Part shown: positions 1 through 57,078 of the stretch, in pieces
How positions within the stretch are numbered: the stretch's first letter is position 1
How the letters are laid out: each line of letters begins with the position of its first letter
NCBI GenBank assembly: GCA_964434585.1
Contig: CAYSVN010000001.1
Location: 1 to 57,078 of the forward strand
Direction: 5' to 3'
Origin: an uncultured Candidatus Peribacteria bacterium
GTDB lineage: Bacteria > Patescibacteriota > Gracilibacteria > Peribacterales > Peribacteraceae
DNA: 57,078 nucleotides
Position numbers and translations under genes: made by a program
The notes under the pieces: generated by a model
Told to the model about the DNA's origin: nothing
What the model saw: the letters and a program-made list of their open reading frames with translations, nothing else
The model's database searches: none

Positions 1-160
1 TTTGTAACCAACCCTTCGGCAAGCTCAGGGGTACACAAAAAAGTTTCGCACATGACAATTTTTTGCAGGTGGTTTATTCCAAGTCGTTCGCTATCCTTCT
101 TCGGCGGATTGCCACTCTCTCCTTTGGAAGCCACACAACTCAAAATTCACAGTGCGAGAA
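1..160 (+). repeat. Copy A (5' end cut by window edge) of a ~155-170 nt structured dispersed element; candidate small ncRNA or MITE
   Basis: Aligns with 16159-16311(-), 34342-34495(+) and 36357-36524(-). Shared blocks TTTGTAACC, AAAAAAGTTTCGC, CTTCGGCGGA, GGAAGCCACA and AGTGCGAGA, with paired stems. Confidence 0.7.
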
Positions 161-344
161 TTATGTACCGCATACGAAACAGCATGTTTGAACGAGTATT
201 ATGAGCCTATGATTGATTTCTACTAGGTGGCTGTTAGACAGGTAAAACCTGCAAATAAAACCCTACATCAATCTAAGGAAATCATGAATAGATGCTCATA
301 AACGAAGTGAGCTCTGTTTCGTGATTTTTTTGGTTCGTTTTTGT

Positions 345-366
345 ACCCGCCTACCGGCAGGCAGGT
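345..366. repeat. GC-rich palindrome ACCCGCCTACCGGCAGGCAGGT, an imperfect copy of the one at 33641-33662
   Basis: Direct comparison with the perfect 22-nt palindrome ACCTGCCTGCCGGCAGGCAGGT. Confidence 0.6.
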
Positions 367-390
367 CGACAAAAATGAACATTAATACCT

Positions 391-1020
391 TTAAGCAATT
401 GGCACTAGCTGATCACGATATTTCATAATCATAAATTTTACATCCTCAGTAAATTTATGAGGATTTTCTTGTATATCTTTTTCTAATTCTTCTACAGAAA
501 AAACTTCGATGCCACAGCTCTCGCCATCGGCAAAGCGAATAGCTCCATCAAAGTACCCAATGTACATGGTGTTCATAAATGTTTGTTTCATCATAATTCC
601 ATCAAATTCATTATCTACCTCATAATTATCAATATATTCTAACTGATGGCAAATACCAACAACACTTAAGTCAGTATTAGTAATTGCATTTTGAAATTCT
701 TTGCTGGGCAGTACAGACATAGGGAATCCAAGCTCTTCTGCACATTCCCTAATTAGTGTTAAATCAAAACTATCACCAGCAGATACATGGCCACCCACTG
801 TTTTATCATAGTAGCCAGGATTATGCATTTTAGCTTTACTACGCTTCTGTAGGTAAATACGGCCATGCGAATTCATAAGCAGTAAGCGAATACTTTTTAC
901 CTTTTTATCCATCACGCCAGTTTTAAAACCATGTGCTTTTGCTGCATCATAAAATATCTGACGCGGTTGCGTCTCTAAGAGGTTTGATGCCATATCGTAG
1001 ACTTCTAGCTGTTCTTCCAT
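391..1020 (-). CDS. NUDIX hydrolase family protein
   Basis: Nudix box GGHVSAGDSFDLTLIRECAEELGF (GX5EX7REUXEEXGU pattern). Confidence 0.8.
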   Translation of the reverse strand: MEEQLEVYDMASNLLETQPRQIFYDAAKAHGFKTGVMDKKVKSIRLLLMNSHGRIYLQKRSKAKMHNPGYYDKTVGGHVSAGDSFDLTLIRECAEELGFPMSVLPSKEFQNAITNTDLSVVGICHQLEYIDNYEVDNEFDGIMMKQTFMNTMYIGYFDGAIRFADGESCGIEVFSVEELEKDIQENPHKFTEDVKFMIMKYRDQLVPIA

Positions 1021-1065
1021 AAACTCATCCTAGCATTTTTTTAGTAAACAGCCTACAGTGGTTAA

Positions 1066-1641
1066 TCATAATGAAGCTTGATTCGCTGACCATTGATCTT
1101 TTGTAATTTCAAAACGATATGTTGGAATTTTCTGATTATTTTTTACGAAAAATGTTTCTTCCGCAGTTTGTACTTTTTGCATTCCAACTGACTGCATCAC
1201 TTTTTGACTTGCGATATTCCAGACAGCAACACCGGCATTAATTAATGGCATGTTAAGTTGTGTAAAACCAAATGCAACAGCAGATTGAATAGCTTCTTTC
1301 ATAAAACCTTTACCTCCATAGTCAGGATGTATCCAGTAGCCAAGATGTTCTTTTCCATTGGGGCCAATATCTATCCTGCCAATTGGTAAATGAGTGTTTT
1401 TATGATAGATAAAAAAATGAGCGCATTCATTATTAAGCCATTGATCTCGACCTTCCTCTAAGTTTTTATAAAGAGATTCTTTAGTCTCTGGCGGAGACCA
1501 ACTCATGCCATTATTAAAGCCAGGTTTGCGACTAGCAGACCATGTTAACTTTATTATTTCGTCAATTTCTTTTTGAGTTTGGGGAAATTTAAGAAATAAT
1601 CGCTCAGTTTTTAGTATGGTAGTAATAGGTGGAAAGTTCAT
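1066..1641 (-). CDS. GNAT family N-acetyltransferase (RimJ/RimL-like)
   Basis: GYWIHPDYGGKGFMKEAIQSAVAFGF acetyl-CoA binding-type motif; size typical of RimJ/L-like GNATs. Confidence 0.7.
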   Translation of the reverse strand: MNFPPITTILKTERLFLKFPQTQKEIDEIIKLTWSASRKPGFNNGMSWSPPETKESLYKNLEEGRDQWLNNECAHFFIYHKNTHLPIGRIDIGPNGKEHLGYWIHPDYGGKGFMKEAIQSAVAFGFTQLNMPLINAGVAVWNIASQKVMQSVGMQKVQTAEETFFVKNNQKIPTYRFEITKDQWSANQASL

Positions 1642-1724
1642 ATGTATAGTTAAACGGAGTAGTACTTAGATTGTTACATTACGGCTAATTTGTTATTCTA
1701 GTAACCTATTTACCTTATTTAATT

Positions 1725-3617
1725 ATGACCACTTCTGACATTCGCCAAAGCTACTTAGACTTCTTTGCAAAAAAAGGATGTGCAGTTGTTCCAAGTGCAT
1801 CACTACTACCAGATAACGACCCAACAACCCTGTTTACAGGTTCTGGAATGCAGCCGATGGTTCCTTATTTACTTGGGGAAACACATCCGCAAGGTGAAGA
1901 AATTTGTGATAGCCAAAAATGTTTCCGTAGCCAGGATATAGAAGAGGTGGGCGATAACAGCCATACAACTTTTTTTGAAATGCTAGGAAACTGGAGCTTG
2001 GGGAGTTATTTTAAAGAAGAGCAAATTCCTTGGATGTTTGAGTGGCTTACGCAAGAAGTGGGGTTAGATCCAAGTCGAATTTTTGTAACCTGTTTTGAAG
2101 GTGACGATAAAGTAGGGCGAGACGAAACCAGTATCGATCTATGGAAAAAGCAATTTAGCACAGTTGGCATCGATGCCAAGGTGGTAGACCATGCGGAGCG
2201 CGTTGGTTTAGACGGTGGACGTATTTTTACATACGGTGTTAAAGAAAACTGGTGGAGTCGTAGTGGCGTACCAGCCAATATGCCTGTTGGTGAACCAGGC
2301 GGTCCCGATAGCGAAATGTTTTGGGATTTTGGTGCAGAGCTTGAGTTGCACGAACAATCAGCATTTGCAGACAGTCCATGCCATGTTGCTTGTGACTGTG
2401 GCCGTTTTATGGAAATTGGAAACAATGTATTTATGCAGTTTATAAAAACAGAGCAAGGGTTCGAAAATCTACCACAGCAAAACGTAGATTTTGGTGGTGG
2501 GCTCGAACGTATTGCTGCTGCAAAAATTGATAGTCTAGATGTGTACAATATTGATCTATTCGATAATTTAAAAACAGTGCTAGAGCAACGGTCAGGTAAA
2601 AAATATGGCGACAATGAATCAGAAACAAATGCATTCCGTGTAGTGTTAGATCATTTACGTGGAGCAGTAATGCTAACAGCAGACGGTGCACCACCAAGTA
2701 ATAAAGACCAAGGTTACTTTACCCGACGTCTTTTACGGCGTGCCATTCGTTTTGGTGGGCAACTTGGACTTGATACTAATTTTTGTAAAGCCGCTGCAGA
2801 AGCAGTAATTCAAACGTACACCGTGGCGTATCCAGAACTTGCTACAAAAAAAGATGACATCTTGCGAATTCTTGATACCGAAGAAACACAATTTAGAGCA
2901 ACGCTTAAAAAAGGTGAAAAAGAATTGAATGATTACTTGCAGCAGCATGGATCTATCGATGGCGCGAAGGTGTTTTACTTTTACGAAACCTTTGGTTTCC
3001 CAAAAGAGCTAACAGAGGAGTTGTTAGAAGAAAAAGGGATGAGTATTACAAACCCAGAAGGATTCGATACCGCTAAAGCAACACACAGTGCAAGTTCTAA
3101 AACAGCATCTGCTGGTAAGTTTAAAGGTGGTTTGGCTGAACATACAGATGACACCACGCGGCTGCATACTGCAACCCATTTACTAAATGCAGCATTACGC
3201 CAAGTACTTGGTGACCACGTACAACAAAAAGGAAGTAACATTACTGCAGAACGTTTACGGTTCGACTTTAGTCATCCAGAGAAAATGACACCCGAGCAAA
3301 AAGAAGAAGTAACACGTTTAGTTAACGAGCAAATTGCAGCCGATGTGCCAGTTGGTTACTACAACACTACACCAGACCAAGCTAAGGCAGACGGTGCCAT
3401 TGGCGTATTTGATGACCGCTACGAAGGTGAGGTAAAAGTATACCAAATAGGGGACGGCAGCTTTAGTAAAGAAATCTGCGGCGGCCCGCACGTTGCTAAA
3501 ACTGGTATGATTGGTAAATTCAGAATTAAAAAAGAAGAGTCTTCATCTTCTGGCGTGCGTCGTATTAAAGCAGTTATTGAAGGCGGAGATGATGTGGAAG
3601 TAGCTGGGGAGCTATAA
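1725..3617 (+). CDS. alaS: Alanine--tRNA ligase, short form (630 aa) ending after the editing domain
   Basis: N-terminus IRQSYLDFFAKKGCAVVPSASLLP..DPTTLFTGSGMQP; editing-domain HTATHLLNAALRQVLG and CGGPHV; ends at GVRRIKAV. Confidence 0.95.
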   Translation: MTTSDIRQSYLDFFAKKGCAVVPSASLLPDNDPTTLFTGSGMQPMVPYLLGETHPQGEEICDSQKCFRSQDIEEVGDNSHTTFFEMLGNWSLGSYFKEEQIPWMFEWLTQEVGLDPSRIFVTCFEGDDKVGRDETSIDLWKKQFSTVGIDAKVVDHAERVGLDGGRIFTYGVKENWWSRSGVPANMPVGEPGGPDSEMFWDFGAELELHEQSAFADSPCHVACDCGRFMEIGNNVFMQFIKTEQGFENLPQQNVDFGGGLERIAAAKIDSLDVYNIDLFDNLKTVLEQRSGKKYGDNESETNAFRVVLDHLRGAVMLTADGAPPSNKDQGYFTRRLLRRAIRFGGQLGLDTNFCKAAAEAVIQTYTVAYPELATKKDDILRILDTEETQFRATLKKGEKELNDYLQQHGSIDGAKVFYFYETFGFPKELTEELLEEKGMSITNPEGFDTAKATHSASSKTASAGKFKGGLAEHTDDTTRLHTATHLLNAALRQVLGDHVQQKGSNITAERLRFDFSHPEKMTPEQKEEVTRLVNEQIAADVPVGYYNTTPDQAKADGAIGVFDDRYEGEVKVYQIGDGSFSKEICGGPHVAKTGMIGKFRIKKEESSSSGVRRIKAVIEGGDDVEVAGEL

Positions 3618-3662
3618 TTTTTTGTTTAAGAACAATCATAAGAGTGATATAATGGTTGTATT

Positions 3663-4349
3663 ATGAACATTAAACAATTAACTATTATTACATCTACCAT
3701 TCTATTAGTAGGATGCTCTTCCACTACAAAACCTACACGTAGTTTCCTGCCACCAGTAGAACAGGAGCCAAAGGAAGGAATCGTTACGAAAGATGAACTA
3801 ATGGATAACGTTGAACTTAGCATGACTGAAGATGAAGGGGATGAGGATTCGGATTTTGTTATTGAATTTGAAATAGAAGATGATCTTGGTAATAAAGATG
3901 AATTTAATATGGATCTTAGCGATGTGTTTAATAAAGATACTACCATAGATTGGACTTTGTTAACTGAAAATGCTGAACAGGAAGATTATATACTAACAGT
4001 GACTGATGTTGATGGAGGTAAAACATTTGTGCAGACAATCTCTTACGACTCAGAAAGTGGCAAAAAAAATATTGAAGGATTAGGCATACAGTACCAATCA
4101 TTATTAGATGTTCTTTCAGATCTTGAGATGTTTGATTATGGTCTTGAATTTGAAGGGCCAATCAATACTGAATGTGCAAAAAGCAGTTGTCAAAAATATA
4201 TTGCTAACACGGGTTCACAGGATTATGAGATCTTTTTTGATGACAAAGGCAGGCTAGTTGCTTATAATTTTGAGTTAGAAATAGGAAACTCTAGTAGTTT
4301 AAACTCAAGATTAGAGGTATTGGTTAGCTACACCTCGGTTAATTTATAG
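3663..4349 (+). CDS. Hypothetical lipoprotein, acidic
   Basis: Signal peptide with lipobox ILLVGCSS; no recognisable domain. Confidence 0.55.
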   Translation: MNIKQLTIITSTILLVGCSSTTKPTRSFLPPVEQEPKEGIVTKDELMDNVELSMTEDEGDEDSDFVIEFEIEDDLGNKDEFNMDLSDVFNKDTTIDWTLLTENAEQEDYILTVTDVDGGKTFVQTISYDSESGKKNIEGLGIQYQSLLDVLSDLEMFDYGLEFEGPINTECAKSSCQKYIANTGSQDYEIFFDDKGRLVAYNFELEIGNSSSLNSRLEVLVSYTSVNL

Positions 4350-4355
4350 AGCTTT

Positions 4356-4802
4356 CTACTTAAACAATTTCCCTAGCTCCTCTTTAAACTCATCAACATC
4401 TTTAAATTCCCGGTGAATAGATGCATAACGAATGTAGGCTACTTGGTCAATTTTCTTAAGCTCTTTCATAACATCATTACCAATAGTGGTGCTAGAAATT
4501 TCTTTTTTATTACCACCCCATTTTTTTTCTAATTTATTAAGCATGCTTTCAATTTGTTTTTGAGAAATAGGCCTTTTAGCAGAACTAAGCCAAATACCTT
4601 TCTCGAGCTTCGTACGACTATAAGGCTCACGAACACCGTCACGTTTTACAACAATAAGGTACGAAACCTCTTGGCGTTCGAATGTCGTAAAGCGATGATG
4701 GCATTTTGAACACTCACGACGACGCCTGATTGCTAAATTACTTTCAGCATCACGGCTATCGACAACCGATGTATCATCATGTTTACAGCGAGGACATTGC
4801 AT
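4356..4802 (-). CDS. nrdR: Transcriptional repressor NrdR
   Basis: MQCPRCKHDDTSVVDSRD...RRRRECSKCHHRFTTFE zinc ribbon followed by an ATP-cone. Confidence 0.95.
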   Translation of the reverse strand: MQCPRCKHDDTSVVDSRDAESNLAIRRRRECSKCHHRFTTFERQEVSYLIVVKRDGVREPYSRTKLEKGIWLSSAKRPISQKQIESMLNKLEKKWGGNKKEISSTTIGNDVMKELKKIDQVAYIRYASIHREFKDVDEFKEELGKLFK

Positions 4803-4859
4803 GGGGGTAGTTTAGAGGATTTTTATGAAAATAGGAATATTGGATTAATGTATTTAATA

Positions 4860-4956
4860 TTGCAGGGGTTTAAAATGTGTCAGAAGTGTAAGAAGGGCTA
4901 AAGTTTAAAAGTTTATTAAACCGAGAAACCTTTTACACCTCTGCAACTTCTGCAAC
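4860..4956. repeat. R1: palindromic GTTGCAGAGGT-word element
   Basis: Left arm TTGCAGGGGT..GTCAGAAGT..GTAAGAAGG; right arm CCTTTTACACCTCTGCAACTTCTGCAAC. Lies in the nrdR/aspS divergent spacer. Confidence 0.7.
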
Positions 4957-5013
4957 TTTTTATTCCTTATTTTTCTAGCACTAGGCCCAATTTTCCTCTA
5001 AAATCCATCTACT

Positions 5014-6777
5014 ATGCTACGAACCAATACTTGCGGAGAACTCCGCGCAGAAAACTCAGGCTCAACTGTAACCTTAAGTGGTTGGGTGCACCGTCGCCGC
5101 GACCACGGTGGGCTTATTTTTATAGACCTGCGTGACCGCTACGGTTTTACGCAGGTGGTTATTGAGCCAGAAAATAAAGAAGTCTTTGCTTTAGCAGAGC
5201 GCATTCGTAGTGAATGGGTGCTACAGATAGAAGGTGAAGTTCGTGGGCGTTTAGAAGGCGCAGAGCGCGATGATAACCCAACTGGAGCTATTGAGGTGGT
5301 GGTAAAAACTATTAACGTATTAAACGAAGCTAAAACTCCTCCGTTTGAAATTGACCAAGAGAAAGGGGTAAACGAAGAGCTGCGCCTTAAGCACCGTTAC
5401 TTAGACTTACGTCGTGAGCGCATGCAAAAGAACCTTAAAGTTCGCTACGATGTTATTAGAAACATTCGTGATTTTTTCCATAAGCAAGAATTTATGGAAA
5501 TTGAAACACCAATTATGATTAAAGGAACACCAGAAGGTTCACGTGAATATCTTGTACCTTCGCGTATGTATCCTGGAACATTTTACGTGTTGCCACAAAG
5601 CCCTCAGCAGTTAAAACAAATGTTAATGGTAGGTGGCTTAGACCGATACTTCCAGATTGCTCGCTGTTTCCGTGATGAAGACTTACGTGGCGACCGTCAG
5701 CCAGAATTTACGCAGCTTGATATGGAAATGTCTTTTGTAGATCAAGAAGATGTGTTAACACTGGTGGAAAATTGTCTAACAGAAGTAGTGGAAACACAAC
5801 GTCCTGATAAAAAAATTCAACAAAAACCATTTCCTCGTATGTCATATGAGCATGCGATGCATACCTACGGTTCTGATAAGCCTGACCTTCGTTTTGGTCT
5901 TGAATTTACAGATGTAACAGAAATTTGTAAAACATGTGGATTTACCGTATTTGAATCGCTTGCAACCATGGAAGATGGCTTTGTAAAAGCTATGAAAGTA
6001 CCAAATGCAGATAAATTTAGCCGTAAAGATATTGACGACCTAACAAAGCTTGCTCAAAACCATGGCGCTAAAGGTCTTGCTTGGGTGCGCGTTGGTGAAG
6101 ATAGTGGTCCAGTTGTTAAAAATACTTCTACAGAATTTCAGGCAGCATTGCTAACAGAAACAGATGCAGCTGCTGGAGATCTTATTTTCTTTGCAGCAGG
6201 TGAATACCCATTCGCTTTTGAACCACTTGGTGAAGTGCGTAAGGCAGTTGCAGAAAAATTAGATATGATCGATACGTCTGTGTGGAGCTTGCTTTGGGTT
6301 ACAGACTTCCCAATGTTTGAAAAAGATCCTGAAACAGGAGTAGTAGCTTCGGTGCATCATCCATTTACGCGTCCAAATCCAGAAGATATGGATAAGCTTT
6401 CTACGGCTCCCACAAAAGCACGCTCTATTGCCTACGACCCAGTGATGGATGGATACGAACTCGGCAGTGGTTCAATCCGTATTCATGAACCAGATCTTCA
6501 AACAAAGATTTTTGAAGTAATGAATATTGGTAAAGAAGAACAAGAAATGAAATTTGGCCACATGTTAAAAGCCTTTGAATATGGAGCTCCGCCGCATGGT
6601 GGAATTGCACTAGGTATTGATAGAATAGTAATGCTCCTTTGTGACGAGCCAAATATTCGTGAAGTTATTGCATTCCCTAAAGACCAAAAAGCGAAAGACG
6701 TTATGCTTGGTGCTCCAGCACCAATGCCAGATAAGCAGGTAGAGGAACTTGGTATTAAGGTTATTCGTGAAGACTAG
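5014..6777 (+). CDS. aspS: Aspartate--tRNA ligase, bacterial type
   Basis: [42 protein letters not shown] and [12 protein letters not shown] class II motifs. Confidence 0.95.
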
Positions 6778-6825
6778 CGGTATAACTAGTCATGGCTCGT
6801 CTTCGCTCACCATGACAACACAGTG

Positions 6826-7206
6826 TCACCCTGAGCGAAGACGAAGGGTTGCACTGTGTTGAATAAACATGTGTAGCCTTTTACGAAGGTGATGAGAATC
6901 ATTTTGACATTGTGATAAAATATTAAGCTTATCACTATCATTTTTTATAAGAGCTTTCTTCTTTCTTCGACTCCATTTTTTAATACGTTTTTCCCAATCG
7001 ATAGCATCAAGTACGTATTGAAACGCAGCGGTATACACTAATTGTATTGGTCGTTTCTTAAATGTATAACAAGTAGTATAAAAGCCAAATTGATGTTGCC
7101 ATAATCGCTTTGGTAAATCACTTGTTATGCCAATATAAAAAGAATCATCAACACACTTTAACATATAGACAGTATATTCTTTTTGCATAGGTGAACGATT
7201 ATACAC
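6826..7206 (-). CDS. GIY-YIG nuclease domain protein (small, stand-alone)
   Basis: YTVYMLKCVDDSFYIGITSDLPKRLWQH. The C-terminal tail is encoded by the CCCTGAGC..CGAAGGG mini-palindrome at 6827-6850. Confidence 0.8.
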   Translation of the reverse strand: MYNRSPMQKEYTVYMLKCVDDSFYIGITSDLPKRLWQHQFGFYTTCYTFKKRPIQLVYTAAFQYVLDAIDWEKRIKKWSRRKKKALIKNDSDKLNILSQCQNDSHHLRKRLHMFIQHSATLRLRSG

Positions 7207-7231
7207 CTATGATATGTTTAAATCAAGAAAT

Positions 7232-7981
7232 CTAGTCTAACAATTCAGCAGTCTTTCCGGTTTCTGGAATAATACTTTCAGTAATAATACCATTTTGCTC
7301 AGTAACCTTATAGCAATGGGCAGTGTTTTTACTCGTAATAACGTTATAGATGTCATCTTGCCAAACAATAGCTGCACATTCATCAACGCCAATGCCAACA
7401 CCTTTGTGTAGTTTTATAAATTCATAAAAACTTTCTCTACGAGGCTTGCCGTCAGTAGCGCTATCGTAATGAGGGCAATGAATAGCGGGAATAAAATTAA
7501 GTCCTGTTACGCGTATGTAATCCCAGTTATCTGCGGCGTCAAAGCTTGCGCTATCACTATGGCCAGATTCGTACCAACAAATAGAGCCAGCAGAAAGTCC
7601 ACACAAAACTTTGCCACTGTTACGAGCCTTTGTAAGTAAGGAATCAACACCACGCTCTTTCCAAAGCTGCATCATCATTTTTGTATTACCTCCACCAACA
7701 TAAATAATATCGGCCTGCTTAATTTTTTGCTGTATTCCTTCGTCAGTAATTACATTATCTAGCAATGGTAAAATGTCAACAGTACACCCTAGTAAGTCAC
7801 CATAGTATCCTTTAAACACATTAATATATCCTTCACTGTCGCTACTAGCAGTTGGAACAAACAGTACATTAGGGTTCGTTTTTTTAGAAAGCTTTATAAT
7901 AGCTTCATCAATAGACTGCGTTTCAATGGCTGTGCCTGGACGACCCATTTCTCCGCCACCAATAGTTACAATAGTACTCAT
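7232..7981 (-). CDS. Peptidase S51 (dipeptidase E / cyanophycinase-like)
   Basis: IYVGGGNTKMMMQLW and VLCGLSAGSICW, the nucleophile-Ser context typical of S51. Confidence 0.75.
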   Translation of the reverse strand: MSTIVTIGGGEMGRPGTAIETQSIDEAIIKLSKKTNPNVLFVPTASSDSEGYINVFKGYYGDLLGCTVDILPLLDNVITDEGIQQKIKQADIIYVGGGNTKMMMQLWKERGVDSLLTKARNSGKVLCGLSAGSICWYESGHSDSASFDAADNWDYIRVTGLNFIPAIHCPHYDSATDGKPRRESFYEFIKLHKGVGIGVDECAAIVWQDDIYNVITSKNTAHCYKVTEQNGIITESIIPETGKTAELLD

Positions 7982-7996
7982 AAAAACATTGTACCA

Positions 7997-8428
7997 TTAA
8001 TTCCAAGTATCAAAATCTTTAATCATTTGGGTTCGTTTTTCGTTACCGTCATATAAATTGTTAAACCAAGATTCTAAAATTTCTACTGGATCTTCTGTTA
8101 TCCAAGAGCTTAAACATAATACATTTGCATTATCATACACCTTTGCGAATTCAGCTTGTTTTGGTAACGTGCAAAGCGTTGCACGAATTCCCTTAAAACG
8201 ATTAGCACCAATTTCTACACCAGCACCAGTTCCACAAACTAAAATGCCAGAATCGTTTTCATTTCTTTGAATCGGTATCGTTACAGCAGGAATAATTTCT
8301 TGCAAACTTATTTTTACGTTAGAGTCCATTGTTCCAACATTTTTAAATTCAATACTATTAAGCGTTAAATAGTTCTCAATTTTTGTTAGTAAATCGACAG
8401 TGTGATGATCTCCAGCAATATTAATCAT
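7997..8428 (-). CDS. rpiB: Ribose-5-phosphate isomerase B (RpiB/LacA/LacB family)
   Basis: ILVCGTGAGVEIGANRFKGIRATLC; ~143 aa. Confidence 0.85.
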   Translation of the reverse strand: MINIAGDHHTVDLLTKIENYLTLNSIEFKNVGTMDSNVKISLQEIIPAVTIPIQRNENDSGILVCGTGAGVEIGANRFKGIRATLCTLPKQAEFAKVYDNANVLCLSSWITEDPVEILESWFNNLYDGNEKRTQMIKDFDTWN

Positions 8429-8449
8429 AATCTAAATAAATAATAGAAT

Positions 8450-9166
8450 CTACCAACCTTTTACTTCCATGCCATTTACGGCAGCATCTAATTCTGCCTT
8501 TTGTTTAGAGGCACCAGAGCCTTCCGCAATGCGCTGCTCTTCAATAAATAATGCGCATACAAATGTTTTATTATGGTCGGGTCCAGACTCACTAACCATT
8601 TCGTAGTGTGGAGTAATGTTTAATAATTCTTGTGATTTTTCTTGAAAACGGGACTTCGCATCACGGTCTTTACCAGCAGCAAGTAATGTTTGCAGGTCTA
8701 CTAAAATAAATTTTGTAATAAAGCTTTGTGCAGCATCGTAACCACGGTCTAGGTGTATAGCACCAATTAGCGCCTCTAACGCATTGGCTAGGGTGCTTTC
8801 TTTACTTCGGCCACCACTAGCTTCTTCGCCTTTACTCATGAACAAATAGTCACCCAAATTAATAGTAGTTGCTACCTTGGCTAGGTTTTCGCCACGCACT
8901 AATGCTGCGCGCCAGTTTGTTAACTCTCCTTCATTTTTATCACGAAACGAAAACAAATACTCCGTTACAATTAGTTCTAACACAGCGTCTCCTAAAAATT
9001 CTAGGCGCTCATTGTGGCCATTAACATGTTGTTGTTTACTAGCACTACGGTGGGTAAGTGATTCTGCAAGCATGTCTTTGTTTCTAAAAACAATACCAAT
9101 GGTTTTTTCTAACTGGGTAAAGGCAGCTGGCATATTACTTGGGGCAAATTTCTTGGGTAATAGCAT
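8450..9166 (-). CDS. rnc: Ribonuclease III
   Basis: NERLEFLGDAVLELIVTEYLF signature plus a C-terminal dsRBD. Confidence 0.95.
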   Translation of the reverse strand: MLLPKKFAPSNMPAAFTQLEKTIGIVFRNKDMLAESLTHRSASKQQHVNGHNERLEFLGDAVLELIVTEYLFSFRDKNEGELTNWRAALVRGENLAKVATTINLGDYLFMSKGEEASGGRSKESTLANALEALIGAIHLDRGYDAAQSFITKFILVDLQTLLAAGKDRDAKSRFQEKSQELLNITPHYEMVSESGPDHNKTFVCALFIEEQRIAEGSGASKQKAELDAAVNGMEVKGW

Positions 9167-9551
9167 TCAGCACTCCATGCACAAATTTACGACCTTCATC
9201 CGTGCTAAATTCCTTACAAAGTTCTACTGCTTCATTAATAATAATAGCGGGGGCTAATCCAGTTTCTTTGCTCATGGTTAACTCTGTTGCACCAATAAGC
9301 ATAATGGTTAGTGATACTTGATCAATCTCTTTTAACTCCCATTGTGGAGTGTGTTTATCAATTAATGTTTCACATGTTTCGCGGTGTGTAAAACAGTTAT
9401 CAAGTAACTGTGTTGCAAATGGTTGATCTGCGCCTTCATTTAAGCTGAAGGTAAGTTGTAAGGCTGACTGGAGTGCGGGTAGTTTTTGTTCTTTACGAGC
9501 ATACAATGCTTGTAGAACCGCAATCCGGGCAGCATGACGGTGTCGTGCCAT
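9135..9551 (-). CDS. nusB: Transcription antitermination factor NusB
   Basis: ARIAVLQALYA N-terminus, ~138 aa, overlaps the rnc start (operon). Confidence 0.85.
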   Translation of the reverse strand: MARHRHAARIAVLQALYARKEQKLPALQSALQLTFSLNEGADQPFATQLLDNCFTHRETCETLIDKHTPQWELKEIDQVSLTIMLIGATELTMSKETGLAPAIIINEAVELCKEFSTDEGRKFVHGVLNAITQEICPK

Positions 9552-9623
9552 AAAAAGGTCGGGAGGGGATTGTTTATATATTATAACTGATTAGAAGATT
9601 TAATACTACACATACAGTTAAAT

Positions 9624-9729
9624 GTTGCAGGTGTTGCAAAGGCGTCAGAGGTTAAAGAAGGAGTAAGTTTACTTACATCTTAAATAGCAAAACCTCTGAT
9701 ACGCCTGCAACATCTGTAACCTCTGCAAC
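9624..9729. repeat. R2: palindromic GTTGCAGAGGT-word element
   Basis: GTTGCAGGTGTTGCAAAGGCGTCAGAGGTT ... AACCTCTGATACGCCTGCAACATCTGTAACCTCTGCAAC. Lies in the nusB/lepB divergent spacer. Confidence 0.75.
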
Positions 9730-9783
9730 ATTGAACAGTCTTTCTCATGTGACTTTTTCCTTACTTTCCAGTAAAATGCCTCT

Positions 9784-10410
9784 ATGGAAAAAAAGAAAAA
9801 AAACTCTTGGTGGCTCGATATATTAGATATTGGTTTAAACGTTATTATCATCGTGGGTATTGTCGTAGCTATCCGTACATTCTTAGTATCACCATTCCAG
9901 GTTGATGGTCCAAGCATGAATAACACATTGGAAGACAATCAATACATTATCATCAATAAGTTAGCATATTATATTGGTAGTCCAAAACGTGGTGATGTTG
10001 TGGTATTTAAGGCAAAGCAAACAAATGAAAAATACTATGTTAAACGTGTGCTTGGCGTTGGTGGTGACGAGGTAATTTTGCGCGGAGGCGACGTATTTAT
10101 TAAAACACCAGATAGTGAGTTTGAAGTAAAAATTGAAGAAGCATACTTAGCAGAAGACAATCTTGGTCGTACGTATCAGAGGCACCCTAATAGTGGAAAC
10201 ACTACCGAAAAACGTTACCAGGTACCAAGTGATCAATATTTTTTGATGGGAGATAATCGTCAAGGAAGTCTAGATTCACGCAGTTTTAAAGATGAAAATG
10301 GAGCAGAAGTACCGTTTATTGCTGAAAATGATATTAAGGGGCGTGTATGGTTTGTAGCGTTGCCAGTTACAAAAATTCATGCTCTGTCTCCACCAGAATA
10401 TAATTTATAA
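9784..10410 (+). CDS. lepB: Signal peptidase I
   Basis: VDGPSMNNTL (catalytic Ser), YVKRVLGVGGDEV (Lys box), GDNRQGSLDSR. Confidence 0.9.
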   Translation: MEKKKKNSWWLDILDIGLNVIIIVGIVVAIRTFLVSPFQVDGPSMNNTLEDNQYIIINKLAYYIGSPKRGDVVVFKAKQTNEKYYVKRVLGVGGDEVILRGGDVFIKTPDSEFEVKIEEAYLAEDNLGRTYQRHPNSGNTTEKRYQVPSDQYFLMGDNRQGSLDSRSFKDENGAEVPFIAENDIKGRVWFVALPVTKIHALSPPEYNL

Positions 10411-10503
10411 AGGATGGAGGAGTTAGGAAATTAGGTATTTTTTTGGTATCCTTGCCACAAGGAAAATATATCTAAATTCCTATTATTCTATCTCCTCAAT
10501 CCT
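10411..10503. repeat. E1: palindromic AGGAGTTAGGAA-type element
   Basis: AGGATGGAGGAGTTAGGAAATTAGG ... TCTAAATTCCTATTATTCTATCTCCTCAATCCT; related to 44007-44057. Confidence 0.55.
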
Positions 10504-10508
10504 AAATT

Positions 10509-11228
10509 ATGTCAGGACACAGTAAATGGGCTTCAATTAAACACAAAAAAGGTGCCGCCGATGCCAAGCGTGGTAAAATTTTTACGCGCCATGCAAAACT
10601 TATTGAAATTGCCACCCGCTCTGGTGGACCCGATGTAGGTATGAACGCTGCATTAAAAACTGCAGTTGATAATGCTAAAGCAGACAATGTTCCTAATAAT
10701 AATATTGATAGAGCTATTAAAAAAGGCAGCGGAGAACTACAAGGAGAGGTAACGGCAGAAGTGAATTACGAAGCATACGGACCAGGTGGTTCAGCATTAA
10801 TTATTGAATGTTTAACTGATAATAAAAACAGGACACTGCCAAATATTAAGATGATTCTTAATAAAAAAGGTGGAAACTTTGCTGAAAGCGGTAGCGTAAT
10901 GTATATGTTCGAGCGGAAAGGTTTTGTACTCGCTGAAGTAAAAGAAGGTATGGATGCAGATGAATTAGAATTAGCATTGATTGATTACGGAGCAGAGGAC
11001 ATTAATGTTGGTGAAGAAATGATTGAAATTACGACAGGCATTAGCGATTGGACAAAAGTGCGCGATTACCTAAAAGAGCAAGAATTTGAAGTAACAGAAT
11101 CTGGACTTAAATATGTTTCAGGTCAAACTCAAGATCTCGATGATGAAAAAATGGAGAAAGTAGCTAATTTAATTGAAGCATTAGAGGAAGACGAAGATGT
11201 TTCTCAGGTGCATACCAACGTAGGATAA
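10509..11228 (+). CDS. yebC: YebC/PmpR family DNA-binding regulator
   Basis: MSGHSKWASIKHKKGAADAKRGKIFT. Confidence 0.95.
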   Translation: MSGHSKWASIKHKKGAADAKRGKIFTRHAKLIEIATRSGGPDVGMNAALKTAVDNAKADNVPNNNIDRAIKKGSGELQGEVTAEVNYEAYGPGGSALIIECLTDNKNRTLPNIKMILNKKGGNFAESGSVMYMFERKGFVLAEVKEGMDADELELALIDYGAEDINVGEEMIEITTGISDWTKVRDYLKEQEFEVTESGLKYVSGQTQDLDDEKMEKVANLIEALEEDEDVSQVHTNVG

Positions 11229-11233
11229 AAACC

Positions 11234-12742
11234 TTAAGCATTGAAGGTTTCTATGTCATCATTTTCGTATTCTTGTGCCCTTTTAATAAATAACAATAAT
11301 CCATAATAGAACATCACAGCAATCCATCCTAAATGCTCAATCTCTACGCTTGCATATGGCACTTTTGCCAGTGTTTTTGTAATAATGATAATAAGCTCTA
11401 AGCACGCCCAGCCAAGGTAAGCAATTAATTGGCCACCAAGCCACCAAACAGAGCTAAGCATTGTCCCTACAAAGCCAAACAACATCGCTAGTGGTAGCAG
11501 TGGGGCTACTAAAATATTAGCCAGTGGTGCAATTAAACTAAGGCGACCAAATAATACAATAATAAGTGGTACTGCTACCAGTTGTGCCGCCATAGTCATA
11601 GTAAGCGATTCCCGAACTGCAAATGTGTCAGGTGTACACTTAAACCATTTTTCTAGCATTGGGGAGAATTCTAGCAGTCCTAGTACTGCTAAAAACGAAA
11701 GCTGAAACCCAGCATCGTACCACAGTAATTTTGGATTAATCACTGTCATAAAAAATGCTGTCCAAAGCAGGGTGATACGTATGGTATTTTCACGACCAAG
11801 CTGCAAAGCCAATAAACTTAAGCAGCCCATAATGGCAGCACGTACTACCGCTGGTGATGCTCCCACAAATAATGTAAAGCCAACAATACAAATAACAATT
11901 GGTATAATACGGTACCGTTTAGGTACAAACCCAAAGGCAGCACCAATAAACAAAATAACAATGGCAATGTTGTAACCTGAAATCGCAATAATATGGGTTA
12001 ATCCGGTCGTATTAAAATCTTCCATTAAATGCGCAGGTATGCCTTTACGCGAACCTGTAAGTAGTCCTGCCATAAATGAGGCATGCGGCTCGCTGTAGAG
12101 TCGATTAATTTGTCGTTCAAATTTTTCTTTTATTCCAAAAAGACTATGTTGTACTATATTTTTTCTTATTGCAAGTTTTTTGCTTTTAAATTCTAAATCT
12201 TCTTTAGAAATTGATCCACGATACATAACGCTATAAATATTGTATCGGCTTAAGTATTGATCATACTGAAATGCTTCAATAGGCTTGGGCTTCTGCAGTA
12301 TTCCAGAAATTTGTACGGCATCACCTTGGTTATATTCTGGCCATTGGCGTTCATCGTTAAACAACACTAATCCTACAGCAGGCTGAAGGTAGCCAGAACC
12401 AGTATCAAGACTGGTAATATTAATAGTATATTTTGTTTGCAGTGGCCGCTTATCAGGATCTTGCGCAATAGTGCCATGCAAAACTTGGTATGTGCTATTG
12501 CTGTACCAATCAATACTAGCAGGGGATGATTGATGAGTACTTAACTGAACGCTCATAAAGGCTAGCCCCATAGCAAGTACAATTGGAGCAATCCATCGAT
12601 ACCAATGTTGGTAGTATCCAAATAGTATTAAAAGTATGAATCCTAGCCAAATAATAGATGGATACATAACCTGCTGATTCCATTGCAATAAAAAAAGTGT
12701 AAAGAGGTAGCTGCCATGAAACCAGTAAAGCGTTTGCAACAT
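11234..12742 (-). CDS. comEC: ComEC/Rec2 family competence channel protein (no beta-lactamase domain)
   Basis: Polytopic membrane protein with GLTHIIAISGYNIAIV motif. Confidence 0.8.
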   Translation of the reverse strand: MLQTLYWFHGSYLFTLFLLQWNQQVMYPSIIWLGFILLILFGYYQHWYRWIAPIVLAMGLAFMSVQLSTHQSSPASIDWYSNSTYQVLHGTIAQDPDKRPLQTKYTINITSLDTGSGYLQPAVGLVLFNDERQWPEYNQGDAVQISGILQKPKPIEAFQYDQYLSRYNIYSVMYRGSISKEDLEFKSKKLAIRKNIVQHSLFGIKEKFERQINRLYSEPHASFMAGLLTGSRKGIPAHLMEDFNTTGLTHIIAISGYNIAIVILFIGAAFGFVPKRYRIIPIVICIVGFTLFVGASPAVVRAAIMGCLSLLALQLGRENTIRITLLWTAFFMTVINPKLLWYDAGFQLSFLAVLGLLEFSPMLEKWFKCTPDTFAVRESLTMTMAAQLVAVPLIIVLFGRLSLIAPLANILVAPLLPLAMLFGFVGTMLSSVWWLGGQLIAYLGWACLELIIIITKTLAKVPYASVEIEHLGWIAVMFYYGLLLFIKRAQEYENDDIETFNA

Positions 12743-12901
12743 AAGTGATGAATTCTACACTACTATCTTTTTAAATACAAACAATATGTTAAAAAATAAA
12801 TACATATAAAATTTGGAATACATAATTAGCAGCTCCTAAAACAAAAAAATTGCACTGTCCAGTAATATATATCATTGTAAAATTAGTGTATTATATAAGT
12901 A

Positions 12902-13300
12902 ATGAAGCCTCATTTACCTGAAAGATTTAGAATACAAGTCAATCCTAATAATGGCATTCTTTGCGATTTTAGCAATAATTTTAATGAAATTGCCAGATGG
13001 CTTAATAGTTCTCGCACAAGAGTTGGCGATACATTAGAGAGTTGGCAAAGTAAGTTAAGAGGAATGCCAACGTATACAGAATACATTGAAAGGAAATGTA
13101 GAATGAAGCCATTAATTGAAAAAAAATCAGCAATTCAAATAGTTGCAGAATTAACGGAGACAGTAGAGGCAAAAAATCTGAATAGAATTGTATTAGAGCT
13201 CCGTAAAATTGGTATATTGAATCCCGAAGAACACAGAGAGACAGTTCGCGATTTAGTAAATGATGCAAGTCAAATTTTTAAACAAGGATTAGATAAATAA
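12902..13300 (+). CDS. Hypothetical protein
   Basis: ORF only; no recognisable motif. Confidence 0.4.
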   Translation: MKPHLPERFRIQVNPNNGILCDFSNNFNEIARWLNSSRTRVGDTLESWQSKLRGMPTYTEYIERKCRMKPLIEKKSAIQIVAELTETVEAKNLNRIVLELRKIGILNPEEHRETVRDLVNDASQIFKQGLDK

Positions 13301-13324
13301 TCTTTAAGCATGCTAATACAAATA

Positions 13325-13344
13325 GAGCGGAGACGGGTCGTTTT
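13325..13344. repeat. Left arm of a 20-bp perfect inverted repeat flanking the SLH gene
   Basis: GAGCGGAGACGGGTCGTTTT is the exact reverse complement of 14386-14405. Confidence 0.9.
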
Positions 13345-13453
13345 ACATTAAATACAACTATCACCCAATTCTGTAATTCGTACTACATCGATTTATTGCT
13401 TAAATAAACCGTTGCAATTAGGCTGTTAAGGTATTCTCTCTACACTATCAATT

Positions 13454-14383
13454 ATGAAAAAATTAGCATCATTACTATTATTAATTATAATACCAGCTGC
13501 CGCTTTGGCTGCTTTTCCTGATGTACCAGAGCAGTCACAGTACTTTGACGCTGTGGAGTACGCAAAACTTAATGGTATTGTAAATGGATATGATGATGGA
13601 ACGTACCGACCAAATGTAACAATTAACCGAGCGGAGTTTGTTAAAATATTAGTAGAATCTAACTTTACTGTAGCCGATGTAGAAAGCTGTACTGTGGATT
13701 CTATGGCGTACAGCGACGTGCCAAGTGCAGCTTGGTATGTGCCATATGTTTGTGTGGCAACAGAAGAAGGTATTATTAAAGGTTATGAAGATGGAACATT
13801 TAGGGCCGCTAATACTATTAATTTTGTAGAGGCTGCTAAAATTATTATTGCTACTGAAAATGGCGGAGAGATTGCTGGGGATCCTTGGTACCAGCCATAC
13901 GTTATTTCACTGAGTGAACGTAATGCTATTCCAACAGCTATAACAACATTAGATCATAATGTTACCAGGGGAGAAATGGCCGAAATGATGTATAGAACAT
14001 TGCAGTCTATTACAGATAAGCCTTCAACGACATATAACACATTGGCAGGCATTGAGGAGCAATCTGCAATATTAACGCCTGTAGATGGCAGTAATTCAAC
14101 AGGAGTAGCAAATGCTACGTGGGATGGTACAGAATATAAAGTGGTTGCAACATTTAGTAATCTTCCAGAAGCATTACCAGGCTTCTTTTATGAAGGCTGG
14201 GTTGTGCGCCCAGGTGCTAACCTGAGTATTATATCCACAGGTGTAGCTGACGGCATAACCGGTAATATATTTACGAGTAATCAAAATTTAATAGACCATA
14301 CTAGGTATGTGTTAACATTAGAGCCAGACGATGGAGATCCGGCACCAGCTCCAGAACATACTGTAGAAGGAGACTTTAATTAG
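13454..14383 (+). CDS. Secreted S-layer homology (SLH) domain protein
   Basis: Signal peptide LLLIIIPAAALAA; SLH-like repeats FPDVPEQSQYFDAVEYAKLNGIVNGYDDGTYRPNVTINRAEFVKIL and YSDVPSAAWYVPYVCVATEEGIIKGYEDGTFR. Confidence 0.75.
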   Translation: MKKLASLLLLIIIPAAALAAFPDVPEQSQYFDAVEYAKLNGIVNGYDDGTYRPNVTINRAEFVKILVESNFTVADVESCTVDSMAYSDVPSAAWYVPYVCVATEEGIIKGYEDGTFRAANTINFVEAAKIIIATENGGEIAGDPWYQPYVISLSERNAIPTAITTLDHNVTRGEMAEMMYRTLQSITDKPSTTYNTLAGIEEQSAILTPVDGSNSTGVANATWDGTEYKVVATFSNLPEALPGFFYEGWVVRPGANLSIISTGVADGITGNIFTSNQNLIDHTRYVLTLEPDDGDPAPAPEHTVEGDFN

Positions 14384-14385
14384 AA

Positions 14386-14405
14386 AAAACGACCCGTCTC
14401 CGCTC
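14386..14405. repeat. Right arm of the 20-bp perfect inverted repeat flanking the SLH gene
   Basis: AAAACGACCCGTCTCCGCTC. Its core GACCCGTCT.CGC is shared with the GIY-YIG element TIR at 37564. Confidence 0.9.
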
Positions 14406-14564
14406 ATTTATTATAGTAAGATGAAGTGAATGTATTATATTTATTAAAATCGATAGCTGCTTCGGGGTCTTTTCGCAGATAAAGCTAGCAGTAACTGCAT
14501 AAAGGGCGCGAAGCAATGCAATAACGAGCGTAGTGAGTTATAAATGGAGACGGCCCGTTTCTCC

Positions 14565-14765
14565 TTATCGATTTCGCCACCAGATCATCAGCAGGTTTGC
14601 TCCAAAGAAAATCATAACAAACGCAACGATGGTTGCCAATAAGTCTGGATTAACTAAAATTGCTACTCCTAGTAAAATAAGGAGTAATGCATTTGGTAGT
14701 AAAAAACCAGCAAACCGTTTTTGTAACGGGCTAGAGTATTTTTTATTGGAGTAAAAATTAAACAT
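14565..14765 (-). CDS. Small hydrophobic membrane protein (hypothetical)
   Basis: Two predicted TM segments (LLPNALLLILLGVAILV, IVAFVMIFFGANLLMIWW); start overlaps the stop of the upstream ORF. Confidence 0.4.
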   Translation of the reverse strand: MFNFYSNKKYSSPLQKRFAGFLLPNALLLILLGVAILVNPDLLATIVAFVMIFFGANLLMIWWRNR

Positions 14766-15172
14766 TATATAGTTCGTAGTTGAGCAGCTTTACCTCCTTT
14801 ATCAACTGCGCCCCCTAAACTTCTGTAGACAAGGTCAACAGTATCAAACAAGATCTGATTTGCTGTACCTGCTACAGCAGCAACCCCGTCTGGATTTTCA
14901 ACATTTTGATTAATAGTTCCCTTGTAGCGGTCCCATTCAGAGCCATATTGCTGTTTACGGTTTTCTCTGTAAACATCAGCATTTGATAAAAGATCTATTC
15001 CATCTGGTATCCAAGATCCTAGAATACCAATGGCTCCAGATACAGCGCCGCCAACACGACCACGAAAAATACCAGCGATATTTTTTACATTCTGCAAACT
15101 TCTACCTGCAACCCCAAAGGATTCAAGTCTATCTGGTTTTGCAGCCAAATTTTCAGATGGTGCGTTTCTCAT
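14765..15172 (-). CDS. Hypothetical protein with a glycine-zipper-like segment
   Basis: GRVGGAVSGAIGILG. Occupies the position after rpmH but lacks RnpA motifs. Confidence 0.45.
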   Translation of the reverse strand: MRNAPSENLAAKPDRLESFGVAGRSLQNVKNIAGIFRGRVGGAVSGAIGILGSWIPDGIDLLSNADVYRENRKQQYGSEWDRYKGTINQNVENPDGVAAVAGTANQILFDTVDLVYRSLGGAVDKGGKAAQLRTI

Positions 15173-15183
15173 AATTTAAATGA

Positions 15184-15348
15184 CTATTTACCTCCTTTAC
15201 CACCTTTAATACCAGCTTTTTGAGGAGTTAGAATTTTACGACCTTTACGACGACGTGCAGCAAGCACGCGTTTTCCACCTTTACTCTGAGACCTTTTAAG
15301 GAATCCATGAGTTCGAAGCCGTTTTCTCCATTTGAGTTTTCCTAACAT
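15184..15348 (-). CDS. rpmH: 50S ribosomal protein L34 (54 aa; below the ORF-track cutoff)
   Basis: Manual translation: [54 protein letters not shown]. Matches the L34 core THGF..R..T..G..VL..RR.KGR..L. Confidence 0.85.
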
Positions 15349-15363
15349 AGTTAAGAGAGTATA

Positions 15364-15969
15364 TTGATTAATATCGTAAAGTCAAATACTATGATCTCCT
15401 TTTTTATACCAATTTTCTATCGTAAAATATTCATGAATAATGCAGTAAATCAAGAATCAAAAATACTAGATGAGCCAGAGCTTATTGTAGAAACTGCAAC
15501 AGTAGCTCTAGCCGATGACATAAAGGCAGTTGGGTCATTTAGCTCTCTACCAAACATTGATGCAGGATTTTTAGATGGAATTCGTCATGAAAAAATTACA
15601 TACCTACTTGATATCTGGAGAGAAAAGATAGGAAAAGAGCTATGGTATGAGGTTAAAAAAGTAGGATTAGCATACGATGAAGCGGCTCAAGAATTAGGTA
15701 TACAGCTACTACAAGTTGAACAAGAAGAAGATGATTTTATTGTAGATATCCATACAGATTCTATTATTAAAAAAGTGGGGTTTACAAAAGAAAGTGTAAA
15801 ATTAATGCGTTTAAAATTATATCATACGCTAACAGACGCACTGGCTGAATTACTACAAGAGCAAAGAGTTCTTTTAAAGGTAAATACGAAGGTAAAAAAT
15901 GAACATGGCGTACAAGTACCAGTTATTAAGGGTGATGCCCGAGAAGCTCTTAACAAAGCTTTATCATAG
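15364..15969 (+). CDS. Hypothetical protein (alternative start ATG 15433)
   Basis: ORF only; acidic, helical-looking. Confidence 0.45.
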
Positions 15970-16158
15970 CAGTAATTAAACTGTGAAAGCCAAATGGAAT
16001 ACATTGGAGAAATAAGAAAAACCACTGAGATGAAAAAAGAGAAAATTGGAGATTAATCCAGTTGTCAAAAATAAGGATATTATCTGAAGAATAATTTCAC
16101 TCACTGTGATTAATTAGTGGTCAGTTAAAATAAGTAAGTTTACTATAGGGTTCATTAA

Positions 16159-16311
16159 TTCTCGCACTATCGAGAGGAGCTCTTGTGGCTTCCAAGGGAG
16201 TGAACGGCCATCCGCCGAACGCGATAGTTGACACGACTTGGAATAAGCCACTAAGTAAGCAGCGCAGTGCGAAACTTTTTTGTTACTTTTTTGGTTACAA
16301 AAAAGTAGGGA
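16159..16311 (-). repeat. Copy B of the structured dispersed element
   Basis: The reverse complement aligns over its whole length with copies A, C and D. It ends 20 nt upstream of the ligA start. Confidence 0.75.
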
Positions 16312-16321
16312 AAGAATGTAA

Positions 16322-18529
<2,208 letters not shown>

Positions 18530-18592
18530 TATTTTAAAATATTTAACTGTTCTTTTTTTATTTTTACCATTTACCATCAATAAGGAGAAACA

Positions 18593-18811
18593 ATGGTAGC
18601 GGTAATATTGTTGTGGCTATTCGCGCCTTCGTTTCATAAATACTACGTGTTTACACATAGAGTTTATGAACGATTTATGCGAAGTCATATGGACCCATTA
18701 GATGAGCAATATCACTTAAAAAGACGTAGGTTCTGGCAAAGAGTCGAACTTACAGCTCTAAGTGCCGTGATAGAAGCTTCAACATGGTGTTGTATTTTTT
18801 TACTCCAATAG
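18593..18811 (+). CDS. Small membrane protein (module 1), paralog of 19024-19344
   Basis: Strong SD AAGGAG at 18582-18587; N- and C-terminal hydrophobic segments around a basic RRRF core. Confidence 0.45.
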   Translation: MVAVILLWLFAPSFHKYYVFTHRVYERFMRSHMDPLDEQYHLKRRRFWQRVELTALSAVIEASTWCCIFLLQ

Positions 18812-19023
18812 AAAGGATAGCGTAAAGTTCTTGGTTGGCATCTTAATGAAAGGATCCAACTAATAGTCAGCATTCATTGCTGACACTAGCGGCATCGCAA
18901 GATGCCGAACAAGCCCAATGCAATGTTGCACCGGGCTTTTAATTTGACAAATAATTATTAATAGTTCAAAATATAATTCGTTCTTTTTTCATATTTCATA
19001 CCTCCCAAATTTTAAGGATAAAC

Positions 19024-19344
19024 ATGGGACCTGCTCTTTCCATATTTATGAAGGGATTGATGTTTATTGCTATCTTTCCTTTCACAATCTTTATTGTCTG
19101 CCGAATGCGCCATAGCTTACTTGGCTACCTTTGGTGGCATAGTGAGAACTATGACAAGTTTAGACAAAAAAGAGACTACGAAGGTAGTGAAGACGCAATG
19201 ACCTTCAGGACCAGGAAACGCCGCTTTAAAAAACGTGCGTTGGCAATATCTGCCATTGCTACTCTAGAAGTAGCATTATTCCTCATCTACAAATCTCCGT
19301 GGATCATCCATCATTTTGGGTGGTTATTTATCCCAGAAGGATAA
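19024..19344 (+). CDS. Small membrane protein (module 2)
   Basis: SD AAGGA at 19014-19018; same TM-basic(RKRRFKKR)-TM layout as 18593-18811. Confidence 0.45.
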   Translation: MGPALSIFMKGLMFIAIFPFTIFIVCRMRHSLLGYLWWHSENYDKFRQKRDYEGSEDAMTFRTRKRRFKKRALAISAIATLEVALFLIYKSPWIIHHFGWLFIPEG

Positions 19345-19441
19345 AGAACATGGCTTAACTTTAACGTTGAGCACCACGGCAACCATTGCGTTGCCGAAAT
19401 AACCCAACGCCACTTCGGCTGAGGGTTTTTTATTTGGTGTA

Positions 19442-19469
19442 TTGACAAAAACAATAAAATATGTAACAT
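19442..19469 (+). promoter_or_regulatory. Sigma70-like promoter of module 3
   Basis: TTGACA - 16 nt - TAACAT. Confidence 0.45.
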
Positions 19470-19522
19470 AGGATAGTTAGCAATCCTGCTAACAAGTTCT
19501 TTTCTACTACGGAAGGTATAGC

Positions 19523-19699
19523 ATGGAAGTTATCTTTATGCGGATCGAAGTGGAAACATTAAGCAGGCAACAAGTTCTTTGTTGCGTACTTGAGGAGGTT
19601 CTACTCCGGCTCTGTAAAACTACACATTTAACCGTAACTCAGCACGAGTACGGAGAACCAAAGCCAAATTTGGGACAAGTTCTAGATGTTTTAGTTTAA
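19523..19699 (+). CDS. Possible 58-aa ORF (below the track cutoff)
   Basis: Manual translation MEVIFMRIEVETLSRQQVLCCVLEEVLLRLCKTTHLTVTQHEYGEPKPNLGQVLDVLV; GGAAGG lies 6 nt upstream. Could instead be an untranslated leader. Confidence 0.2.
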   Translation: MEVIFMRIEVETLSRQQVLCCVLEEVLLRLCKTTHLTVTQHEYGEPKPNLGQVLDVLV

Positions 19700-19722
19700 T
19701 TATTTTCACACGGAGGTGAAAC

Positions 19723-19914
19723 ATGTCGACAGGAAATTTTGTGGAAGACATTCTAATAGTCTGTGTTCCGTACATCATCCCTGTTATGTCTATCGGCTTC
19801 GCTCTGTTCTGCAGACGCAAAACCGAAGGCATTGGTGCTCTCATTTTTGCTAGCAGCTTGCTAGTAGTAGGGGCACTTATTGTTGGAACGGTTGTCTGCG
19901 ATTTTATCTCGTAG
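19723..19914 (+). CDS. Small two-TM membrane protein (module 3)
   Basis: SD GGAGGTG at 19712-19718; hydrophobic ILIVCVPYIIPVMSIGFALF and ALIFASSLLVVGALIVGTVV. Confidence 0.45.
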   Translation: MSTGNFVEDILIVCVPYIIPVMSIGFALFCRRKTEGIGALIFASSLLVVGALIVGTVVCDFIS

Positions 19915-19944
19915 GCATAAATTGTTCCACAGAAAAGAGACCAA

Positions 19945-19985
19945 GGGTTAAACGCAAACAGTGAGCGCGTTCAACCCTTTTTTTT
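19945..19985 (+). terminator. Rho-independent terminator
   Basis: GGGTTAAACGC...GCGTTCAACCC stem followed by T8. Confidence 0.7.
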
Positions 19986-20020
19986 GCGTAAAAAACCGGT
20001 TTACTGTATAATAAAAACAT

Positions 20021-20431
20021 ATGGATACCACACTTTACTTAACCACGGCCGAACAAGAATTACTAAATAATATTGATGTAACGTTAACAGAAAACTTCTC
20101 TGTAGAAGCAGAAACATTCGGTAAGTATGAAACTATAAAACAGCTGCAAATGCGCCATTTTTTAGCAGACTTTACTGCTTATCCAGAAATTAATACACTT
20201 ATTGAAAAATTAAAAAGTAACCCTACTGACATTACAAAAGAAGACTTAGAAACCATGAACCCTGAGTTCCAAGAAGAGGTTTACTTTGCAATTGGAGCAA
20301 GAGGGGTTGATGTATTTGTGCAAGAACTTATAAAAAATATCTCTGATGAAGATGATATGGAAGCTCTTTGTTTTTTGACAACTGTTCGCCATAAATTACT
20401 CGATATTAACTCAAAATCTAAACATGTTTGA
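20021..20431 (+). CDS. Hypothetical acidic protein; first gene of the giant-protein operon
   Basis: TGTATAAT 8 nt upstream of the ATG; its stop overlaps the next start by 8 nt. Confidence 0.55.
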   Translation: MDTTLYLTTAEQELLNNIDVTLTENFSVEAETFGKYETIKQLQMRHFLADFTAYPEINTLIEKLKSNPTDITKEDLETMNPEFQEEVYFAIGARGVDVFVQELIKNISDEDDMEALCFLTTVRHKLLDINSKSKHV

Positions 20432-21068
20432 TACTGAAAACCTATCTTCGGCAGAAATAAAACGCCTTCAAGAGGCTAGCGAGGTTTATAGAAGTCTTGA
20501 TAGCCGTGAACGTGAAATTCTTGATGCAATTGACAATAGCGTTACCCAGCGCGAGGAATTAGCAGTAAATCTTAAAGACAGACTTAATGGTGAATACCAT
20601 GATGAATTAATTGATCATTTAGCGATGATTCATGAGCAAAAAGAAGCTAAAAAGGAATATACTTCTTGGGGTTATGTTAAAGAAAAAGCAGGCCAAGCTG
20701 CTAAGTGGGCCTGGAAGCATAAATGGTGGATTGCCGGCTTAACAACTGCTGCCATTTTTGGTTATGGTTATTATAGATATGGTGATTTAATGGGAGGAAT
20801 TCAAGTTATGAAAAATATCGGCGGCGGTATTGCAAACATGTATGGCGCCGCAACCGAAAAAATTGGTGGTTTCCTTGGCGGCCTTAAAGAGCGCCTTGGT
20901 GGCCTTTGGGGAGGCGCTGAAGAAATTGCGCAAAAATTACCAGGAGTTCCTGAAATTCCAGGTGGAGTGCTTCCACCAGATGGAGTAATACCGGAAATTC
21001 CAAGTATTCCAGAAGTACCAGTCCCTACTGATGGACTTCCTAGCCTTGGAGACTTTGACGCAACTTAA
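20424..21068 (+). CDS. Hypothetical membrane protein with a Gly-rich and Pro-rich C-terminus
   Basis: Helical N-terminus, TM WWIAGLTTAAIFGYGYY, GG-repeats GGGIANMYGAATEKIGGFLGGLKERLGGLWGG, then PEIP repeats. Confidence 0.55.
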   Translation: MFDTENLSSAEIKRLQEASEVYRSLDSREREILDAIDNSVTQREELAVNLKDRLNGEYHDELIDHLAMIHEQKEAKKEYTSWGYVKEKAGQAAKWAWKHKWWIAGLTTAAIFGYGYYRYGDLMGGIQVMKNIGGGIANMYGAATEKIGGFLGGLKERLGGLWGGAEEIAQKLPGVPEIPGGVLPPDGVIPEIPSIPEVPVPTDGLPSLGDFDAT

Positions 21069-21098
21069 AATCGTTTTTAACACATACAAACTAACATT

Positions 21099-24000
21099 AT
21101 GGCCGATTCGGGAGAAATACCTCAGGACTACGATAGTCTAGAGCGAAAACAACCAACAGCTCCGGTAGTACAACCAGCAGGTGAGGCCGAGCTTCCTCAG
21201 CATGGTGATCTGCTAAGGCAATTGCAGCAAACAATTGAAGCAAAAAATGTTAAGCTTATTGACAAAGAATTATTTGAAGCCTTAGCTTTGTTGGCTGCCT
21301 ATAAAGAAGATTGGAAAGAAGTTGAAGAGCTTCTTAGAATTGATAATTTTCCATCACCTACAAACGAAGGGCGCAAGCAACCAAATTTTACAGTTGATAA
21401 TCGATCGCTTGTAGAATTACACAAAAAATTGCAGCAATTTTTACGCCTTGCACGCTACAAGCACTTAGGTCGTGATGTTGGGCCTGCCTATAACAAAAGA
21501 ACGTTAACCCAAATTCAGAACACAACACTTAAACGAGTTGCGCAATTTTTAGAAGCTAGAAATACATACGTAGAAAAATACTGTAATGCAGATGTATACA
21601 TTTTCAATGAGATGTTAAAAGGGTATTTAGATAATGAGGTTATTCAAAAAAATGCAAATGAAGAATTAAAGAAATTTTTAGTAACAAACTACACACTTGC
21701 ACAGGAGTTAGGTTTGCCTGATATACCGTCTAAATATATTAATGAAGATGTATTACAGCGAATAACAGAAAGAGATGTTCGTGTTATGAAAATTATAGAA
21801 AATTGCATGAGAATAGATAAGAATAAAGAAGGTGAAATTGAAGCTTTTGAAGTAGATAAAAATAAAATAAAACAGTATCTTGAGTCGTTACAACTTGAAG
21901 CTGACCAGCAACAAATTGATGCGTTGTTTTTTATTGTTAAGGTTTTAATTGATGAGGAGAATCATGAGCAGCTTTACCAGGTTTCAGACAGTCTACGTAT
22001 ACCATTTGAAGATATAACCATTACTCAAGCTGCACCTTATTTAAATGAAAAAATGGAAATACTTGATGAACATTTAGGTGGTGCGTTTGAGAAGATTCGT
22101 GGAGCGGTTTCGAAACCAGTACTTAAACGCTACATGGAAGATGGTATTTCATTGCCAAAACTACCAAAGCTTTCAGAATCATTTAAAAAACTTAAGTTCG
22201 AAAACTTGCCAGCAGATGTAAAACTAGAACTAACCAAAGACATAAGAGCAGCTCTAGAAAACAAGCTTAACGATAACATTCCAGATGGGTTTAATACAAT
22301 TGATGATGATAAGTTAGTTGCAGAGATTGGTAATGTTCTCAGCTATATGAAAGGAAATAATACAACATTACTTAGTACGACAGATAGAACTGTTGGAGAA
22401 GAGGAAAACAAGCGTACATTAGAAGGAAAACCAAGTAGTTTTTCTGCGCGTGAGTATTCGATTATGCAAGCTCTTAAAGAATATATTTCTTCGGAAGTTT
22501 CTAGTGAGGCAGTTATTAATTCACTCCTTATTTATAATCGAGACGAGACGGTGCAGAAAAAAATGGTAGAGACCATTACTGATATGCTTACAGATTCATC
22601 TGACTCTCTTTCGCATGATGAAGCATTACAACTTCTTTTCCGTTTAAAATTGTCAGAGAGAGGAACAGGAAAGCCTCAAAGTAGTCCACTTCTTTTAATG
22701 GAAGGTTTACGACTATTACAAAGTCAAGACAGTGTCCTTGTGGACGACCGTAAACAGGGGCAAATTACTATCCAGGCAGCTGGCGAAATTCATATTGCTC
22801 ATGAATTTATGATGATGATTGCAAGAACGGCAGCCTCTGGTAAATTAGAAATCCCCGATGGTATTGAGGTGAGCGATGAAATGATGGACTTCTTAACATA
22901 CCAGGTAGGCCTTGGTGTAGAGCAATACAAAGAAGAGGAAACCACATTATTAGAAACCATAAAAAAATATAAATTACCTATTGCACTTTTTGTTCTTATA
23001 GCTGGTGGAATTGTTTTGTTTAGACCTGGAAAACGAGCAACGGAATTTGCAATTCAGGTAAATCGGGCTAAAATGCAAAACTTTACCCGAGGGACGTTAG
23101 CAGAATTTAAAAAAGCATACCCTAAATTGGCGCAACAGTTTTCTGATGACGAGATAAAAGCTACCAGAAGAATTGCCCGTGAAGTACTGCATGACTATAA
23201 CCAGCTTGAAACTCTAAATTTTCAAAGAAGAGGGGCATTGATTCGTACATTTAACCGTATAAAACAACAACAGGCGTTTGACATGGTAGAGCTGGTAAAA
23301 ACGCTAAAAAATATTAGAAATCCGCGTAGTATTATTGAAAAAATGGCAAACAAAGCCTTTTTGATTACAGATTCTGACCCCGCTTTAGTTGCTAGACTAG
23401 TGAATAAAACAGTAGGCTCACGAGAAGAGCTTACAAGTATTATGAAGCAAGCAGGGTATGCTGATGAAGTTATTAAAGATGCTATTCATGAGCTTGGCGC
23501 AACGAACATTTCTCATTTTGAAAGGCAGGAAAAATTATTTGCAGAAGCCGAAGAATTAATGAAAAGAACTACTAATGTAAGCACTTTAGATGATGCTACG
23601 AGAGCTGCAGAGATCGAAAGTTTAAAGGCTGATTTTAAAAAGCTTTCTACCAATCTAGAGAATGCGGCTGCAGAGATAAATCCTGCGTTTAAAGAGAAGT
23701 TTATTAAGCATCTACAACAAGAGTATCCTCACTTACCTCAGGGGAGCATGTCATCAGTTGATGAAGTTGTTGAGGGAGCGATTAGTGCCGCTCCTCGAAT
23801 TACCCATATTGAACAATTATCTAATATAGATGCTTTTAAAAATCGCCTTACATATATCTTGGAGGAGCTTGATGAAATTAACGCTATGAAAACTGGGAAA
23901 ATTGCACGCCTAAGAGAGTTTAATAAAAATACTGTGCGACCTTTTATGAAAGAACTTGCTGTATTTGAAGTAGACCATCCAACTGTACGTCGAACACTAG

Positions 24001-25712
24001 CAAATCAAATTATGGGAGACGTTATAACAGATGCGGATTGGGATATTATTAAATCCGCCCATGCAGAAACAGACATTGTAAAGAAGTCTGCAAAACTAAA
24101 AGCTCTTGAGCACTCAGTTGCAGATTTACCGCTTAAAGATGAAGCGCGTATTACGAAGCGCAATAATATTAGAAAATTAATGCGCACAGGGATAACAGGG
24201 GAAGTTGCGTTAGATGCTATGATACAACCCAGTACCGTCGATGAGCTTGCAGATGTTCTTAAAGGTTTAAGCCCAAAACATTGGGCACCAAAAATTACTA
24301 CTTACCTTAAGCGTTATCCTGGTCAATTAAATAGTGTTGGCAACATGCTTGATGATACTAGCGTCGTTACTGCAGCTAAACAGGCCGATGGAGTGGCTGA
24401 GTTATCAAGAATCCGATCTGCAGCTGTGCAAACATCACAACTACTAAGGAGAGGGTTTGGTCATGCAATTACAAAAGGTCTCCCTGTCGCCGGGTTTATA
24501 CTTGAAGCTTTTTTAATTCGTAGTACATATAATCAATTGCAAGCCGCAGAGAAACAAGGTGATGGAGCACAAATAGAACTTTTAAAAAGCAAACTTGATA
24601 CTGATGTGCAGGCATTTTCAAGCGAGGTAGTTCTGAGTGGATTTATGTATAGAGCTTCTCAATTAGGACAGCTTGGAGTAAAAACAACAATAGTCGGTGC
24701 TCTAGCTTTAACGGCTGGTCATTTAACAAAAGATGCTCTTTATACTTACGCAGATGAGATAAATAATATGACATATGACCGCTATCGTTCAGAGCGACCA
24801 GACCAAAACCTTCAAACAATAAAAGGTGCTACATTTGCAGCGCTCGTTGACCCAGAAGGTGTACAAAAATATGCCGAGTCAGCTGCTCTAGATGCTTACA
24901 TCGAAAATCTAAACTTAGCGCAGCTCAATGAATTAGACATGCTCTATGGAAGGGAAACATTGGCCTTTAAATTAGCAAAAAGTGAGCATAAATCATACGA
25001 AGAAATATTGAATAGTCAAAACTTACCAAGAGTACTTAAAGAAGAAAAAGAAAGCTTTATAAAAAGAGCAATTGCTGAATTCGTGCAATATAGTGAAGGG
25101 AAAGATCTAGAATGGGGAGAGCGCCTTGAGCAAGCAGTGGCTTACGCAGAACTTAAGCACAAGGAACGTCGTTTAAAATCATTATATGGAGAGAAGGCCT
25201 GGCAGCAGTCTATTGATGGCATGCCTACGCTTCAGGGGGGATTAGATCAATACCCAGTAAAAACAATGACTCCTGACGAAGTATTAACCAATGGTGGTTA
25301 TAACACTCAACTACTTGAGGCTTATAAATATGATCAGGCGGTACAATGGCTTACGGAATTTGAACTTGAAGTTGCAAATTTAAAGACAATTGATAATCAA
25401 CAAGACAGAAGCTTTGCAGAAATAGGTGTCAAAGCGAGGCTATTTACACTGTTCGCTAATGTATTTTTTATACATGATTATCATGTATACCTTTCCAAGG
25501 CACCCAATGGAGAACGTCATATTTATAAGCAAGCAAGCTTTGGACCAGAAGCACATAGGCAATTTGAATCTTTTCTTAAAGAATTAAGTGGTAAAGAACA
25601 TATCGCAAATCGTGTTAAGGCTGTATTAAATTTACAAAATTCTCTGCGAGAAGCCTTTAATCCTGGCAACATAATACTACAAAAAGGTAAAAGTAATTAT
25701 TTTGGAGACTAA
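21099..25712 (+). CDS. Giant (1537 aa) orphan protein, predominantly helical, with about three hydrophobic segments
   Basis: Uninterrupted 4.6-kb ORF; hydrophobic PIALFVLIAGGIVLF, GLPVAGFILEAFLI and TTIVGALALTAGHL; no catalytic motif recognised. Confidence 0.7.
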   Translation: MADSGEIPQDYDSLERKQPTAPVVQPAGEAELPQHGDLLRQLQQTIEAKNVKLIDKELFEALALLAAYKEDWKEVEELLRIDNFPSPTNEGRKQPNFTVDNRSLVELHKKLQQFLRLARYKHLGRDVGPAYNKRTLTQIQNTTLKRVAQFLEARNTYVEKYCNADVYIFNEMLKGYLDNEVIQKNANEELKKFLVTNYTLAQELGLPDIPSKYINEDVLQRITERDVRVMKIIENCMRIDKNKEGEIEAFEVDKNKIKQYLESLQLEADQQQIDALFFIVKVLIDEENHEQLYQVSDSLRIPFEDITITQAAPYLNEKMEILDEHLGGAFEKIRGAVSKPVLKRYMEDGISLPKLPKLSESFKKLKFENLPADVKLELTKDIRAALENKLNDNIPDGFNTIDDDKLVAEIGNVLSYMKGNNTTLLSTTDRTVGEEENKRTLEGKPSSFSAREYSIMQALKEYISSEVSSEAVINSLLIYNRDETVQKKMVETITDMLTDSSDSLSHDEALQLLFRLKLSERGTGKPQSSPLLLMEGLRLLQSQDSVLVDDRKQGQITIQAAGEIHIAHEFMMMIARTAASGKLEIPDGIEVSDEMMDFLTYQVGLGVEQYKEEETTLLETIKKYKLPIALFVLIAGGIVLFRPGKRATEFAIQVNRAKMQNFTRGTLAEFKKAYPKLAQQFSDDEIKATRRIAREVLHDYNQLETLNFQRRGALIRTFNRIKQQQAFDMVELVKTLKNIRNPRSIIEKMANKAFLITDSDPALVARLVNKTVGSREELTSIMKQAGYADEVIKDAIHELGATNISHFERQEKLFAEAEELMKRTTNVSTLDDATRAAEIESLKADFKKLSTNLENAAAEINPAFKEKFIKHLQQEYPHLPQGSMSSVDEVVEGAISAAPRITHIEQLSNIDAFKNRLTYILEELDEINAMKTGKIARLREFNKNTVRPFMKELAVFEVDHPTVRRTLANQIMGDVITDADWDIIKSAHAETDIVKKSAKLKALEHSVADLPLKDEARITKRNNIRKLMRTGITGEVALDAMIQPSTVDELADVLKGLSPKHWAPKITTYLKRYPGQLNSVGNMLDDTSVVTAAKQADGVAELSRIRSAAVQTSQLLRRGFGHAITKGLPVAGFILEAFLIRSTYNQLQAAEKQGDGAQIELLKSKLDTDVQAFSSEVVLSGFMYRASQLGQLGVKTTIVGALALTAGHLTKDALYTYADEINNMTYDRYRSERPDQNLQTIKGATFAALVDPEGVQKYAESAALDAYIENLNLAQLNELDMLYGRETLAFKLAKSEHKSYEEILNSQNLPRVLKEEKESFIKRAIAEFVQYSEGKDLEWGERLEQAVAYAELKHKERRLKSLYGEKAWQQSIDGMPTLQGGLDQYPVKTMTPDEVLTNGGYNTQLLEAYKYDQAVQWLTEFELEVANLKTIDNQQDRSFAEIGVKARLFTLFANVFFIHDYHVYLSKAPNGERHIYKQASFGPEAHRQFESFLKELSGKEHIANRVKAVLNLQNSLREAFNPGNIILQKGKSNYFGD

Positions 25713-25782
25713 GAATCTTTGTAAATATTTCAGAAATAGTTTTTCTTGAACACATTTTAGCGACGTAACCACAAATTTAACG

Positions 25783-25811
25783 TTGACTGGCTATGCAAGT
25801 ATCTTTAAAGT
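25783..25811 (+). promoter_or_regulatory. Candidate sigma70 promoter of the r-protein operon
   Basis: TTGACT - 17 nt - TAAAGT, about 80 nt upstream of rplC. Confidence 0.4.
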
Positions 25812-25890
25812 ACCTCCACTTTGAATGATTTTGAGCGAATAAAACCGTACTCCTTATCACTCATTTGTCTCTACTTATTGCCCCTTTCCG

Positions 25891-26487
25891 ATGTCAGGAC
25901 TTATCGCTACTAAACTCGGCATGTCTCGTATCTTCTCTGAAGAGGGAAAAGCTACACCTGTAACTTACCTTCAGGTAGAGCCAAATATGACCGTACGTCT
26001 TAAGACAGAAGAAAAAGATGGCTACAACGCTATTGTTCTTGGTTGTAATGCAAAGACACGTAAGCACCGTAACGGTAATGAAGTTACTAAGTACCGCACA
26101 CAACGTGAATGGAAAGTAGAAAGCCTAGAAGGATGTAAAGCTGGTAACATGATGGACGTAACCGCCATTCCAGATGAAGCAAAAGTAACCGTAACCGGAA
26201 TTTCAAAGGGTCGTGGTTTCCAGGGTGTTATTAAACGTCACGGTTTCTCTCGTGGTCCTGAAACTCATGGTTCTCACCACCACCGTCGCCCAGGTTCTGT
26301 AGGTATGTGTGAATTTCCTGGTCGTGTATTAAAAGGAAAGAAAATGCCAGGACATATGGGTAACGTACAAGTAACATTGCAACACCGCCCAGTAATGCTT
26401 GTTGATAAAGAAAAAAATATTTTTGCCGTTAAAGGCGCAGTACCAGGACCAAATGGTCGTACTGTATTCGTTACCATTGAAGACTAA
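25891..26487 (+). CDS. rplC: 50S ribosomal protein L3
   Basis: GLIATKLGMSRIF...GISKGRGFQGVIKRHGF. Confidence 0.95.
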   Translation: MSGLIATKLGMSRIFSEEGKATPVTYLQVEPNMTVRLKTEEKDGYNAIVLGCNAKTRKHRNGNEVTKYRTQREWKVESLEGCKAGNMMDVTAIPDEAKVTVTGISKGRGFQGVIKRHGFSRGPETHGSHHHRRPGSVGMCEFPGRVLKGKKMPGHMGNVQVTLQHRPVMLVDKEKNIFAVKGAVPGPNGRTVFVTIED

Positions 26488-27116
26488 TGAAAGTTGATAT
26501 GTATACAGCAACCGGCACAAAGAAAGGTTCTATGGACTTGCCTGCTGCTATGTTCGATGTAGAAATTAATGAAGGCCTAATGCACCAAGCATTAGTACGT
26601 CAACAATCAAACCGTCGCCAAGCAATTGCACACAGCAAAAGCCGTGGCGAAGTAAGTGGTTCGACTCGTAAGCTTTACAAGCAAAAAGGAACAGGTAACG
26701 CTCGTCGTGGTCAAATCCGCTCAAGTGTCGTTCGTGGTGGTCACAAAGCTTTTGGTCCACGCAATAACGCAAACTACATTAAAGACATGCCAAAGAAAAT
26801 GCGTCGTAATGCACTTAAAAGCTGCCTTAGTTACCAAGCAAAAGCTGGTAAAATTCTTGGCCTAGAAGGTTACACAGATACTATTTCTACAAAAGCATTC
26901 CACCAACTACTAGAAAAACTTCCAGTAGATATTGGTCGTCACATTTTATTTGTACTTCCAGAAGAACATAGAGCTCTTAAGCTTTCTGCTGCAAATGTTG
27001 AAAATGTAAAATCTGTACACGTACAATATTTAAATCCAGAAGATATTTTAAAAGCTCGTCACCTTATTTTTGTAGGAGACGCTGCTAAAAAATCTGCCGA
27101 CATCTTTGCATCATGA
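26487..27116 (+). CDS. rplD: 50S ribosomal protein L4
   Basis: QKGTGNARRGQIRSSVVRGGHKAFGP. Confidence 0.95.
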   Translation: MKVDMYTATGTKKGSMDLPAAMFDVEINEGLMHQALVRQQSNRRQAIAHSKSRGEVSGSTRKLYKQKGTGNARRGQIRSSVVRGGHKAFGPRNNANYIKDMPKKMRRNALKSCLSYQAKAGKILGLEGYTDTISTKAFHQLLEKLPVDIGRHILFVLPEEHRALKLSAANVENVKSVHVQYLNPEDILKARHLIFVGDAAKKSADIFAS

Positions 27117-27418
27117 TTACCAATAAACGTATTATCATCGGCCAAGTTACCACTGAAAAAAGTGAAGCCCTTAAAAAAAATACTAATCCAGTATTTACAT
27201 TAAAGGTTCACCCTAAAGCAACAAAAGTAGATGTAAAACGTGAACTTAAACAACGTTATGACCTAGAACCAACTTCTGTTCGCATGACTAAAATTGTTAA
27301 AAAAACTCGTGTTGCAGGCCGTGGAAAAGAAATTAACAAACGTAACGCTGGTAAAAAAGCCGTTATTACCCTAAATCCTGGTGAAAAATTAGATCTTACC
27401 GCTGTTAAAAAACGATGA
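27113..27418 (+). CDS. rplW: 50S ribosomal protein L23
   Basis: Position and VTTEKSEAL...FTLKVHPKATKVDVKRELK. Confidence 0.9.
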   Translation: MITNKRIIIGQVTTEKSEALKKNTNPVFTLKVHPKATKVDVKRELKQRYDLEPTSVRMTKIVKKTRVAGRGKEINKRNAGKKAVITLNPGEKLDLTAVKKR

Positions 27419-28257
27419 TTAAAACTTTAAAACCAACTACACCGGCTCGTCGACAAATGACTATTGCAGATTTCTCTAATCTGTCAAAAGTAAAACCTGA
27501 AAAGCGTCTTACAAAAGGTAAAAAACGTATTTCTGGACGTGGAAACAATGGTCGGCTAACTGTTCGTCACCGTGGTGGGGGACACAAGCGTCGCTACCGT
27601 ATGATTGATTTTAAGCGTACTGATAAAATGGGTGTACCAGGTAAAGTTGCCACTCTAGAATACGATCCAAACCGAACTTCTCGTATTGCACTTGTGCACT
27701 ATGCTGATGGTGATAAGCGTTATATTGTTGCTGCAAAAGGAATGAAAGTAGACGATACAGTTGTTTGTAGCGAACGTACAAAGGTAAAAATTGGTAATCG
27801 TATGCAGTTGGAATTCATTCCAATGGGTTACAAAATTTACAACCTAGAACTAAAACCAAATAAAGGTGGATGTATTGTGCGTAGCGCAGGTACTTCTGCA
27901 ACCCTCGTTGGTTTCGATGACCGTTATGCAATTGTGCAACTACCAAGTGGTGAAATGCGCCGTATTCTTAAAGAGTGTTACGCAACTGTTGGTACCGTTG
28001 GAAATGAGGACCACAGCCTTATCACCATTGGTAAAGCAGGTCGTATGCGCTGGATGGGACGTCGTCCTCAAGTTCTTGGTAAATCAATGAACGCTGTAGA
28101 CCACCCACATGGTGGTGGTGAAGGACACAGTCCAATTGGTATGAAAGCACCAAAAACAAAATGGGGTAAAAAAGCCCTTGGTGTTAAATCTCGTTCACTT
28201 AAAAAATATTCTGACCCCCTTATTATTCGTCGACGTACTAAAAAGCGTCGTAAGTAG
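27415..28257 (+). CDS. rplB: 50S ribosomal protein L2
   Basis: [32 protein letters not shown]. Confidence 0.97.
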
Positions 28258-28268
28258 TAACCTCTCTT

Positions 28269-28538
28269 ATGTCTAGATCTCTAAAAAAAGGCCCATTCGT
28301 AGACCCAAAGCTACTCAAAAAAGTCATGAAAATGATTGAAGCTGGTGATAAAAAAATCATCAAAACTTGGGCGCGTCGTAGTGATATTCCACCTGAATTT
28401 GTAGGATTCACCTTCGCAGTCCATAACGGTAGAGAATTTCTACCAGTCTACGTTACCGAGCAAATGGTGGGTCATAAACTTGGTGAATTCTCTTGGACTC
28501 ATAAATTTAAAGGCCACGGTGGTAAATTGGCCAAATAA
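28269..28538 (+). CDS. rpsS: 30S ribosomal protein S19
   Basis: [12 protein letters not shown]...FAVHNGREF. Confidence 0.97.
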
Positions 28539-28549
28539 CCTCTCTTATT

Positions 28550-28876
28550 ATGTTTGCATCTCTACGTTCTGTCCGCATCGCGCCTAAAAAAGCCAACCTC
28601 ATTGCTGAGATTGTGCGCGGTAAAACTGTGCGCGAAGCGCTTGCAGATTTAGAACTTGTTAATAAAAAAGGTGCTCGTATTCTACACGGCCTTATTAAGT
28701 CTGCTGCAGCGAATGCAACCAATAACGAAAAACAAAATGTCGATGATCTTTACATTAAAGAATTAATCGTTAATAAAGCACAAAATATGAGTCGCGGTAT
28801 TCCAATGGCTCGTGGACGTATGCGTCGTATTCGCAAATTTTTTAGTCACATTTCTGTACGCTTCGGCGTTAAATAA
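28550..28876 (+). CDS. rplV: 50S ribosomal protein L22
   Basis: VRIAPKKANLIAEIVRGKTVREAL. Confidence 0.93.
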   Translation: MFASLRSVRIAPKKANLIAEIVRGKTVREALADLELVNKKGARILHGLIKSAAANATNNEKQNVDDLYIKELIVNKAQNMSRGIPMARGRMRRIRKFFSHISVRFGVK

Positions 28877-28881
28877 ATCTT

Positions 28882-29544
28882 ATGGGTCAAAAAGTAAATC
28901 CTAACGGCTTCCGTATTGGAATCACCAACACCTGGTCGAGCTCTTGGTTCGCCTCTGGTAAAAAATTCCAACAATTCTTTTTACAAGATGTAAAAATTCG
29001 TCGTTATATCCGTGAGCGTTTACCAGATGCTGGTATCTCTAAAATTGCTATCGACCGTAGTAAAAATGTTTCTGTTACTATTCATAGTGCAAAGCCTGGT
29101 GTGATTATTGGTAAGCAAGGAGCTTCAATTGAACTCCTTAAAGGTGATCTTAATAAAAAATTCCCAGGTAACTTTGATGTTAATATTCAAGAAGTACGTA
29201 ACCCAGATGGTGATGCAGAAGTAATTGCAGAACTAATTCAAGGACAGCTGCAACGCCGTATGCCGTTTAGGCGTGCTGCTAAAATGGCTATTGAAAAAGC
29301 AATGCAATCTGGAGTAACTGGAATCAAAGTAACGATTGCTGGTCGTCTTAACGGAGCAGAAATTGCTCGTAGCGAACAGTTTAAAGATGGTAATATTCCA
29401 CTTCAAACTCTTCGTGCAGATGTAACCATGGCACGTCGTACTGCTCAAACTACTTATGGTAGCCTTGGTATTAAAGTTTGGATTTACAATGGTCTTGTCT
29501 TTAAGAAAATTCAACAAGTACAAAGTTCTTCTCTCCACTCTTAA
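28882..29544 (+). CDS. rpsC: 30S ribosomal protein S3
   Basis: [13 protein letters not shown]...[10 protein letters not shown] (KH domain). Confidence 0.97.
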
Positions 29545-29546
29545 TC

Positions 29547-29975
29547 ATGTTAGAACCTAAAAAAAGAAAATTTCGGAAAAACTTTAGACTACGAGGCGCC
29601 TTCAAGCGCAAGAAAGCAACTAAAGGACACACACTTGCCTTTGGTTCAATTGGTCTTAAAGCTATCTCAGGTGGAGAATTAACATCTCGTCAAATTGAAT
29701 CTGCTCGTCGCGCAATGACTCGTAGTGTAGCTCGTAGTGGTAAAATTTGGATTCGTCCTTTCCCACACATTCCTGTTACTAAGAAAGCTGCTGAAGTACC
29801 GATGGGATCTGGTAAAGGTGCTATTGAATACTACTGTGCTATTATTCGTCCAGGAACAATGTTATTTGAAATGGCTGGACTAGACCATCAATCTGCACGC
29901 GAAGCTCTTCGCCTTGCAAGTCACAAACTTCCTTTTAAAACTAAGATTATTGAACGTATTTCCCACACCGCTTAA
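29547..29975 (+). CDS. rplP: 50S ribosomal protein L16
   Basis: [13 protein letters not shown]...[14 protein letters not shown]. Confidence 0.95.
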
Positions 29976-29977
29976 TT

Positions 29978-30190
29978 ATGGCTAAACAATTAAAAGATTG
30001 GCGCGCAATGGACATAGCTTCATTAATAGAAGAAGTTACAAAACTTCGCGACCAACTAACAACTATTAAATTAAATATTGATCTTGGAAAAGAGAAAGAT
30101 ACCGCTAAACGAAAGCGTTTACGACGTCATCTCGCCCAAGTGAATACTATATTGAGTCATAAACAACAAGAACTGGCGCTTTCTGCTTGA
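29978..30190 (+). CDS. rpmC: 50S ribosomal protein L29
   Basis: Position and size; helical LIEEVTKLRDQL. Confidence 0.85.
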   Translation: MAKQLKDWRAMDIASLIEEVTKLRDQLTTIKLNIDLGKEKDTAKRKRLRRHLAQVNTILSHKQQELALSA

Positions 30191-30247
30191 TATCAGAACT
30201 AAGCTCCACTAAACTCTCCTCCCTTACTTCCTTTTTATTTCCTTATT

Positions 30248-30493
30248 ATGCGCACCAAGCGCGGAATTATTACATCGGCAAAAATGCAAGATACCGTTAC
30301 GGTAACTGTAGATACATCTAAATTGCATAAGCTTTATAAAAAACGTTATAAGCAAAGTAAAAACTTTCTAGCCGACAGTAAAGGGTTCGAAGGTCTTAAA
30401 GAAGGAGATGAAGTAGAAATTACAGAATGTAAACCACTTTCAAAAAGAAAACGATTCAAAGTAACAGAGCTTATTACCGTAGCTAACTCATGA
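30248..30493 (+). CDS. rpsQ: 30S ribosomal protein S17
   Basis: [16 protein letters not shown]...[18 protein letters not shown]. Confidence 0.93.
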
Positions 30494-30858
30494 TCCAATC
30501 TCAAACCATCCTTAATGTGGCAGATAATACAGGCGCGAAAAGCGTAATGTGTATCGTTGTACTTGGCGGCTCAAAACGTCGTTATGCTCGAGTTGGTGAT
30601 ATTATCACTGTAGCTGTTAAGTCAGCTGCTCCTCGTGGTAATGTTAAGCGTAAGTCAGTAGAAAAAGCAGTAGTAGTTCGTACAAAAACTGCCACTAAGC
30701 GTACTGACGGTAGTGCTATTCGTTTTGATGACAACGCATGCGTGCTAATTGACGCCTCTGGTCAACCAAAAGGCACTCGTGTTTTTGGACCAGTAGCTCG
30801 TGAATTACGTGGACGTGGTTACCAAAAAATTATTTCTCTTGCCCCTGATGTATTATGA
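30490..30858 (+). CDS. rplN: 50S ribosomal protein L14
   Basis: [17 protein letters not shown]. Confidence 0.97.
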
Positions 30859-31406
30859 AGATAAGAGCAGGCGATAGCGTCGTAGTTACCACTGGCAAAG
30901 ACAAAGGAAAGACAGGACAAATTTTAAAAGTATTACCTTTAAAAGACCGTGTAGTTGTAGCTGGTATTAATATGCGTAAGCGTCATATGCCTAAGCGTGC
31001 AAACCAAGCAGGTCAAATCATTACCTACGAAGCAAGCATTCATAGTAGTAATGTTATGATCATTGATCCTAAAACAAAAAAACCTTCACGTATTGGTACA
31101 AAAATTGATGACAAAGGTCGTCGTCAACGTATTGCGAAAAAGAGTGGAACAGTTCTTACAAACTCTAAGCCAAAAGCTGCAACAACAGAGGTAAAAAATG
31201 CAGATAGTGAAAGTAAAGAAAAGAAAGGAGCAGCAAAAGCAAAGACAACAACAGCAGCTAAAAAAACAACAACAAAAAAAACTGCACCAAAATCTAAAGA
31301 AAAAACTACCGCTGAGACATCTGCAAGTAAACCAGATGCAAAACCATTCTGGAAACGCATTGGTGGCTTTGGAAGCAGCGAAACTGACGAAGATTCCTCT
31401 GAATAA
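30855..31406 (+). CDS. rplX: 50S ribosomal protein L24 with a ~80-aa K/T/A-rich C-terminal extension
   Basis: [25 protein letters not shown] (KOW) followed by a low-complexity tail. Confidence 0.92.
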
Positions 31407-31408
31407 TC

Positions 31409-32113
31409 ATGCCAACTATTACCCCTCTACGCGATCGGCTTTCCACTGACATCTTAGCAGAGCTAAAGAAAAGTCTTGGTGAACGTAATATCAACGCCTA
31501 TCCAAAGGTAGAGAAGATTGTTATTGCTACAGGTATTAACAAAACAAAACAAGACAGCAAAGAACTCTACGATTATATCGTAGATTCAATTGAAAAAATT
31601 ACTGGACAACGTCCAGTACTTACAAAAGCAAAAAAAGCTGTTTCAAACTTTAAAACTCGCGAAGGAAACGTAGTGGGAGCAATGGTAACCCTACGTGGAG
31701 ATCGCATGATTGATTTTCTTGATCGCTTCATTCAATACGTTTTACCACGTGTACGCGACTTCCGCGGACTAAAATCGAAGTTAGACGGTCAAGGTAATTA
31801 CTCTATTGGGCTTACAGATCACACTGTATTTCCAGAGTTACCACCAGCAAATGCTAAGCAAATATTTGGATTACAAATCCAGATTGTAACCACTACCAAT
31901 AGCGACGTAGAGGCAAAAGCATTACTAGATGCAATGAATATGCCTTTCCGTAAAAAGAAAGAAGAAGTAAAAACAGAAACAGCTAAACCAGAACCTAAAA
32001 AAGAAGTTGCAGAAACTGTAGAGACTAAAGAGATTGCTTCATCTGAAGAAACTCCTGAAACTCCTGAGGTAACTGAAACTCCTGAAACTGATAATTCCGA
32101 TACCCCTTCTTAA
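31409..32113 (+). CDS. rplE: 50S ribosomal protein L5 with an acidic E/T/P-rich C-terminal extension
   Basis: [15 protein letters not shown]; tail ...[24 protein letters not shown]. Confidence 0.93.
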
Positions 32114-32117
32114 TCCC

Positions 32118-32342
32118 ATGGCTCGCACAGCTCTTAAAGTAAAACAACGGCGTAAAAAAGCAGAATTTCTGCGCGCAAAACAAGCTGGTCGTACGCCAAA
32201 ATTTCCAACACGTGTTTACAATCGTTGTGAACTCTGTGGACGTCAACGTGGATTCATGCGTTTCTTTGGAATCTGCCGTATTTGCTTCCGTGAATTAGCT
32301 AGTAATGGTGAAATTCCTGGTATTAAAAAATCTTCTTGGTAA
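32118..32342 (+). CDS. rpsN: 30S ribosomal protein S14, zinc-binding type
   Basis: [23 protein letters not shown]. Confidence 0.9.
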
Positions 32343-32346
32343 ACCT

Positions 32347-32736
32347 ATGACATATGTAACTGACCCTATCGGCGACTTTCTAACCCGCATGCGTAACGCG
32401 CAAGCAATTGGGAAAAAGACAGTCTCAGCTCCAAACTCTCGTTTAAAAATGCAACTTTGTGATGTTCTTAAGAAGCACGGTTGGATTACAGGTGCAGCTG
32501 TTATTGGTGATGCTCCAAAGCAATCTATCCAAGTAACATTCAACGCTGAACACCCAAAACTAGAACTAAAACGTGTTTCAAAACCTGGTCGTCGTACCTA
32601 CAGTGCTGCAAAAGAATTAAAATCAGTACTGAGTGGTTACGGATCATCTATTATTAGTACCAGCCAAGGCCTTATGACTGACGAAGAAGCCAGAAAAGCA
32701 AACCTTGGTGGTGAAATTCTTTGTACCATCGCTTAA
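32347..32736 (+). CDS. rpsH: 30S ribosomal protein S8 (start moved to ATG 32347)
   Basis: MTYVTDPIGDFLTRMRNA. Confidence 0.93.
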   Translation: MTYVTDPIGDFLTRMRNAQAIGKKTVSAPNSRLKMQLCDVLKKHGWITGAAVIGDAPKQSIQVTFNAEHPKLELKRVSKPGRRTYSAAKELKSVLSGYGSSIISTSQGLMTDEEARKANLGGEILCTIA

Positions 32737-32738
32737 TT

Positions 32739-33284
32739 ATGTCTCGAATTGGAAAAAAACCAGTGGCTATCCCAAACGGTGTAACTGTAGAAGTTACCGG
32801 CAATCATATTGTTGTAAAAGGACCAAAAGGGGAATTAAGTTATAAGCATTTACCACAAGTAAGTGTAGCTGTAGCCGATGGCGAGGTTGTTATTACCCGT
32901 AACGAAGAAACCCAAGAAGGTCGTGCATTTCACGGTCTTACCCGTCAACTTGTAGAAAACATGACGATTGGTGTTTCAAAAGGATATGAAAAGAAACTAG
33001 AAATTATTGGTGTTGGTTACAAGGCACAAGCTAAGGGTACATCTGCCACTCTTAATCTTGGTCATAGTCACCCAATTGAATACAAAGCACCAGAAGGTGT
33101 AGATATCTCTCAGGATGAGAAGAATAAACAAATTCTTGTTATCTCTGGTATCGATAAACAAAAAGTTGGACAAACCGCTGCGGAAATTCGTAGCTTTCGT
33201 CCACCAGAACCTTACAAGGGTAAGGGTGTTAAATATATTGACGAAGTTATTCGTCGTAAAGCTGGTAAAACAGCCGCTAAATAA
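32739..33284 (+). CDS. rplF: 50S ribosomal protein L6 (start moved to ATG 32739)
   Basis: MSRIGKKPVAIPNGVTV. Confidence 0.95.
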   Translation: MSRIGKKPVAIPNGVTVEVTGNHIVVKGPKGELSYKHLPQVSVAVADGEVVITRNEETQEGRAFHGLTRQLVENMTIGVSKGYEKKLEIIGVGYKAQAKGTSATLNLGHSHPIEYKAPEGVDISQDEKNKQILVISGIDKQKVGQTAAEIRSFRPPEPYKGKGVKYIDEVIRRKAGKTAAK

Positions 33285-33296
33285 TCTTAAACTATT

Positions 33297-33641
33297 ATGC
33301 AAACTTCTAAAGTCATTAATCGGCAAGCTAGAAAGCGACGTGTTGCAGCAACCGTTCGCGGTACTGCAGAATGTCCTCGTCTAAGTGTGTTTCGTTCATT
33401 AAAAAGAATCGATGCACAGCTAATCGACGACGTATCTGGTAAAACAGTAGCATCAGCTTCTACACATAACTTAAAAGCAAAACCAAACATGGATGGCGCT
33501 AAGAAAGTAGGTGATGCCATTGCGAAAGCCGGTAAAGATGCTAAAGTATCCACCGTTGTGTTTGACCGTAATGGTTACCGTTACCATGGTCGTGTAAAAG
33601 AGCTTGCAGAAGCAGCACGTGCCGGTGGTCTAAAATTTTAA
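33297..33641 (+). CDS. rplR: 50S ribosomal protein L18
   Basis: RLSVFRSLKRIDAQLIDD...FDRNGYRYHGRVKELAEAARAGGLKF. Confidence 0.95.
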   Translation: MQTSKVINRQARKRRVAATVRGTAECPRLSVFRSLKRIDAQLIDDVSGKTVASASTHNLKAKPNMDGAKKVGDAIAKAGKDAKVSTVVFDRNGYRYHGRVKELAEAARAGGLKF

Positions 33642-33662
33642 CCTGCCTGCCGGCAGGCAGGT
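33641..33662. repeat. Perfect 22-nt GC-rich palindrome between rplR and rpsE
   Basis: ACCTGCCTGCCGGCAGGCAGGT; a second, imperfect copy lies at 345-366. Confidence 0.85.
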
Positions 33663-33689
33663 TCAACCTCATTTACTAATATTTCTTCT

Positions 33690-34280
33690 ATGTCTAAAAC
33701 TTCTCGTCCAGATCGAAAACAACGTGGTCGCCGCGGTGATCGTCGTAAAGCACCAAAAGAGTTCGAAGAGACTACTATCTCAGTAGATCGTGTAACTCGT
33801 GTGGTAAAAGGTGGACGTCGTATGCGTTTCCGCGCTGTAGTTGTAGTAGGAAATAAAAAAGGTAAGGTTGGTATTGGTACTGGTAAAAGTAACGAAGTAA
33901 TGGGCGCTGTTCAAAAAGCAGTTGAACGTGCTAAAAAAAGTATGATTACTGTTCCAATTATTGATGGATCTATTCCGCACGCTATTGATATTAAATACAA
34001 AGCAGCAAAATTACGTTTCTTGCCTGCACGTGAAGGTACTGGTGTTATTGCTGGTGGTTCGCCTCGTATTATTCTAGAGCACGCTGGTTACAAAAATGTT
34101 CTTAGTAAGCGCTTCGGTACAAACAATAAACTTGTTAATGCACAAGCAGTTATGAAAGCTTTACAAATGCTTCGTGTTCGTCCACAAGATGAAAAAGAAG
34201 TAGTAGAAAGCACTCCAGAAGGAATTGATGTAAAAGTAATGAAAGAAGAAGATGCTGCAACATTAACAGTAGAAGCATAA
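33690..34280 (+). CDS. rpsE: 30S ribosomal protein S5 with N- and C-terminal extensions
   Basis: VDRVTRVVKGGRRMRFRAVVVVGNKKGKVGIGTGKSNEV. Confidence 0.95.
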   Translation: MSKTSRPDRKQRGRRGDRRKAPKEFEETTISVDRVTRVVKGGRRMRFRAVVVVGNKKGKVGIGTGKSNEVMGAVQKAVERAKKSMITVPIIDGSIPHAIDIKYKAAKLRFLPAREGTGVIAGGSPRIILEHAGYKNVLSKRFGTNNKLVNAQAVMKALQMLRVRPQDEKEVVESTPEGIDVKVMKEEDAATLTVEA

Positions 34281-34301
34281 ATTAAAATTACATATTAGGT
34301 T

Positions 34302-34326
34302 AAGAGGCTTCGGCCTCTTTTTTTTA
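34302..34326 (+). terminator. Rho-independent terminator closing the r-protein operon
   Basis: AAGAGGC-TTCG-GCCTCTT followed by a T-run. Confidence 0.8.
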
Positions 34327-34341
34327 TTTGATAGTATTTTC

Positions 34342-34495
34342 TCTCTACTTTTTTGTAACCAAAAAAGTAACAAAAAAGTTTCGCGCTAGACGTTCGGTCG
34401 TAAGTAACTTATTGCAAGTCATTCACTGTCCTTCTTCGGCGGACGGTCGTTCATTCCTTTGCAAGTTACTAGTACGCCCTCTCGGGAGCGCGAGA
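34342..34495 (+). repeat. Copy C of the structured dispersed element
   Basis: TCTCTACTTTTTTGTAACC...AAAAAAGTTTCGCGCT...GTAACTTATTGCAAG...CTTCGGCGGA...TTTGCAAGTTAC...GAGCGCGAGAG. Confidence 0.75.
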
Positions 34496-34533
34496 GATAC
34501 ACATTAAAGAGGAAAGAATCAAGGATTTTCTAT

Positions 34534-34848
34534 TTATTCTTCACTATTGTCAGTGTCCATTTGATTGTTAAGCCATATTTCAAATGCTACAATCTTTACT
34601 ATGTCATAAAAATATTCATCATCTACATCGCTCACATTGTTAAATAGTGCATGCCCACTCTCTCTAACCTTTTGTTTTATTCTGTTTAAAAAAGGCTGTT
34701 TAAGATGTTCTATTTGAGGTTTAACGCTATCAAAATCAAACTCACCTGATGACATCTCTTTACCTATAGCTTCTTCTATTAAGCTTGCCAGCGCTCCGTC
34801 AAAACTATTACCGCCTTTAGGGCTATTGTTATTAGTTGAATCACTCAT
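34534..34848 (-). CDS. Hypothetical acidic protein
   Basis: ORF only. Confidence 0.4.
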   Translation of the reverse strand: MSDSTNNNSPKGGNSFDGALASLIEEAIGKEMSSGEFDFDSVKPQIEHLKQPFLNRIKQKVRESGHALFNNVSDVDDEYFYDIVKIVAFEIWLNNQMDTDNSEE

Positions 34849-34889
34849 ATAACATTATTATAATTAAAAATTATAATATGTCAATTTTT

Positions 34890-36311
34890 CTATAAAGTCT
34901 CTACTTCCTGTCCACCACTAGTATCCAATACATTATAGCCAAGTGCTGCCAAAGCATCGCGTAATTCGTCTGATTTGGCAAAATCTTTATCCTCCCTGGC
35001 CTGTTTACGCATATCTAGCAGTTCCAGTACCTTTTCTGGTAAATCGAGCTTCTGAGGGGCTTCAAAGCAGCCGAAGGTGTAATTTACCATTTGCATAAAA
35101 TGGTGCAGCGAAGCATGTTCATCATCAGTTAAGTCTTTATTACGGCTCCAGGCCATACATTCAAATACGGCTGCTAATGCTCCAGAGGTATTTAAGTCAT
35201 CATTCATGCAGTGTAAAAACTTGGTCATATGGCCGTTAAGGTCATCGCTAAATTGCACGGGCCAGGTACAATGCATACAAACATCAAACTGATGTTCTGC
35301 AAACCAATCGTTAATTTTTTTACGGGCTTTTTTAGCGTCTTCCATGCCTTTCCATTCAAATTTTAACTTTGTACGGTAATGTACACTCATCATTAGATAT
35401 CTAAAGTCGAGTGGGTTAAATCCTTTTTCTTTTATCATTGGGACATCAATAACATTTCCAAGGGACTTACTCATTTTAATATCACCCAAGTCTATATGGC
35501 GTTTATGGAGCCAGTATTTACAGAACTGCTTACCGCTTACTCCTTCACTTTGGGCAATTTCACATTCATGGTGTGGAAAAATATTATCTTCGCCGCCGGT
35601 ATGGATATCAATTTGCTCGCCAAGATGTTTATGAGACATCGCACTGCATTCAATATGCCAACCAGGAAATCCTTCACCCCATGGGCTTGGCCACTTTAAA
35701 ATGTGGTGAGCATTAGTACCAACTAATTTTTTCCATAAAGCAAAATCAACAGGGGAATGCTTGCATTCGTTAATATCAACTCGCGCACCTGCTGTTAAGT
35801 TTTTTACCTTATTCCCACTTAACTGTCCGTAGCGTTCAAACTTAGCAACATCAAAATACACACCGTCATCAGTTTCATAGGCCAAACCTTTTTCTAGCAA
35901 TGCTTCAGTCATGGTAATCATTTCTGCTACATGTTCTGATGCCTTAGGCCGCTCATGCGAAGGTAGAATATTAAGCTCGGCTTCGTCCTCTAGGTACATT
36001 TCAGCATACTTGCTTGCAATTTCTAGCGGATCAATCTGTTCATGTTTTGCTTGTTTTTCTAGTTTGTCCTCACCGTCTTCTGCGTCTGCCACTAAATGTC
36101 CTACGTCGGTAATATTGGTTACTTGTAGCACATTATGCCCACTTACCTCTAGCCAGCGTCGTAGTAAATCAGCCATTAAATAGGCGCTAAAATTACCAAT
36201 GTGTGGTCTTCCATAAACTGTTGGTCCACAGGTATACATCAATACTTTGTCTTTATTAAGAGGTGTAAATTCCTCTAGCTGCCGACTATAAGTATTGTAA
36301 ATTTTTAACAT
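34890..36311 (-). CDS. cysS: Cysteine--tRNA ligase
   Basis: TCGPTVYGRPHIGN (HIGH), CPSPWGEGFPGWHIECS, KMSKSLGN. Confidence 0.96.
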   Translation of the reverse strand: MLKIYNTYSRQLEEFTPLNKDKVLMYTCGPTVYGRPHIGNFSAYLMADLLRRWLEVSGHNVLQVTNITDVGHLVADAEDGEDKLEKQAKHEQIDPLEIASKYAEMYLEDEAELNILPSHERPKASEHVAEMITMTEALLEKGLAYETDDGVYFDVAKFERYGQLSGNKVKNLTAGARVDINECKHSPVDFALWKKLVGTNAHHILKWPSPWGEGFPGWHIECSAMSHKHLGEQIDIHTGGEDNIFPHHECEIAQSEGVSGKQFCKYWLHKRHIDLGDIKMSKSLGNVIDVPMIKEKGFNPLDFRYLMMSVHYRTKLKFEWKGMEDAKKARKKINDWFAEHQFDVCMHCTWPVQFSDDLNGHMTKFLHCMNDDLNTSGALAAVFECMAWSRNKDLTDDEHASLHHFMQMVNYTFGCFEAPQKLDLPEKVLELLDMRKQAREDKDFAKSDELRDALAALGYNVLDTSGGQEVETL

Positions 36312-36356
36312 TTAAAAGTATTGTAGTTTGTTCTAAGTATAAAATACAGTATTCCA

Positions 36357-36524
36357 TCGCGCTCCCGAGAAGGCGTATTGTGGCTTCCAAGGTAGTGAAC
36401 GGCCATCCGCCGAACGCGATAGTTGACGCGACTTGGAGTAAGCCACTTACGACTGAACGTCTAGCGCGAAACTTTTTTGTGTACCCCTGAGCTTGCCGAT
36501 GGGTTGGTTACAAAAAAGTAGAGA
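36357..36524 (-). repeat. Copy D of the structured dispersed element, inverted relative to copy C
   Basis: The reverse complement aligns with A, B and C. It carries the same 22-nt insert (AACCC.TCGGCAAGCTCAGGGG) as copy A. Confidence 0.75.
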
Positions 36525-36585
36525 TAAAAACTGCAATCTCCCATTATCAATATTAAATACTTGTCAGTAAAATTTAGGCAGAAGG

Positions 36586-36873
36586 CTAATCTTCTATACC
36601 AATTTGTGCTTCAATTTGGTTAAGCTCTGTACGCAAAGCATAAACTTCACTTTGGTGCGAACGAATTGCACCCGTGTTTTTAAAAAGTTCACTAAGTCGG
36701 TTTTTAATTTCATGATACCGAATTCTTGATTCTTCTAACAATGCATCGTTTGTAGCAATTTTAATACTATGTTCAGTTTCGGTGGCAGGTTGTTCAGGAG
36801 GCATAATGCAAAAAATCCTACAGAAAACCAGTCCAGACAACAAGTGATAATCATGACAATTGGCATTTACCAT
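36586..36873 (-). CDS. Hypothetical protein (start uncertain; alternative ATG 36804)
   Basis: ORF only; C-terminal half looks like coiled coil. Confidence 0.35.
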   Translation of the reverse strand: MVNANCHDYHLLSGLVFCRIFCIMPPEQPATETEHSIKIATNDALLEESRIRYHEIKNRLSELFKNTGAIRSHQSEVYALRTELNQIEAQIGIED

Positions 36874-36893
36874 GTAAAAGCTATAATAAAATT

Positions 36894-37559
36894 ATGAAAC
36901 TTAACAAAGAAATTCTTGTATTTTTAAAAGAGCTCGCACTTAATAATAATAAGACATGGTACAACGACCACAAAGACCATTATAAAAAACTAAGAACAGA
37001 GTTTCACGATTGGCTAAACCAAGTAGCAGCAGTAATTGCTATGTTTGACGAGCGAGTACGTGACCATCTAGATAACAAAAAAACAATTAAAGTTTTTAGA
37101 CTACAACGTGATACACGGTTTTCTAAAGGTAAAGATCCTTATAAGCTTAATTTTGGTGGCAGTATTTCTGCTGGAGGCATGGACGAATTAAACCCAGGGT
37201 ATTACCTACATATAGAGCCTGGTAATTGCTTTATAGCCGGTGGACTTTATATGCCAGCTAAGCAAAAGCTTGCAGCCATCCGCGATAAAATGCTTACCGA
37301 CCCTAAAAAAATACGTGCAATTTTAGCCAATAAGCAATTACAGAAACATTTTAGTGGTTTAAGTACAGATGGTGACTTAAAAACTGCCCCCCGCGGATAC
37401 GATAAAGAAGATCCTAATGTAGACTTACTACGCCATAAGCATTTTATTTTATATAAGCAGGTAAAAGATAGCGATGTGTTTAAGTCAAATTTTATAAAAG
37501 ATGTGCTTGATGCCTACAAAGCCATGGAGCCACTACATAGTTATCTTGCTAAGGCTTAA
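36894..37559 (+). CDS. DUF2461 (TIGR02453) family protein
   Basis: NNNKTWYNDHKDHYKK, RDTRFSKGKDPYK, GYYLHIEPG..FIAGGLYMP. Confidence 0.75.
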   Translation: MKLNKEILVFLKELALNNNKTWYNDHKDHYKKLRTEFHDWLNQVAAVIAMFDERVRDHLDNKKTIKVFRLQRDTRFSKGKDPYKLNFGGSISAGGMDELNPGYYLHIEPGNCFIAGGLYMPAKQKLAAIRDKMLTDPKKIRAILANKQLQKHFSGLSTDGDLKTAPRGYDKEDPNVDLLRHKHFILYKQVKDSDVFKSNFIKDVLDAYKAMEPLHSYLAKA

Positions 37560-37563
37560 GTGT

Positions 37564-37946
37564 GACCCGTCTGCGCCTGTCTACGACAGTCTCCGTCGAG
37601 GTCACTTGATATAATATTTAAGGTGTACTATTATACACCCCTATGTTTCATTATGTATACTATTTACAGACGGAAGACAGTTGTCATTGGTATGTTGGAG
37701 TTACAAATAATCTTAAGCGTAGATTATTTGAACATAATAATGGGTTGAGTAGGCATACAAGTAAATATCTACAGCATCAAAAATGGAAATTGATGTCCTA
37801 TTTTGCTTTTCCAGACCGGCGTATCGCAGAAGAATTTGAGGATTACTTAAAATCTCAATCTGGAAGAGAATTTGCTAAAAAACATTTTACTCCATTTGCA
37901 AATGAAGACCTCGACGGAAGACGTCAAAGACGTCTGTAGACGGGTC
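37564..37946 (+). mobile_element. Candidate miniature mobile unit: GIY-YIG ORF bounded by 40-bp terminal inverted repeats
   Basis: 37564-37603 GACCCGTCT[20 nt hairpin]CCGTCGAGGTC versus the reverse complement of 37907-37946 GACCCGTCT[20 nt hairpin]CCGTCGAGGTC. The outer 9+11 nt are identical; the inner hairpins differ by compensatory changes. Confidence 0.55.
37643..37939 (+). CDS. GIY-YIG nuclease domain protein (small, stand-alone)
   Basis: YVYYLQTEDSCHWYVGVTNNLKRRLFEHNNG. The C-terminal LDGRRQRRL is encoded by the right TIR. Confidence 0.8.
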   Translation: MFHYVYYLQTEDSCHWYVGVTNNLKRRLFEHNNGLSRHTSKYLQHQKWKLMSYFAFPDRRIAEEFEDYLKSQSGREFAKKHFTPFANEDLDGRRQRRL

Positions 37947-37968
37947 GTATTCATGCTACAATACACCT

Positions 37969-38508
37969 ATGCAAACCTACGCAGTATTCCTTCGCGGCAT
38001 TAATATTAATGGGCATAACAAAATGCCGATGGCAGAACTACGCTCCGCGTTAGAGATGGCAGGTTTTACTAATGTTAAAACGGTATTGGCTTCGGGTAAT
38101 GTTTTACTTGATAGTAATCAATCAATAGAAGTGACGCAGGAGGTAGTATCAGACGCCATTGAAAAAACATTCGGTTTTAAAGTAGCGATTATTACCCGCA
38201 CACTTAAGTACTTGCAGCAATTAATTGATAGTAGTCCATTTAAAGAATTAGCTGACGATAAAGATTTAAAGCCTAATATTACGTTTTTACAAGAATCCAT
38301 AAACACTTCGGGCGATGAGCTACTAATGGAACCAGGGGAATTTAAAGTAGTGGCAGCAACAAATACTGAGATACTCAGCATTGTTTATATGGATGGTAAA
38401 AAACGAACTCTTGGTTTAATGAAAGCGTTAAAAGAGCAGCACGGAAAAAATATTACCACCAGAACTTGGAAAACAGTAGTAAAATTAGCTTTGCTTTCGG
38501 GGTCGTAA
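37969..38508 (+). CDS. DUF1697 family protein
   Basis: YAVFLRGININGHNKMPMAELRSALEMAGFTNVKTVLASGNVL. Confidence 0.75.
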   Translation: MQTYAVFLRGININGHNKMPMAELRSALEMAGFTNVKTVLASGNVLLDSNQSIEVTQEVVSDAIEKTFGFKVAIITRTLKYLQQLIDSSPFKELADDKDLKPNITFLQESINTSGDELLMEPGEFKVVAATNTEILSIVYMDGKKRTLGLMKALKEQHGKNITTRTWKTVVKLALLSGS

Positions 38509-38533
38509 TAAGTACAATACACATCCGTTGCCT

Positions 38534-38618
38534 GCCCAGGTGGTGGAATTGGTAGACACGCTGGTCTTAGGAACCAGTGCCGCAAGGCGTGAAGGTTCGA
38601 GTCCTTTCCTGGGCACCA
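38534..38618 (+). tRNA. tRNA-Leu (anticodon TAG), class II with long variable arm, CCA encoded
   Basis: Acceptor GCCCAGG/CCTGGGC, anticodon arm CTGGT-CTTAGGA-ACCAG, T arm GAAGG-TTCGAGT-CCTTT, ACCA 3' end. Confidence 0.9.
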
Positions 38619-38678
38619 TTAACAACATAAAATTAAACTACTATTAATAACTGCGTGGACGAGAAGTTTATCCTGAGC

Positions 38679-38699
38679 CTATCGAAGGGAGTCCTTTCC
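38679..38699 (+). repeat. Exact 21-nt duplicate of the tRNA-Leu 3' end
   Basis: GAGTCCTTTCCTGGGCACCAT is identical to 38599-38619, offset by 80 nt. Preceded by GAAGG (a T-stem with the TTC deleted) and a CCTGAGC..CGAAGGG mini-palindrome. Confidence 0.85.
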
Positions 38700-38761
38700 T
38701 GGGCACCATCGCTAACAATTATTATCAAGTAAATAAAGAAAAAGTATGTTATAATTTAACG

Positions 38762-39658
38762 ATGAATAAAAATGAATTGCTATCAACGGTTGTGCGCGAA
38801 TTAGCCGAATTGCAAGATGGCGAAAATGTAACAGAAATTCAAGAGTTAATTATGTCCGAAGTGGGCGATTTGTTAAATCAAAACAATGAAGATGTTTTAA
38901 ATTTACATGGTAATGCTAGACTTATTGCACAGACAACAGGTCAACCAGTATTGCATGATGCTATCTGGATGATGAGCGATATTGATCATCGTACGCTGCT
39001 AGAATGGTCGGATGAAGAAATCTCTAATATCGAAAGTGCTATTAAAAAATTACATTCTTACAGAATTCCTCAGCAGCAACAGTTGCCAATAATTACACAA
39101 AAAATAACACAGCTAACAAAAGCATTACAGCAGCATAGTGAGCTTTTTAAGTATAGAAATATAGCAGTGCACCTTGATGGTTCAATGTATTTTGGAGATG
39201 CATACATCCCAGAATCTGATCAAGTATCCACAAGAGATCCATCAGATATTGATATATCATTCATTGTTTTTGATGAGAGCGATATAAAATATAACGAAGA
39301 AGAAATAGAACGTAATTTAGTAGAAAATGTAGGAATGAATGTTGATATTAATACAATAAATATTAGCGAGTTAACAGATGAACTGGAGGAACATTTTGGG
39401 GCAGATATTGCCAGTATAGTGTTTGATGATGACCCATTAAGATATAATGAACACTTTTCTTTATTTGTAAGCAATTGTGCAGTATTACTATGCGGCCAAA
39501 CAATAGAGCTGCCAAACGCTAAGCATGCAGAAATAATGGATGAAATGCAGCAGTTAATCAAAAAAATTAAACAACGCGCTCAGGAGGATGTGCAATTTAG
39601 AGTGCTACTTATTACAAAAATGGTTCAAATAGCTGGTGCTAGAAACAAGCAACATTAA
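38762..39658 (+). CDS. Hypothetical protein with a possible minimal nucleotidyltransferase (Pol-beta-like) motif
   Basis: AVHLDGSMYFGDAY...DPSDIDISFIVFDE resembles hG[GS]x9-13[DE]hDh; weak. Confidence 0.4.
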   Translation: MNKNELLSTVVRELAELQDGENVTEIQELIMSEVGDLLNQNNEDVLNLHGNARLIAQTTGQPVLHDAIWMMSDIDHRTLLEWSDEEISNIESAIKKLHSYRIPQQQQLPIITQKITQLTKALQQHSELFKYRNIAVHLDGSMYFGDAYIPESDQVSTRDPSDIDISFIVFDESDIKYNEEEIERNLVENVGMNVDINTINISELTDELEEHFGADIASIVFDDDPLRYNEHFSLFVSNCAVLLCGQTIELPNAKHAEIMDEMQQLIKKIKQRAQEDVQFRVLLITKMVQIAGARNKQH

Positions 39659-39978
39659 AAATTTTACCACTGACTCTAAAAGATAAATACATAAAAAATA
39701 TACCCACGTTAAAATTTACCGGACTAGTACCGGGGGTGGTGAAATTTGACTATTTGAATTGGTGTTTACATCTACCTCTTAATTTGTGAGGCCTGTAAAC
39801 AAAATGAACATCAACACAACGAGTGTTGGATCCATGGTTAATTACCTGTCAGCCGTGGCTGACGTTAGGCGTTTAATTCTGAAGATGCGCTCAATAATTA
39901 GGTAAAGTGCTACCAAGAGGACGCAATCAGAAGAAGTTACTCGTACCTTGATGCCTTTGCTTGTAATAAGGTTTCTTC

Positions 39979-40006
39979 TTGCCTTCACTCTCTTCATCAG
40001 TATAAT
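39979..40006 (+). promoter_or_regulatory. Candidate sigma70 promoter for rpsF-rpsR
   Basis: TTGCCT - 16 nt - TATAAT, about 65 nt upstream of rpsF. Confidence 0.5.
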
Positions 40007-40072
40007 ACCGCTACATTATTTCTTCCCACGATCTTACCTGTAAGTTTCAAACGTGGGGTTCCCCCAAAAGTT

Positions 40073-40636
40073 ATGACGGTTTTAACACCTAAAGACGAAG
40101 ATAATCGCGTCTACGAACTAACGATTTTATATCCGTATCCACTATCACAAAAAGAAGAAAGTGATCTTCTAAAAAGTGTGGATGCATTATTTGCAGAATT
40201 TGGCGCAGAAAAACTGCATGAAGATAAGTGGGGCCGTCGTGGTCTTGCTTACCCTATTAAAGGGTTTAACGAAGGTTCGTACGTTGTGTACTACCTAGAA
40301 CTAGACCCAAGCAAGCTAAAAGCAATGGAAACGCAAATGCGTATTCTACCTGGCTTACTACGCCACTTAGCAGTGAAGCCACCTAAAGATTACCAAGTTT
40401 CAGATTTCTCTAGTAGTTTTGAAATTTGGAAAAAGCAATCAGCAGAAGAAGGCGATAAAGCAAAAGCAGCAGAAGAGCAACGTCTTCAAAAACGTGTAGC
40501 AGAAAAAGCAAAACGACAAGTAAAACGTGCCGCTAAAAAGAAAGACGAAGTAAAACAAGAAGCAGGCCACGTAGAAAAGAAAGAGCTAGATGCCAAGCTA
40601 GACGAACTTATTTCTGACGACGACCTTAGTCTCTAA
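40073..40636 (+). CDS. rpsF: 30S ribosomal protein S6 with a ~85-aa K/E/A-rich C-terminal extension
   Basis: YELTILYPYPLS...DKWGRRGLAYPIKG...GSYVVYYLE. Confidence 0.9.
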   Translation: MTVLTPKDEDNRVYELTILYPYPLSQKEESDLLKSVDALFAEFGAEKLHEDKWGRRGLAYPIKGFNEGSYVVYYLELDPSKLKAMETQMRILPGLLRHLAVKPPKDYQVSDFSSSFEIWKKQSAEEGDKAKAAEEQRLQKRVAEKAKRQVKRAAKKKDEVKQEAGHVEKKELDAKLDELISDDDLSL

Positions 40637-40657
40637 TCGTCATTTCCCCTTTAAACT

Positions 40658-40903
40658 ATGTCTTATAATAACAATAAAAATAAGCAGGCTCGTAAAGACC
40701 CTCGTACAAAACAATGTCCATTCACCGATAAAGGTGTTAAATACATCGACTACAAAGACTACCCAACTCTTAAAGAGTATGTAGATTACTACGGTAATAT
40801 TCGCCAACGTTACTACACTGGTGTAAGTCTTAAATACCAAAAAATGCTAAAGCAAGCCATTGAACGCGCACGTTTTATGGGAATGATTGCCTATAGAAAG
40901 TAA
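40658..40903 (+). CDS. rpsR: 30S ribosomal protein S18
   Basis: CPFTDKGVKYIDYKDYPTLKEYV...KMLKQAIERARFMGMIAY. Confidence 0.93.
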   Translation: MSYNNNKNKQARKDPRTKQCPFTDKGVKYIDYKDYPTLKEYVDYYGNIRQRYYTGVSLKYQKMLKQAIERARFMGMIAYRK

Positions 40904-41005
40904 CAGGGGTTTCAAAAGTTGCAGAAGTAAAAGAAGTGTCTCATTTAATAGAAGTATTGAATGAGGCCCTTTTTAAACCTTTGACACCTCTGCCACGTTT
41001 GCAAC
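40903..41005. repeat. R4: palindromic GTTGCAGAGGT-word element
   Basis: ACAGGGGTTTCAAAAGTTGCAGAAGTAAAAGAAGTG ... AAACCTTTGACACCTCTGCCACGTTTGCAAC. Confidence 0.65.
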
Positions 41006-41066
41006 TTAATTACTTTTAAAAGTACGTTAATTCTCATATACTTCACTAACATTTCCCCAACAACAC

Positions 41067-42014
41067 ATGAAACTTACTGAGCTTTACAAGCAGTCTGTCC
41101 AACACGGTATCGATAGCGATATGCGTAGTAAAAAAGATATTGATAAGCTTTTAAAGAAACAAAAAGAAAAACTAGACGGCCTAAAGGGCAAGAAAAAACA
41201 ATGGTTTAACGAGGACCGATTGTGGAATCCTTATCATGATTGTTGTATTAATTTTGAAGGTGATAATCCAGATGTAAAAACATTAGCAGTAGGCATAGAT
41301 ATTCATACAGAAGATTTACTATTAGTGGATCACCTTAATGCTAAAGGCGCAGGTATTGATGCTGTAATGGTACACCACCCAGAAGGAAGAGCTCTTGGTG
41401 AGCTTGATAAAGTAATGCCGCTAGAGATCGATATTTTAGCAAGTCATGGCGTGCCAGAAAATATTTCAGAAGGATTACTAGCCTCAAGGCGCAGCCAAGT
41501 ATTTCGTAGTTTTCATGCTCGTAATTTATTACAGACAGATAGAGCAGCAGAACTTTTAAATATTCCACTTATTGGCATGCATACCGTTACCGATAACCTA
41601 GCCTGGCAGTACGTAGAAAAGCATATTTGCAGTAAGCAGTGGGACGACCTTGGTAGTATTGTTGATGCCTTAAACGAACTTGGAGAATACGATTACTATG
41701 CCAGCCAAGGTAATCCAGCTTTTATTGTCCATGGTAAGTCGGACGGCCGACCAGGCAAAGTTGCTGCTACTGGCTTTACTGGCGGCACGAATGGCCCAGA
41801 GGGCATGATTGCAGAGCAGGCAAAGGCAGGTGTTGGTACTATTTTAACGATGCATGTAACCGAAAAAGAAATGGCTGTTGCCCGTAAACACCATATTAAT
41901 ATTATCCAATGTTCACATATGGGTAGTGATGCAATGGGTATTAATTTACTGCTCGATAAATTTCCAAAAATCAAAACCGTTGATTTAAGTGGATTTGTAC
42001 GTGTTAAAAGATAA
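41067..42014 (+). CDS. NIF3-like (DUF34) dinuclear-metal-centre family protein
   Basis: IDAVMVHHPEG, IPLIGMHTVTDN and CSHMGSDAMG, spaced like the NIF3 metal ligands. Confidence 0.5.
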   Translation: MKLTELYKQSVQHGIDSDMRSKKDIDKLLKKQKEKLDGLKGKKKQWFNEDRLWNPYHDCCINFEGDNPDVKTLAVGIDIHTEDLLLVDHLNAKGAGIDAVMVHHPEGRALGELDKVMPLEIDILASHGVPENISEGLLASRRSQVFRSFHARNLLQTDRAAELLNIPLIGMHTVTDNLAWQYVEKHICSKQWDDLGSIVDALNELGEYDYYASQGNPAFIVHGKSDGRPGKVAATGFTGGTNGPEGMIAEQAKAGVGTILTMHVTEKEMAVARKHHINIIQCSHMGSDAMGINLLLDKFPKIKTVDLSGFVRVKR

Positions 42015-42020
42015 ACAAAC

Positions 42021-42126
42021 GTTGCAGAGGTTAAAGAGGTGGCAGAGGTGTAAAAAGTTTCTTACTTTAATAAAGCTATAAAATCACACCTTCTTAAACT
42101 TTTTTAACGCCTGCCACCCCTGCAAC
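42021..42126. repeat. R5: palindromic GTTGCAGAGGT-word element
   Basis: GTTGCAGAGGTTAAAGAGGTGGCAGAGGTGTAAAAAG ... TTAACGCCTGCCACCCCTGCAAC, between convergent genes. Confidence 0.75.
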
Positions 42127-42132
42127 ATTTAT

Positions 42133-43989
42133 CTATCCCCAATACACCCCAATATGCCTATTAGGGTCGCTATTTAATATCATTGTGCAATCTTGGTCAT
42201 GAATGCGTACCATACCCTCACGGTTAATAATACCGGTAATATCTGTCAGAGCTTTAGGCTTACAACATTGTGCTACAACGGTAGGCATAGGAATGCCATC
42301 TTTAAATAAAATACTGTAATCCTTTACACGTCGTAGTGGCTTGGTAATACGCTTAAGAAGTGAGGGTTTTTCCTTGCTAAGCTGTTGCCATAGTAAGTGT
42401 GGTTTTAAGACTCCTTTACCAACTTGAACAACAAGTTCTTCTCTTTTGTTAAATGTTAAACGTTGGTTATCAACAATGGCGAGTGCACTAAGAGCTTTTG
42501 TAAGCGGCGGCTGGTTATGCTTTTTAAAAAGTTTATTAATTTTATCTTTCCCTTTTATTAAATGTTCGGGCCTATCTTTAATATCAAGATACTTACGCAG
42601 TTTATTGCGTGCACTGCGGGCGTGTAAGTGCGAAAGCCAATGCCCAGAAGCTTCGGGGGTATTGCCAGTGGTAATGGTGATAATGTCACCATTCTCAAGC
42701 ACTTGGTCTATTTTGGCAACCCTGCCATTAACCATAGAGCTACGATAATGAATACCAAGCTCGCTATGGACAGCAAATGCAAAGTCAAGTGGTGTAGATT
42801 GTGCAGGTAGCTCTACAACGTCATGCTTAGGTGTTAGTACATAAATAGAGCTACGACTAATGTTTTCAATAGCCTGGTCGGCTGGTGTATCTGTAAGTAG
42901 TTTTTGAACCTGGTCAGCATGGGTGTGAATAGTATCTGATCCAATTTCTTTATAGCCCCAGTGACTCGAAGAACCATAGCGCGCCTGATGATCCATTTGC
43001 AACGTTCGAATTTGCAATTCAATAAAGTCCTGCTTAGGCACATGGGGCAACTGGGTAAGTGTTGTATGTACACTGCGGTAACCGTTTGGCTTTGGAAAAT
43101 TAATATAATCTTTAAATCTACCCTCTACAACGTCTCCCATGGTATTAACTATAGAAAGAGCTTTATAGCAATCTTCTTCTTTTTCTACAATAATTCTAAA
43201 TGCAAATAAATCATACACTTGCTCTATAGAGGTGTAAGCTCGCAGTTTCATTTTTAAAAACAGGCTGTAGGGTTCTTTAACTCGGTACTCTACCGTTGCT
43301 AAAATGCCTGCCTTCTTTAAGTGTTGCTTTAGGCTTTTTTTGGTAAGTGGTAAGAAACTTATATCAATTGCTTTTACCTGCTGCACAACATGCTGTTCGT
43401 CATTTGGGTAGACAACGGAAAATGCAGTACGTTCAAGCTCTTTTTTAATGGTGTACATACCAAGCCTGGCCGCAATAGGGGCAAATAGCTTTAAGGCGTA
43501 TAGGCTAATTCTACGCTGGTGAGCTTGGCTAAATTCATGAATATAATGCATGTTATGGACATAATCACAAAGGCCAATCAACAATGTTCTATCATCCTTT
43601 GAGGCTTTAATAAGGGCCATTGTTAGCATTTGCAACTGTGAGCGCTTTGGCTTATTGGTAATTTGGCCAATCATTAAAAGGTCTGCACTTAGTTGCTGGA
43701 TATTTACGTTCAAATCACGCTCAACTTGCTCAAGTGGTACGTCAGTATTTTTAGCATGGTGCAACAAGCAGCCATCCACAGCTGATTGATCAGGCTTAAG
43801 TGGGCTCATAATTTCGAGTACTTCCAATGTGTGTTTATAAACACTAACGCCAGTAGGGTGTTCTAGTCCTCGGTAAATCGCCTTGCAATACTGTACAATT
43901 TTACGTGTACGTTTTTGGTTTAAATGCGGGTTCTCTAAAAAAACATGACGCAAAATTTCTACACTACTTTTAGATTGTACAGGTGGCAT
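42133..43989 (-). CDS. RelA/SpoT homolog: (p)ppGpp synthetase with TGS domain and a degenerate HD motif
   Basis: Synthetase RFKDYINFPKPNGYRSVHT..ELQIRTLQMDHQARYG..HWGYKE; TGS IYVLTPKHDVVELPAQSTPLDFAFAVHSELG. The HD region reads LLHHAKN rather than LLHD. Confidence 0.88.
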   Translation of the reverse strand: MPPVQSKSSVEILRHVFLENPHLNQKRTRKIVQYCKAIYRGLEHPTGVSVYKHTLEVLEIMSPLKPDQSAVDGCLLHHAKNTDVPLEQVERDLNVNIQQLSADLLMIGQITNKPKRSQLQMLTMALIKASKDDRTLLIGLCDYVHNMHYIHEFSQAHQRRISLYALKLFAPIAARLGMYTIKKELERTAFSVVYPNDEQHVVQQVKAIDISFLPLTKKSLKQHLKKAGILATVEYRVKEPYSLFLKMKLRAYTSIEQVYDLFAFRIIVEKEEDCYKALSIVNTMGDVVEGRFKDYINFPKPNGYRSVHTTLTQLPHVPKQDFIELQIRTLQMDHQARYGSSSHWGYKEIGSDTIHTHADQVQKLLTDTPADQAIENISRSSIYVLTPKHDVVELPAQSTPLDFAFAVHSELGIHYRSSMVNGRVAKIDQVLENGDIITITTGNTPEASGHWLSHLHARSARNKLRKYLDIKDRPEHLIKGKDKINKLFKKHNQPPLTKALSALAIVDNQRLTFNKREELVVQVGKGVLKPHLLWQQLSKEKPSLLKRITKPLRRVKDYSILFKDGIPMPTVVAQCCKPKALTDITGIINREGMVRIHDQDCTMILNSDPNRHIGVYWG

Positions 43990-44006
43990 GATACAGATTA
44001 TAACAC

Positions 44007-44057
44007 AGGATGTTAGGAGTTAGCATATAGTAGAGGAATTTCTAAATCCTAACTCCT
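44007..44057. repeat. E2: palindromic AGGAGTTAGGA-type element
   Basis: AGGATGTTAGGAGTTAGCAT...GGAATTTCTAAATCCTAACTCCT; related to 10411-10503. Confidence 0.55.
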
Positions 44058-44063
44058 TTTATC

Positions 44064-44516
44064 TTATAAGCTTGTGCTGTCTAACACTAGCGTAACCGGT
44101 CCATCGTTTACCAATGTCACTTGCATATAGGCGCCAAATTCACCAGTTTCAATAGTTCCAAGTCGTTCATTTTTTTGCAACACAGCAATAACATATTCAT
44201 AAAGTTCTCTAGCTTTATTTGGTTCCATGGCTGTGGTGTAATCTGGCCTGTTACCTTTTTTAAGCGTGCCTGCCAGTGTAAATTGTGAAACCACTAAAAT
44301 ATCGCCGCTAATATCTTGAATACTAAGGTCGTTAATTTTACCTTCATTATTGGTAAATAGTCTTACATTCAGTATTTTTTGGATGAGTTTATCAGCATCA
44401 TCTTCATTATCATCAGCCATTACTCCAAGTAGTAATACGTAGCCTTGTTGAATGTTTCTTGTTTCGTTATTCATGGAAACAGAAGCCGATGTACAGCGTT
44501 GCAGGATTATTTTCAT
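44064..44516 (-). CDS. dtd: D-aminoacyl-tRNA deacylase
   Basis: MKIILQRC..ASVSM...ILVVSQFTLAG..KKGNRPDY. Confidence 0.9.
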   Translation of the reverse strand: MKIILQRCTSASVSMNNETRNIQQGYVLLLGVMADDNEDDADKLIQKILNVRLFTNNEGKINDLSIQDISGDILVVSQFTLAGTLKKGNRPDYTTAMEPNKARELYEYVIAVLQKNERLGTIETGEFGAYMQVTLVNDGPVTLVLDSTSL

Positions 44517-45403
44517 GCAGTACGTTTTAAAACCCTACATTGTGGCTCTTTTACTTGAGCGTTTATAGCTAAATCTTCTGGATGAATAAGATCAAACTCA
44601 GATCCAGTAACAGTAGTTAAGGTATTCACGCCATAATGCTCTCTAAATTTATCACGAACTTTATGATGGATAGCTAATAATTTCTCTAGAACAATTCTTT
44701 GCATATCTAAAACCTCAAGCATATCATCGTGATATTCTTTTGATCTTGCATCAACTAATTGGCTATGGCCAAGCGTTCTATTGAGTGCATCCCGAGTAAT
44801 ATCACAAATTGGAAAGCTCCACGTTTCTTTTCCTTCATGCTCTTCACTCATAAAATTCTGCAAAGACAGAATGACATTTGGGCTTCCATTAAACTTATTG
44901 AAATCCTCATAAAAACTTAACTGAGAATTAGGAAACATTTCAGGGTTGCCCTGAAGAGCGTGAATAGTTTGCCTAATAACAACAAGCTCTGCATTTAATT
45001 GAGTAATGGTATGCTCAAGATTAGTAGGTGATAAGAGTGTTGTAAGTGGGTCCGATCCATCCCGGATAATATCATCCTTACAAAGCTTTGCCCATTTTTT
45101 AACAGTGGTGATTTGGTAAATAGCATCAAGAACAGCTGGTTGAATAGACATACTCTTTGCACTTTCGCCTACAGATAGCGTTCCATGAAACCGGTGAATT
45201 TCAAATGGGGTTCTATTGCTAGTTATTTGATGAAAAAGGTTATGCCGTTTGGCATCAGGGGCTTTAATTCTATTTAGATCATTATCACGTCCCATTCTAC
45301 TACGGGCAATTCCGTGGTGAATATTGGGATCTTTAGGATTTTTAGAGTCAACGGAAGTTTGTATTTCTTGCAGCTCATTGGTTTCAGAGAGTTGGTTGAC
45401 CAT
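44513..45403 (-). CDS. Hypothetical protein; 4-nt overlap with dtd (operon)
   Basis: ORF only; no motif recognised. Confidence 0.5.
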   Translation of the reverse strand: MVNQLSETNELQEIQTSVDSKNPKDPNIHHGIARSRMGRDNDLNRIKAPDAKRHNLFHQITSNRTPFEIHRFHGTLSVGESAKSMSIQPAVLDAIYQITTVKKWAKLCKDDIIRDGSDPLTTLLSPTNLEHTITQLNAELVVIRQTIHALQGNPEMFPNSQLSFYEDFNKFNGSPNVILSLQNFMSEEHEGKETWSFPICDITRDALNRTLGHSQLVDARSKEYHDDMLEVLDMQRIVLEKLLAIHHKVRDKFREHYGVNTLTTVTGSEFDLIHPEDLAINAQVKEPQCRVLKRTA

Positions 45404-45501
45404 TGGTTTTTAATATAGGCTTTATTGATTAATTGTGCAAATTTACCCATGTAAAGAAGCCTTCTAAAAACAATCCTTGAGTTTCTAAAAAAGTTCTATA
45501 G

Positions 45502-47124
<1,623 letters not shown>

Positions 47125-47187
47125 AATATATAGATAAAATAAGTAGAATATGATAAAATAATAAGATATTTTAGTAACTTATTTTGC

Positions 47188-48672
47188 ATGGATGATCAAA
47201 ATTCACCATCGGAAAATAGCCTTGAAGGTAACCAAGACTTAAATAGACAGAGCGCTACTCTTCAAGATGGAAATGCAGCGGAGAATGTTTCGATAGACCT
47301 TACTCCATTAGCGCCACATTTAGAGCATATTCAACAAAGTCTTAAGGAGGTTATGGAAGGCGTTGGTTCAAGATTTAATGAGGTAAAAGAAGTTTGCAGC
47401 GGTATTCTTAATTATATTTCCAGTCGAGCAAAAGCGATTCTTACTGTAAAAGATAAGACTGGTGAAGAAGCTGTGGAAGTAAGAGAGCAGTTAGGTGAGT
47501 TGTTAACAGCAGATGCTATTAAAGCGGTAAATGCTAGCGTACGTGGCGCTTCTTGGGCTGTGGCAAACAAGCCACATTTTCTAGAAATACTAAAACGGAA
47601 CAATGCAAAATTATATGGAAAATATATGGCGTTGGGCGCTGGCGCATTTACATTTATTAACTGGCTTGTAACTCATAATGTAGACGAAAGGCTACAAAAA
47701 TTCGCACCAACATCATTGTTTCCAGCGATAGCATTAACCGTTGCCCCTTTTTATGTTAAAAAGTTTCGAGGGATGGACAAGTACCATGAAGAAAAAGAAA
47801 AATTTGCAACCATGATTACAAATATAGAAATGGATGTTCGTAATTTATCATTGGATGATAAAATACAACCAGAGGATGCTTATAAAATAATTCGAACCCT
47901 TGGCTTATTAGCATCATTTATTCATAACTACGAAGATAGATCTGGAGCATGTATTACAAAATATATGGATAAAATAGGCGAATTAGATACGTATTTTGCA
48001 GAACAATCTAAGGAGGTACAACAAATTGCTTTAGATATTTTTAGTGAAAATAAATTAGAGACAAAAAAAGTAAAATCAAAAAATGGTGAACAGGAAGAGG
48101 TAAAAATGATCATTCCAGAAGTGACTGATTATCAACTTGGGCAAATGTGGCGTAAATTATTAGCAATTCTAGAGGACCAGTGTCAAGAAGTTGCTTTAAG
48201 AAAAAACGCAAAAGGTAGCCAAAATCCAAATTGGATACCCACATTTTCAGAAGAGAAAGTTAACGATGTTTCTGTAACAGGACTTACGGAAACATTGCAA
48301 ATTGCAGAATTAAGAGCTTCCTGTATGAAGATTGAGTCACGCGTAAGAAATGTTATTACAAAAGCAGAAGAATACGCAATTTATGGTAGCTGGGCAACGT
48401 TTGTCTCGTCGTTATATGCTGCTACACACCCAGATCCAACCATTCAATATGGCGCCATGGCGTTACTAGGAGTTGTATCCTCTTACATACTAGCAGTTAA
48501 AACGGACAATGGCCTTTCTGGACAAGGAAAAGACGCAACGTTTAGCTCTTCAAGTTATCAATTTGGTCATAAAATGTTAGATGTATTTAATAAATCTGTT
48601 ATAGAGGTAGAGATTCATGCTAGAGAATTAGTAAGTAAAAGGCCTCCTTCGAATATTGTTGTAGATATATAA
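47188..48672 (+). CDS. Hypothetical membrane protein (~4 hydrophobic segments)
   Basis: ORF with MALGAGAFTFINWLV, LFPAIALTVAPFYV, YGSWATFVSSLYAA and ALLGVVSSYILAV. Confidence 0.55.
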   Translation: MDDQNSPSENSLEGNQDLNRQSATLQDGNAAENVSIDLTPLAPHLEHIQQSLKEVMEGVGSRFNEVKEVCSGILNYISSRAKAILTVKDKTGEEAVEVREQLGELLTADAIKAVNASVRGASWAVANKPHFLEILKRNNAKLYGKYMALGAGAFTFINWLVTHNVDERLQKFAPTSLFPAIALTVAPFYVKKFRGMDKYHEEKEKFATMITNIEMDVRNLSLDDKIQPEDAYKIIRTLGLLASFIHNYEDRSGACITKYMDKIGELDTYFAEQSKEVQQIALDIFSENKLETKKVKSKNGEQEEVKMIIPEVTDYQLGQMWRKLLAILEDQCQEVALRKNAKGSQNPNWIPTFSEEKVNDVSVTGLTETLQIAELRASCMKIESRVRNVITKAEEYAIYGSWATFVSSLYAATHPDPTIQYGAMALLGVVSSYILAVKTDNGLSGQGKDATFSSSSYQFGHKMLDVFNKSVIEVEIHARELVSKRPPSNIVVDI

Positions 48673-48813
48673 CGCCTAGTATACTTCTTCAAAAATGAAT
48701 AAATACTGTTGAGTTTTTATAAATTATAAGTATTATCTGTGTCCCGAGTCAGTAGTTCGTCTTCGCTTGCTTTGCAAGCTCCGCCGTAACCGCTCACCTA
48801 TCTTTCACATCAC

Positions 48814-48888
48814 GGGTCAGTAGCTCAGTGGTAGAGCAGTAGGCTTTTAACCTATTGGCCGTGAGTTCGATCCTCACCTGACCCACCA
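48814..48888 (+). tRNA. tRNA-Lys (anticodon TTT), CCA encoded
   Basis: Acceptor GGGTCAG/CTGACCC, D arm GCTC-AGTGGTA-GAGC, anticodon arm GTAGG-CTTTTAA-CCTAT, T arm GTGAG-TTCGATC-CTCAC. Confidence 0.92.
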
Positions 48889-48984
48889 CCTTTAAATACA
48901 AAAACAGTAACACTTCACATATCACAGTTTTATGCTCTGGATAATATTTAAAGATAGCTATGTATGGTATAATAGTTAGATTTT

Positions 48985-50628
48985 GTGAACAAATTCTCAG
49001 CTTTTCTATCGGCTTTCTTGCTTGTAGCCCTATTAGGTGTAGGTGGTACCGTATTTGCACAAAGTAACTGGGACGCCACCTTAAAAGCTAGTACCGAGGC
49101 GTTTACCATTATTGATGACGCGGATAGCTTAAGTGATATCTACCTACAATTTGGTGAAAACGTAGCAGAAACATTAACGTTTAATTTAGCTAATGACCGT
49201 TTTGAATTTAGTAATGATATATACATAAATGGTAATATTGCTGCTACCGGTAGTTTATTTATTAGTAATGATGGTGTATCAAACGATGCTACTATTATTT
49301 TTGATGAGCTAACTTCAACGAACTTAAGTTATAACTTTGGTAATAATCGTTTTGAATTTAGTAACGATGTATATATAAATGGCGGCCTAGAGGCAGCAGG
49401 ATCTATTACCGGTACAACACTTGCAACAACTACTCTACCAAACTGTGAGACGTTAGAAACCAATAGCGGCGGCCAATTAACCTGTGGTGCCGGTACAGTA
49501 ATTGCTCAAACTGGTTCCTCTTTGGCCACTATTCAAGTACGGCGCAGTAGCGGTAGTGTCTTTACGCTAACAAACCAAGACCAATGGTATCAATTTCCAT
49601 TTACTATTATAGATAGCGAAAGTAATACAGATGTTATTGAACATAATACTACAACCGCTAGCCGTATTGATATTAAAGAAGATGGTTATTATTTCCTTTC
49701 TTACCGTGTAGACCACAATGCTAACGTTAACCATGAACTATGGGCACGTGTCACGCAAAACGGAATAGAAATTCCAGGGTCTTACACCCAAGGAAGAAAC
49801 TTTGGAGGCGAGTTTTCCCCCAATGTTATTAGCGTGGTTTCTTACCTAGAAAATGGTGATTATGTAGAGCTAGAAGTACAACGTAAAACAGTGTTAAATA
49901 TCCAAAATGACACTATTTTAACGGTAACAAAACTTGAAGGCGTTCGTGGGCCAGAAGGCCCGGCGGGAACAGGTGGTTTAACGCAAGCAGAAACAGATGC
50001 GCTTTATGTAAATACCGCCGGAGATACCATGACAGGCGCATTAATAAATACCGTTTCGGTAACTTCTGAATTTATTAATGTGGCCTCAGCGACGCCACCT
50101 ACTTGTAATGTAGCCAATTTTGGTAGGCAGTGGGTCGATAGCGATACGGGTATGTTATACGTTTGCGACCCAAGCCGTACTAAGTGGCTGACACCGGCTG
50201 ACCAAAGCATTTGGGGAGAGCAAAATGGAGCCCAGTGTGTAGCAGGTGATTCTATTGGTAGCGAAGGCGACTGTGTTATTGAGTATGGAAGCTCGGTTGG
50301 GGTAAACCAAGATACAGAAGATAATGCTATCTATTTTCCGCATCCAATAACTATTACTGGTTATGGTTTCTCTAACGATGATAACGACTGTAATACTGGT
50401 ACATTTAGCATTGAAACATGGACAAGTGGCGGCACAGCTACTGATGAACCATTAATATTTGAGGCAGATATTGCAACAGGCATTGGGAATGTAGACACTA
50501 GTCAATCTTCCAATCTTTCTATTGATTTAAGAGGGCAGCAGTATAGAACATTTGGTATTGATAATGATTGCGGCCAAACAATTGATGATTATAATATGAT
50601 TATCTATTATCGCTACCGACATGATTAA
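48985..50628 (+). CDS. Secreted paralog P1: RFEFSNDVYING repeat module x2, C1q/TNF-like jelly-roll, tail-fibre-like GDTMTG motif, Cys-containing C-terminal domain
   Basis: GTG start; signal peptide ...GGTVFAQS; IQVRRSSG...IDIKEDGYYFLSYRV...LENGDYVELEV has C1q-like spacing; GPEGPAGTGG; LYVNTAGDTMTGAL. Confidence 0.7.
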   Translation: MNKFSAFLSAFLLVALLGVGGTVFAQSNWDATLKASTEAFTIIDDADSLSDIYLQFGENVAETLTFNLANDRFEFSNDIYINGNIAATGSLFISNDGVSNDATIIFDELTSTNLSYNFGNNRFEFSNDVYINGGLEAAGSITGTTLATTTLPNCETLETNSGGQLTCGAGTVIAQTGSSLATIQVRRSSGSVFTLTNQDQWYQFPFTIIDSESNTDVIEHNTTTASRIDIKEDGYYFLSYRVDHNANVNHELWARVTQNGIEIPGSYTQGRNFGGEFSPNVISVVSYLENGDYVELEVQRKTVLNIQNDTILTVTKLEGVRGPEGPAGTGGLTQAETDALYVNTAGDTMTGALINTVSVTSEFINVASATPPTCNVANFGRQWVDSDTGMLYVCDPSRTKWLTPADQSIWGEQNGAQCVAGDSIGSEGDCVIEYGSSVGVNQDTEDNAIYFPHPITITGYGFSNDDNDCNTGTFSIETWTSGGTATDEPLIFEADIATGIGNVDTSQSSNLSIDLRGQQYRTFGIDNDCGQTIDDYNMIIYYRYRHD

Positions 50629-50693
50629 AACACAATAAACATACAATGGAAACTAGTTAATATTGTTAAAAAATGGTACAATGGTTAGATCTT

Positions 50694-52310
50694 GTGAACA
50701 AATTCTCAGCTTTCCTATCGGCTTTTGTAATAGTAGAATTATGTAGTGTAGTGCATACCGTATTTGCACAAAGCAACTGGGACGCCACCTTAAAAGCTAG
50801 TACCGAGGCGTTTACTATTATTGATGATTCCGATACACTTAGCGATATTTACTTACAATTTGGTGAAAGCGTAGCAGAAACGTTAACATTCCACCGTACG
50901 AATGATTGGTTTGAATTTAGTAACGATGTTTATATACAAGGAGAGTTAACTACTTCCGGCGTAACAATCTTGCCATTACCAGACTGTGCAAACTTAGTTA
51001 CCAATGGCTCTGGTAGTATTATTTGTGGCAATACAACACAAATAACATTTACCGGTAGCGACTTAGCCGCTGTACAAGTACGTCGAGACACAAATTTAAA
51101 TTTGGCATTAGCTAGTACATGGCTTGATATCACCTTTAATAATACCGATATTGAAAGTAACGTTGCAGCGTTAGAGCACAATGACGTTAATACAGAGATT
51201 ATTGATATCAAACAAGATGGGTACTATATGATTTCGTACCATGTTACGTCGTCTGGAGGTTCTACAACTGGTGTCCAACAGCACGATCTATCAGTCCGAG
51301 TGCTAAAGAATAATGCAGATGTTTTAGAGGGATCTTTAACACGTTCTGCTGAATTTGTGCTGGAATATATTCCAAATACTATTAGTATTTTGGCATTCTT
51401 GCAAAAAGATGATGAAATTAAGCTGCAAGCGCTGCGTGAACTTAACTCACCAAATGAGATTATTGATGAAACAGTCTTTACAATTGTAAGCTTGGAAAGT
51501 GGTGGTTCTAGTGGTTCGTTGCTTCAAGTAGATGCTGATGATTTGTATGTTAATACCACTGGTGATACGATGACAGGAACATTAAATATTGCTAATGGTG
51601 GAGAATTAAATGTAGAAGGTAGTATTACGACCGATTCCAATTTGGGGTTAAATAGCGATGGGGCCGCTGTTGATGTCGGCATACGGTTTGGTGGTCCAGC
51701 AACACAATCACTTGTGTATGCAATAGGAAACACGCGGTTTGAATTTAGTGATGATGTGTATGTAAATGGTAACGCAGCAGTCACAGAAAATTTATTTATT
51801 AACGTTGATGATACTGCCGCAGATGCTAGTATTTCATTTGGGGGAACTACTCCACAAAGCCTATTATACTCTGATGGAAACACTCGGTTTGAATTAAGTG
51901 ATGATACCCAAATTGATGGAGAATTAGGTGTGACAGAAAATATCAACAGTCGCTGTGGAGCCCATGATAGCTTTAGTTTTGAACGTGGTGGTGTAAGCTC
52001 TAATAATTCCTGGGCAGTTGGTAATGGGCAAACACCTTGGGGTGCACCAATGGCTTGTAGCGGAGAAGTAACAGCAATGTCCGCGGTTTGTACGGGCTCA
52101 ATTGGAACCTCGCTCACTGCAGTGCTGCGTAAGAATAACGTTCCAACAACTTGTGTGGTTAATATTGCAGCGACAGTTGGTGATGCAACCTCGGTTGATT
52201 GCAATGAAACATTTGCTGTCGATGATGTATTAGGAATCTATGCTGGAACAGAAACAGGTGCTTGGACAGAATGTGTTGGTACATTTTGGACAAGGTATGA
52301 TATTCAATAG
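50694..52310 (+). CDS. Secreted paralog P2 (start moved to GTG 50694): repeat module, C1q/TNF-like domain, GDTMTG motif, two further repeat modules, Cys-rich C-terminus
   Basis: The 5' ~150 nt are nearly identical to P1. VQVRRDTN...IDIKQDGYYMISYHV; LYVNTTGDTMTGTL; NTRFEFSDDVYVNG and NTRFELSDDTQIDG. Confidence 0.7.
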   Translation: MNKFSAFLSAFVIVELCSVVHTVFAQSNWDATLKASTEAFTIIDDSDTLSDIYLQFGESVAETLTFHRTNDWFEFSNDVYIQGELTTSGVTILPLPDCANLVTNGSGSIICGNTTQITFTGSDLAAVQVRRDTNLNLALASTWLDITFNNTDIESNVAALEHNDVNTEIIDIKQDGYYMISYHVTSSGGSTTGVQQHDLSVRVLKNNADVLEGSLTRSAEFVLEYIPNTISILAFLQKDDEIKLQALRELNSPNEIIDETVFTIVSLESGGSSGSLLQVDADDLYVNTTGDTMTGTLNIANGGELNVEGSITTDSNLGLNSDGAAVDVGIRFGGPATQSLVYAIGNTRFEFSDDVYVNGNAAVTENLFINVDDTAADASISFGGTTPQSLLYSDGNTRFELSDDTQIDGELGVTENINSRCGAHDSFSFERGGVSSNNSWAVGNGQTPWGAPMACSGEVTAMSAVCTGSIGTSLTAVLRKNNVPTTCVVNIAATVGDATSVDCNETFAVDDVLGIYAGTETGAWTECVGTFWTRYDIQ

Positions 52311-52363
52311 ATAGATAAAAAATAGTAAAATTATAAAAAATATGGTATAATAATATAATAATC

Positions 52364-53152
52364 ATGAGAAAATCATTGTTATTATTGGCTGTTTTACTAA
52401 TACCATTAATTAGTGGTATGCATACTGTTGTTGCCAGTAGTTGGAACCCTACGTTAAAAGTAAGCACAGAGCCTTTTACAATTATAGATGATAGTGCTGG
52501 ATTACTAGAAGATATTTACTTACAATTTGGTGATACATTAGCAGAAACATTAATGTTTAACCGTGCTAACAATAGGTTTGAATTTAGTGATGATGTATAT
52601 GTAAATGGTGATATTGAAGCCGCTGGAGTTGTCACAGCATCACAGGCGACATTAACAGGATTGGTAAATTGTTCAAAGTTAAAAACAAACACTTTAGGGC
52701 AAGTCACTTGTAATACCGATCCTTCTATTTTGCATGTTGACACAAGTTCTATTGTAACAACTGGAGCAAACTGGATAACAGCATATTCTGTAGTTATTCC
52801 CGGTGGAACAATTGGTGTGGGCAATGCACTTGATATTGATGTATGGGCAGATAGAACGAGTGGTACCAGCTCAGCAGCATTTAGGGTGCTATATGGTGGA
52901 TCACAAATTGTCGCAATGGGAAATAACGGTAATGACCCAGCCCGTATCGATGTCATGATTAAAGGTGATGGAACTACAAGTGCGCAAAAAGGATTTATGG
53001 ACCACAGTAATTCGGGTAATGGTGGTACAAACCGTGGTAATGTTGCTATTGATTCTACGGTAGACCAAACATTACAAATACAAATTAACCCCAATGTTGA
53101 TACAAACAATTGGACATTTGAATATTTAAGTATTGAAGTTCTAGAGCCGTAA
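52364..53152 (+). CDS. Secreted paralog P3 (short): one repeat module plus a beta-rich C-terminal domain
   Basis: Signal peptide LLAVLLIPLISGMHTVVASS; shared SWNPTLKVSTEPFTIIDD...IYLQFGDTLAETLMFNRANNRFEFSDDVYVNGD. Confidence 0.65.
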   Translation: MRKSLLLLAVLLIPLISGMHTVVASSWNPTLKVSTEPFTIIDDSAGLLEDIYLQFGDTLAETLMFNRANNRFEFSDDVYVNGDIEAAGVVTASQATLTGLVNCSKLKTNTLGQVTCNTDPSILHVDTSSIVTTGANWITAYSVVIPGGTIGVGNALDIDVWADRTSGTSSAAFRVLYGGSQIVAMGNNGNDPARIDVMIKGDGTTSAQKGFMDHSNSGNGGTNRGNVAIDSTVDQTLQIQINPNVDTNNWTFEYLSIEVLEP

Positions 53153-53267
53153 TTAATTAAGGTGGTAAATATAATTAAAAATACCTATATAGCTATCCAG
53201 GTAAAAACCACTACCAAAGTCTTAGAACCAGGTATCACATCGATAGACTTCGAGTTATAATCTATTT

Positions 53268-54386
53268 ATGAAAATTATTCTAGCTCATGAACTTTTAACC
53301 ATGCGTGGCGGTGCAGAACGTGTTGTAAAAGCGCTGGCAGATAAATATAAAGACGCGCCAATTATTACATTACTCTATCATCAAAAAAAATTACAGAGCT
53401 GGTTTCCAGAATCACGAGTGAAAGTTTCGATGCTTCAATTATTTAGCTGGCTCACAACTAATCACCATGTTTACCTACCGTTATTTCCGCGTGCAGTAGA
53501 TTCTATTCGCGTGGACCAGCATGCAGATGTTCTATTAAGCTCGTCTTCTGCGTTTATGCACGGTCTTAAAACACCAAGTAATACAAAGCATATTTGTTAC
53601 GTTCATGCACCAGCCAGGTATCTTTGGGACAGAACACACGAAATGCTAGAGCGCGCAAATCAGGGCGTATTGGGTCCACTTAAATATTGGCTGGCATCAA
53701 TATTATTTCACCATTTACGCAAGTGGGATGTTGCAGTAGCAACTCGGCCAGATGTACTACTAGCTGCTTCTAAAGACGTGCAGCGTCGCATTAAATTATA
53801 TTGGGGCCGCGAAAGCCAGGTGGTTTATCCGTTTGTAGATAATTACTGGCTAGAGCAAGACGGCGTACTGCCAAGGCCAGTAGAGCACGAATACTACTTG
53901 GTAGTGTCGACGCTTGTGCGCTATAAGCAAATAGAATTAGCGGTAAGAGCGTTTAATGAGAACGGTAAAAAATTAATTATTGTAGGCGAAGGGCCCGATA
54001 AAAAACGCCTCCAGTATATGGCTTACAGCAATATTACGTTTGTAGGTTATAAAGAACGCGATGCATTATGTGCTTATTACCAACATGCGCGAGCAGTAAT
54101 ATTCCCAGGGGAGGAAGACTTTGGTATTGTGCCACTAGAAGCAATGTCGCAAGGAACACCACTTATTGCTTATGGCCGTGGTGGAGCGCTAGAGACTATA
54201 AAAAATAATACACATGGTGTGTTATTTAATGAGCCATATTATGCAGCAATAAACCAGGCAGCACAGCAGTTAGAAACCATGGAGTTCGATAAACCTACGC
54301 TAAAACAACAAGCTGCCAAGTTTAGTAAGCAGGTATTTTTTAAAACAATTGATAATGTTGTAACAACTGCAGTTTCGGTAGATTAA
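53268..54386 (+). CDS. Glycosyltransferase family 4 (GT-B fold)
   Basis: GEEDFGIVPLEAMSQGTPLIAYGRGGALETI (E-x7-E region). Confidence 0.85.
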   Translation: MKIILAHELLTMRGGAERVVKALADKYKDAPIITLLYHQKKLQSWFPESRVKVSMLQLFSWLTTNHHVYLPLFPRAVDSIRVDQHADVLLSSSSAFMHGLKTPSNTKHICYVHAPARYLWDRTHEMLERANQGVLGPLKYWLASILFHHLRKWDVAVATRPDVLLAASKDVQRRIKLYWGRESQVVYPFVDNYWLEQDGVLPRPVEHEYYLVVSTLVRYKQIELAVRAFNENGKKLIIVGEGPDKKRLQYMAYSNITFVGYKERDALCAYYQHARAVIFPGEEDFGIVPLEAMSQGTPLIAYGRGGALETIKNNTHGVLFNEPYYAAINQAAQQLETMEFDKPTLKQQAAKFSKQVFFKTIDNVVTTAVSVD

Positions 54387-54406
54387 AGCTGTGATATACT
54401 GTGGTC

Positions 54407-55318
54407 ATGAAAACTATTGCTGTTATTGGTGCCGGTGATGTTGGTGCTCACATTGTAAATGCAGGCATGAGCGCAAGGCTAGAGGCTCAATTCTATTTGG
54501 TAGATATTAATAAAGAATTAAGCGCTTCCCAAGTATTAGATTTAAAAGACAGTCAGTTGCCTGCTGGTAAATCATTAGTAGAAGATGCTGATTTTTCTCA
54601 TCCAGATGTTCAATCTGCAGATATTTATGTAATAACTGCTGGAGTAAAGCAAAAACCAGGCGAAAGCAGATGTTCATTACTCGGGCGTAATAAAGTTATT
54701 TTAGAATCTATTAAAGAGCAGCTACCTTCTATAAAACCAGAAGCAATTGTTATGCTGGTAACAAATCCAGTAGATATTTTAACGCAAATAGCTAATGAGC
54801 TTTTTAGCTTACCGCAAGGCCAGGTATTTGGAACTGGAACCATATTAGATACCAATCGCTTCCATTGGCGCCTAGCAAAGCATTTAAGCCAGCAGCTAGA
54901 AGATGTATCTGGTTATGTATTAGGTGAGCATGGTGATAGTGGCTTTATCGCTTGGTCGACCGTTCATACAGCTACTGTTATTAATAATGAATCTAAAAAT
55001 ACAATGGAAACAGATGTTCGCAGTGCTGCCCACACTATTATAGATGGAAAAGGATCTACATATTTTGGTGTCAGCGCAATGGTAACATTGTTGCTTCGTG
55101 CCATCATCCATAATTCACAAAAAGTTTTACCAGTATCAACTTCGTTAAAAGGGCAGTATGGGTTACATAATATTGCACTTGGTGTTCCAGCGGTCATTGG
55201 CAGCCAGGGGGTTCAGTCTGTTATAGAGCTAGAGTTAACACCTAAAGAACAACAGCAGTTACAAAATTCTGCAGCAGAATTGCAGAAACTATTTACCGAA
55301 TGTTCACTCCATTCATAG
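54407..55318 (+). CDS. ldh: L-lactate/malate dehydrogenase family, LDH-like (track start is GTG 54401)
   Basis: IAVIGAGDVGAH, ITAGVKQKPGESR, VTNPVDILT, LGEHGDS. Confidence 0.88.
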   Translation: MKTIAVIGAGDVGAHIVNAGMSARLEAQFYLVDINKELSASQVLDLKDSQLPAGKSLVEDADFSHPDVQSADIYVITAGVKQKPGESRCSLLGRNKVILESIKEQLPSIKPEAIVMLVTNPVDILTQIANELFSLPQGQVFGTGTILDTNRFHWRLAKHLSQQLEDVSGYVLGEHGDSGFIAWSTVHTATVINNESKNTMETDVRSAAHTIIDGKGSTYFGVSAMVTLLLRAIIHNSQKVLPVSTSLKGQYGLHNIALGVPAVIGSQGVQSVIELELTPKEQQQLQNSAAELQKLFTECSLHS

Positions 55319-57078
55319 TTGTGAATTCAAACCTAGAACATTTACAGGCAACGGTAAAGCAGGCGCCAACAGGCCCTGGTGTTTATCAATGGAAAAACGA
55401 AAAAGGCACCGTGCTTTATGTTGGTAAGGCTAAAAATTTACGAAACCGTTTAAAAAATTACGTGCATACTAAGCCAGATATAACAGATGGTCCTTGGAAG
55501 CGAGCCTTAAAAGAGCATATTGCAGATGTAGACTGGACCATTACCACAACCGAAATTGAAGCACTGGTGCTGGAAACAAATATTATTAAGCAGTTGCGCC
55601 CAAAATATAATATTGTCATGAAAGATGGTAAAAATTATATTTATGTTCGCGTTGGTATCGACGAGCCGTACCCAACGGTACGACTTCAGCGTCATCCTCA
55701 ACGAGACAAGGCCAAGTATTACGGGCCATTTTTACAAAAGTACCAAATAGAAAATATTTTAGATGCACTCCACCTGGTATGGCCATGGAAAACGTGTAAG
55801 CAATCTATTACTAAGCTTAATAATAATCCAGAAGCCCAACTTAAAAACCCATGCCTAGAAGCGCAAATTAAACAGTGTTGTGGTACGTGTAATGGTGTAA
55901 TAACTCAAGAAAATTACCGAGTATCTATTGGTTATTTACAAGATTTTTTAAAAGGAAATCATAAAGCCGCAAAAGATGCCATTACAGCCAAAATGCAAGA
56001 AGCTGCTGCTGTTAAACAGTTTGAAAAAGCGGTAAAACTACGCGATGCTATTGGATGGATAAAGCAACTAAATGAGCGCCAACAGGTATCGGACACTACC
56101 GGTGAAAGTACCGACTACATTGGTCTTGCTCTTGGTAAAACCGAGGCGCAAATTGTTATTTTAAAAGAGCGCGATGGTCGCGTGGTTTACGAAGACATCT
56201 TAAGCTTAAAGACATCGCTCGACGACCCGGCAGAAATATTACGGCAGTTTATAACACAGTATTATGACCAAAACATGATACCCCCTGTTATTGCGTTGCC
56301 AACCGAGGTTGCAGATAGCGAAATTGAGCAAAATTGGCTGCGTGAGCAACGCGACGGAGCAGTAGAGCTGCTTGTGCCCCAGCGTGGTAAAAAAAGCCGC
56401 CTAAGCGCATTAGCAGTTAAAAATGCTGATAGTAAAATGCGCGCCAAGCTTACCAAGTGGGAAGCACAAACTAAAGGACGTAAACAAGCGCTAGAGGACT
56501 TAGAAAAACTACTGCAACTGCCAGCATTCCCAAAACGAATAGAGGGGTACGATATTTCGCACTTAGCAGGGGATTTTACCGTAGGAAGTATGGTAATAAT
56601 GCACGATGGTAAAGCAAAAAACGACCACTACCGAAGTTTTAGTATTAAAACCTTAAAACAGGGAGAGGTAGACGATTATCAGTCTTTAAAAGAAGTATTA
56701 AAACGACGTTTACGTTATATTGCAAAAGAGGCAGTCCGCCTAAAATGGGAAGAGGCAGGCGTAACATTTGGAAGGGCAAAAAAATCTGAAATAGAAACAT
56801 TAAAAAAAGTAATTGATGATCATAAAGAATATATCTATGCAAATGAAGTTATACCAAAAGAGTTTATAGTCGCTCGATTTGAAGATGAAATTATTGCCTT
56901 TGCGAGAATAGAAGAATATAACAGTGTGAAAGAGCTCTGTTGCGTGTGGGTGCATGATCATTGGAGAGGTCAAAAATTAGGGTATCAAATAATTGAAAGA
57001 TTATTAAAACCAGTAAAAACTGGCAAGGTTTACATTTGTATTGATCCAAGCCTAGAAGAATATTATGCAGCTCTTAAT
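55300..57078 (+). CDS. uvrC: Excinuclease ABC subunit C, 3'-partial (runs off the window; alternative start GTG 55321), with a GNAT-like insertion from ~56719
   Basis: Manual translation: PGVYQWKNEKGTVLYVGKAKNLRNRLKNY (GIY-YIG), UVR-like KQFEKAVKLRD, IEGYDISHLAG, DDYQSLKEVLKRRL, then VWVHDHWRGQKLGYQIIERLL. Confidence 0.85.
   Translation, partial: MFTPFIVVNSNLEHLQATVKQAPTGPGVYQWKNEKGTVLYVGKAKNLRNRLKNYVHTKPDITDGPWKRALKEHIADVDWTITTTEIEALVLETNIIKQLRPKYNIVMKDGKNYIYVRVGIDEPYPTVRLQRHPQRDKAKYYGPFLQKYQIENILDALHLVWPWKTCKQSITKLNNNPEAQLKNPCLEAQIKQCCGTCNGVITQENYRVSIGYLQDFLKGNHKAAKDAITAKMQEAAAVKQFEKAVKLRDAIGWIKQLNERQQVSDTTGESTDYIGLALGKTEAQIVILKERDGRVVYEDILSLKTSLDDPAEILRQFITQYYDQNMIPPVIALPTEVADSEIEQNWLREQRDGAVELLVPQRGKKSRLSALAVKNADSKMRAKLTKWEAQTKGRKQALEDLEKLLQLPAFPKRIEGYDISHLAGDFTVGSMVIMHDGKAKNDHYRSFSIKTLKQGEVDDYQSLKEVLKRRLRYIAKEAVRLKWEEAGVTFGRAKKSEIETLKKVIDDHKEYIYANEVIPKEFIVARFEDEIIAFARIEEYNSVKELCCVWVHDHWRGQKLGYQIIERLLKPVKTGKVYICIDPSLEEYYAALN

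Follow-up and report, generated by a model that had tools for sequence, protein, structure and literature searches.

Near-identical 5' ends of two tandem fibre-like protein genes in a Candidatus Peribacteria genome are best read as patchy gene conversion

Introduction

How can two neighbouring genes whose products diverge over most of their length come to share almost the same 5' end? The question is raised by P1 and P2, which lie with a third gene, P3, in a window of 57,078 nucleotides, the whole stretch of DNA analysed here, from an uncultured Candidatus Peribacteria bacterium. An initial annotation described a near-identical block at the two 5' ends followed by abrupt divergence, and proposed ongoing gene conversion or recombination that could exchange variable 3' cassettes behind a constant expression and export module, in the manner of antigenic variation. 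A search of the literature on surface proteins of the source lineage found nothing relevant.

Results

P1, P2 and P3 are tandem paralogs, all on the + strand (Table 1); P3, the third and older of them, has an ortholog (Q3) in the relative L044 and was used as outgroup. The source genome is a MAG of 1.18 Mb in 92 contigs that is 96% complete and carries recA. An independent ENA assembly (L043, sample SAMN15346755) is 99.95% identical to it over 8655 nt, and a JGI contig (L067, JGI 3300039175), one end of which lies inside the P2 5' region at 50740, is 100% identical over 50740-52643; gene arrangement is the same in the three assemblies. Four SNPs, all within P1 or P2, separate two of the assemblies; variant positions are 49740, 49767, 49836 and 50737. 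The one at 50737, which makes P2 more P1-like, was considered as a micro-conversion and, being isolated, is better read as a point mutation. The only close relative found, L044, is a related metagenome organism from a protein collection; no close relatives turned up in metagenome contigs by an exact 41-mer scan or a protein-seeded scan, and no close ortholog of P3 was found in 200 genomes of the GTDB family. By alignment, the L044 gene Q1 is the positional ortholog of P1, with which it has the upstream region (31/40 nt identical) and the middle domain (76% nt identity) in common, and its ATG at the same position confirms the P1 start.

Table 1. Features of the P1-P2-P3 locus, in window coordinates
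Feature	Position	Strand	Description	Basis
tRNA-Lys(UUU)	48814..48888	+	directly 5' of the P1-P2-P3 cluster; 98.8% identity in L044	ARAGORN, blastn
P1 predicted extended -10 box	48965..48973	+	TGGTATAAT; 11 nt before the GTG start	sequence
Patch i, P1 copy	48965..49016	+	-10 box to codon 10	48/52 identical to P2 50674-50725
P1	48985..50628	+	547 aa; signal peptide, N-module, extra half-module repeat, C1q/TNF-like domain, short collagen-like GPEGPAG stretch, LYVNTAGDTMTG linker, unique tail	ORF list, alignments
Putatively unconverted island	49017..49046	+	signal-peptide h-region	15/30 identical to P2
Patch ii, P1 copy	49047..49118	+	codons 22-45	70/72 identical to P2 50756-50827
Block iii	49119..49170	+	older homogenised stretch	P1-P2 41/52 vs P1-Q1 33/52
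P1-specific extra repeat	49255..49401	+	49 aa, second half of the N-module	protein alignment
Crossover zone, P1 side	49966..49990	+	Q1 tracks P1 up to ...GGAACAGGTGGTTTA	alignments
P2 predicted extended -10 box	50674..50682	+	TGGTACAAT; 11 nt before GTG, in the 44-nt P1-P2 spacer	sequence
Patch i, P2 copy	50674..50725	+		P1/P2 alignment
P2	50694..52310	+	538 aa from GTG, ORF opens at ATG 50673; signal peptide, N-module, C1q/TNF-like domain, LYVNTTGDTMTG linker, two more module repeats, cysteine-containing ~125-aa C-terminal domain	ORF list, alignments, AlphaFold, Foldseek
Patch ii, P2 copy	50756..50827	+		P1/P2 alignment
Crossover zone, P2 side	51510..51531	+	Q1 tracks P2 from ...CTTCAAGTAGATGC on	alignments
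P3	52343..53152	+	CDS 52364-53152, 262 aa; own TGGTATAAT 12 nt upstream	ORF list, alignments

The likeness of the two 5' ends is real and uneven, as the initial annotation had described it. An ungapped alignment of P1 with P2 gives 81% identity over 264 nt (48964-49227 vs 50673-50936), within which TGGTATAATAGTTAGATTTTGTGAACAAATTCTCAGC at 48965 and TGGTACAATGGTTAGATCTTGTGAACAAATTCTCAGC at 50674 differ at 3 of 37 positions, and patch ii at two of 72, both synonymous. In 30-nt sliding windows identity is 0.9-1.0 in patches i and ii, falls to 0.57-0.67 over the signal-peptide core between them, lies at 0.6-0.9 up to about 49230 and then drops to 0.3-0.4, so that downstream of about 49170-49230 similarity is at background level. 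P3 diverges more along the whole alignment, its identity in the main patch being 69-71%. Patch ii contains a 41-nt run in which P1 and P2 are exactly the same (49066-49106), the last 16 nt of patch i group with P2 only, and the last sites that back a grouping of P1 with P2 are found in block iii, at 49158-49162. Further downstream, P1 carries an intragenic repeat (49174-49232 and 49324-49382, 81% identity), and its 49-aa extra repeat is absent from both Q1 and P2 in the protein alignment.

The block begins at the predicted -10 box; 5' of it P1 and P2 show no similarity (17/40). The motif TGNTAYAAT is also seen just 5' of starts elsewhere in the window, and we infer that the two boxes act as promoters. 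Given the predicted box, the P1 mRNA would start with a very short leader of ~5 nt that lacks a Shine-Dalgarno sequence. The "5' UTR" listed in the initial description hardly exists: only 11 nt separate the end of the -10 hexamer from the GTG. Between P1 and its ortholog Q1, 32/36 positions agree in the first 36 nt, which run from the -10 box to codon 5; being almost as conserved there, this part reflects constraint as much as conversion.

Several comparisons separate conversion from selection, although the tracts concerned are 16-72 nt long and all counts are therefore small. Synonymous divergence (pS) between P1 and P2 is 0.13 in codons 1-10, 0.20 in codons 22-45 and 0.68 in codons 46-88. 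Of the first 88 codons, those in the patches have 4 synonymous differences at ~22 sites and the remaining ones 23 at ~34 sites (Fisher p=0.0004), and low synonymous divergence is confined to the patches. Ortholog pS to L044 is 0.58-0.67 (glycosyltransferase, P1-Q1 middle domain, P2-Q1 tail). In patch ii the paralogs are closer to each other than the orthologs are, the P1-Q1 comparison giving 53/72 (74%) with a pS of 0.61; the opposite holds for block iv and for the middle domain, where P1 is closer to Q1 than to P2. Two derived indels in patch ii (+ACA and -3 nt) are common to P1 and P2 only, relative to Q1, P3 and Q3.

The nearest relative of P1 also changes along the gene, and the matches are clustered. 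The 19 informative sites for grouping P1 with P2 cluster mainly at 48975-49162, whereas the two alternative groupings have 7 sites each and dominate after 49170. P2 is the nearest neighbour of P1 in 100% of bootstraps at 49047-49170 and in 2.8% at 49171-49248. A GENECONV-like permutation of polymorphic sites gave p=0.019 for P1-P2 and p>0.27 for each of the other five pairs (P1-Q1, P2-Q1, P3-Q3, P1-P3, P2-P3). Folding of the 5' 147 nt of P1, P2 and P3 was no better than that of shuffled sequences (z = 0.2-0.4). An internal repeat of P2 that matches P3 at 34 of 35 nt was considered as a candidate second conversion tract, but this likeness does not clearly exceed that of the orthologs, which match there at 31-33 of 34. 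When 20 tandem arrays that related genomes carry of this family were each compared with themselves, intragenic repeats only and no homogenised 5' blocks were revealed.

A different kind of exchange is recorded in Q1, which combines a P1-type head and middle with a P2-type tail, the junction lying just 5' of the LYVNTxGDTMTG linker. From the crossover to the stop, Q1 and P2 are 79% identical in nucleotides and about 90% in amino acids. At the sequence level this hybrid proves that recombination between P1-type and P2-type genes does occur, and modules have therefore been swapped over evolutionary time. The suggested swapping of 3' modules accordingly survives in part: heads and tails have been recombined in evolution, but at the LYVNT linker and not behind the 5' block.

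The products of P1, P2 and P3 are secreted fibre-like proteins of an uncharacterised modular family, in which a signal peptide, a ~65-aa N-module, a C1q/TNF-like jelly-roll, the LYVNTxGDTMTG linker and variable tails are shuffled. Residues ~120-270 of P2 were modelled by AlphaFold with pLDDT 74-93, and Foldseek matched this middle domain to C1QL3, C1q, BclA and BxpB (E about 1e-7, TMt 0.75-0.81), with ExsF/ExsFA and the phi812 phage spike knob also among the matches. In the predicted structure, the middle domain has a C1q/TNF jelly-roll, the fold of the C1q/TNF-like (BclA_C) superfamily. At the sequence level the Pfam match to PF18573 stayed below threshold (E=0.01, 16 bits vs a cut-off of 38 bits), C1QL2 was matched by phmmer with E=0.21, and searches of the proteins against Pfam, PHROGs and PDB sequences gave nothing significant; no Pfam family was found for the N-module or the tails. 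The N-module is a family-wide head that occurs in 31 of 61 related genomes and has matches in 642 representative proteins; among the best 150 of the 642, proteins of 72-4019 aa, the best match starts within the first 60 residues in 110. The P1-P3 proteins probably form trimers and would have a role at the surface or in adhesion.

Searches of the whole 1.18-Mb genome by tblastn and blastn recovered the three genes and one weak full-length paralog on contig C2, and no silent, partial or promoterless cassettes of P1, P2 or P3. No RVT_1 match was obtained in the genome, and the single tyrosine recombinase that it encodes lies on contig C18, another contig than the locus. No phage genes were seen near the locus. 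A diversity-generating retroelement was considered and rejected on the missing RVT_1 match and on the mismatches, which do not follow an adenine-specific pattern: in the first 45 codons, signal-peptide core excluded, they are T/C or A/G, and synonymous where they fall in codons.

Discussion

Patchy gene conversion between the tandem paralogs P1 and P2, acting on top of purifying selection, is the best reading of their near-identical 5' ends, and we put its probability at about 0.65. Low pS, a closer likeness between paralogs than between orthologs, derived indels common to P1 and P2, and a nearest relative that changes along the gene all point to the gene conversion or recombination that had been suspected; an explanation by protein-level selection alone fails on the pS contrast and on Q1, which is only 74% identical in the main patch. 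The conversion would be short, patchy and of the RecA type, between direct-repeat copies for which the 41-nt exact run is available as a recombination substrate; RecA dependence is the candidate mechanism. It would date to the time after the source lineage split from its closest sequenced relative, its polarity and timing being read against the single outgroup lineage L044. The main and most recent tract would be 49047-49118, a second small one would lie at ~49001-49016 and an older one would reach to ~49162, and the signal-peptide h-region between the tracts may have escaped. Beneath conversion, purifying selection maintains the N-module at the protein level, and nucleotide-level constraint holds the first codons together with the -10 box and short leader ahead of them. 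Recombination in this family takes place at the conserved linker motif as well and yields head/tail hybrids. Against patchy conversion stand the 30-nt diverged island between identical patches, which needs two events or patchy mismatch repair, and the first 36 nt, whose similar conservation in Q1 assigns part of the block to constraint.

Alternatively, once the lineage had split from that of L044, a single unequal crossover or partial duplication might have grafted the stretch between the -10 box and about codon 60 from one gene onto the other, and the mosaic would then have arisen by later mutation. This is a minor possibility worth keeping in view: the sites grouping P1 with P2 span one contiguous region, 48975-49162, and the Q1 hybrid demonstrates that such grafts occur in the family. 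Mutation after one graft, however, cannot yield the contrast between 15 mismatches in 30 nt of the island and 6 in 124 nt of its flanks; block iii (79%, with saturated pS) is, moreover, clearly older than patch ii (97%), which implies at least two events of different age. A further alternative is that the patches function as DNA or RNA, for instance as a regulator or sRNA site or as a translation-initiation determinant of an almost leaderless mRNA, and that both genes need them for co-regulation. Conservation of the first 36 nt in Q1, the leaderless or short-leader mRNAs of this genome, in which early codons can matter, and the conserved synonymous sites in the patches would fit such an element, but the nucleotides of patch ii are conserved neither in Q1 nor in P3 and Q3, folding energies give no hint of RNA structure (z about 0), shared derived indels are a signal of ancestry and not of constraint, and the 20 arrays of the family have no comparable nucleotide blocks, which makes this explanation unlikely. 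The chance that a consensus from mixed reads of both paralogs created the pattern is negligible, even though the source is a fragmented MAG and the JGI contig stops within the P2 5' region: exact runs are at most 41 nt, below the read length and the final k-mers, and the two further independent assemblies match across the patches they cover. Because L043 and L067 reproduce it, the P1/P2 sequence is not an assembly artefact.

If the locus underwent antigenic or phase variation that is programmed and of high frequency, recombination at the constant 5' block would bring variable bodies under one module for expression and export. Several observations could be cited in favour of such a system: the direct repeats, which share a 41-nt exact run and lie 1709 bp apart, the location of all four inter-assembly SNPs within P1 or P2, the hybrid gene in a relative and the expectation that these are surface proteins of a probable episymbiont. 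It is nevertheless very improbable. The silent 3' cassettes whose presence elsewhere had been raised are missing from this 96%-complete genome, and a separate -10 box and start codon precede each gene body, with no single expression site. All three genes have the same orientation and inversion switching is therefore impossible; direct orientation permits deletion or duplication only. In addition, the genome lacks a reverse transcriptase, no recombinase lies close to these genes, gene order is collinear among the three assemblies, the known crossover sits at the LYVNT linker instead of the homogenised 5' block, and that block is missing from related arrays. Antigenic-variation-like behaviour thus finds no footing here, and since recent 5' copying occurs together with a hybrid in a relative, we regard the process as ordinary recombinational shuffling and not as programmed antigen switching. 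It is also quite improbable that the 41-nt direct repeats are a live recombination hot spot changing which fibre body is made, through reversible deletion or duplication of the 1709-bp unit or through repeated conversion; if true, an ultra-small episymbiotic bacterium would here vary its surface by a simple device that relies on RecA only.

Clustered surface-protein genes with a conserved 5' region followed by divergent bodies are familiar from the vsp, vlp, vpma and vsa systems of Mycoplasma, whose variable lipoproteins are switched either through promoter slippage or through a dedicated recombinase that inverts DNA site-specifically, and which have inverted gene orientations and silent copies. 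P1 and P2 resemble these clusters in their conserved promoter, leader and signal-peptide region and their divergent bodies, but none of the switching features, be it inversion, recombinase, slippage, inverted genes or silent copies, is present at the P1-P3 locus. Phage tail fibres and the BclA and ExsF fibres of spores offer another parallel, with a conserved N-terminal attachment part and variable distal domains, a collagen-like stretch, the tail-fibre-type xGDTMTGxL motif, a C1q/TNF jelly-roll, and mosaicism with crossovers at conserved linkers. Unlike phage fibres, P1 and P2 are chromosomal genes of a small-genome bacterium and encode Sec-type signal peptides.

A parallel in process is provided by the adhesin genes of Helicobacter pylori (babA/babB/babC, sabA/sabB and homA/homB), which show segmental concerted evolution and chimeric BabB/A genes, and whose conversion has been seen directly in vitro and in vivo and alters the adhesion phenotype (PMC3960876). 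In both cases one segment is homogenised within the genome while others diverge, with chimeric genes and RecA-type intragenomic gene conversion, which at P1/P2 we infer from sequence comparison. The proteins are unrelated, however, and the H. pylori genes are dispersed loci homogenised at the 3' end, whereas P1 and P2 are tandem genes with a very short 5' tract. Gene conversion of surface genes is already well known from pathogens, and P1/P2 adds no new mechanism.

The value of the locus lies elsewhere, in a process documented in this lineage and in modules defined for a family that has hundreds of members and is uncharacterised. Such bacteria, whose genomes are tiny, are likely to live attached to other cells; surface fibres are their likely contact organs, about which almost nothing is known. 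P1 and P2 provide a clean, datable example of how such a fibre family may evolve, with short conversion tracts keeping the export and anchoring ends alike and recombination at linkers swapping heads and tails between adjacent genes.

Results

The tandem paralogs P1, P2 and P3, genes for secreted fibre-like surface proteins, follow a tRNA-Lys gene. A gap-free alignment of P1 with P2 covers 264 nt at 81% identity, very unevenly spread over successive segments (patches i and ii, blocks iii and iv), and patch ii contains an exact 41-nt run. An extra 49-aa repeat is present in P1, 3' of block iv, and the C1q-like middle domains share only ~50% nucleotide identity. The initial annotation's description of near-identical 5' ends followed by divergence is correct.

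Features of the locus and comparison of P1 with P2 (segment coordinates are those of P1; pS, proportion of synonymous differences by Nei-Gojobori counts)
Feature	Coordinates	P1-P2 identity	P1-P2 pS	Remarks
tRNA-Lys	48814-48888			three ORFs follow
P1	48985-50628			same strand as P2, P3
P2	50694-52310			GTG start; ORF opens at 50673; same strand as P1, P3
P3	52364-53152			same strand as P1, P2
Upstream of -10 box	48925-48964	17/40
Patch i	48965-49016	48/52		-10 box to codon 10
Signal-peptide h-region	49017-49046	15/30
Patch ii	49047-49118	70/72		codons 22-45
Block iii	49119-49170	41/52
Block iv	49171-49248	51/78
Codons 1-10			0.13
Codons 11-20			0.70
Codons 22-45			0.20
Codons 46-88			0.68

An independent ENA assembly of the locus (L043) shows the same sequence with 4 differences in 8655 nt, and a JGI contig (L067) is identical to the window over 50740-52643. 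All four differences (49740, 49767, 49836 and 50737) fall within P1 or P2 (chance ~0.02 over the 8655 nt). The one at 50737 exchanges an odd glutamate for alanine (GAA to GCA) in the P2 signal-peptide core; L067 begins 3 nt past this site, and both alleles may occur together in its sample.

An extended -10 box, TGGTA(T/C)AAT, lies 11-12 nt ahead of the start of P1, P2 and P3 alike, and none of them has a Shine-Dalgarno sequence. This spacing recurs in five of five family genes (48965-48987, 50674-50696, 52343-52366, and near 1282 and 2958 of L044, a contig from a related metagenome organism). In most of the window's remaining genes the -10 hexamer sits ~6-9 nt before the start codon, and so the genome (1.18 Mb, 92 contigs, ~96% complete) seems to rely on mRNAs that are leaderless or have a very short leader; the fibre genes may carry a leader of ~5 nt where the genome is otherwise leaderless. 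No terminator-like sites were found between P1, P2 and P3. Upstream of the tRNA, a 494-aa protein without a family match (47188-48672) shares only ~27% of its residues with the L044 protein in the corresponding position, against 75-90% nucleotide identity for neighbouring genes; this gene beside the fibre cluster is very fast-evolving.

L044 is a 7.6-kb contig, located via the protein collection, whose flanking genes match the window at ~78% identity across 5.3 kb. Behind the same tRNA-Lys it carries a single 540-aa gene, Q1, and then Q3, the ortholog of P3. The upstream region of Q1 is orthologous to that of P1 (31/40), and its ATG stands at the exact position of the P1 and P2 GTG. L044 also has ~160 additional nt (1058-1215), between the tRNA and the Q1 promoter region, that the window lacks. 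No stretch is more conserved between the two organisms than P3 and Q3 (L044 2979-3764), at 89% nucleotide identity and pS 0.33, compared with 70-80% and 0.58-0.67 for flanking housekeeping genes. Their likeness suggests either unusually strong constraint that includes silent sites or recent gene exchange between the lineages.

The head and C1q-like middle of Q1 track P1 (~85% aa) as far as ...KLEGVRGPAGTGGL, and from LQADADDLYVN... to the stop Q1 tracks P2 (~90% aa; 79% nt). Judged by these alignments, Q1 is a hybrid of a P1-type head and middle with a P2-type tail, with the crossover at ~49966-49990 in P1 and 51510-51531 in P2, immediately ahead of the conserved GDTMTG linker. With two lineages compared, it is possible either that the L044 lineage lost the inter-linker interval or that the window lineage acquired it; whichever history holds, the heads and tails of P1/P2-type genes have undergone recombination. 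Modularity extends to the wider family: the P2 C-terminal domain (~125 aa) is found behind many different heads, and the P1 tail in one unrelated 356-aa protein. The former (51950-52310; ...ERGxVxSNxSWAxGNGQTPWG...TECVGTFWxxYD, with conserved cysteines) has no Pfam family; it ends many otherwise different proteins and lies near the N-terminus in two (P0014 and P0015).

The three proteins begin with Sec-type signal peptides (ending ...VFA|Q or ...VVA|S), followed by a ~65-aa N-module, SNWxxTLKxSTExFTIIDD...LQFG...ETLTF...FEFSxDVYxNG. A profile built on it matched 642 representative proteins, and for 110 of the top 150 (72-4019 aa) the best match begins within the first 60 residues. The module occurs in 31 of 61 related genomes, often as tandem arrays, and is also repeated internally. 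Pfam, PHROG and PDB sequence searches returned nothing significant. The P2 AlphaFold model is confident at residues ~120-270 and in the C-terminal domain, and by Foldseek the middle domain belongs to the C1q/TNF jelly-roll class (hits include C1QL3, TMt ~0.8; BclA; ExsFA; BxpB; a phage spike knob). We infer that P1-P3 are trimeric surface fibres with a constant export/anchoring head and variable distal parts. A fourth, distant member on contig C2 (30321-31634, 437 codons open from stop to stop) carries the module in its interior, and its ATG overlaps a TATAAT box.

Discussion

Conservation of the encoded protein would account for the missing replacements between P1 and P2, but not for identity at silent sites, where divergence is lower in the patches than in the rest (Fisher p=0.0004). 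Predicted RNA folding of the 5' region is no better than that of shuffled sequence. For the 36 nt that run from the -10 box into codon 5, constraint on promoter and initiation is the probable explanation and not recent conversion, because Q1 is about as conserved there (32/36) as P1 and P2 are with each other (33/36). The deciding comparison is with L044. Ortholog-level synonymous divergence between the organisms is 0.58-0.67. The patch ii sequence of P1 shows 97% identity to the paralog P2 and only 74% to the ortholog Q1, and P1 and P2 have in common two derived indels there that are absent from Q1, P3 and Q3. The relationship is reversed in block iv (P1-Q1 72%, P1-P2 65%) and in the middle domain (76% and 50%). 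Informative sites group P1 with P2 at 19 positions, nearly all within 48975-49162, and support the two alternative groupings at 7 each. Bootstrapping over 49047-49170 makes P2 the nearest neighbour of P1 in every replicate (100%), and over 49171-49248 in 2.8% of them; P1-P2 is the only significant pair in a GENECONV-like permutation (p=0.019). Since all these lines agree, the pattern carries the classic signature of gene conversion after the window and L044 lineages had split; the earlier proposal of conversion or recombination is upheld on an evolutionary timescale. The tract is patchy, with the h-region left as an unconverted island. Conversion probably took place more than once, as block iii seems to predate patch ii. 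Separately, an internal module repeat of P2 (51736-51770) matches the P3 N-module (52575-52609) at 34/35 nt over FEFSDDVYVNG; this could be a further micro-conversion, but the orthologs are nearly as alike.

The initial annotation went on to suggest antigenic-variation-like behaviour, in which variable 3' cassettes are swapped behind a constant expression and export module. Programmed variation is not supported: the genome holds no further whole or partial copies of the P1/P2 bodies and no reverse transcriptase, its sole tyrosine recombinase is on a different contig, the three genes are directly oriented and do not share a start codon or promoter-like box, and the three assemblies are collinear. 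recA is present. Among 20 family arrays of related genomes there were intragenic repeats only and no homogenised paralog 5' blocks, and Q1 and Q3 are not homogenised (47/69 in patch ii); the P1/P2 block is thus a local event specific to its lineage, not something designed into the family as a whole.

Mycoplasma variable-lipoprotein loci likewise combine a conserved 5' end with a signal peptide, but operate by site-specific inversion, which is impossible at P1-P3. Tail-fibre and BclA-type fibres have their architecture and mosaic evolution in common with P1-P3. The closest analogue is provided by the adhesin paralogs of Helicobacter pylori, which undergo segmental concerted evolution and chimera formation (PMC3960876). 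P1 and P2 add a new example of this known kind of process, from a little-known lineage and from a family of proteins that is itself uncharacterised.
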